Assembly: GCA_036158745.1 (NCBI GenBank)
Contig: JAYYFM010000001.1
Coordinates: forward strand, 1 to 27,693
Length of the DNA: 27,693 bases
DNA from: Thermoplasmatota archaeon
GTDB taxonomy: Archaea > Thermoplasmatota > Poseidoniia > Poseidoniales > Poseidoniaceae
Direction of reading: 5' to 3'
The position numbers and the translations under genes were made by a program. How positions within the stretch are numbered: the first letter of the stretch is position 1; the number at the start of each line of letters is the position of its first letter. The notes under the pieces are model-generated. The model ran no database searches, was not told the origin of the DNA, and saw only the letters and a program-made list of their open reading frames with translations. Below, piece by piece: positions 1-27,693 of this stretch.

Positions 1-2
1 CA

Positions 3-164
3 GATCTTCACACAACATTCTGGATGGCTGCAAAACTTTGCTCTGCGTGCAAGGTCGAAGTCTCTGAACAACACGCACAAGAGTTGATGGATGCCGTTGA
101 GGCGATTCACAACATGTTCTGGGCAACCAAGGGACGAGACGTCTCTTGGGTCCGTGCAAGTTGA
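3..164 (+). CDS. sodN: Nickel superoxide dismutase, C-terminal part (5' truncated by window edge; absent from ORF track)
   Basis: My translation of frame 3 is DLHTTFWMAAKLCSACKVEVSEQHAQELMDAVEAIHNMFWATKGRDVSWVRAS* (TGA 162-164). This matches the C-terminal helices of marine cyanobacterial-type Ni-SOD (LHxxFWxAAKLCSACK...IHxMFWATK). A sodX-like protease follows directly. The Ni-hook lies outside the window. Confidence 0.88.
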   Translation, partial: DLHTTFWMAAKLCSACKVEVSEQHAQELMDAVEAIHNMFWATKGRDVSWVRAS

Positions 165-173
165 GGCGATTCA

Positions 174-458
174 TTGGAATCAATGGCTGTGGTCGTGAAC
201 GGCGACAGCATGTGGCCGACACTCAAAGATGGAGAAACCATCGATGTGAATGTCCTAAACGATCAACATCTGCAACCAGGAGATATCGTCGTATTCCCTG
301 ATCCACGCGATACCTCAAGAATGTGCATCAAGCGATTGAAGCGTATCGAAGAAAATGGCCTTTTTGTCGAAGGAGATAATCCAGATCCAACCGCCTCAAC
401 CGATTCACACAATTATGGGTTGATTCCTCTTGAATCAGTCATTGGATTCAAACGCTAA
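174..458 (+). CDS. sodX: Ni-SOD maturation protease (S26 signal-peptidase-like)
   Basis: GDSMWPTL (catalytic Ser box), GDIVVF, IKRL (catalytic Lys) and VEGDN...STDSHNYG. Lies directly downstream of sodN, preceded by a GAGGCGA RBS-like sequence. The start may be ATG 183 instead of TTG 174. Confidence 0.85.
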   Translation: MESMAVVVNGDSMWPTLKDGETIDVNVLNDQHLQPGDIVVFPDPRDTSRMCIKRLKRIEENGLFVEGDNPDPTASTDSHNYGLIPLESVIGFKR

Positions 459-1178
459 TTTTCCTTGACCTAACTCTTCTTCGACAGGAAGTGGGAACAA
501 TTTGCGTACGAGGAGTTTTCTTAGAATCGATGAACCGTCTCGTAGAGAACCCAACTTTGCCTCACCAACTCGGGCACTGTAGGATATTGGCACGTTGGTG
601 AGCGGGATTCCAGTGATGGCGCATTGCGCATACATCTCGGCCTCGATCTCGAAATCCATGCTGTTTAGGTTCATCTGCACCAAAGCTTCTCGATCAAAGA
701 GCCAAAAGCCGCTGCAAACATCATGGATTTCAACGCCGTGAAGGATGACTGCAGACCACGTAAGAAGATGATTTCCAATCCAATTGACCGGCGACATGGC
801 GTCACTGGCTAAATGGCGATTCAATCGATTTCCCACAACGACCATTCCAGTTTCAAGTTTCGCAAGCATCCTCAGTATATCCCTCGGATTGTAGGTTCGG
901 TCTGCATCAAACATGACGACAGCATCGTAGTGATGCTGGAGGGCATAGGTGAATCCCAGTCTCACTGCTTCTCCCTTGCCCTTTGAAGGTTGGACTAAGA
1001 CGACACAACCACTCTCAGTACCAACTTGTTGGGATGAATCCGTACTCTTCCCATCAACAATCACGATATCGGGTTGCCAACCCTCTTCTTCAAGCGATGC
1101 GTGAGGTATGGTTTTCAACACCGCACGTAATCCATCTGCCTCATTGAGGACAGGAAGGAGAATCATCAAACGTTTCAC
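435..1178 (-). CDS. Glycosyltransferase family 2, DPM1/dolichol-phosphate glycosyltransferase-like
   Basis: LPVLNEAD, IVIVDGKSTD, GKGEAVRLG, DAD (DxD) motif, DVCSGF, FEIEAEM and YSARVGEAKL; no transmembrane helix. Confidence 0.88.
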   Translation of the reverse strand: MKRLMILLPVLNEADGLRAVLKTIPHASLEEEGWQPDIVIVDGKSTDSSQQVGTESGCVVLVQPSKGKGEAVRLGFTYALQHHYDAVVMFDADRTYNPRDILRMLAKLETGMVVVGNRLNRHLASDAMSPVNWIGNHLLTWSAVILHGVEIHDVCSGFWLFDREALVQMNLNSMDFEIEAEMYAQCAITGIPLTNVPISYSARVGEAKLGSLRDGSSILRKLLVRKLFPLPVEEELGQGKLAFESND

Positions 1179-1204
1179 GTTTGTTTCTTACAGAAGGATG
1201 CTTT

Positions 1205-3541
1205 TCATGCCTTCGCAGGATTTACTCGATTCAATTCCAAATGATGAATCCGTAAGCCAGTTGAATCAACGATTTGTGAACTTCTTCCAGAAAATCCGAG
1301 AGGGTTGATCCAAGATGAACCATCCGAACTCAATTCGAATTCAACATGAAGTCGCTGATCGACTTGGACATTGTGACACGCCATGTTCCAACCTCCTGAC
1401 TTCTCTAAGCTCAAGGATTGATCATTGAACCTGATCGAATAGTCTTCAAACGAACCAATTTGTTCGTACACAAGACAGACTTTGTACAATCCCTGCAGAC
1501 TCGTTTGATTCACGACTTCATTCCAAAGAAAGGTTCCTTTTTCATTCAGGAGAATCCGTTTATCACCTCGCTCGAGGGGATCATTGAAACGGTGGTTGCG
1601 CCAAGGATCATCCTCCAGTGTACATCCCTTCATTGAGATGCACGTATCTTGGCTGAGTGCGACAACGGAGGTAACTCTGGATGGTGATGGTTCATTCCAA
1701 AGTTTCCAATATCGTGCTCCAAAAAAATCCTGCTCCATGCTCCAATAGGGTGATGGGCCCAAAGTCAACGCAATCGTTCCGATAGGGCTTGAAACTGCGT
1801 AACCAATGCCCAGTAGATTCAAGGTTTCGATGTCATCCATATGAATGGCCGTTGTTGCCGCGCCCTGTATGGATTCATCCAATGTCAGAAGGCCGAGTGT
1901 TGGGATGCTTGTGGTCCGAATTGATGCATCGAAGGCGTAACTGTGTCCCCAGTGAACGTTTTCGGAATACACGAACATGTCGGGTGGATGATTCATCAGA
2001 TACGTTCGAAGTTCAGCATCGCCCGATGTTGTTGCATGAAGTTCATCATGCGTTGACAGGTTGGTCAACAAACCAACGCTCATCATCGATCCGATGACGA
2101 GCATGACGAGGAAAATCGTGCTGTACAATGGTCGAATGAACGGATCCATTTCCAATCCGAACCATGCTTTTTGGTCGTCGACGGTTGTCAACGAGGTCGA
2201 TCGACTCGCAAGTAACCCTACAATCACTGCAAGGGGGACATGGTAGGCGTGCAATGCCATCGAATAGAGCGTGTACGAAAGGAGGCTGAGAACCTGGATG
2301 TTTGCCAACCCTTCGATGAGATGTACGAATGAAAGAAGCCATAATGCTAGGAACCAGAGAGAGAGCAGTCGGATTTCAAGACTCTTACGTCCCATGAAAA
2401 TCGCTACAGTTGCGAAAAACATCAGCGGTCCATTGAACATGAGCATAGGTTTTCCACCTTGCCATCCATATTCTGCAAAGACTGGCTCACTCAGCATGCG
2501 TGGTGCGAAATAGATGAGGGCGATGATGAACATCGAGGTCACAATTAGAATCGATGTAAGGAAGATTGGCTTTTGTTGAGATTGTTCATCATCGGACAAT
2601 CGATCACGAGAAAGGAGGCTGGCAACAAGCAACGCAGCGAGGTAGATCGCTCCAGTAGGGTGGATGAGTACGGTGCAAATTGAGAGGAATACAAAAGCGA
2701 GCAGATGATACCTGAGTGATTGTTGAATTGGTCGTAGGACAATCATCAATCCAACGATCAATCCCAATTGACTCGCTACGGTAGGGTAGCCCGAATCGAA
2801 CACTTTTGCAAACAATGCGAAGGATGAACCCATGGCTAGAACGCTTGAGGCACCTGCGCCGAGCCGATCCATGCTTCCCCAAACCCCGAGGAGGAGGGCA
2901 AAGAGGGAAAGATGGCCCAAAACGAGAATGGATTGTTCAATCGATGATCCTGTCACACTGACAATCCAAGCGAGAATTGTGGGAAACGCAGGTGGATATG
3001 TCCACAACCCCGCATTGGGTGATGGAACCTCGAACGTGCCTGACTGGGCGACATGGCTTGCAAGTGTGCTGAATCCAATCCAATCAACACCAAATGGGCG
3101 ATCAAACATGATGATTGGGACCAGTGTAAGGAGACAAAAGCATCCCGCCGAAATCTGCAGCAACGGGTTTCGGTTGCTTTGGAACCATTGCTGAGCAGCA
3201 ACTTCCTGTTCAATTTCAGGCTCGGATTCACTCAGAACGAGGCCATGAATTGCAGCTTCCATCTTTTGCCATTGCGTGTATGTGGTTCGTTCGACGTGTA
3301 CTTTGCGGAACAAAAAAGCAATTGATAAAGCGTTGAGAAGAACAAGTGAAATGGTCAAATTCGTAACGCTCCATGCTTGAATGACAAACAACAAACCTGA
3401 TGTTCCATACATGGCTAAAAGCCCGATTGGGAAACACAACAATGCCTTTCGGAAGGTATCCGCAGAAGCATCGAGGATACGCAACAAGGCAAGTCCTGGA
3501 GCAATGGTAGGTAGGAGAATTGCCAGCACAACCTCCCACAT
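1205..3541 (-). CDS. Polytopic membrane protein (778 aa), probable GT-C-fold glycosyltransferase with C-terminal soluble domain
   Basis: About 12-14 hydrophobic segments; first-loop acidic motif DRPFGVDW followed by WTYPPAFP, a pattern seen in GT-C/PMT-like enzymes; hydrophilic C-terminal ~250 aa; 26 bp upstream of the GT2 gene on the same strand. The CDS is solid, the function is inferred. Confidence 0.5.
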   Translation of the reverse strand: MWEVVLAILLPTIAPGLALLRILDASADTFRKALLCFPIGLLAMYGTSGLLFVIQAWSVTNLTISLVLLNALSIAFLFRKVHVERTTYTQWQKMEAAIHGLVLSESEPEIEQEVAAQQWFQSNRNPLLQISAGCFCLLTLVPIIMFDRPFGVDWIGFSTLASHVAQSGTFEVPSPNAGLWTYPPAFPTILAWIVSVTGSSIEQSILVLGHLSLFALLLGVWGSMDRLGAGASSVLAMGSSFALFAKVFDSGYPTVASQLGLIVGLMIVLRPIQQSLRYHLLAFVFLSICTVLIHPTGAIYLAALLVASLLSRDRLSDDEQSQQKPIFLTSILIVTSMFIIALIYFAPRMLSEPVFAEYGWQGGKPMLMFNGPLMFFATVAIFMGRKSLEIRLLSLWFLALWLLSFVHLIEGLANIQVLSLLSYTLYSMALHAYHVPLAVIVGLLASRSTSLTTVDDQKAWFGLEMDPFIRPLYSTIFLVMLVIGSMMSVGLLTNLSTHDELHATTSGDAELRTYLMNHPPDMFVYSENVHWGHSYAFDASIRTTSIPTLGLLTLDESIQGAATTAIHMDDIETLNLLGIGYAVSSPIGTIALTLGPSPYWSMEQDFFGARYWKLWNEPSPSRVTSVVALSQDTCISMKGCTLEDDPWRNHRFNDPLERGDKRILLNEKGTFLWNEVVNQTSLQGLYKVCLVYEQIGSFEDYSIRFNDQSLSLEKSGGWNMACHNVQVDQRLHVEFELSSDGSSWINPLGFSGRSSQIVDSTGLRIHHLELNRVNPAKA

Positions 3542-3570
3542 GCTTTACCGCTGGTTCAAGCATCACATCA

Positions 3571-3586
3571 AGTTCATGCATGAACT
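3571..3586. promoter_or_regulatory. Perfect 16-bp palindrome in divergent intergenic region (candidate operator)
   Basis: AGTTCATGCATGAACT is its own reverse complement and sits between the divergent starts at 3541(-) and 3614(+). Confidence 0.3.
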
Positions 3587-3613
3587 CTTAGAGGTGAATC
3601 TCTTCTTTCGTCC

Positions 3614-4228
3614 ATGTGGGGTTGTCCAGACCGAGCAGGCAGTGGAAAGAATACGTTCCATCCAATCGTTCTTCTTCCAGATGAATACTGGGTGCTTAAT
3701 CTTCAGAAACCACAAACGACGTGGAATCAACAGTTCGAATACACGGTCGGACGATACGATGAAGACCGTCGAGGAATGTACACACAAGACTTGTTTGGAG
3801 GTGAACGGACCATTCACGTTGGCCTGGACATTGGCGGTCCAGCGCAAACACCAATTTTTGCGTTTGAGGATGGAAGGATTCACAGTTTTGCAGACAACGA
3901 TGAGGATGGATCCTACGGTCCGACCATCATCACAGAACACTCAATCGAGATTGATGGTGAACAGCAAAGCATTTGGGTTCTTCACGGTCACTTATCACGT
4001 GAATCGTTGAACGGATTGGTTGCAGGCGCACCCATCTCGAAAGGTGATGCGATTGGGAAGATGGGTGAAGAATACGAAAACGGAGGTTGGCCTCCGCACG
4101 TCCACATACAGTTGTCTCTGGTTGAACCGACAGAACCAGATTTGCAAGGCGTTGTCTCTCCTGAACATCGCGATGATGCTCTCAAGCGTTATCCTGACCC
4201 TCGGAACATCCTCGGGCTACTCTATTGA
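3614..4228 (+). CDS. M23-family metallopeptidase, no signal peptide
   Basis: HVGLD (HxxxD), SYGPTIITEH, LHGHL and ENGGWPPHVHIQ (HxH) zinc-binding motifs. Confidence 0.85.
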   Translation: MWGCPDRAGSGKNTFHPIVLLPDEYWVLNLQKPQTTWNQQFEYTVGRYDEDRRGMYTQDLFGGERTIHVGLDIGGPAQTPIFAFEDGRIHSFADNDEDGSYGPTIITEHSIEIDGEQQSIWVLHGHLSRESLNGLVAGAPISKGDAIGKMGEEYENGGWPPHVHIQLSLVEPTEPDLQGVVSPEHRDDALKRYPDPRNILGLLY

Positions 4229-5317
4229 CGCATCATCAGCAAGATACCCTTTCAGAGCTTGTATGGGACGAATGGCAGCTGGATCTTTGCCATGAAGCAA
4301 TGCAAGAGCGATGGTGAGCCAATCCATGACGATGCAGTGATGAAGAAGGACTTCCAACAATGAGGTTCCCTCTCCGTGAATTCTCCATGCAAAATCCGTG
4401 GGTGTATGTTCAATCATCCAATCGACTCGACGGCGTACGCGTGGATGCATTCCATCCCATGTCAGAATCAGTATGGCCTGATCTTCTCGAGCAGGATCGG
4501 CATCATCCGAGACGCCTCCCCACGCCACAATTTCGTTGTGGTTCATTTCGGGAACAACTCCAATTCGAGCGAAACGTCCTGAATTTTCATTCAACTGATT
4601 CTTGCATCGCACCAAGGCTGGTTGCATTTCCGTTGGTCCAAGCAATGCAATCGGATGTTCTCGAAGAGCCATCGCCAAGTCGAGCAATGGGGCGCCAGAT
4701 GCATTACGGAAATCATTTGCTTGACAAGCATACTCCAAACGAACGAGCATGGCTTCTCGCTCATCGTCCGCTTGTGGAGGAATCAATCCCAGATGTTCCA
4801 TCAATGCGAGTTGACGTGAAAACAAGTGGCCAAAGGCGGTACGTGGAGGTTGCCCACCAATCGATGGAATGAGATGACAGTTCTCATGCAACTCGCAAAG
4901 TCCTGCGAGAACACCGCCTGTTGCGATGACGATGACGGTAGCGCCTTGTTTGAGAGCCGACTCCGTTGCGGCAATCGTTTCTTCGGTGTTTCCACTGTGG
5001 GAAGTGGCCAGAATCAACCAGTCAGGCGTCCACCACGATGGCAATTGGTAACCCCTGTGAACAATGAACGGCTTTGAACCTGAAGCATCAGCAATCCGTG
5101 CCAAGAAATCACCCCCAGCAGCCGAGCCACCCATTCCGAAGCAGAGTACGCCATTCCAATCATTGGATTTGAGTTGTTGAAGCCATGGAAGATGTTTCTC
5201 ATCAACTGCCGAGAAGCCACGTTCAAGATCAGAAACAAACGACTGGGTAAATCCAATCATACCTTCAGAATCCAATTGTTGAGACAAGTCGTCGATGCTG
5301 AGCGTCTCATCGGCCAT
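4217..5317 (-). CDS. Bifunctional phosphoglucose/phosphomannose isomerase (SIS domain)
   Basis: GMGGSAAGG, TSHSGNTEET, ATGG, QPPRTAF, KNQLNENS, PEMNHNEIVAW. I moved the start to ATG 5317 (MADETL); the track start at 5437 overlaps nmd3. Confidence 0.88.
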   Translation of the reverse strand: MADETLSIDDLSQQLDSEGMIGFTQSFVSDLERGFSAVDEKHLPWLQQLKSNDWNGVLCFGMGGSAAGGDFLARIADASGSKPFIVHRGYQLPSWWTPDWLILATSHSGNTEETIAATESALKQGATVIVIATGGVLAGLCELHENCHLIPSIGGQPPRTAFGHLFSRQLALMEHLGLIPPQADDEREAMLVRLEYACQANDFRNASGAPLLDLAMALREHPIALLGPTEMQPALVRCKNQLNENSGRFARIGVVPEMNHNEIVAWGGVSDDADPAREDQAILILTWDGMHPRVRRRVDWMIEHTPTDFAWRIHGEGTSLLEVLLHHCIVMDWLTIALALLHGKDPAAIRPIQALKGYLADDASIE

Positions 5318-5354
5318 GGTTCTATGGAAGGTTCGACCTTCATATGGGCTCCTA

Positions 5355-6428
5355 TCAATTCGAGTGGTCAAGCGCCATATCGTGCAAGGCGATGAATTCG
5401 CCATCAACTCGAGCAAGACGTAATTGAGAGGCACCATCGTAGTCCCATGGAAGACGAACGGAGGTCATTTGCCATGTATTTGGGTCTAGGAATTCGGCTG
5501 CAGAATCATCACGATTGAGAATATCCACGACCATGTGGTCGTTCATTTGCGACAATACTTTCACGCCATCAAGGTCTCTCCATGTTGCACCTGTGCGTTC
5601 TTGGCGAGAAATACGCTCCATAATGGCGCCATCCTTGCTCCAAGAACTCGGCCGCCACAAATCGCCTCGCCAACGAACAACGTCACCGAGGTCGTAACCG
5701 GGTTTTCGATAGAGAAGCGTCAGTCGTGTCACATCGACACCATCTTTTCGTCCCACCGTCGAATTCGTTTCTGTGACTTGCCCGCCCCAGTTCTCAATCA
5801 AATGGCGGCCCCATGCACGGGCAAGTCCTTTCGAACCCATGACAACATCGTACCCACCCGTTACTGGGCCTTCATTGGTGATGAAAAACATTGGATCATC
5901 GCTGAGTTGTTCGATAACATCGTCAAGACTCGCTCGAAGATTGTTGAGTTCGCTTTCTTCCAGTCTGCGACCGGTTGAGCGAAGTTGAACAGTCGCCTCG
6001 AAATAATTTCCAGCTCGCCGTGTGCACGTCAAACACACACCGTTTGAACGGCGGGCTCTCATGGTGTGCTCTTCAGTGTACAAGAGATCGTCGATGACGC
6101 CCTCTATCTGCATGTGGAGCAACGTGTGTCGATCTGAAACCGTCCGAGGTTCGAATCCCAAACCGATTTCTTCAGCTCGTTCGTGGAACGAAACGTTGCG
6201 CTGAATCAACTCGTCCCACAACGTATCCTCTGGGATGTTGACCCAACGGCCTTGAATATCGATCAGTCCACAGCGAGCACATTGCGTAAAATTCGTGTTC
6301 TCGGGGACAATAGCAAGTTTGGTTCGCTTGCGTGTGCATGCTTCACACATTTTGTCGGTGAACAGAGGTGGCTCGTTGCCGCACACGAGGCAAAAATCTC
6401 CACCTAGTCCACGACTCAATGAACTCAC
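5355..6428 (-). CDS. nmd3: NMD3 family ribosome biogenesis protein (archaeal)
   Basis: CLVC/CEAC and CARC/CLTC zinc-binding pairs, GNYFEATVQLR, GYDVVMGS, GRKDGVDVTRLTLLYR. The GTG start overlaps the upstream stop (GTGA). Confidence 0.88.
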   Translation of the reverse strand: MSSLSRGLGGDFCLVCGNEPPLFTDKMCEACTRKRTKLAIVPENTNFTQCARCGLIDIQGRWVNIPEDTLWDELIQRNVSFHERAEEIGLGFEPRTVSDRHTLLHMQIEGVIDDLLYTEEHTMRARRSNGVCLTCTRRAGNYFEATVQLRSTGRRLEESELNNLRASLDDVIEQLSDDPMFFITNEGPVTGGYDVVMGSKGLARAWGRHLIENWGGQVTETNSTVGRKDGVDVTRLTLLYRKPGYDLGDVVRWRGDLWRPSSWSKDGAIMERISRQERTGATWRDLDGVKVLSQMNDHMVVDILNRDDSAAEFLDPNTWQMTSVRLPWDYDGASQLRLARVDGEFIALHDMALDHSN

Positions 6429-6583
6429 TCCTGTTCATGGTCGGCCGTCTTGAAACTTCGTTCAACCGCTTCAATCCGCTTCTCAAGGTCGTTGCTACGT
6501 GCAAAAACTGTCCACGTCCAAAGGCCGATGGCAGCGAGCATGCCGAGATATGCCACAGCAAGATAGGTCATTCCTTCGTCCAT
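6425..6583 (-). CDS. ccmD: CcmD-like small bitopic membrane protein, 52 aa (missed by ORF track)
   Basis: My translation: MDEGMTYLAVAYLGMLAAIGLWTWTVFARSNDLEKRIEAVERSFKTADHEQE*. One TM with the YLxxAY pattern plus a charged helical tail. RBS GAGGTG 5 nt upstream; starts 2 nt after the ccmC stop; its TGA overlaps the nmd3 GTG. Confidence 0.75.
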   Translation of the reverse strand: MDEGMTYLAVAYLGMLAAIGLWTWTVFARSNDLEKRIEAVERSFKTADHEQE

Positions 6584-6585
6584 GT

Positions 6586-7284
6586 TTACACCTCATCCTT
6601 TGCTTCTTGAATCCTTTCCAATCGTTGCTCGAGCGATGTGATTCGCATGCTCATCAGAACATGACCGAAGATGAAAACCGTAAACGAAATCGCACCCAGC
6701 ATGAGGATGAGGAACATTTCCTCATTGAGGCTTCCACTTTCCCCGCCACCAATCACTGGACCAGGGTGACGAATTTGCCATAACCGCGTGGCAACGTACG
6801 TGACTGGAACGAGTATGAATCCAAACAGACCAAAGGTGGAAAAGGTATCTCTCGTTTCCACCCCATCGATTTGAGCTTGCCTACCCAAAACTAGGAACAT
6901 TGCAAGGAATGTGAGGAGTCCAAATGTATTCAATCGAACGTCTGTCCAATCCCAGGGGACACCCCACTCTGCAGAACCCCAGACCATACCGCTCCATACG
7001 GTCATCAAACCTGTAGCAAGTCCGGCTTGTGCACCTGCGACATGCATCTTCCAACCGAGGTCGGAACGTTTGAAAAACCACAATGCAGAACCTACGAAAA
7101 GGAATCCAAAAGCGATGAATGCAGACCATGCTGCGGGAACGTGCCAGTAGAAAATCCGTTGAGCTTCTGGTGATTCAAAAGCCTTGAGGGAAACACTCGG
7201 TGCTTTGAGAAAGGCAAGCCCGAGGGTCATGCCAATTCCGATGAATCCAAGCAAAAGAATCACCTCTGCCAATCGCTTGGTCAT
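6586..7284 (-). CDS. ccmC: Heme exporter / cytochrome c biogenesis protein CcmC
   Basis: RIFYWHVPAAW (His1), WWD-type motif WGSAEWGVPWDWTDVRL, RLWQIRHPGP (His2), six TMs. I moved the start to ATG 7284 (MTKRL); the track extension overlaps the upstream gene. Confidence 0.88.
   Translation of the reverse strand: MTKRLAEVILLLGFIGIGMTLGLAFLKAPSVSLKAFESPEAQRIFYWHVPAAWSAFIAFGFLFVGSALWFFKRSDLGWKMHVAGAQAGLATGLMTVWSGMVWGSAEWGVPWDWTDVRLNTFGLLTFLAMFLVLGRQAQIDGVETRDTFSTFGLFGFILVPVTYVATRLWQIRHPGPVIGGGESGSLNEEMFLILMLGAISFTVFIFGHVLMSMRITSLEQRLERIQEAKDEV
6589..6594 (-). promoter_or_regulatory. Ribosome-binding site for ccmD-like ORF
   Basis: Minus strand reads GAGGTG-TAAAC-ATG. Confidence 0.65.
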
Positions 7285-7322
7285 GTTTATTCCACCGAAC
7301 CTTTTGCTTTCAATAATTGCAT

Positions 7323-8555
7323 TTACAACAGGCCAGAATCGGTTATCCATTGAACAAGCAGGGCAAATGGTAGAATCAGAATCGGTGTCAGAATCCGGGT
7401 AAATGCAGCACGAGGTCGTGCAAGTCGAGATGTAGCGAGATCCATCCATCGCACCAAGAGCATGGTTGAGGTGGTCAGCAATCCGCCAATGGCAACGAGA
7501 GGCCATGAAACGTCAGCATCAAACCCTAATTGGGTCAACGCAGTCAATCCTGAACCAAGGATGAGACCGTGGATGTATGAGTTTGGAATACCTTGACGAT
7601 GGGCTTTCCACCAATCCAGTGCTCTGTGTTCATGCAACATTGAGACCATGTTGTCGCCAACGAGGCCAGCTGCGAAAGCGGCACTGAGGAACAATCCAGA
7701 TGCTTGCATTAAGGAGGAATCAACCGCTGAAGCATCGAAGAGTGCAAGGAGAATCCCAAGGGTGAGGAATCCGGCTATGCCATTGCTAGCGACAGTAGAC
7801 AACGTGCGTTGATTGAGCAAAAATCCAGTTCGGAACGCTGGGTTGTTTCTGTGTGATGATGCGTTCCTGTCGTCCTTTACTCCGTTCGATTCCACGAAAG
7901 CTTCGTTCGTTTCCATCGTATTCCCTGTGAGAAGATGTGTCGCACAAGCCGTGAAATCTGTGTGATGACTTGCAAGGACAATAGCGTTTCCTCGATTTCG
8001 AAGTTCATGCAAATCCTCGACCAGTAAGGTGCGTGATGCTGCATCAAGTCCTGCCGCTGGCTCATCCAACAACAAAATACGGGGTGTTTGACCTACAAAT
8101 CCAGGCAACATTCCGGCGAGCATGGCTACTTTGCGACGTTGGCCGCCTGACAAGTGCGCGATTAAATCGTGCTTTCGATGGGCCAGATTGTAGCGTTCGA
8201 GCCATCGATCGACGTCAAGACGTCCTCCTGCGAGGTCAAGGGCGTTGAGAAGATGTTCTTCGACACGTAGGCTTCCAACGCATCCATCGGATTGCAACGT
8301 TAATCCAAAGGCGGATTTGGGTCGTTTCGACCTCCCAGATGCATCGATGAGAATCTCTCCATTGTGGAGGACTTCTCCTACTTCGAGAGGTAAAAGACCG
8401 GCTGCAACCTCAATTATGGTCGACTTTCCTGCTCCGTTTTTGTCCTTTAAGAGGATGAGTTGTCCGCTTGTGACGTCAAGGCTCACATCACTGAGTACGA
8501 GTGATGAGCCACGGCGAACTGAAACGCCGTTCAGAGACAACAGCACTTGGCTCAT
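7323..8555 (-). CDS. ABC ATPase (CcmA-like) fused to a C-terminal ~6-TM permease domain (CcmB-like)
   Basis: Walker A variant DKNGAGKST, signature LSGGQ, Walker B ILLLDEP, H-loop ASHH. Then ~180 hydrophobic residues ending ILTPILILPFALL, which resembles the CcmB PLLxLP motif. Directly upstream of ccmC. I moved the start to ATG 8555 (MSQVLL). Confidence 0.65.
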   Translation of the reverse strand: MSQVLLSLNGVSVRRGSSLVLSDVSLDVTSGQLILLKDKNGAGKSTIIEVAAGLLPLEVGEVLHNGEILIDASGRSKRPKSAFGLTLQSDGCVGSLRVEEHLLNALDLAGGRLDVDRWLERYNLAHRKHDLIAHLSGGQRRKVAMLAGMLPGFVGQTPRILLLDEPAAGLDAASRTLLVEDLHELRNRGNAIVLASHHTDFTACATHLLTGNTMETNEAFVESNGVKDDRNASSHRNNPAFRTGFLLNQRTLSTVASNGIAGFLTLGILLALFDASAVDSSLMQASGLFLSAAFAAGLVGDNMVSMLHEHRALDWWKAHRQGIPNSYIHGLILGSGLTALTQLGFDADVSWPLVAIGGLLTTSTMLLVRWMDLATSRLARPRAAFTRILTPILILPFALLVQWITDSGLL

Positions 8556-8632
8556 GTACCAATCCAAAACACACACATGAATGAATGCTACGACAGGACA
8601 AGACCCATAGTCGAGCAAATGGTCGGAGATGC

Positions 8633-9685
8633 ATGGGGCAGTTGTATCTTACAACATTTGGAGCCTCTGAATGGATCATTCTGGGTGTGTGGATTCTCGC
8701 AGTTGTCTCTCCTATTGCGTACTCTATCCGAAACAAGACGCCAATTGCACTGGGGATTTCCGTAGGATTGCTGCTGGGTTACATCGTCCAGTATGCGTTT
8801 GTAGTTATGGCTTCATACGGTCTTGAGTTTCGATTCGTGTGGTTTGATTTTTGGCTGATTCCAGAGCGATTGGATTCCGTGGTCTACTATCCGACGTTGT
8901 TTACTGCGGGCTTTCTCCACAGCATGAGCGATGTGACGCACGTGCTAGGCAATGTGTTGGTCATTGCATTGGTTGGCATTCCACTTGAACAACGATTGGG
9001 GACCAAACGCTTCACAATCGTCTACGTGACAGGATTGCTCGGGGGTTCGATTGCTTGGGCCCTTTTCAACAGTAATTCAGGAACACCTTCATGGGGTGCT
9101 TCAGGAGCTGCATATGGTCTGCTCGGAGCATACCTCTCTGGCTGGCCTCGTGATGAAATTCCGTTCCCTCTCATTTTGATTCGGCCTTGGCCGGTGACCA
9201 TCATTGCCTTGTTCTATTTTGGATTTGAGTTGGTACGAGCGTTCAACACGGTTGGCCTCGGAGGTTACTCCACCGTTGCCCACATGGCGCACATTGGAGG
9301 ATTTGTCGCTGCTTATGCCCTGCTTCCATTGGTGGCCAGAGGCGGGCCATACCCATTGGGTATTGTCGATGGAGGGCCGAAAGGATTCGGAAATTCAAGA
9401 GCCGGATTTGACCAGATCAAATCAACCATGGTTGATGTATCTGACATCGACGACCCATGGACAGAACTCGGACTTGACGTTCCGAAGAACCTACGCGAGC
9501 CACTTCGAAAATTGAAGGAAGCTGGAGATGAAGCGGAAACGCGGATTGCGTGGATGGAGCACATTGCCGAGGCTGGCGACTGCCCTGTTTGCCTCGCCTC
9601 ATTAGGCATGGTCGAACGCCGTACAGGGCCCCAACTCCAGTGCTCGAAAGAACCGAAGCACTTGTCATGGCCAAAGCATGGATAA
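8633..9685 (+). CDS. Rhomboid intramembrane serine protease with C-terminal putative Zn-ribbon
   Basis: HVLGN (HxxxN), WGASG (GxSG catalytic Ser), AHMAHIGG (catalytic His); tail CPVC...CSKEPKH. The likely start is ATG 8633, after GGAGA. Confidence 0.9.
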   Translation: MGQLYLTTFGASEWIILGVWILAVVSPIAYSIRNKTPIALGISVGLLLGYIVQYAFVVMASYGLEFRFVWFDFWLIPERLDSVVYYPTLFTAGFLHSMSDVTHVLGNVLVIALVGIPLEQRLGTKRFTIVYVTGLLGGSIAWALFNSNSGTPSWGASGAAYGLLGAYLSGWPRDEIPFPLILIRPWPVTIIALFYFGFELVRAFNTVGLGGYSTVAHMAHIGGFVAAYALLPLVARGGPYPLGIVDGGPKGFGNSRAGFDQIKSTMVDVSDIDDPWTELGLDVPKNLREPLRKLKEAGDEAETRIAWMEHIAEAGDCPVCLASLGMVERRTGPQLQCSKEPKHLSWPKHG

Positions 9686-9755
9686 TCAGGGCCAATCAAC
9701 ACACGTTGGAGCGATACCATCAAAATATATCGATTTGTGGTTAGGTATGGCGATT

Positions 9756-12700
9756 ATGCGCGGATGGTGTCATCACTCAAATCCAAGGCAGGCATTGTTC
9801 TTGGTTTTGCTCATGCTTTTGTTGCCGATGGCATCCCAAGTTCAGGCGATTCAAACACTCCCTGAGGTCCAAGAACCAACACACGCGCCGCCAATTCTGG
9901 TCGAAGGTTTGCCACCACTCATGTGTGGGGAGGAACTTTGTGACCGTCCGTTGAGAATGCTCGAGAGAGATGGCCGTATGGCCAACATGGAATACGGTTG
10001 GTGGCAAGCGTATGGGCCCGATCTTGATTGGAACGGAATGGACGATCGTCTCCAGCGAGTCATGAGCGGGCTTGATTCCATGTCGCCCACAGCCATTATC
10101 GGGCCCGATGGACGAAAAACAGTGGCCATCGTTGTTGACTACGCGTGGAATCCAACCGATGTAGAAGAGGACAAGCTTCGCTCCACGCTTGAGGGCCATG
10201 GATGGGTTGGGCAAGACCAAGGTGCTTTCTTTGAAACCATTCGCAGCATCGATGCTATCGCCGTCGACAAGGTACCCGTCTCCGCATTGATGGACATTTA
10301 CCACCTCAACGGCGTTGTTGTCATTGAGATGCAAAATGTCATGGTGCCGAGCAACGATGTTGCATCTCGAGCAGCAACTGCCCGACCATCCGGGAATTAC
10401 TCCTTCACCGCACATGAACAAGGTTACTATGGCACTGGCGTCACAATTGCTGTGCTTGACACAGGCGTGGACAATGAGCATCGCTCACTCAACGATTTCG
10501 ATGATGTTGATGACACTCCAGACGCCGACCCGAATTCCTACTCCGATAGAAAATGGATTGCTGGGTACGATGCGACAGCTCAGACGCCAGATGAATCAGG
10601 AGGCACTGACCCTGATGATGGTAATGGTCACGGTACCCACGTTGCTGGTTCTGCACTTGGCACGGGTGATGCCTCGAGGGTCCACATGGGGACTGCACCG
10701 GGTGCAGGGCTCATCGACATCAAGGTCCTGACCGACGGTGGTGGTACGAATTCACAGTTCAGCCTTCGTGGGCTCCAGTGGATGATCAACAACGTCAACA
10801 CTGACTGGGGTGTGAATTCAACGTACTCTGGAATTCAAATTGCATCCATGTCGTACGGTTCTCTTGGTGGAGGGCCACTGTTACCAAACGACCCTGGTGA
10901 CAATGGAACCAGTGCAGAATCGAATCTTGTCAACCAGGCAACTGCAGTGGGCATTGTCTGTGTTGTCGCTATTGGAAACGATGGAACAAACCGAGTTCCT
11001 TCGCCGGGCAGTGCAGACGGTGCGATAACTGTTGGTTCCGTCGATGACCGAAACACTGTTCTCCGAACGGACGATGTCATGTCGGATTTCTCAAATTATG
11101 GTCCGAGATTGTCTGATAATGATGGTGATGATACCGATGAGCAAAAACCGGATGTGACCTCGTACGGTTCGAACATTATCTCTGCAACTTATGCTGCATC
11201 GTTTGGATTGCCAGGCACGCCTGCAACGCTGGCCGACAACCAATACGACTCAAAATCTGGTACGAGCATGGCGACTCCGATTGCCTCGGGCGTGATAGCC
11301 CTCCTCTTGGAGGCTGAACCGTCCCTCACACCAGAGGAAGTCAAGGATGTCATTCAGAAGTCCTCTGAACCGAGGGGTGAACCTGCTGACGAGTCGATCT
11401 CGCGATGGAACGAGACCTTTGGACATGGCATTATCGATGCCTCTTGTGCCATTGCTTTCGCTAAAGGTCAAATTTGTGATAATGGGCTTCGTGCAAGCAC
11501 AAGCGATGTCAATGTCTCATTCCCAGTGAATGGCACATGGGTCATGTCTGATTCAGTTACGCGTATTTCTGGAGATGTGAATACAACAGAGGTCGCATAC
11601 GACCGAGTCGAGATAAAAATTGAGCAGCGTTTCACATTCCGCGATGACAATCCAAGAGACGGTAAGAACGACAAGCCACCTCGGACGCTACTCGATTGGA
11701 CAGTTGTCAATGGCAGCATGGATTACTGGTTTTATGATTTTGAACTGCAAGACTCCTGGGTTGCATCCGACGATGAAATGATCCTCATTTATGCGGTTGC
11801 TAAGGATGCAGATGAAAACGAATCGACCCTTGCAATTCGTCATTTCCAACTGTCGAGAACAAGTTTAACGCTTGAAACACCAATCTCCCGGAATGTTTTG
11901 TCTGGCACGGTTGAGGTTACAGGCGATGTCGAAGGCGTCGAACACGATCGAATAGAGTACAAAATCGATGACGGCGACTGGAAGACCGGTACAACCCTAA
12001 CAAAACACGATGGTCCAGGTCAGGATGGTAGTGATTCATGGTCGTTCAATTGGGATTCAACGGAAGTTGATGATGGATATCGAGAGTTTTTCATTCGAAT
12101 GGTCAACAAGACTGGATACATCAGTCCTATTGCATCAAGAAGCTACACGATCGACAATGTCGAACCGGCTCCTTCATTGCGTTTCCAAGGAGAGGTCGAG
12201 ATTTTTGACCAAAAATTACCAGCAGAAACAGCGTATGCAGGAAGTTTACTCGAAGTCAAGTTTGATGTGTACAATGCTGGTGACAAAGACGCTACAGACA
12301 TTTTCGTTCGACTCACAGCACCAGGAGAGGATTCTGAGGTCTACCCCTCGCAAGGTCTCATCCCATCCTTGGAAAAAGGAGAATCTGTTTCTGTTACATT
12401 GTATTGGCAGGCAAGCATTGCTGGTTTGCATGATGTGATGCTTGAACTCGACCCGAACAATGTCCAAGGCGATTTGGAGCCAGATGACAATACGCTCACC
12501 TTCCCATTCGAGATTCTCGAACGTCCAAATCAACCCGTTCTCAGATTCCTCCCAGGTTCGGTAACAACAATCCCGAACATACCCCTTGCCGATGAGGATT
12601 ATCAGATAAACATACGAGTGGATAACCTCGGTCAATCGAATGCTGTATCGTTGGATATGGTGCTGGAGTATTGGGTTCCGGATGCAGGTTGGCAGAGCAT

Positions 12701-14636
12701 TGACGAGGAACGAGTGAGTTTCATTCCGGGCGCCACCACTGAATCGGGATCTCAAGTGGTCACGTTCCGACATATGAGTGACCAGATTGGGGCAGTTCTG
12801 TACAAGGCCACTCTCACCGGTGATGGTGTTGAGAGCGAATTCAGCCAGCACACGTTTACCGTGGTTGTCAGTGATGTCGCCTCGGGCCAAGGCAGCTCGA
12901 CGCTCTCCCTTTCCGATACAGAATACCCAGTTGCGTTTGCAGGTATTGAATCCTCAACACTTTTGTTCACAACCATCGATGGTGAACTTCATGTTCGTTC
13001 CATCAGCAAAGACCTCCAGCTATTGACAGACACAATCGTTGATACAAACTGGGGTGGAGAAATCGATGTCATGGTTCGTAATGATGGTCTCGTCCACGCT
13101 GTTTGGACGAGCCGTACCCAATCGCAGCAAGGTTACTTCCTCAACGATATTGCTATGACTTCATTTTCAGCGACAGGCCAAATGTTACCTGTTCATCATC
13201 ACCTCACGCCTCTGAAAATTTCAGAAGGTCAATATTGGGGCCTCGATTTGGCCCAAGAAGACGAAACCGTCGTTCTATCAGGATACTTCAGGAATCTCTC
13301 AACAGGTGGTTCCTGGTCCGATCTGACATCGATCTTCAGCATCCATTCATCCACACCAGATGTTGGCGAGAATTGGACGAGCATGAAGACGCATGTGCCT
13401 ATTATCGATATCCATCCTGATGATGGTGATCAACTCGCAACATTGCTCGACGAAGGCGTCTTGCACATTCTATTCCAAGAACTCCGTGATGATGTGACTG
13501 GTGTCGAGCGAACCGGTCTGATGTACACGCGAGGTGACCTTGAATTGACACAGTGGGACTATCAAGCATCCATTGGTGATGAGGCTCATTCCGCACAACT
13601 TGGGATTGTTTCCACCGATGAAAACAAGTTCTTCTTTGCAGGATGGATTGAAGGCTCTGGTAAAGACACGAACATTGCTGTCCTTGCTACAGAAGGTGAT
13701 TGGAGCGAGGAACCAGTCGTAACTCCTGCGCCTGGGTCTACCACGCTCATTTTCAATCAACGTCAAGATGTTGTTGAAGTCGTATACAACGAGATCACTG
13801 TCCTTGGTGAGGTTTCACGTTACGGTATCCTAACTACAAAGGATACGCCCTCTGGCGACGCTCCAGTCGTTGGATTAGCAAACATTGTTTCTGAAAAGAA
13901 GAGTTTGCTTGGCTACAGCATGAACAATCAGGATGCTATCTTGTTTACCGTTTCGCCAACAGGTCGCTTCTCGATGCAGAAATTCTTGATGGATGAGGCA
14001 CAAGAACCAACCGAACCGAAGTCGCTGCTCGAACAATTGTTGGAACCTCTCCCGGGTTCGGACGAAATGAAGATGAGAATTTTATTCGGCATTGTCTCGG
14101 TTCTGTTTCTTCTGTTTGTTCTCGTCGTTATCTCCCTTCGTTCTGGTAGGAAGAAGGATGATGTTGTTGATGCAGCGATCGCTGAGGAAGATGAAGTTGC
14201 CATCCTTGTCCAAGTTGAAGAGGATGAACAAGAGGAAGAGTTGGTTGCTAGCGTTCCAATAACGCCTCCTGTACAGGTCGAGATGGAAGAACCCACGCTT
14301 GCAGAAGAACTTGAAGCCAAGAGCATTGCTGGCGAAGGGAATGCACGCTTGAATCGTCGCATGAAAAGGAAACAAGATCGTGAGATTGCAGAGATTGTTT
14401 CCAAAGGACTGCCTCCATTGCCGATTCCAACACCCTTACCGGAAGTGCCAGTTGCGGAAGCATTACCACCTCTGCCTGTAGCAGAACTCGAACCACTTGC
14501 GCTACCGCCGTTGGCAGATTTGCCTCCTCTTCGTCGTCAGGCGGTGTGCCCTTCATGCAGCGCTAATTTCCCAGTAACCGATTTGATGCGGGCTCAAGTC
14601 ACGTGTCCAATCTGCTCAGAAAGATTCAATCTCTGA
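9756..14636 (+). CDS. Giant secreted, membrane-anchored S8 (subtilisin-like) serine protease with Ig-like/CARDB domains
   Basis: Signal peptide (RQALFLVLLMLLLPMASQVQA); catalytic triad VLDTG, HGTHVAG, GTSMATP; CARDB-like segments (DVYNAGDKDA, RVDNLGQSNA); single C-terminal TM; acidic, basic and Pro-rich tail ending CPSC...CPIC. Alternative starts are 9678 and 9747. Confidence 0.9.
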   Translation: MRGWCHHSNPRQALFLVLLMLLLPMASQVQAIQTLPEVQEPTHAPPILVEGLPPLMCGEELCDRPLRMLERDGRMANMEYGWWQAYGPDLDWNGMDDRLQRVMSGLDSMSPTAIIGPDGRKTVAIVVDYAWNPTDVEEDKLRSTLEGHGWVGQDQGAFFETIRSIDAIAVDKVPVSALMDIYHLNGVVVIEMQNVMVPSNDVASRAATARPSGNYSFTAHEQGYYGTGVTIAVLDTGVDNEHRSLNDFDDVDDTPDADPNSYSDRKWIAGYDATAQTPDESGGTDPDDGNGHGTHVAGSALGTGDASRVHMGTAPGAGLIDIKVLTDGGGTNSQFSLRGLQWMINNVNTDWGVNSTYSGIQIASMSYGSLGGGPLLPNDPGDNGTSAESNLVNQATAVGIVCVVAIGNDGTNRVPSPGSADGAITVGSVDDRNTVLRTDDVMSDFSNYGPRLSDNDGDDTDEQKPDVTSYGSNIISATYAASFGLPGTPATLADNQYDSKSGTSMATPIASGVIALLLEAEPSLTPEEVKDVIQKSSEPRGEPADESISRWNETFGHGIIDASCAIAFAKGQICDNGLRASTSDVNVSFPVNGTWVMSDSVTRISGDVNTTEVAYDRVEIKIEQRFTFRDDNPRDGKNDKPPRTLLDWTVVNGSMDYWFYDFELQDSWVASDDEMILIYAVAKDADENESTLAIRHFQLSRTSLTLETPISRNVLSGTVEVTGDVEGVEHDRIEYKIDDGDWKTGTTLTKHDGPGQDGSDSWSFNWDSTEVDDGYREFFIRMVNKTGYISPIASRSYTIDNVEPAPSLRFQGEVEIFDQKLPAETAYAGSLLEVKFDVYNAGDKDATDIFVRLTAPGEDSEVYPSQGLIPSLEKGESVSVTLYWQASIAGLHDVMLELDPNNVQGDLEPDDNTLTFPFEILERPNQPVLRFLPGSVTTIPNIPLADEDYQINIRVDNLGQSNAVSLDMVLEYWVPDAGWQSIDEERVSFIPGATTESGSQVVTFRHMSDQIGAVLYKATLTGDGVESEFSQHTFTVVVSDVASGQGSSTLSLSDTEYPVAFAGIESSTLLFTTIDGELHVRSISKDLQLLTDTIVDTNWGGEIDVMVRNDGLVHAVWTSRTQSQQGYFLNDIAMTSFSATGQMLPVHHHLTPLKISEGQYWGLDLAQEDETVVLSGYFRNLSTGGSWSDLTSIFSIHSSTPDVGENWTSMKTHVPIIDIHPDDGDQLATLLDEGVLHILFQELRDDVTGVERTGLMYTRGDLELTQWDYQASIGDEAHSAQLGIVSTDENKFFFAGWIEGSGKDTNIAVLATEGDWSEEPVVTPAPGSTTLIFNQRQDVVEVVYNEITVLGEVSRYGILTTKDTPSGDAPVVGLANIVSEKKSLLGYSMNNQDAILFTVSPTGRFSMQKFLMDEAQEPTEPKSLLEQLLEPLPGSDEMKMRILFGIVSVLFLLFVLVVISLRSGRKKDDVVDAAIAEEDEVAILVQVEEDEQEEELVASVPITPPVQVEMEEPTLAEELEAKSIAGEGNARLNRRMKRKQDREIAEIVSKGLPPLPIPTPLPEVPVAEALPPLPVAELEPLALPPLADLPPLRRQAVCPSCSANFPVTDLMRAQVTCPICSERFNL

Positions 14637-14645
14637 AGTGATACA

Positions 14646-16463
14646 ATGTGTGGAATCTTTGGCTACATCGGTCACCGTAATGCTTCATCCTTGCTCGTCA
14701 AAGGATTGTTACGTCTTGAATATCGAGGCTATGACTCGAGTGGCATGGTTGTCAAGAATGGGCAACTGCAATCCTACAAGGACATCGGGAAAATTTCCGA
14801 GATGGCTACATCGTTGCCTGACTTCAAAGGCTCGGTGGGCATTGCTCACACACGTTGGGCAACACATGGTGGAGTTACGAAAGAAAACGCCCACCCTCAT
14901 CTCAGCAATGATGGAAAAGTTGCGATCGTACACAATGGTATTCTACAGAATTCCGACGCTCTTCGTAATCGTCTCAATCGGGCAGGTGTTCAACTCAACT
15001 CGGAAACCGATTCTGAGGTGTTTTGTCACTACATTGCGATGGCTCTGGAAGAGGGCAAAGAGCCGCTTGAAGCACTTCAGAGTGTTCTCTCAATGGCCAG
15101 AGGGACGTGGGGAGTTTGCGTCCTGTTTCAGGAATACGACTATGTTCTCTGCGCTCGGAATGGTTCACCTCTCATCATTGGCCGAGGAAAGGACGAGATG
15201 TTCATTTCAAGTGACCCCCATGCAATTCGAGAACACACCAATCAACTGGTAGCACTCGAAGATGGACAAATCGCAAAGCTTGATGCGCACGATTTCCAAG
15301 TCATGCAAACGGATGGCCAAGAGGTTGAATCTCACCTTCTCCAGTTGGAAGAAGAGTGGGGCGAGAGCGAATTAGGAGAGTATCCTCACTTCATGCTCAA
15401 GGAAATCCATGAACAATCTCAGTCTTTGCAGCATTGTATTTCGGGTCGATTACGTCATGGTGAGGGGACATCAGTACTCGGTGGTCTACAGGTACAACCT
15501 CAGGAACTTGCACAACTCCCTCACGTCCGTTTGATTGGATGTGGTACGGCTTTGCATGCTGCTCAGATTGGTCAGATCCTGATTGAACAGTGGGCAAGAA
15601 TCCCTGCAGTTTCTCATGTTGCAAGCGAATTCAATGCCAACGACCCAGTCATCAATCCAAAAGCACTCCATTTGGCGATATCTCAATCAGGAGAAACAGC
15701 CGACACGCTCTCAGCGGTCAAGGAAATCCAACGAAAGGGAGCGGATGTTTATGGCGTTGTGAACGTTGTTGGTTCGAGCATTGCAAGGCAATGTGGTAAA
15801 GGCGTCTACATCCACTCTGGACCAGAACAATCCGTTGCCTCAACAAAGGCGTTCACGAACATGGTCGGAGCCCTTGCCTTGTTCGCTCTACAACTCGGTC
15901 GAAGCCGTCATCTTTCAAAGACCAAGGGAAAATCAATCATTCGAGAAATGCGTACTCTCCCTGAAAAGATACGAACATACCTCAACCAGCCTGGACCAAT
16001 CGAGCAAGCTGTTGAGTTGGTTACGAAGGCAAAGAGTGTTCTGTTTCTGGGAAGAGGTATTTCTTCGCCAGTTGCTTCTGAAGGGGCTCTCAAACTGATG
16101 GAGATTGCTTACATTCCGTGCCTTGCCTATCCTGCTGGTGAAATGAAGCATGGGCCAATCGCATTGATTGAAGAAAATTCACCCGTCGTCGTCATCGCTC
16201 CAAACGATGGCGTTCAGGATCGAACTCTGAATGCAATCCATGAATGCAAAGCACGAGGTGCAAAAATAATCCTGATTCATGAGGAAGGAGATCCTATCTC
16301 TGAGACTGCGGATGTGAGTCTCCCAATTCCCTCGACGATGCCTATGTTGACACCATTGTTGAGTGTTCTACCGACGCAACTGATTGCCTATCATGCAGCT
16401 CTCGCTCTCGATAATGACGTGGACCGTCCTCGCAACCTTGCGAAATCTGTGACGGTTGAATGA
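14646..16463 (+). CDS. glmS: Glutamine--fructose-6-phosphate transaminase (isomerizing)
   Basis: MCGIFG start, LEYRGYDSSG, IAHTRWATHG, ISQSGETADTL, GEMKHGPIALI, C-terminal DRPRNLAKSVTVE. Confidence 0.97.
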   Translation: MCGIFGYIGHRNASSLLVKGLLRLEYRGYDSSGMVVKNGQLQSYKDIGKISEMATSLPDFKGSVGIAHTRWATHGGVTKENAHPHLSNDGKVAIVHNGILQNSDALRNRLNRAGVQLNSETDSEVFCHYIAMALEEGKEPLEALQSVLSMARGTWGVCVLFQEYDYVLCARNGSPLIIGRGKDEMFISSDPHAIREHTNQLVALEDGQIAKLDAHDFQVMQTDGQEVESHLLQLEEEWGESELGEYPHFMLKEIHEQSQSLQHCISGRLRHGEGTSVLGGLQVQPQELAQLPHVRLIGCGTALHAAQIGQILIEQWARIPAVSHVASEFNANDPVINPKALHLAISQSGETADTLSAVKEIQRKGADVYGVVNVVGSSIARQCGKGVYIHSGPEQSVASTKAFTNMVGALALFALQLGRSRHLSKTKGKSIIREMRTLPEKIRTYLNQPGPIEQAVELVTKAKSVLFLGRGISSPVASEGALKLMEIAYIPCLAYPAGEMKHGPIALIEENSPVVVIAPNDGVQDRTLNAIHECKARGAKIILIHEEGDPISETADVSLPIPSTMPMLTPLLSVLPTQLIAYHAALALDNDVDRPRNLAKSVTVE

Positions 16464-17183
16464 TCAAAGAACTGTGAAGCGTTGTTCTTCTTGCTTCCAA
16501 TTGAATGGTTTGTAACCCAATGCATGCCGTGTGTGGCGCATCTTGATGATACCGAGTTTTCGTTGAACATCGTCTTCCTTTCGATCCATAACAAGATGAA
16601 TAACTCCGTCTGAAAGATAGTCTTCGACGCCATATTCTCCGAATTGTTTGTGATTTTCCCCCGTCATTTCACAGATGAAGAACGAGGTCAGTTCAAGACG
16701 GCGAACAGCTTCAAAGAGTCTGAAAATTTCATCTCGTGGGTTTTCCATCTTGGTGAGCGTGAAGAACGCACCAAGCGAGTCGAAGACGAGCAGTTCAAAA
16801 CCAATCGACTTTCTGTAATTTGTGAGTTGCTTAATCAATTGACCCATCCAATCAACACGGTTGCTCATGCCTTGTTCGTCAAGTTGGACACGAAGGTCAG
16901 AGAGATCGATGATAGCAATTCGATTTCGAACACGAGGGTCGTCTACGTTCATACCCATGTTGGACATGTGTGCACGCAAGGAATCCTTTCCTTGTTCGAG
17001 CGTGACGTAAATCCCACTGGTTTCACCATACAATACGGCGTTGTAAAGCATTGAGAAGGTGACACTCGATTTCATGGCACCAGATGCACCTGCAACGATG
17101 CAGATGTGCCCCTTCGGAATTCCACCTTGCATGTTCTCATCGAGTCCTTCAACGTGTGTGGGAATTCGTTCCATGATGTCCAT
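16464..17183 (-). CDS. KaiC/RAD55-like (RecA superfamily) single-domain ATPase
   Basis: RIPTHVEGLD...GGIP, Walker A variant GASGAMKS, YVTLEQ, Walker B LLVFDSL, DGVIHL, KMRHT; RBS-like GAGGCGA upstream. Confidence 0.85.
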   Translation of the reverse strand: MDIMERIPTHVEGLDENMQGGIPKGHICIVAGASGAMKSSVTFSMLYNAVLYGETSGIYVTLEQGKDSLRAHMSNMGMNVDDPRVRNRIAIIDLSDLRVQLDEQGMSNRVDWMGQLIKQLTNYRKSIGFELLVFDSLGAFFTLTKMENPRDEIFRLFEAVRRLELTSFFICEMTGENHKQFGEYGVEDYLSDGVIHLVMDRKEDDVQRKLGIIKMRHTRHALGYKPFNWKQEEQRFTVL

Positions 17184-17280
17184 AGTGTCGCCTCAACATG
17201 AAGGAATACGATTCAACACTTGAAATTCACCCCCGATTTGTTTGCAAAATCTGATGTGGTTCATGTGACGTGTTTCCGTT

Positions 17281-17865
17281 ATGCGCATCCTCTTGGCTTC
17301 TGCATCCGAACGTCGAGGCACCATCCTTCGCCAACGCTTTGCAAACGTCGAACAAGTAGCACTCAAGGGCGTGAATGAATCTGTGCCTCGCCAAGTTCTC
17401 TCCAGTCAAGTGATGGAAGTTGCCTCTCGGAAGGCAAAGGCTGTCGTATTCAACGATGAGTTCGATGTCGTGGTCGTTTCAGATACGCTTGTCGAAGATC
17501 CCGATGACGATCAAGCCGCATTAGGCAAACCAACATCGAAAGAGCAAGCAGTTGCCATGCTTTTGCGCTTACGTGGTCGCCGACACCGTGTATGGTCCGC
17601 AACGATGGTTCATGCCATGGAGAACTGGCATTCGAGTGTCGAACACGCAGTTGTTGAAATCGAGGACTTCTCTGATGATGCATTGGTCGAACTCATCGAA
17701 TCAGACTCTTGGGTTGGTAAAGCTGGTGGCTATGACTTGGCTGGCATGATGGGGAAGTACGCTCAATTGATTGAAGGAACAGAACCGACAGTGCTAGGAT
17801 TTACTCAGTCTTCTCTCGACTTGCTGGATGACGTTCAATCGTTGCTTTCCATGAGTCGGTCGTAA
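17281..17865 (+). CDS. maf: Maf family nucleoside triphosphate pyrophosphatase
   Basis: ILLASASERR, VVSDT, LGKP, LRGRRHRVWS, GKAGGY. Confidence 0.88.
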   Translation: MRILLASASERRGTILRQRFANVEQVALKGVNESVPRQVLSSQVMEVASRKAKAVVFNDEFDVVVVSDTLVEDPDDDQAALGKPTSKEQAVAMLLRLRGRRHRVWSATMVHAMENWHSSVEHAVVEIEDFSDDALVELIESDSWVGKAGGYDLAGMMGKYAQLIEGTEPTVLGFTQSSLDLLDDVQSLLSMSRS

Positions 17866-19121
17866 AACATCGGCATTCGGTGCCAGTTGTCCGATGGGAA
17901 AACAGTGTGTCGAATGAACAGGACGCCGAGCAAGAAGGACGCAACACTTTGTGTTCCAACCCAAATGTAAACCGGTAAGTATTCTCCATCCAAAAGCACG
18001 GCTCCGTCATAGAGTGACCATGTCATGAGCACGCCACAAGCTAGGAACATCAAAACCAGATGCCAATGTGTTACCCGTGTCGATGGAGAATAGTGCAAGT
18101 GATCTTCGTGAAGGTAAATAGCGAACCCGCACACCACGAAGAAACATGAATAGACAATCAATAACCAATGTGAGGGCTGAATATTTGCTAAGCCTTCATG
18201 ACCTGTCCAAATCGGCGCAATTGAAACGAGTGAGAGCAGGGGTAACAGGGAGTACCCTACAAACACAAATCGAGAATGCGGTTTTGCAAATTTGCCTATG
18301 GAGAACCGTAAAACCTTCAGCGGATTCATCATGAAAAATACGTTCAAGAGAAGAATTGCAAATCCGATATCAATGACATCCTCTGATATCAAATTCCTTG
18401 CCCGTAAAAAACTCGCTACAACGTAGCCAATTCCTAGGAGAATGAGGATGAGAAATCGAACAGGCAGAGTTTTTGGATTTGTTGTATTCCAACCTAGCCT
18501 GCGATTAAAATGTGAGAGCATGACTGTCGACATCATCATCATGCAGAAAATCCCTACAATGAACGCAATACCAACTTGAATCATACCTTCGATTCCACGC
18601 ATAAACCATGAAGCAACGATGAACAACGAGCAGAATACGAGGACCAACCCAGGTGAGTACGAGAAGATTCCAACCTCTCCAGAGTTGTTTTTTTGTTTGA
18701 CAATATCGATCGATGATGGCGTAAGCGTAAGTAAAGCAAGGCACATCAAAACAATGCCAATTCCTGAGAATTCAATGAATACTTCCCAATTGCCGATGTA
18801 GATGCCAAGATGAATGAACAATTGTCCAAGAGCGTTGAGTTGCAAAAAGTGACGCATTGTTGTCCGTTCAAAAGATGGGACATTGTACACAAGCGGCAAC
18901 GTATCAAACGCAATACCTGCGAGGATGGCCATGACAGGCCCCAATGCGAAAAGCGTGATGAGAACAAAATTCATGACTTCAAGACGATCCGTGTTCTGGA
19001 ATAATTCGTAAGGAGAAAAAAATGTCAACCACGCCAAGAGGAATGTCAAGGCGATGAAGAACAGCATCGATGATGTAAACAGTTCAAGATATGAACCTGC
19101 GAATTGCTGACGCCGGTCCAT
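17835..19121 (-). CDS. Uncharacterised ~12-TM membrane protein
   Basis: 428-aa hydrophobic ORF with about 12 TMs and a perfect RBS; weak three-fold pseudo-repeat; family not identified. Confidence 0.7.
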   Translation of the reverse strand: MDRRQQFAGSYLELFTSSMLFFIALTFLLAWLTFFSPYELFQNTDRLEVMNFVLITLFALGPVMAILAGIAFDTLPLVYNVPSFERTTMRHFLQLNALGQLFIHLGIYIGNWEVFIEFSGIGIVLMCLALLTLTPSSIDIVKQKNNSGEVGIFSYSPGLVLVFCSLFIVASWFMRGIEGMIQVGIAFIVGIFCMMMMSTVMLSHFNRRLGWNTTNPKTLPVRFLILILLGIGYVVASFLRARNLISEDVIDIGFAILLLNVFFMMNPLKVLRFSIGKFAKPHSRFVFVGYSLLPLLSLVSIAPIWTGHEGLANIQPSHWLLIVYSCFFVVCGFAIYLHEDHLHYSPSTRVTHWHLVLMFLACGVLMTWSLYDGAVLLDGEYLPVYIWVGTQSVASFLLGVLFIRHTVFPSDNWHRMPMFYDRLMESND

Positions 19122-19125
19122 TGTT

Positions 19126-19132
19126 TCACCTC
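19126..19132 (-). promoter_or_regulatory. Ribosome-binding site GAGGTGA overlapping the sepF stop codon
   Basis: Minus strand reads TGAGGTGA-AACA-ATG (start 19121). Confidence 0.75.
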
Positions 19133-19685
19133 AATTTACGCGTAGCAATCGCGTAAGTCCCAGCTCGTGCTTTTCAATATCAACAACGACATCAGCTCCT
19201 GGAATCATCAACAACTTGTCTTCCGAATCCAGAGCAAAGACGCCAACACCTACTTGCTCACACATAACTCGTAACTCTCGTCGACAGGCCTGTTGATGCG
19301 ATTCCATGTGGACCAATGTTCGTAGATCAACAATCACAGTATCCCCTTGAAGCACTCGTTGAGCGATGTCTCGCGTGTGGATACGATGCTTTTCATCTGG
19401 CTTGACATACCGAAGCGCTCGTGTTGGTCGAGTCATAACCCGTCCTCCATGGTGTGAGAGATCATGGAATGGTTCTCCGTCTGGTGTCACTGGTCCATTC
19501 CATTCGAAAGAGATGTTTTCGTCGATTTGAGATGCAGGCGTCTCCTCGACAATTTGGGTTTCTACTTCAACAGGTTCATTGGTCAATTGTCTGTTTTGCG
19601 TGGAAGCAGGTGCTCCTGCAACTCGAGCCGCACCGCCCGCATCTGGGTCCGGGAGTCCAAAGAACTGCCATAGATTTCCCATCAT
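19131..19685 (-). CDS. sepF: Cell division protein SepF (archaeal type)
   Basis: N-terminal amphipathic segment MGNLWQFFG, low-complexity linker, core DIAQRVLQGDTVIVDL...ELRVMCEQVGVGVFALDSEDKLLMIPGADVVV. Start is ATG 19685 or 19682. Confidence 0.75.
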   Translation of the reverse strand: MMGNLWQFFGLPDPDAGGAARVAGAPASTQNRQLTNEPVEVETQIVEETPASQIDENISFEWNGPVTPDGEPFHDLSHHGGRVMTRPTRALRYVKPDEKHRIHTRDIAQRVLQGDTVIVDLRTLVHMESHQQACRRELRVMCEQVGVGVFALDSEDKLLMIPGADVVVDIEKHELGLTRLLRVN

Positions 19686-19687
19686 TA

Positions 19688-22600
19688 TCACAAGTCCAAA
19701 TCATCCAGTAGGTCGGAGAGATTCGTATCCTGATTCGATGGTGAAGTCATTGAAGGTGTCGGTTGATAGGTAGGTGCAGGTGCTTGATTTGCTGCCAGAT
19801 ATTGCTCACCATAGTACGCCCATTGTTCCATGGTCCAACCAGCCGGTAGGCCAGTGGCTGGGAGTGGAGGGCCTTGATTCACGACTGGCTGTTCAACAAA
19901 CGGCTCTGGTTGAACAGGCGCTTGTGGCGCTGGCTGCTCGTATGAAGGCAATTCCGAAGGCGCATAACTTGGTAACGGCGTTGTATCCCATGCTTTGTTC
20001 GATGGAGTCTCGACCAAATCTGGCGGTGAACGGCGAGTGATGAGCAGGAACGATGCCAACATGATCACCAAACCAACGAGTCCTAGAATGACAATCGACA
20101 TGGTTTTAGAGACACCCAATGTATCGCTGAACTCTTCGATGAATCCTTCAGGGGGCGGTTCTGCAACATCGATGGTAAGCGTAAATGTGTCCGTCGAAAG
20201 ATCGTCATCGGTTACAGTGAGGTTGATCTTCCACGTGCCAACCGGTAAATCGGTTATCGATACAACAGGCCCAGTTTCACCAAGGTCATTCTCGCCCCTC
20301 CACTCAAATGTCCAAACGTAGAGCATGTTCAGCAGATCTGAATCTGAGTCCGTTGTCCCATCGGATGAGAGGTTGAGCGTATCGCCCTTCACGAGGTTGT
20401 CAAGTGATCCGTTGGCGAACGAAATCTCTGCGCCCGGCAGGACGTTCTGAACTTTGACAACAGCCGAAATCGATGCCATGGCACCATCGTCGTCCTTCAC
20501 CCATGCCGTAACGGTTCGGAACTGAGGGTTGCTGGTCTCCCATGTGTACTCAAAATGAGTCCCACTTACATCACAGTCATTGTTCAAGGTGCCATCGAGG
20601 TCCGCATCACGTGTTCCGTCGATATCCCAACAGACTTCCAGTGAATCCTTGTCTGAAGCCGTATCATCAACAGCGACGTCAAAGACCACTTCGTCGTCTT
20701 CATCAACCGTAAGGCCTTTGTTGACAGCGTTGAGGAAATTCGCCTCTGCAGTCATGGTTGGCGGTACGTTGACAATTGTGACCTTTGCGAGCGAAGTGGA
20801 AGAGGTTGCTCCGTCGTCGTCAACAGCACGAACTGAGATGATGTGTTCTCCAGACGTTGGCCATGAGGTTGAAACGTCGGAGGCTGAACCATCGGTGGAT
20901 ACAGTGAAATTGTCGAGAACATCACTCAGGTTCCAGTCGATGATAAGTCCATCACGATCGTTGAGTGTGTCATCGCCTTGAGCACGAAGAATGACTGTTT
21001 GGTCCTCTTGGAGTACCCATGTTCCATTCGCATCGAATGGTGTATTTACGCCTGCAATCCACACGCCAATTTCGCCAATGGTTGGGGCAACATTCAGAAC
21101 TTCAATCGAGGAAAGCACTTCGGTTTCCTCGCCATCATCGTCGGTTGCAATTGCTCGGATTGGCATCGTTCCCTCTTCAAGTGGCGTAAAAGTACACGTC
21201 GGTTGTGTTAATCCTTCAAAACAGTTCAAATCTGGCCAAGAAACACTGACTTGCTGGCCTGACGGCGATATTGTGTCGATATCTCCGCTATCACTGGCAT
21301 CGATGGTTATTGAGGATTCGACCGCAATTTCCGTTGGGTGGCTGAGGTTGATGTACGGTGCTCGGTTGAGGATTGTGACGTTGCTTACCAATACCGTTGT
21401 GTCGAGTTCATTATCGGTTACGACAGTTCGCAATTCCCAGTCACCGTCGTCGGACCAGTTCCAACTGATGGCACAAGTTGGCGTCGTAATGACATCAACA
21501 AGACCTGGACGTGATTCAATTTCAAATCGACACTCGACGTCTCCACCATCAGGGTCAAAGGAAGAACGGGCGTCAATGAAGACGTCTTCGAATGTGTAAT
21601 TCCCAGTGTCGATGGTAATGGATGCGTTTGGTGCACGGCCGATAAAGACGTCAATAGTAGCTTGGTTGTTGCTTCGATTAGCGTCCCCCGCAATGAGCTC
21701 ATCTGGATCAACGGTGAAGGTCAATGTCTTGTTTCCAATGGTGGAATCTTCAGGAACAATCCAGTCGATTACAATGCGTTGTTCACTGTACGCCTCGATG
21801 GATGGAACAGCCTGTCGGCTTGAATCACCATCGGGTACAACAATTTCCATTTCTGTTGAAGGAGATGGCAAAACACCTCTGTTTTGGGCTGGTAGAGAGA
21901 AGGAGAGTTCGTCACCGGGCAAGGCGTTGTAGCCAATGGATTTTGAGAGGGTCGCAACCTCACCATTGCGAGTTCGCGTAACGATGATTGAGTCTTCTTG
22001 GGCAACCAAATCGATACCTACAACAGACAAGTCGATGACAACCGTAGCGACGCCAATAATTTCCTGAACTGGATCCCAGACAATCACGCCGTTGCTGCTA
22101 AAGTCATCGCTAGCGATGGTGTCATCCACGACATTTGAAACGTTGATTGTCTCTTCGATCTGCCCACTACTGTTGGTAGTTGGATTGACAAGTGTCCCTG
22201 CCATTTCGTAACGCAACTGGAGGTTTTTATTGACCTCTGGTATACCGTTTGGAGCAACTGAGTAGGTTGCGTAAATCTTTGATTCCGAGTCAGGTAGTGT
22301 AGCAATAAATTGAGTTTCAACCTCGATGTCGACATTTCGATCACCTGGATTTTTTCTCTTGTCAACGCCAAACGAATCAACAGGTTCGTAATCTTTCAAG
22401 AGCCAGTCAATGGTGAAACCAGCAGCGTTTGAGATTCGAATCCAAGAGTTGAATCGAACAGCAGGACAGTACCAATTAAATCCAGCACTGACGCCTGTGG
22501 CGTTCCATTCGTTGATTTTGTACGAATCATCGCATCCTTCGTACTTGATGTTCTGACCATCTTCTGTCGGAATTCCGTCTTTGGTGACCTGCCAGGAGGT

Positions 22601-23272
22601 ATTTTCAGCTCCTTGGGTGTCAAACTCGGTAGGGTCAAAGTAATCAGATGAACCACTTACGCTCGTACCGGACATAAACGGCATGTACCATTGATCACCC
22701 GTCCTCATTGGGAAATCGTATTTTTCCTTGGGTGGGTCGTAATAGGTATCGAAGGATATTGTGGCCAAATTTTGCGACAAAAAGCCAAGATTGAATGGTG
22801 CAAAGTTAACGTCCAATTCAAATTCCGAATTGATGATTGCAAGATCTCGAACGCGTACGATATCTTCGCCAGAATAATCTATGTCAAGCCGTCCACTAAC
22901 ACTTTCGAGGGTGGCGCCGCTGTTCCCTGATGAGAATTCCCCCTCTATGAGCATCTTGTACGCAAGCGTTTGGACTCCGTCAACATTGATGAAGAAGATG
23001 TCATCAATCTCGTAAACAGTATCTCCGGTCAGTGTATTGAGGCTTGCAGATACGTTGGCTTGGGCAAGTAGTTGAGAAACATCAAATTGCGTCTCATAGG
23101 TCCATTTGTCACCGATGCGCCAACTGGGAACATCCGTGGAGCTTGATGTATCGGATGAATGGTCAACAGATGGCAGCAGGTCGAGTGTCGTGTTGTCGTT
23201 GCTGACAAGATGTACAGTGGTTGAACCTGCCAAAAGGAACAAAACAAGCAAAGTCAGAATGCGGTTCGCCAT
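19688..23272 (-). CDS. Cell-surface PKD/CARDB-domain protein, paralog 2 (1194 aa), C-terminal TM anchor
   Basis: Signal peptide; N-terminal PSWRIGDKWTY domain; CARDB (AQNRG...FTVDPDELI...DANRSNN); several PKD-like repeats (IDARSSFDPDG, TVTDDD); TM; tail GPPLPATGLPAGWTMEQWAYYGEQYL. Confidence 0.8.
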   Translation of the reverse strand: MANRILTLLVLFLLAGSTTVHLVSNDNTTLDLLPSVDHSSDTSSSTDVPSWRIGDKWTYETQFDVSQLLAQANVSASLNTLTGDTVYEIDDIFFINVDGVQTLAYKMLIEGEFSSGNSGATLESVSGRLDIDYSGEDIVRVRDLAIINSEFELDVNFAPFNLGFLSQNLATISFDTYYDPPKEKYDFPMRTGDQWYMPFMSGTSVSGSSDYFDPTEFDTQGAENTSWQVTKDGIPTEDGQNIKYEGCDDSYKINEWNATGVSAGFNWYCPAVRFNSWIRISNAAGFTIDWLLKDYEPVDSFGVDKRKNPGDRNVDIEVETQFIATLPDSESKIYATYSVAPNGIPEVNKNLQLRYEMAGTLVNPTTNSSGQIEETINVSNVVDDTIASDDFSSNGVIVWDPVQEIIGVATVVIDLSVVGIDLVAQEDSIIVTRTRNGEVATLSKSIGYNALPGDELSFSLPAQNRGVLPSPSTEMEIVVPDGDSSRQAVPSIEAYSEQRIVIDWIVPEDSTIGNKTLTFTVDPDELIAGDANRSNNQATIDVFIGRAPNASITIDTGNYTFEDVFIDARSSFDPDGGDVECRFEIESRPGLVDVITTPTCAISWNWSDDGDWELRTVVTDNELDTTVLVSNVTILNRAPYINLSHPTEIAVESSITIDASDSGDIDTISPSGQQVSVSWPDLNCFEGLTQPTCTFTPLEEGTMPIRAIATDDDGEETEVLSSIEVLNVAPTIGEIGVWIAGVNTPFDANGTWVLQEDQTVILRAQGDDTLNDRDGLIIDWNLSDVLDNFTVSTDGSASDVSTSWPTSGEHIISVRAVDDDGATSSTSLAKVTIVNVPPTMTAEANFLNAVNKGLTVDEDDEVVFDVAVDDTASDKDSLEVCWDIDGTRDADLDGTLNNDCDVSGTHFEYTWETSNPQFRTVTAWVKDDDGAMASISAVVKVQNVLPGAEISFANGSLDNLVKGDTLNLSSDGTTDSDSDLLNMLYVWTFEWRGENDLGETGPVVSITDLPVGTWKINLTVTDDDLSTDTFTLTIDVAEPPPEGFIEEFSDTLGVSKTMSIVILGLVGLVIMLASFLLITRRSPPDLVETPSNKAWDTTPLPSYAPSELPSYEQPAPQAPVQPEPFVEQPVVNQGPPLPATGLPAGWTMEQWAYYGEQYLAANQAPAPTYQPTPSMTSPSNQDTNLSDLLDDLDL

Positions 23273-23296
23273 GCTTGAATGTCTGCTTCCTTGTAC

Positions 23297-26200
23297 TTAG
23301 GAATTGTCAGCCTGCGAGTCGAGCCATTGTTGACCATAGTGCTCCCATTGCTCCATCGTCCACCCATCGGGCAATCCGCCTTCTGGAAGGGGAGGTCCAG
23401 TTGTCGATGTAGGGGCTACGTTGACCGAATCAAATGCCCGTTCAACGGGCGGATCTTGTGGACGATTTCGACGTGCTGAGATTTCATGCGGCATCAGACC
23501 GACTTCCTCATCGCTAAAAATTGCGTTTTGTTGCTGGTCAAGCCGATCCATGGCTCGTTGTTGTCTTCCAGAGCGTCGACGGCGGGTCATCATGCCGAGG
23601 ACAAGAAGCATGAAGGCAAGCAATGAAAGTTGAGCAACAGGATTGGCTTCATCGCCGATGAAGGCAGCGCCCAATTCCTCCACGATGGTACGTTCCGGTG
23701 CACCAATCTCAACATTGATGACTCGAGTTCCGGGTCGTTCTGGATTTTCGTCCCAGGCAATGACTCGGATTGTGTACGATCCCTCACGGGTGAAAATATG
23801 CTCGATTTGTTTACCGATTTTGTCTGCATCGTTGTCTTTGACACCATCACCATTGCTGTCAACGGATGTGTCGAGATCCCAAACGATCGTGATTTGGTCA
23901 AGATCATTGATGGAGTCGATTGTTCCTGTTGCATCCAATAGACACGCTTCAAGGGCGTTGCAGACAATGTCCTTCGTTCGAACAATTGGTGGGATGTTGA
24001 GGACTTCAATGGTGAGAATCTCACTGACACGCACCCCGTCATCGTCGGTTACGTGATAGATGACCGTGTGTGTTCCGCTTGTGTTCCAGTGCCAGACCAG
24101 CTCATCTCCAAACACATCGCAGTCATCATCAGCACCGCCGATATCATTGGAATCGAGACCGGGATCAACATCCCAACAACGAACCAACGTATCGTAATCG
24201 GAGGGCGTATCGGTTGCATTGCCGACCAATCGAACTTCTTCTCCTTCGGCGAGGGGGAGAACTTGCTCCAGTGGTTGAACAACTGGTGGGACGTTTGCAA
24301 CACTCACCCATCGCTCGTATGTGCCGCTGCTGGCTCCTTCAGAGTCACTAACCTCGAGACGCATGCGGTGGAGGCCAGATGTCTCCCACATCATCTCAAA
24401 TTCCGAAACACGCCCATCGAAGGTTTTGATGAGATTTGGTTGTGCATCATCTGGCCACCATCGATGGGTTAAGCCATCCAAATCATCGATTGAATCGAGT
24501 GCTTGGCCACGAAGATTGACCATTTGGTCCTCTTGAACATGCCATGTTTGCTGGACATCGAGTGGTAGTGGACCACTCTCGTTGGTCATGGTGACGGATA
24601 GCCCGTGAGGGTTGATGTTGGTGAATCTGATATCGATGCTGACCATAGTCATGGCACTATCATCGTCAACACCAACGGCTTGGAATGTATGCCATCCTTC
24701 AGTCGGTGCAGTCGTTGTACACACTCGCGTGTAGTATCCTTCTTCGCAAATCGCATTTGGCCAATACACATCTACGATTCCAGGAAACGGGTCTTCAGAA
24801 TCCGTATCGTTTGCGTAAGCATAGAGCGTAACAGGATGTTCGACTTTGACCTCGGTACGGGCGCTAATGACCTCGATGTTTGGGGCGCGATTCAGAATAA
24901 CGACATCAAGAATGCCTTCGACTTCGTCTTGTTCTTCGTCTGTAATGGTGACCTCGATGGGATATTCTCCATCGTTTGTCCATGTCCAATTCAGCATGCA
25001 ATCCATGGATTCAACTCGCGTCCACGCTGCTGAGCGAGTACCATCGTACCAAGGAACATTGAACAGACAGGATACGTTGCCACCGTCTTCATCAAAACTA
25101 CCTGAGGCATTGATGACCGTCTCGACGTTTGTGTAGACTTCGATGGGCTCGAGAACTGCTGTCGGTAGACGTCCAATGAACAACTCAATTTCACCAAGGT
25201 CGTTATCGGCATCCGCATCAGCAGTGTTGACTTGCAAAGGATCTGATTCCCATCGAATTGGCAAGGTTCCAATCGCTGCATCAGCGGGAACCGTCCAGGT
25301 GAAATTGACCTTGTGTGACTCATACGTAGAAAGTGGTGGTAACCCAAGGTCAAAGATTGAACCATCGGGATGATAGATTCGTAAATCAGTGGCTGTCGAT
25401 GTTGTGATTCCTTTGTTGACAACAGCGACTTCGATGGTCAAGTCATCACCGGGAAGGACATTGTAACCCGATAGGGAACTGACAGTGCTGACAACTCCAC
25501 TCCTGTTTCGAATGATGACAGCTCGCTCTTCATCAGCGATCAAGTCAAGACCAACGAGGTACTCATCAAGCGTAATGGTTGCTGCGCCAACGTAACTTCC
25601 AGATTTCGCCATAATGCCATGACTGGACCAGTCGGTATTCGTTGCTGAATAATCAATGCTGCTACCTGAATCAATCGTTGTGCTTGCTGAACCGTTTGAA
25701 GCAGTGTAGACAGTGGTAGAAGCACCATCGTAGGCGACCTCAACCCCAACTCCATCAATGGTTCCATAACACGATGGACTGAGGTGAACCCAGACTTCAA
25801 GTGGTGAATCAAGTGCTGTTAGAGAACGCTCAGGTTCGACTTCAACACATGTCGGCCGCGTGCCTGGGTCGCTGTTGCTTTCAACGCCCGTCGCTCCGAT
25901 TGGCATGTACTGCTTCAAACGGAAATCGATGGTCAGTCCAACATCCTCTTCAGCATGCCGCCATGCGTAATTGTTGACCGCTGGGCAGTACCATCGGTAA
26001 CCCGTTGAGACGCCATTGGAGTTCCATGATGTCAGTTCGTACGATGCATCGCATCCACTGTAAGCAATCCCAGCCCCAATGCCGTTTCGAGGTTGTCCAA
26101 CATCGGTGACTTCCCATGTTGTGGTGTTGGTATCTGTTTCTGGTGGCGGGAACGGTGTGATGTAATCGCTCTGACCGGACCATTGTGAGGATGCGGTTGT

Positions 26201-26797
26201 GAGTGAAGTCCACCGTTCACCATAGCGGAGCGGGAAATCGTACGCCTCCGTGGCAGGGCTGTATTCGTTCGTAATCGTGATATCACCGAGGATTTGTGTG
26301 AGCGAACCGATGCCGTATGGAATGAACTTGATGTACAAATCGAGGTCGTTCTTGACGGTCGCAAAGTCGCTCACTCGAAGGTATTCGGTCTGTGTGAATT
26401 GGATTTCCGCATTCCCAGTGAACCCTTCAAGTTCGACACCACTTTTGTCGAAATCTGCGGACATCCGCAGCTTGTAGACCCATTCGGTTCCATTGTCGAA
26501 TTGAAGTTCGAGAATGTCCGTGACTTCTGCTGTTGCATCGCCTCGAATCTCACCCACGTTTGCTGAAACGCCCGTGTCTGTGATGAGAATGGATGGGTCA
26601 AACGTCCCTGAGTAAATCCACTTATCACCGACTCTCCATGAGGGCAGGTCGGTTACTCCAGGATCGGAACCACTTCGCTTAACGACTTCCTCGTTAGAGA
26701 ACAGAAGGTTATGTTCAACCAATGGGATTTGACTGAACCCAATCATGCAGGTAAGAACGAGCAGGGCCAAGACACGTGACTTGAGCACTCCGCCCAT
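23297..26797 (-). CDS. Cell-surface PKD/CARDB-domain protein, paralog 1 (~1166 aa), C-terminal TM anchor
   Basis: Collinear with 19688..23272: PSWRVGDKWIY, WYCPAV, CARDB, PKD repeats, TM, tail GPPLPEGGLPDGWTMEQWEHYGQQWL. The likely start is ATG 26797 (MGGVLK); the track start is 26821. Confidence 0.8.
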   Translation of the reverse strand: MGGVLKSRVLALLVLTCMIGFSQIPLVEHNLLFSNEEVVKRSGSDPGVTDLPSWRVGDKWIYSGTFDPSILITDTGVSANVGEIRGDATAEVTDILELQFDNGTEWVYKLRMSADFDKSGVELEGFTGNAEIQFTQTEYLRVSDFATVKNDLDLYIKFIPYGIGSLTQILGDITITNEYSPATEAYDFPLRYGERWTSLTTASSQWSGQSDYITPFPPPETDTNTTTWEVTDVGQPRNGIGAGIAYSGCDASYELTSWNSNGVSTGYRWYCPAVNNYAWRHAEEDVGLTIDFRLKQYMPIGATGVESNSDPGTRPTCVEVEPERSLTALDSPLEVWVHLSPSCYGTIDGVGVEVAYDGASTTVYTASNGSASTTIDSGSSIDYSATNTDWSSHGIMAKSGSYVGAATITLDEYLVGLDLIADEERAVIIRNRSGVVSTVSSLSGYNVLPGDDLTIEVAVVNKGITTSTATDLRIYHPDGSIFDLGLPPLSTYESHKVNFTWTVPADAAIGTLPIRWESDPLQVNTADADADNDLGEIELFIGRLPTAVLEPIEVYTNVETVINASGSFDEDGGNVSCLFNVPWYDGTRSAAWTRVESMDCMLNWTWTNDGEYPIEVTITDEEQDEVEGILDVVILNRAPNIEVISARTEVKVEHPVTLYAYANDTDSEDPFPGIVDVYWPNAICEEGYYTRVCTTTAPTEGWHTFQAVGVDDDSAMTMVSIDIRFTNINPHGLSVTMTNESGPLPLDVQQTWHVQEDQMVNLRGQALDSIDDLDGLTHRWWPDDAQPNLIKTFDGRVSEFEMMWETSGLHRMRLEVSDSEGASSGTYERWVSVANVPPVVQPLEQVLPLAEGEEVRLVGNATDTPSDYDTLVRCWDVDPGLDSNDIGGADDDCDVFGDELVWHWNTSGTHTVIYHVTDDDGVRVSEILTIEVLNIPPIVRTKDIVCNALEACLLDATGTIDSINDLDQITIVWDLDTSVDSNGDGVKDNDADKIGKQIEHIFTREGSYTIRVIAWDENPERPGTRVINVEIGAPERTIVEELGAAFIGDEANPVAQLSLLAFMLLVLGMMTRRRRSGRQQRAMDRLDQQQNAIFSDEEVGLMPHEISARRNRPQDPPVERAFDSVNVAPTSTTGPPLPEGGLPDGWTMEQWEHYGQQWLDSQADNS

Positions 26798-26823
26798 GCA
26801 TGTGCTTGCATGTTCTTGCACAT
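26797..26823. repeat. Three phased decamers with TGCA cores at 10-bp spacing
   Basis: TGCATGTGCT-TGCATGTTCT-TGCACAT; TGCA at 26797, 26807 and 26817, between tbp and the paralog 1 start. Confidence 0.4.
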
Positions 26824-26842
26824 CAAAGGTGCGACGATGGCC

Positions 26843-27457
26843 TCAGAGGAGATCAGCAAGTTCGTCCTTGATGATTTCAACTGCTTCCAAGATTTCGTCC
26901 TTGTGTCGCGCACCGGTAATGACCATCTTACCGCTGCCGAAAATCAGACAGACAACCTTTGGATAATCCAGTCGATAGATAAGACCAGGGAATTGTTCTG
27001 GCTCGTACTCAACCTTGTCGAAGGGCAAGTGGAAGGTGAGGTTGTTGAGGTTCAACTTTCGTGGCTCACCTGCAAGTGGAGCACCAGTGAACTTGTCGTT
27101 TCCATCGTAGTCTTCAGGATAGTGGAGAGCGTAGGTTGCAACCATGTTTTGAACTTCGATTTCTACATCCTTGAGGTCCCAAGTTGTGATACCTGCAGCT
27201 CGTAGGTCTTTGATCATTCGATCGATACCTGTGTGAATGTTGTCTTCGTCCTTTCCACCTGTACAAACGGCTCGTCCTGAGCGGAACATGAGAATGGCAA
27301 GTTTCGGGTCCGTCACACGGTAGACGACACCAGGGAATTGTTCTGGCTCGTACTCACAATTGAGTTGAATTGCGATATCAGGCAGGTCAAGTTCTTCGGC
27401 TACGCGGGTACTTGCTACGACGTTAACAACAGTCAAGCGCTCTTCATCAGTGGTCAT
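26843..27457 (-). CDS. tbp: TATA-box-binding protein
   Basis: Two repeats: NVVAS...EYEPEQFPGVVYR...LMFRSGRAVCTGGK and QNMVAT...EYEPEQFPGLIYR...LIFGSGKMVITGA. I moved the start to ATG 27457. Confidence 0.97.
   Translation of the reverse strand: MTTDEERLTVVNVVASTRVAEELDLPDIAIQLNCEYEPEQFPGVVYRVTDPKLAILMFRSGRAVCTGGKDEDNIHTGIDRMIKDLRAAGITTWDLKDVEIEVQNMVATYALHYPEDYDGNDKFTGAPLAGEPRKLNLNNLTFHLPFDKVEYEPEQFPGLIYRLDYPKVVCLIFGSGKMVITGARHKDEILEAVEIIKDELADLL
26984..27356. repeat. 28-bp exact direct repeat inside tbp (26984-27011 and 27329-27356)
   Basis: ACCAGGGAATTGTTCTGGCTCGTACTCA occurs twice and encodes EYEPEQFPG in each TBP repeat. Confidence 0.9.
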
Positions 27458-27480
27458 GATTTGGTGGCTTCCTCCCCGCA

Positions 27481-27488
27481 TATATAAA
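27481..27488 (-). promoter_or_regulatory. Archaeal TATA box of tbp (probably leaderless or short-leader transcript)
   Basis: Minus strand TTTATATA ends 23 nt upstream of ATG 27457, the usual TATA-to-start spacing. No clear purine-rich BRE. Confidence 0.65.
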
Positions 27489-27532
27489 GGAAGAGCCCAC
27501 ACTTTGATGGCGAAACCTATGAGTATCGGTTT

Positions 27533-27691
27533 CTAGATTAAATGCTCAATTGCAAGACCAGGCTCATTGAAGTGTGTAATAAACGCTCGACCACCTTCCA
27601 TTTCAATGGCTCCAACAGTTTCCTCAGGATTCATTGTTAGTGCGATCATACAACCTCCTCCCCCTGCTCCGGTCAATTTGACGCCAAGGCT
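27533..27691 (-). CDS. mvk: Mevalonate kinase (GHMP kinase), C-terminal part (5' truncated; absent from ORF track)
   Basis: My translation: SLGVKLTGAGGGGCMIALTMNPEETVGAIEMEGGRAFITHFNEPGLAIEHLI*. KLTGAGGGGC is GHMP motif 3 in its mevalonate-kinase form. Only the C-terminus is visible. Confidence 0.75.
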   Translation of the reverse strand, partial: SLGVKLTGAGGGGCMIALTMNPEETVGAIEMEGGRAFITHFNEPGLAIEHLI

Positions 27692-27693
27692 TG

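Follow-up and report, generated by a model that had tools for sequence, protein, structure and literature searches.

A putative variant of the CcmABCD heme-handling module with a single-chain transporter in Marine Group II archaea

Results

Gene organization of the locus

The window analysed in this study, i.e., the whole stretch of 27,693 nucleotides, originates from a member of the Poseidoniales (Marine Group II), and all elements that had been named in a previous sequence-only reading were recovered at their positions on its minus strand. These are I) a fusion gene (7323-8555), a single ORF of 410 aa in which an ABC ATPase is followed by a hydrophobic C-terminal membrane domain; II) ccmC (6586..7284; 232 aa plus stop); III) a small ORF (6425..6583) encoding a single-pass membrane protein of 52 aa; and IV) nmd3 (5355..6419), a neighbour outside the Ccm machinery that encodes a homologue of the ribosome 60S export/maturation factor. 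The order rhomboid / fusion-ccmC-small ORF-nmd3-pgi was found in all 32 Poseidoniales species loci fetched (32/32), with a gap of 2-9 nt between ccmC and the small ORF. Current public records give the fusion no name beyond 'ABC transporter ATP-binding protein', and they either leave the small gene uncalled or, at variance with its earlier description as unannotated, list it as a 'hypothetical protein' in several annotations.

The ccmC product scores above the cut-off of Pfam PF01578 (36.8 versus 29.9 bits), and since it reaches only 69.6 on NCBIfam TIGR01191 (cut-off 186), it is regarded as a divergent family member. Its residues H48 and H173 align to H60 and H184 of E. coli CcmC (7f02_C), and WGVPWDWTDVRL lines up with the E. 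coli WWD loop apart from one inserted residue; both His residues and the Trp-rich loop are invariant in 12 orthologues, in line with how the gene had first been recognized. The conserved start is the ATG at 7284, located 44 codons before the FYWHVP motif and kept in 32/32 loci, while an alternative ATG at 7350 would result in a 28-nt overlap with the fusion gene.

The fusion protein and its relation to CcmA and CcmB

Residues 1-215 of the fusion (7911..8555) form the nucleotide-binding domain, which matches Pfam ABC_tran over residues 21-167 (4e-17) and carries an intact Walker A (NGAGKST), Q-loop, LSGGQ, Walker B (LLLDEP), and H-loop His. The fusion model matches E. coli CcmA (8ce1_a) with a Z of 20.2, and the domain shares 31% identity with the separate CcmA of a sister lineage. 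Its score on the ccmA model TIGR01189 is 89.6 bits, i.e., below the cut-off of 131.6 and only the third-best NCBIfam match behind two unrelated ABC families, so that the CcmA score is no better than that of other ABC families. With its full set of catalytic motifs and its position directly ahead of the membrane subunit and ccmC, the domain corresponds to CcmA.

The union of ATPase and membrane domain in one chain, as proposed previously, is borne out by the single ORF and by agreement among independent assemblies. An assembly artefact as the source of the fusion was ruled out, because independent assemblies yield over 200 protein clusters with the same length of 410 aa and the fusion is kept in 32/32 loci. 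The two halves are joined by a linker (residues 216-238; 7842..7910) that is unconserved in two alignments and has the lowest pLDDT of the AF2 model (62-76).

CcmB consists of an N-terminal elbow helix followed by six TM helices, of which TM2 and TM3 are linked by a coupling helix. In the AF2 model of the fusion (pLDDT 88.9, pTM 0.85), residues 239-410 (7323..7841, including the stop codon) comprise an elbow helix, TM1, TM2, coupling helices, and TM3-TM5, i.e., five TM helices plus the elbow instead of the six TM helices that had been assumed, and the counterpart of CcmB TM5 in the alignment is the last helix of the chain. Full-length structural alignments (residues 3-410) were obtained only with the type V half-transporters ABCH-9C, ABCG2, ABCG25, and ABCG1 (Z 18-21; 360-381 residues aligned). 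The fusion is thus confidently modelled as an ABCG-like type V half-transporter, which is the class of CcmAB, as the latter has been placed with the type V exporters and forms (AB)2CD or (ABCD)2 (PMC10457321, PMC9616876).

None of the sequence tests run demonstrated homology of the fused domain to CcmB. The HMM search that had been suggested for this region gave no PF03379 (CcmB) match anywhere in the genome of the window, even at E 10, and none in 10 diverse homologues of the fusion (0/10); a PDB profile search came back empty, and hhalign against CcmB was not significant (probability 0.2-0.6%). Taken together with the missing sixth TM helix, the ATPase that is not specifically CcmA-like, and the confinement of the family to one order, these failures would fit a non-orthologous replacement, in which ccmAB was lost and a type V (ABC-2 or ABCG-like) half-transporter of unrelated origin then took its place beside ccmC, so that the fused protein would serve as the Ccm ABC module with a membrane domain not derived from CcmB. 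Against this stand the ESM Atlas clusters nearest to residues 232-410, which are overwhelmingly CcmB (score 0.90), the retained position in the ccmA-B-C-D order, and a low-stringency hhalign run that, at a non-significant probability, is collinear with CcmB over 169 columns and matches the elbow motif, a Glu that follows TM2, and a Pro-rich motif in TM5 to their CcmB counterparts. Replacement is accordingly considered unlikely, and the membrane domain is taken as a putative, divergent CcmB descendant that would have lost TM6.

The distribution of the fused family is narrow. Among 1.84 billion proteins it has 37 representatives, all full-length members of which (387-459 aa) are fusions. The membrane domain occurs in 24/24 and 11/16 genomes of the two Poseidoniales families and in 0/40 genomes of the rest of the class. 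PF03379 scored above its cut-off in none of 35 Poseidoniales genomes searched (one weak match, E 8e-4), and neither a separate CcmB nor other CcmA/B candidates were found in these genomes; across the phylum it did so in 58 of 201 genomes, and ccmA and ccmB were separate genes in 20/20 loci fetched.

The small ORF downstream of ccmC

The ATG of the small ORF lies 2 nt past the ccmC stop. Its ribosome-binding site, previously described as strong, can be read directly as a Shine-Dalgarno-like GAGGTG in the last ccmC codons (6589..6594, minus strand), 5 nt before the ATG, and GGTG is present at this site in 28/32 loci. The ORF itself occupies the same position in 32/32 loci and is under purifying selection, with a dN/dS of 0.04-0.08 (about 0.06) in frame and >1.4 in the other two frames. 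The protein has an acidic N-terminus of five residues, a TM helix (residues 6-28), and an R/K-rich helix; its layout is that of CcmD, i.e., encoded directly after ccmC and predicted to be single-pass, with the N-terminus out and the charged C-terminal tail in.

The check with CcmD-family HMMs that had been proposed for 6425-6583 was negative: PF04995, PF20077, and TIGR04391 gave no match to the small ORF of the window, even at E 10. The amphipathic helix at the N-terminus of E. coli CcmD is also missing from the protein, and scores of single-pass proteins are prone to compositional bias, so that it might instead be a membrane peptide peculiar to this lineage that shares the position of ccmD but no homology with CcmD. 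This is judged quite improbable in view of several further results. Sister-family orthologues score 19-22 bits on TIGR04391 (cut-off 24) and are matched by the ORF of the window in tblastn (E 2e-7). An alignment of the small ORF matches, over its full length, archaeal ORFs that pass TIGR04391 and overlap the ccmC stop in other archaea, with an hhalign probability of 97.2% (E 3e-11, 50 columns), a score that composition can inflate for single-pass helices. Among the 100 nearest Atlas clusters, CcmD_alt and CcmD are the only named families. Finally, a co-fold with CcmC gave an ipSAE of 0.72 versus 0.00 for the best control, thereby passing a mark that 58 of 80 solved complexes attain, as do 2 of 110 mismatched pairs. 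This mark is rough here, as own alignments were used; the score may also partly reflect the model's memory of CcmCD structures. The contacts predicted by the co-fold are with the C-terminal helix of CcmC and the start of the WWD region, as is the case for CcmD in E. coli (PMC10457321, PMC9616876). The small protein is therefore predicted to bind CcmC, and hhalign, co-fold, and selection support the proposal that it is a divergent CcmD of the CcmD_alt type that the curated models miss. TIGR04391-positive ORFs overlapping the ccmC stop are also present in genomes of the same phylum that have canonical ccmABC.

The remaining pathway and its possible clients

Neither ccmE, ccmF, nor a CxxCH protein was found in the window, as had been noted before, and ccmG, ccmH, and ccmI are absent near its ccm genes. 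The suggested genome search did recover ccmE (G000:C156:2447-2839), the product of which ends in CPSKY (CxxxY motif), and ccmF (contig C31; open frame of at least 798 aa) on other contigs; the idea that heme might be delivered to some other acceptor, if both genes were missing genome-wide, is hereby refuted. A CcmE with a Cys replacing the heme-binding His, together with CcmF, places the genome with System I*, and 54 of 61 Poseidoniales genomes have a CcmE. The searches made brought up no standard c-type cytochrome as a client.

CcmCD is reported to be able to load heme onto CcmE without CcmAB (PMC12077264), and HMMs cannot assign the transporter; the fusion could hence export something unrelated to heme, with CcmC and the small protein alone loading CcmE and holo-CcmE being released independently of ATP. 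Given that the adjacency is invariant and tightly spaced in 32/32 loci, that these genomes hold no other CcmA/B candidate, and that CcmAB is needed for holo-CcmE production in bacteria and Methanosarcina (PMC9084895), this is regarded as very improbable.

A separate observation concerns surface proteins with an invariant CxCH motif, which track the Ccm genes. They are multi-copy proteins with a 'choice-of-anchor V' domain (NCBIfam NF041895), in which S-G-C-x-C-H is invariant at the N-terminus of the mature domain except for a few copies that have CxxCH or Cx4CH instead.

The nmd3 neighbour

The nmd3 product matches Pfam NMD3 (8e-36). The small ORF had been reported to overlap nmd3 with its stop, and the GTGA in question is literally there; however, the upstream GTG reads GGC or GGT in one clade, and the conserved start lies 9 nt downstream of it and 5 nt past the stop (TTG 6419 in the window; in most loci ATG). 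The two genes are in fact separated by 5 nt, and an AGGAG sits in the last codons of the small ORF (6428..6432, minus strand), 8 nt before the TTG; this embedded site accounts for the conservation of E-Q-E or E-E at the C-terminus of the small protein. As to the reported coupling to nmd3, the adjacency is real, but it is found only within the Poseidoniales and shows no sign of a functional link. To our knowledge, nmd3 and ccm have no known biochemical connection. Although the adjacency, a spacer of 5-9 nt, and the embedded ribosome-binding site are conserved across both Poseidoniales families, a functional link such as co-regulation of ribosome maturation with respiratory-chain assembly is extremely improbable, as nmd3 is missing from the surroundings of all ccm loci outside the order, pgi comes next in the gene run, and these genomes of 1.3-2.2 Mb pack unrelated genes tightly; the nmd3 and pgi adjacency is compact-genome packing.

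Discussion

Gene order, the type V fold, the lack of a separate CcmB, selection, hhalign, and the co-fold together support the initial proposal that the locus encodes an archaeal variant of CcmABCD whose transporter is a single chain, and this variant of System I is new. The module probably carries out the heme-handling step (step 1) of System I* cytochrome c maturation in this archaeon. By analogy with the biochemistry of the E. coli and Methanosarcina systems, the 410-aa half-transporter (ATPase-linker-membrane domain) would homodimerise into an (AB)2 core, and CcmC would hold heme b at a periplasm-side site formed by its two His residues and the Trp-rich loop. The 52-aa protein would sit on CcmC like CcmD, with its N-terminus outside and its C-terminal helix running along the cytoplasmic end helix of CcmC. 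The CxxxY-type chaperone CcmE would then receive the heme, the fusion would release holo-CcmE by hydrolysing ATP, and CcmF would subsequently attach the heme to client proteins.

Compared with CcmABCD of E. coli (PDB 7F02-7F04, 7VFJ, 7VFP, 8CE1, 8CE5, 8CE8; PMC9616876, PMC10457321), the module has the same A-B-C-D order, an intact ATPase catalytic set, the two His residues and WWD loop of CcmC, and a small single-pass N-out/C-in subunit with similar predicted contacts, and the (AB)2 stoichiometry in E. coli fits a homodimeric half-transporter. It differs in that A and B are one polypeptide, that PF03379 does not recognise its membrane domain of 5 TM helices, that the small subunit is 52 aa long and missed by PF04995, and that ccmE and ccmF are unlinked. 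With the archaeal System I* (CcmABCEF) of Methanosarcina acetivorans, it shares the CxxxY-type CcmE, the dispersal of ccm genes over several loci, and the fact that no CcmH or CcmI was seen. In contrast to the window, reports on archaeal System I* describe CcmA and CcmB as separate and CcmD as universally absent in archaea (Allen 2006; Kletzin 2015, PMC4429474; Gupta 2022, PMC9084895). The CcmD_alt family (NCBIfam TIGR04391 / Pfam PF20077) has the same position directly after ccmC, a length of 40-60 aa, and a Y/F-x-x-A-Y/F start of the TM helix followed by a charged helix, whereas the protein of the window scores nothing on either curated model and has W-T-W-T-V and R-S-x-x-L motifs that are order-specific. 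The ABCG/ABCH half-transporters (ABCG2 7OJ8, ABCG1 7OZ1, ABCG25 8WAM, ABCH-9C 9JU6), on which 360-381 of the 410 fusion residues superpose, likewise join an N-terminal ATPase to an elbow helix and a compact membrane domain within a single chain, but they export lipids or drugs in eukaryotes, contain re-entrant helices in addition to 6 TM helices, have no link to heme, and are only 15-18% identical to the fusion.

A natural CcmA-CcmB fusion would back the (AB)2 core of the cryo-EM structures with independent genetic evidence, and it may offer a minimal 5-TM membrane subunit for probing whether CcmB acts as a floppase or as a release motor. The release of holo-CcmE without CcmD has been discussed for archaea on the premise that CcmD is universally absent (PMC9084895). 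This premise needs revisiting, given a CcmD-type gene after ccmC across a whole archaeal order, and it is also challenged by the TIGR04391-positive ORFs after ccmC in other lineages of the phylum.

Members of Marine Group II are uncultured and among the most abundant planktonic archaea. A conserved, complete maturation pathway combined with the lack of a recognised cytochrome c suggests that this group has heme proteins yet to be recognised, for which the CxCH surface proteins are a concrete candidate. It is tentatively suggested, with more doubt than confidence, that System I of the Poseidoniales serves these choice-of-anchor V proteins rather than ordinary CxxCH cytochromes. If true, CxCH with heme attached would constitute a novel natural type of heme c site, its cysteines being separated by one residue only, abundant ocean archaea would display heme proteins on their surface, and the divergence seen in the fused CcmAB and in CcmD could belong to that specialisation.

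Gene organization of the locus

The fused ABC protein gene (7323-8555, minus strand) is the first of five head-to-tail genes on this strand, and is followed by ccmC (6586-7284), a 52-aa open reading frame (ORF; 6425-6583), nmd3 (5355-6419), and a phosphoglucose/phosphomannose isomerase gene (pgi). The closest protein matches of the window are labelled Candidatus Poseidoniales or Poseidoniaceae, which belong to the Marine Group II archaea. Start codons were assigned by conservation. For ccmC this is the ATG at 7284 in all loci, while the position of the nmd3 start, TTG 6419, is conserved among relatives (ATG in most loci), the GTG upstream of it not being a start codon in one clade. With this start, the small ORF and nmd3 are separated by a 5-nt gap, and the overlap between them proposed in an earlier reading of the sequence alone (hereafter the sequence-only reading) falls away. 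The strong ribosome-binding site assigned to the small ORF is present, i.e., GAGGTG located 5 nt before an ATG that lies 2 nt past the ccmC stop, but the ORF is not unannotated everywhere, as several public annotations already call it as a hypothetical protein. AGGAG is found within its final codons, ahead of nmd3.

The ccmC-small ORF-nmd3-pgi run is kept in both Poseidoniales families. This run is absent from every other ccm locus examined, and is read here as gene packing in small genomes. On the other side, a rhomboid protease gene is divergent from the fusion, with start codons 29 bp apart (8556-8584), a spacing that is identical in all 30 loci having both genes. With such a gap, either both promoters would overlap neighbouring coding regions or the transcripts are leaderless. 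A promoter and terminator scan was uninformative, and its consensus is bacterial and unsuited to archaea. Two public contigs that carry this locus with 77-92% protein identity (L007 and L013) are labelled bacterial, as Rhodobiaceae and Salipiger bermudensis, and look like mis-binned or mislabelled contigs of metagenome-assembled genomes (MAGs).

A single-chain ABC protein confined to one order

The ATPase domain of the fusion is complete, with a Pfam ABC_tran match of 4e-17 and the Walker A, Q-loop, LSGGQ, Walker B, and H-loop motifs present, and the hydrophobic domain continues from it without an intervening stop, giving a single 410-aa ORF. The sequence-only reading had allowed for a stop or frameshift splitting the fusion. 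Over 200 protein clusters, drawn from independent assemblies, have the same 410-aa length, and the fusion is carried by 32 of the 32 Poseidoniales species loci fetched; an origin by frameshift or misassembly is ruled out by these hundreds of independent assemblies. In a set of 1.84 billion proteins, the membrane-domain family counts 37 representatives, and its full-length members (387-459 aa) are fusions without exception. Among the genomes searched, the fused membrane domain occurs in 24/24 and 11/16 of the two Poseidoniales families and in 0/40 from the remainder of the class. The family is thus tiny and confined to one order.

Elsewhere in the phylum, a CcmB match (PF03379) over the cut-off was obtained in 58 of 201 genomes, and ccmB is separate from ccmA in all 20 fetched loci. 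Long open frames over ccmB that resembled CcmA-CcmB fusions in high-GC genomes proved to be frame run-on, the genes being separate. In the sister lineage of the class (L110:2751-4024, on contig C11 of genome G056), ccmA encodes 205 aa and ccmB 219 aa, as separate genes with a stop/start overlap. At that locus, ccmC does not adjoin them, and the next gene, on the other strand, is msrB-like.

The membrane domain and its relation to CcmB

Profile methods did not place the membrane domain in any known family. The CcmB model PF03379, which the sequence-only reading had proposed as a check, gave no match in the source genome even at E 10, nor in 10 diverse homologues that are 30-41% identical to the protein in the window. 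Likewise, no membrane-family match was obtained with Pfam and NCBIfam for the domain and these 10 homologues, and searching PDB sequences with a profile of the domain returned nothing. The 5-TM membrane domain is thus invisible to current models. Comparisons by hhalign with 9 and 22 archaeal CcmB sequences, and with the sister-lineage CcmB, were not significant (0.2-0.6% probability), and sequence homology of the domain to CcmB is therefore not claimed.

Structure prediction was more informative. An AlphaFold2 (AF2) model of the fusion from 17 close homologues was unusable (pLDDT 49), and a 40-sequence alignment that includes distant members was the basis of a usable one (pLDDT 88.9, pTM 0.85). 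In this model, the membrane domain consists of an elbow helix and five transmembrane helices, so that the fused membrane domain described in the sequence-only reading stands, but not its six helices. The ATPase domain resembles numerous ABC ATPases in structure, among them E. coli CcmA (Z 20.2). Among solved chains, whole-protein alignments (residues 3-410, 360-381 residues aligned, Z 18-21) were obtained only to type V half-transporters, namely, ABCH-9C, ABCG2, ABCG25, and ABCG1. In the Foldseek and VIA-align searches with the fusion, the output is filled with matches to the ATPase, which displace any row for CcmB. CcmAB belongs to the type V class and functions as an (AB)2 dimer that bears CcmCD in one or two copies (PMC10457321, PMC9616876). 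A and B joined in one chain are precisely what a dimer of this kind permits. The fusion very likely performs the role of CcmA plus CcmB.

Weaker leads point to common ancestry with CcmB. The 100 ESM Atlas clusters nearest to residues 232-410 are mostly CcmB, with a top score of 0.90, and a low-stringency hhalign alignment to CcmB runs collinearly through 169 columns. In it, the L-N-x-R-T elbow motif, a Glu conserved after TM2, and the Pro-rich helix L-T-P-I-L-I-L-P are each matched to their equivalents in CcmB, and the alignment ends where TM6 of CcmB would start. It is fairly probable that the domain is a CcmB descendant that lost TM6, where we infer ancestry rather than demonstrated membership in the CcmB family.

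CcmC and a probable divergent CcmD

The identification of ccmC was confirmed. The protein passes Pfam PF01578, its H48 and H173 align with H60 and H184 of E. coli CcmC (7f02_C), and WGVPWDWTDVRL aligns with the WWD loop with a one-residue insertion; both histidines and the WWD-loop residues are invariant in 12 orthologues.

The 52-aa ORF is a real gene under purifying selection. It is found with an ATG start in 32/32 loci at a length of 49-63 aa, 16 of its positions are invariant among 24 diverse homologues, and pairwise dN/dS is 0.04-0.08 in frame and >1.4 in the other two frames. The encoded protein has an acidic 5-residue N-terminus, a single transmembrane helix, and then an Arg/Lys-rich helix, which corresponds to an N-out/C-in topology, as in CcmD. 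The CcmD-family models PF04995, PF20077, and TIGR04391 did not detect the ORF of the window, and a PDB profile search with it gave coiled-coil noise only.

The link to CcmD comes from relatives. Elsewhere in the phylum, archaea that carry canonical ccmABC encode a single-pass protein of 40-59 aa whose ORF overlaps the ccmC stop and passes TIGR04391 ('CcmD_alt_fam') with 26-42 bits against a cut-off of 24 (e.g., at L062:620-778, L066:572-748, L070:2855-3016, and L072:617-790, and in loci L080-L094). The orthologous ORFs of the other Poseidoniales family reach 19-22 bits on the same model, and match the small ORF of the window by tblastn (E 2e-7 and 2e-6). When the Poseidoniales family of small ORFs was compared by hhalign with the TIGR04391-type archaeal ORFs, a probability of 97.2% was obtained (E 3e-11, 50 columns), and CcmD_alt and CcmD are the only named families among the 100 Atlas clusters nearest to the small ORF.

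Co-folding of the small protein with CcmC gave a score of 0.72, compared with 0.00 for the best of three controls. Of 80 solved complexes, 58 reached that mark, as did 2 of 110 mismatched pairs; this calibration holds only roughly here because custom alignments were used. On CcmC, the small protein is predicted to contact TM1, the H48 loop, the beginning of the WWD region (residues 90-105), and TM6 together with the C-terminal helix. In E. coli, CcmC is the sole binding partner of CcmD; R54 of CcmD touches the CcmC C-terminal helix, and its Tyr17 lies beside the WWD residue Met118 (PMC10457321, PMC9616876). In the Poseidoniales protein, the outer end of the helix carries an invariant Tyr. The co-fold supports putative binding of the small protein to CcmC, and some of its score may reflect solved CcmCD complexes already known to the folding model. 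Taken together, the 52-aa protein is quite likely a divergent CcmD.

In Gupta et al. 2022 (PMC9084895), with reference to Allen 2006 and Kletzin 2015, archaeal genomes are stated to lack ccmD universally, and holo-CcmE release independent of CcmD is discussed; Kletzin 2015 (PMC4429474) makes no mention of CcmD or Marine Group II. The TIGR04391-passing ORFs after ccmC in this phylum contradict this published absence. As CcmD_alt models exist in NCBIfam and Pfam, the databases already record that some archaea have such genes, and this point is not a discovery made here.

The remaining steps of the pathway

The genome search suggested by the sequence-only reading found both ccmE and ccmF in the source genome, a MAG that is 62% complete. 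The ccmE gene (contig C156:2447-2839) passes Pfam PF03100, and its product ends in CPSKY, the CxxxY motif of System I*. A CcmF-type gene (C31:2-2395) is cut by the contig end and has at least 798 codons, of which Pfam recognises only the N-terminal Cytochrom_C_asm domain; E. coli CcmF, with ~650 aa, is shorter. Across Poseidoniales, CcmE is above the cut-off in 54/61 genomes. Delivery of heme to an acceptor other than CcmE, which had been proposed in case both genes were missing, is thereby ruled out, and the module corresponds to step 1 of a System I* pathway that is ordinary, though its genes are dispersed.

Candidate clients of the system

No ordinary cytochrome c was found with PF00034 and PF13442 in 31 Poseidoniales genomes, and only two marginal matches were obtained. 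In the source genome, a CxxCH scan returned non-coding frames and, as proteins, only those of the Fe-S, zinc-ribbon, and thiol-oxidoreductase types. One marginal match is a large protein with a CIKCH site (L058, at C95:2537-5764 of genome G016); its downstream region resembles planctomycete-type proteins, and it may thus lie on a contaminating bacterial contig in that MAG.

The other marginal match led to a family of secreted or anchored proteins with a CxCH motif, whose N-terminal domain matches the NCBIfam model NF041895 'choice-of-anchor V' (85-100 bits, cut-off 42). All 61 Poseidoniales genomes contain 3-10 copies (relatives' loci include L120-L139 and L149-L160), and the source genome has at least four, outside the window, at C77:4430-5605, C155:2254-2877, C165:661-1479, and C82:1458-1901. 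G-C-x(1-4)-C-H occurs just past the signal sequence in 35 of the 35 copies inspected, nearly always as C-x-C-H (S-G-C-x-C-H) and rarely as CxxCH or Cx4CH, and this type of motif also occurs in copies that belong to other archaeal families within the phylum. Among 201 genomes of the phylum, the choice-of-anchor V domain is found in 70, CcmE in 64, and both in 52; nearly all domain matches above the cut-off are in genomes having CcmE or CcmB, and many families lack both the domain and CcmE. This co-occurrence is suggestive only, because related genomes are not independent.

A heme c site is characterised by a His right after the second Cys and a variable Cys spacing, which in known sites is 2 or more residues; spacings of 2 to 6 were reportedly tested with E. 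coli Ccm by Allen et al. in 2009. Nothing relevant on CXCH heme sites or 'choice-of-anchor' was found in a literature search. The choice-of-anchor V proteins are candidate heme c clients of Ccm, carrying an undescribed CxCH site.

A new System I variant

The main interpretation of the sequence-only reading, a variant archaeal CcmABCD with a single-chain transporter, holds. The module is a new System I variant in which CcmA and CcmB form one half-transporter chain, the membrane domain has five TM helices, and CcmD is divergent, with the ancestry of the membrane domain and all protein contacts as we infer them here; no description of a CcmA-CcmB fusion, a Marine Group II Ccm system, or TIGR04391 was found in the papers searched. 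The variant is conserved throughout an abundant, uncultured archaeal order, and the one-residue Cys spacing of its candidate clients would, if true, be new for heme c attachment.

What the first reader, a model, noticed from the sequence alone, without database searches (positions are those of the whole stretch)
19796..23398. Conserved 26-aa cytoplasmic motif GPPLPxxGLPxGWTMEQWxxYGxQ[WY]L on both surface proteins
Seen: copies at 19796-19873 and 23321-23398 are identical at 19 of 26 residues, while the rest of the two tails is unalignable low-complexity sequence. Both copies follow the TM and a basic stop-transfer cluster. The LPxGW start recalls the opening of WW domains and PPLP is a classical WW ligand, but the remainder does not fit WW, so that resemblance may be superficial. 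I believe similar tails recur on MGII membrane proteins but know of no assigned function. Inference: a lineage-specific sorting, localisation or scaffold-binding tag defining an undescribed surface-protein targeting system with an unknown reader.
Basis: partly seen in the sequence, partly recalled or inferred. Interest (0 to 1): 0.72.

Follow-up and report, generated by a model that had tools for sequence, protein, structure and literature searches.

The report
Shared inner tail tag, MGII archaea
Two giant surface proteins of a Marine Group II (Poseidoniales) archaeon end, inside the cell, in the same nearly invariant 27-residue proline/tryptophan module; every genome of that order searched puts it on 1-12 otherwise unrelated membrane-anchored proteins, no database or paper searched describes it, and its partner is still unknown.

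Summary
Both copies lie on the minus strand at the stated coordinates, match at 19 of 26 residues, and follow a transmembrane helix and an Arg cluster.

It is not a paralog remnant:
- This 62%-complete genome has 9 copies on unrelated ectodomains (PKD/CARDB, S8 protease, WD40 propeller).
- All 157 Poseidoniales genomes sampled have 1-12 copies. None of 45 sister-order genomes does, and only one marginal hit appears among 236 other Thermoplasmatota.
- In 138 of 138 instances with enough upstream sequence, the motif sits 12-128 residues after a TM helix and usually ends the protein.
- Eight positions are invariant in 143 instances, and synonymous codons differ, so selection acts on the protein.

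Pfam, NCBIfam, PDB and the literature search give no family. It is not a WW domain. AlphaFold2 predicts a confident proline arm followed by an aromatic helix.

The most likely function is a tethered docking handle for one unknown cytoplasmic partner. SepF is not supported as that partner. A separate acidic end-peptide (LLDDLDL), not this motif, tracks the adjacent sepF gene.

This scan found the same tag on other genomes at least five times, with the same conclusion.

The parts
23297..26821 (-). P0003, a 1174-aa type-I surface protein: signal peptide, PKD/CARDB ectodomain, one TM helix, cytoplasmic tail
23588..23644 (-). TM anchor of P0003 (about residues 1060-1078), followed by TRRRRSGRQQR at 23549-23587
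   Evidence: Hydropathy and sequence.
23399..23587 (-). Variable cytoplasmic linker of P0003 (63 residues). It does not align with the P0002 linker.
23318..23398 (-). Tail module copy 1 (27 aa): GPPLPEGGLPDGWTMEQWEHYGQQWLD, 6 residues before the stop
   Evidence: (62 bits).
19688..23272 (-). P0002, a 1194-aa paralogous type-I surface protein (32% identical to P0003)
20036..20104 (-). TM anchor of P0002 (residues 1057-1079), followed by RRSPP
19874..20035 (-). Variable Pro/Ala/Glu-rich linker of P0002 (54 residues)
19793..19873 (-). Tail module copy 2 (27 aa): GPPLPATGLPAGWTMEQWAYYGEQYLA
   Evidence: (61 bits).
19691..19792 (-). Second tether (27 aa) plus acidic end-peptide LLDDLDL-COOH (19691-19711). 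This is a separate conserved element found only in the orthogroup that lies upstream of sepF.
19131..19691 (-). sepF homologue (P0004, 186 aa). Its start overlaps the P0002 stop by 4 nt.
   Evidence: N-terminal amphipathic MxxLWQFFGLP; top 16 PDB matches are all SepF; 3zie TM 0.79. Pfam SepF gives only 12.8 bits.

Best explanation
The motif is a small autonomous cytoplasmic module of about 27 residues: a proline arm (GPP[LIV]PxxGLPxG) that probably packs on an aromatic amphipathic helix (W[TS]M[ED]QWx[HY]YGx[QE][YW]L). It hangs on a disordered Pro/Ala/Glu-rich tether of 12-128 residues below the single TM anchor of many unrelated type-I surface proteins of Poseidoniales. It most likely acts as a common docking handle. 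One conserved intracellular partner (a cortical, cytoskeletal or membrane-associated protein) would bind the same module on every carrier and so retain, position or organise the cell's large surface proteins. Shown here: the module, its distribution, its fixed topological position, its protein-level conservation and its modularity. Inferred: that it folds on itself, that it binds a partner, and what follows from that binding.
For: 1. Modularity. The same module sits on an S8 subtilase, a WD40 propeller, PKD/CARDB proteins, Ig-like proteins and domain-less proteins. The roughly 1200-aa carriers of other families share only the motif with P0002/P0003. A small N-anchored protein carries two tandem copies (P0017).
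2. Distribution. It is found in f1 89/89, f3 66/66 and f2 2/2 genomes. It is not found in 45 sister-order genomes, and among 236 other genomes of the phylum there is only one marginal hit. Record titles name Poseidoniales, Poseidoniaceae and Thalassarchaeaceae. 644 cluster representatives match among 1.84 billion proteins.
3. Fixed position. 138 of 138 instances lie after a TM helix. 129 of 145 end within 5 residues of the profile's last column. All five full-length carriers in this genome have signal peptides.
4. Strong purifying selection. Eight residues are invariant in 143 instances, with sharp edges against low-information flanks. Synonymous codons differ.
5. Predicted fold. AlphaFold2 on 24 sequences gives pLDDT 86 with a helix at 18-32 and a confident non-regular N-arm. 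The top covarying pairs are i/i+4 within the helix (26-30, 23-27, 28-32), and position 7 (L vs V/I) associates weakly with position 28 (Y vs W), Fisher p=0.005.
6. The tolerated tether lengths and the tolerated C-terminal extensions (0-76 residues) fit a folded handle rather than a terminal-carboxylate signal.
Against: No partner was found. Neighbour clustering around 139 carriers returned only housekeeping genes tied to single orthogroups. No MIT or WW family match was found; SH3, GYF and other proline-binding families were not searched. The fold rests on a single prediction for a 33-residue peptide whose coordinates I could not inspect, and fold searches returned nothing. The covariation is confounded by relatedness. 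26 of 138 carriers have an acidic rather than a basic stretch after the TM helix, so the cytoplasmic location is inferred from signal peptides and ectodomain types, not shown. The organisms are uncultured and there are no experimental data.
Confidence: 0.5

Rival explanations
1. Tail-to-tail association. The modules bind each other, or bind other Trp-rich tail modules of neighbouring surface proteins, and so cross-link the surface coat from inside without a dedicated reader.
For: There are 8-12 carriers per Poseidoniaceae genome, and one protein has tandem copies. Other tails in this genome end in related PxGW-helix or WW-like hairpin pieces. PPLP is a classical ligand for such hairpins (general knowledge).
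Against: Some genera have only 1-2 carriers (g6, g22). Pfam recognises no WW or other domain in the other tails. No oligomer prediction was run.
Confidence: 0.15
2. Biogenesis or quality-control signal. The module is read once, for example to fix the N-out/C-in topology after translocation of a very long ectodomain, or as a recognition tag for a membrane protease such as LonB.
For: It is the last part of the protein to leave the ribosome. All carriers are very large secreted proteins with one late TM helix. LonB lies next to carriers in 22 loci, which probably reflects synteny of a single orthogroup.
Against: Many similar TM-anchored giants in the same genome lack the module. Tolerated C-terminal extensions of up to 76 residues argue against a degron at the extreme C-terminus.
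Confidence: 0.12
3. Interfacial membrane binder. The aromatic helix lies back on the inner leaflet as a second anchor or as a lipid or curvature sensor.
For: The helix is rich in Trp and Tyr and is amphipathic. The tether would allow it to reach back to the membrane.
Against: The invariant proline arm, G25, Q20 and [ED]19 are not needed for lipid binding. Conservation covers most of the helix circumference. Tethers of up to 128 residues are unnecessary for this role.
Confidence: 0.1
4. SepF, or the divisome, is the reader of the 27-residue motif.
For: sepF starts inside the P0002 stop codon, and the gene order is kept in other genera.
Against: Only one carrier orthogroup adjoins sepF. In G021 (family f2) and in G083 and G079 (genus g7) the sepF-upstream TM protein keeps an acidic end but has no 27-residue motif. 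The element that tracks sepF is therefore the end-peptide.
Confidence: 0.04
5. Duplication remnant or chance resemblance restricted to this paralog pair.
For: P0002 and P0003 are tandem paralogs.
Against: There are nine copies on unrelated proteins in this genome and the motif is present across the whole order.
Confidence: 0.01

Closest known systems
Tethered C-terminal docking peptides on disordered linkers, such as the FtsZ C-terminal peptide that docks on SepF, FtsA or ZipA (M. smithii peptide NEDQLDDFIDGIF, PMC8178401)
   Same: Both are a short, strongly conserved terminal module on a variable Pro/Gln/Ala-rich tether. The tether length is free and the module is near invariant.
   Different: The partner here is unknown. 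The module is longer (27 aa), is predicted to fold on itself, sits on membrane-anchored surface proteins, and is shared by many unrelated proteins.
C-terminal sorting signals of prokaryotic surface proteins (PGF-CTERM/archaeosortase A, GlyGly-CTERM/rhombosortase, LPXTG/sortase)
   Same: Both are lineage-specific tags shared by many unrelated surface proteins, in several copies per genome.
   Different: Those signals run motif, TM, basic cluster at the very end and are cleaved at the outer face. Here the order is TM, charged stretch, tether, motif, so the motif is cytoplasmic. No exosortase-family gene was found over the cut-off in 41 genomes.
PP-fold miniproteins (pancreatic polypeptide/NPY) and the Trp-cage
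   Same: Each is about 30 residues with a polyproline stretch, a turn and an aromatic amphipathic helix. The prediction here shows a confident non-regular arm plus a helix.
   Different: There is no sequence family match. Packing of the arm on the helix could not be inspected, and the fold searches were uninformative at this size. The resemblance comes from my own knowledge and is not a test.
WW domain (PF00397)
   Same: Both open with LPxGW, and a PPLP stretch lies nearby.
   Different: There is no HMM match. The predicted structure is a helix instead of three strands. The Trp spacing is 5 rather than 20-22, and there is no closing Pro.
Cytoplasmic tails of eukaryotic adhesion receptors (integrin NPxY-talin, cadherin-catenin)
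   Same: Both are type-I surface proteins whose short conserved tail element couples them to an intracellular scaffold. This is the same working logic as the best explanation.
   Different: There is no sequence or evolutionary relation, and the archaeal partner is hypothetical.

Membership tests
WW domain (PF00397) | Match to the family HMM | tested here: not met
   No hit at E<=1 on either protein or tail. No hit at E<=10 anywhere in the genome.
WW domain (PF00397) | Three-stranded antiparallel sheet, with two Trp 20-22 residues apart and a closing Pro | tested here: not met
   AlphaFold2 predicts a helix at 18-32 and no strands. W16 and W21 are 5 residues apart.
C-terminal sorting signals (PGF-CTERM, GlyGly-CTERM, LPXTG types) | Tripartite order of motif, TM helix and basic cluster at the extreme C-terminus | tested here: not met
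   The order here is TM, charged stretch, 12-128-residue tether, motif, in 138 of 138 instances.
C-terminal sorting signals (PGF-CTERM, GlyGly-CTERM, LPXTG types) | Co-occurring dedicated processing enzyme (archaeosortase/exosortase) | tested here: inconclusive
   PF09721 was not found over the cut-off in 41 genomes of the order. The control did not ring in Haloferax volcanii, which is known to have ArtA, so sensitivity is limited.
C-terminal sorting signals (PGF-CTERM, GlyGly-CTERM, LPXTG types) | Shared by many unrelated surface proteins of one lineage | tested here: met
PP-fold / Trp-cage-like miniprotein | Polyproline arm packed on an amphipathic aromatic helix within about 30-36 residues | tested here: inconclusive
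   pLDDT is 86, with a helix at 18-32 and a confident N-arm. There is i/i+4 covariation and a weak 7-28 association. Coordinates were not inspectable and no structural match was found.
PP-fold / Trp-cage-like miniprotein | Sequence family match (Pfam Hormone_3) | tested here: not met
   No Pfam family on the tails.
Tethered docking peptide (FtsZ-CTP type) | Conserved terminal module on a variable, low-complexity tether | tested here: met
   The linker is 16% Pro, 13% Ala and 9% Glu and is 12-128 residues long. Information content rises sharply only in columns 4-30.
Tethered docking peptide (FtsZ-CTP type) | A defined binding partner | not testable with these tools
   The one complex job (SepF core dimer with the P0002 tail) gave no verdict. 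A proteome-wide screen was not possible.
SepF (for the neighbouring gene P0004) | SepF core fold and an N-terminal membrane-targeting helix | tested here: met
   The top 16 Foldseek PDB matches are all SepF (3zie TM 0.79, probability 1.00). The conserved N-terminus is MxxLWQFFGLP. Pfam SepF gives only 12.8 bits, below the cut-off.

The most novel reading that the evidence does not exclude
Poseidoniales have an order-specific system for organising their envelope from inside. A dedicated cytoplasmic receptor or cortical scaffold reads the 27-residue module on all major anchored surface proteins. One carrier also bears an FtsZ-CTD-like acidic end-peptide that docks on SepF, which would make it a MapZ-like transmembrane landmark linking the surface coat to the division ring.
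Probability: 0.25. Interest if true: 0.8.

Novelty: new variant of a known kind. Interest (0 to 1): 0.6.

Why it matters
Poseidoniales are among the most abundant archaea in the surface ocean, are uncultured, and their envelope biology is unknown. A single invariant handle on up to a dozen large surface proteins per cell, including proteases, probable adhesins and propeller proteins, implies one intracellular hub that touches most of the anchored surface proteome. Finding that hub would show how a probably wall-less archaeon holds and arranges its surface proteins. The module is also a clean sequence marker for Poseidoniales membrane proteins: it exposed two mis-binned 'bacterial' contigs. At 27 residues and possibly self-folding, it is also a tractable biophysical object.

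Tried and rejected
- **Complex prediction.** SepF core (2 copies) with the P0002 tail (residues 1134-1194) returned no verdict, with a score of 0.00 and no controls run. This is not evidence either way.
- **Fold searches of the 33-residue model.** Foldseek against the PDB and VIA-align wide returned nothing. The model is too small for these tools.
- **ESM Atlas look-up of the tail.** Only a 'hypothetical protein, Archaea' cluster at 0.75.
- **Viral contigs.** One partial match (IPDGWTPEQW) lies inside an 812-aa phage protein. It is not C-terminal and lacks the rest of the motif, so it is chance.
- **Neighbour clustering around carriers.** Only housekeeping genes (thermosome, LonB, adenylate kinase) tied to single orthogroups. 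Single-linkage clustering merged all carriers through the motif.
- **MIM2/Vps4 idea** (the proline arm as an MIT ligand). No MIT domain in 61 genomes of the class, and the control was positive in Sulfolobus.
- **WW readers.** No PF00397 match in this genome. Pfam finds no domain in ten other Trp-rich tails.
- **SepF by sequence.** phmmer and a profile against the PDB found nothing. The fold search settled it.
- **FtsZ mimicry by the organism's own FtsZ.** Poseidoniales FtsZ paralogs end in ...IEFVN and ...QRFD, unlike LLDDLDL.
- **RNA evidence.** Two metatranscriptome libraries hold contigs of 90-95% relatives across both genes and sepF, but the tool warns that DNA carry-over is possible, so transcription is not shown.
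- **Genome-wide subtraction against a sister-order genome** to list order-specific proteins. Not attempted, because the fetch limits would have allowed only one partial genome.
Full report
**1. The observation**

The two motif copies are on the minus strand. Translating the stated coordinates on the plus strand gives a stop codon in one copy. On the minus strand, ORF 23297-26821 (P0003, 1174 aa) and ORF 19688-23272 (P0002, 1194 aa) are tandem paralogs. They are 32% identical over their full length.

- P0003 carries GPPLPEGGLPDGWTMEQWEHYGQQWL at 23321-23398.
- P0002 carries GPPLPATGLPAGWTMEQWAYYGEQYL at 19796-19873.
- The two copies match at 19 of 26 residues.
- The 54-63 residues between the TM helix and the motif do not align.
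- Each protein has an N-terminal signal peptide, PKD and CARDB domains, one late TM helix and an Arg cluster.

**2. It is not a remnant of this pair**

A regular-expression scan and then a profile of the motif find nine copies in this genome, which is 1.45 Mb in 392 contigs and 62% complete. Each copy lies near the C-terminus of a long ORF, after a hydrophobic helix. The profile scores are bimodal: nine hits at 52-65 bits, and the next six-frame hit at 9 bits.

The carriers are unrelated outside the tail:
- an S8 subtilase of 1634 aa;
- a WD40/beta-propeller protein;
- proteins with Ig-like modules;
- two large proteins with no Pfam domain;
- the PKD/CARDB pair in this window.

Among the nine copies, 53% of pairwise-identical residues use different codons. 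The conservation is therefore selection on the protein, not recent DNA copying or a nucleotide-level element.

**3. Distribution**

| Group searched | Genomes with the motif | Copies per genome |
|---|---|---|
| 30 closest relatives (10 genera, 3 families) | 30 of 30 | |
| Family f1 | 89 of 89 | mostly 7-12 |
| Family f3 | 66 of 66 | mostly 3-4 (range 1-8) |
| Other families of the same class | 0 of 45 | |
| Rest of the phylum | one marginal hit (E = 0.007) in 236 | |

- A pattern scan of one genome per prokaryotic species returned more than 269 confirmed places. The 80 shown are titled Poseidoniales, Poseidoniaceae, Thalassarchaeaceae or older names for Marine Group II.
- Two contigs were filed under bacterial MAGs. 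The 'Verrucomicrobiales' contig is syntenic with this window (P0002 58%, SepF 51%, KaiC 88%, GlmS 70% identical). The 3.3-kb 'Yoonia' contig carries a relative of another surface protein of this genome. Both look mis-binned.
- Among 1.84 billion cluster representatives, 644 match at E <= 0.001, mostly short metagenomic fragments.

**4. Anatomy over 145 non-redundant instances**

- All 138 instances with enough upstream sequence have a hydrophobic helix 12-128 residues (median 56) before the motif.
- The seven exceptions are cut by contig ends, masked bases or a frameshift.
- The tether is 16% Pro, 13% Ala and 9% Glu.
- In 129 of 145 instances the protein ends within 5 residues of the profile's last column.
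- 112 of 138 have two or more Lys/Arg just after the TM helix. The other 26 have an acidic run there instead, so the cytoplasmic location rests mainly on signal peptides and ectodomain types.

Information content rises sharply only between columns 4 and 30. The consensus is G-P-P-[LIV]-P-x-x-G-L-P-x-G-W-[TS]-M-[ED]-Q-W-x-[HYW]-Y-G-x-[QE]-[YW]-L-[DE]. P8, G11, P13, G15, W16, Q20, W21 and G25 are invariant in 143 sequences.

One metagenomic protein (P0017) is small, N-terminally anchored, and has two tandem copies. The module is therefore not restricted to giant ectoproteins.

**5. Structure**

AlphaFold2 on a 24-sequence alignment gives mean pLDDT 86. It predicts a helix at 18-32 and a confident but non-regular N-terminal arm.

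- The strongest covarying column pairs are 26-30, 23-27 and 28-32, the i/i+4 pattern of a helix.
- Trp at position 28 goes more often with Val/Ile at position 7, and Tyr with Leu (Fisher p = 0.005). This hints at arm-helix contact, but relatedness confounds it.
- A helical wheel drawn by hand places M18, W21, G25, Y28 and L29 on one face.

From my own knowledge, this layout resembles the PP-fold of pancreatic polypeptide or a Trp-cage. I could not inspect coordinates, and fold searches return nothing for so small a model. The resemblance is a lead, not a result.

**6. What it is not**

- No Pfam or NCBIfam family covers the tails.
- A full-text search for strings of the motif finds no paper.
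- It is not a WW domain.
- It is not a PGF-CTERM, GlyGly-CTERM or LPXTG type signal, because the order of elements is reversed and the motif is on the cytoplasmic side. No exosortase-family gene passes the cut-off in 41 genomes, though that control has limited sensitivity.
- The proline arm is not an ESCRT MIM2 ligand, because the class has no MIT domain.

**7. The suggested readers**

The gene after P0002 is a true SepF homologue.
- Its N-terminus is a conserved amphipathic MxxLWQFFGLP.
- Its predicted core matches archaeal and bacterial SepF structures in the top 16 PDB hits.
- Sequence methods alone stay below threshold.

The P0002 orthogroup carries a second element beyond the 27-residue module: a further 27-76-residue tether ending in an acidic-hydrophobic peptide such as LLDDLDL, LLDDLDF, DDDLDF or PWEFDL.

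- All 11 loci with this extension have sepF immediately downstream, including one from Thalassarchaeaceae. Two further Thalassarchaeaceae genera show the same arrangement.
- In family f2 (G021) and genus g7 (G083, G079), the TM protein upstream of sepF keeps an acidic end (IADLDLDDLF, or ends in EEE) but has no 27-residue motif.

The end-peptide, not the motif under study, is therefore the element linked to sepF.

The peptide of M. smithii FtsZ that binds SepF is NEDQLDDFIDGIF, with LDDFI in the conserved groove (PMC8178401). That makes the end-peptide a plausible SepF ligand. However, the Poseidoniales FtsZ paralogs end differently, and the one complex prediction gave no verdict.

The rhomboid in the window lies next to an S8 protease whose tail ends in a zinc ribbon, a different tail class.

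**8. Mechanism**

The data show a discrete, probably self-folding module that is kept invariant while everything around it varies. It is attached by a free-length tether to the inner end of many unrelated surface proteins in one order.

The simplest reading is a common docking handle for one conserved intracellular partner (confidence about 0.5). The rivals are tail-to-tail association, a biogenesis or turnover signal, and interfacial membrane binding. None is excluded. Neighbourhood analysis gave no candidate partner.

**9. Earlier notes of this scan**

After my own analysis I found that the scan had met the same tag on other genomes at least five times. Follow-up agents reached the same conclusions. 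One of them also noted the acidic end-peptide and its position beside sepF. I had reached these points independently, so they are replications on other DNA, not independent kinds of evidence.

- the sister-order and phylum-wide negative counts;
- the codon-level test;
- the structure prediction with helix covariation;
- the separation of the end-peptide from the 27-residue motif in f2 and g7;
- the negative MIT, WW and exosortase searches.

**10. Verdict**

The feature is real, strongly conserved, specific to the order, and undescribed in the public sources searched. Its function is inferred only. Interest is 0.6: notable for archaeal cell biology and directly testable with a peptide, but without a partner or phenotype, and already noted repeatedly by this scan.

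Noticed in passing
window 19691-19711 (minus) and sepF at 19131-19691; loci L039, L074, L081, L097, L099, L109, L117, L128, L130, L132, L171, L172: The carrier just upstream of sepF ends in a conserved acidic-hydrophobic peptide (LLDDLDL, LLDDLDF, PWEFDL and similar) on a second tether. It resembles the FtsZ C-terminal peptide that SepF binds in M. smithii (LDDFI, PMC8178401). In f2 and genus g7 the sepF-upstream TM protein keeps an acidic end without the 27-residue motif. It may be a MapZ-like membrane partner of SepF.
   Followed up: partly
window 14100-14636 (plus); G000 contigs C13 and C188: A second tail class. The giant S8 protease in the window has a TM helix, an acidic stretch, a Pro-rich LPPLP tether and a C-terminal CPSC...CPIC zinc ribbon. 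Other TM-anchored giants in the genome end similarly.
   Followed up: partly
L161, L162, L163 (G000 C53, C109, C98 tails): Degenerate relatives of the module on other tails, for example FPGWDEAMLQQYLDLGWTLDQLEEYY, and PPIPDGWTEEAFVAWL followed by PEDWSDEQWENI. These look like tandem 'PxGW-helix' units, and the profile does not score them.
   Followed up: partly
L164-L168 (G000 C4, C139, C132, C197, C125 tails): Several other surface-protein tails end in Trp-rich hairpin-like pieces, for example GTEWYEDEVGTWWYREAGAEDW. They look WW-like by eye but have no Pfam match. They would be conceivable ligands or readers of the proline arm.
   Followed up: partly
P0017 (metagenomic protein): A 297-aa protein with only an N-terminal TM anchor, a charged helical region and two tandem copies of the module. 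It is a possible adaptor-type carrier without an ectodomain.
   Followed up: no
L099 (NZEQ01000049.1, 'Verrucomicrobiales' MAG) and L070 (CAXRJJ010000014.1, 'Yoonia' MAG): Contigs filed under bacterial MAGs carry the module. L099 is syntenic with this window, so both are probably mis-binned Poseidoniales DNA.
   Followed up: yes
26 of 138 carriers, e.g. L066, L045, L068: The stretch just after the TM helix is acidic (for example LNSEEEEE) instead of basic, which is unusual for the cytoplasmic side of a stop-transfer anchor.
   Followed up: no
window 17835-19121 (minus): A 428-aa polytopic membrane protein with no Pfam family lies between sepF and maf here. It is absent from the syntenic locus of another genus (L128).
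   Followed up: partly
alignment A3, P0004 residues about 89-116: Poseidoniales SepF has a highly conserved basic segment (P-x-RALRYV-x-PD-xx-R) before the canonical core, predicted as an extra strand and helix. It could be the site for an acidic ligand.
   Followed up: no
L153, L155-L158: The two FtsZ paralogs of Poseidoniales end in ...IEFVN and ...QRFD, unlike the M. smithii FtsZ C-terminal peptide NEDQLDDFIDGIF (PMC8178401).
   Followed up: partly
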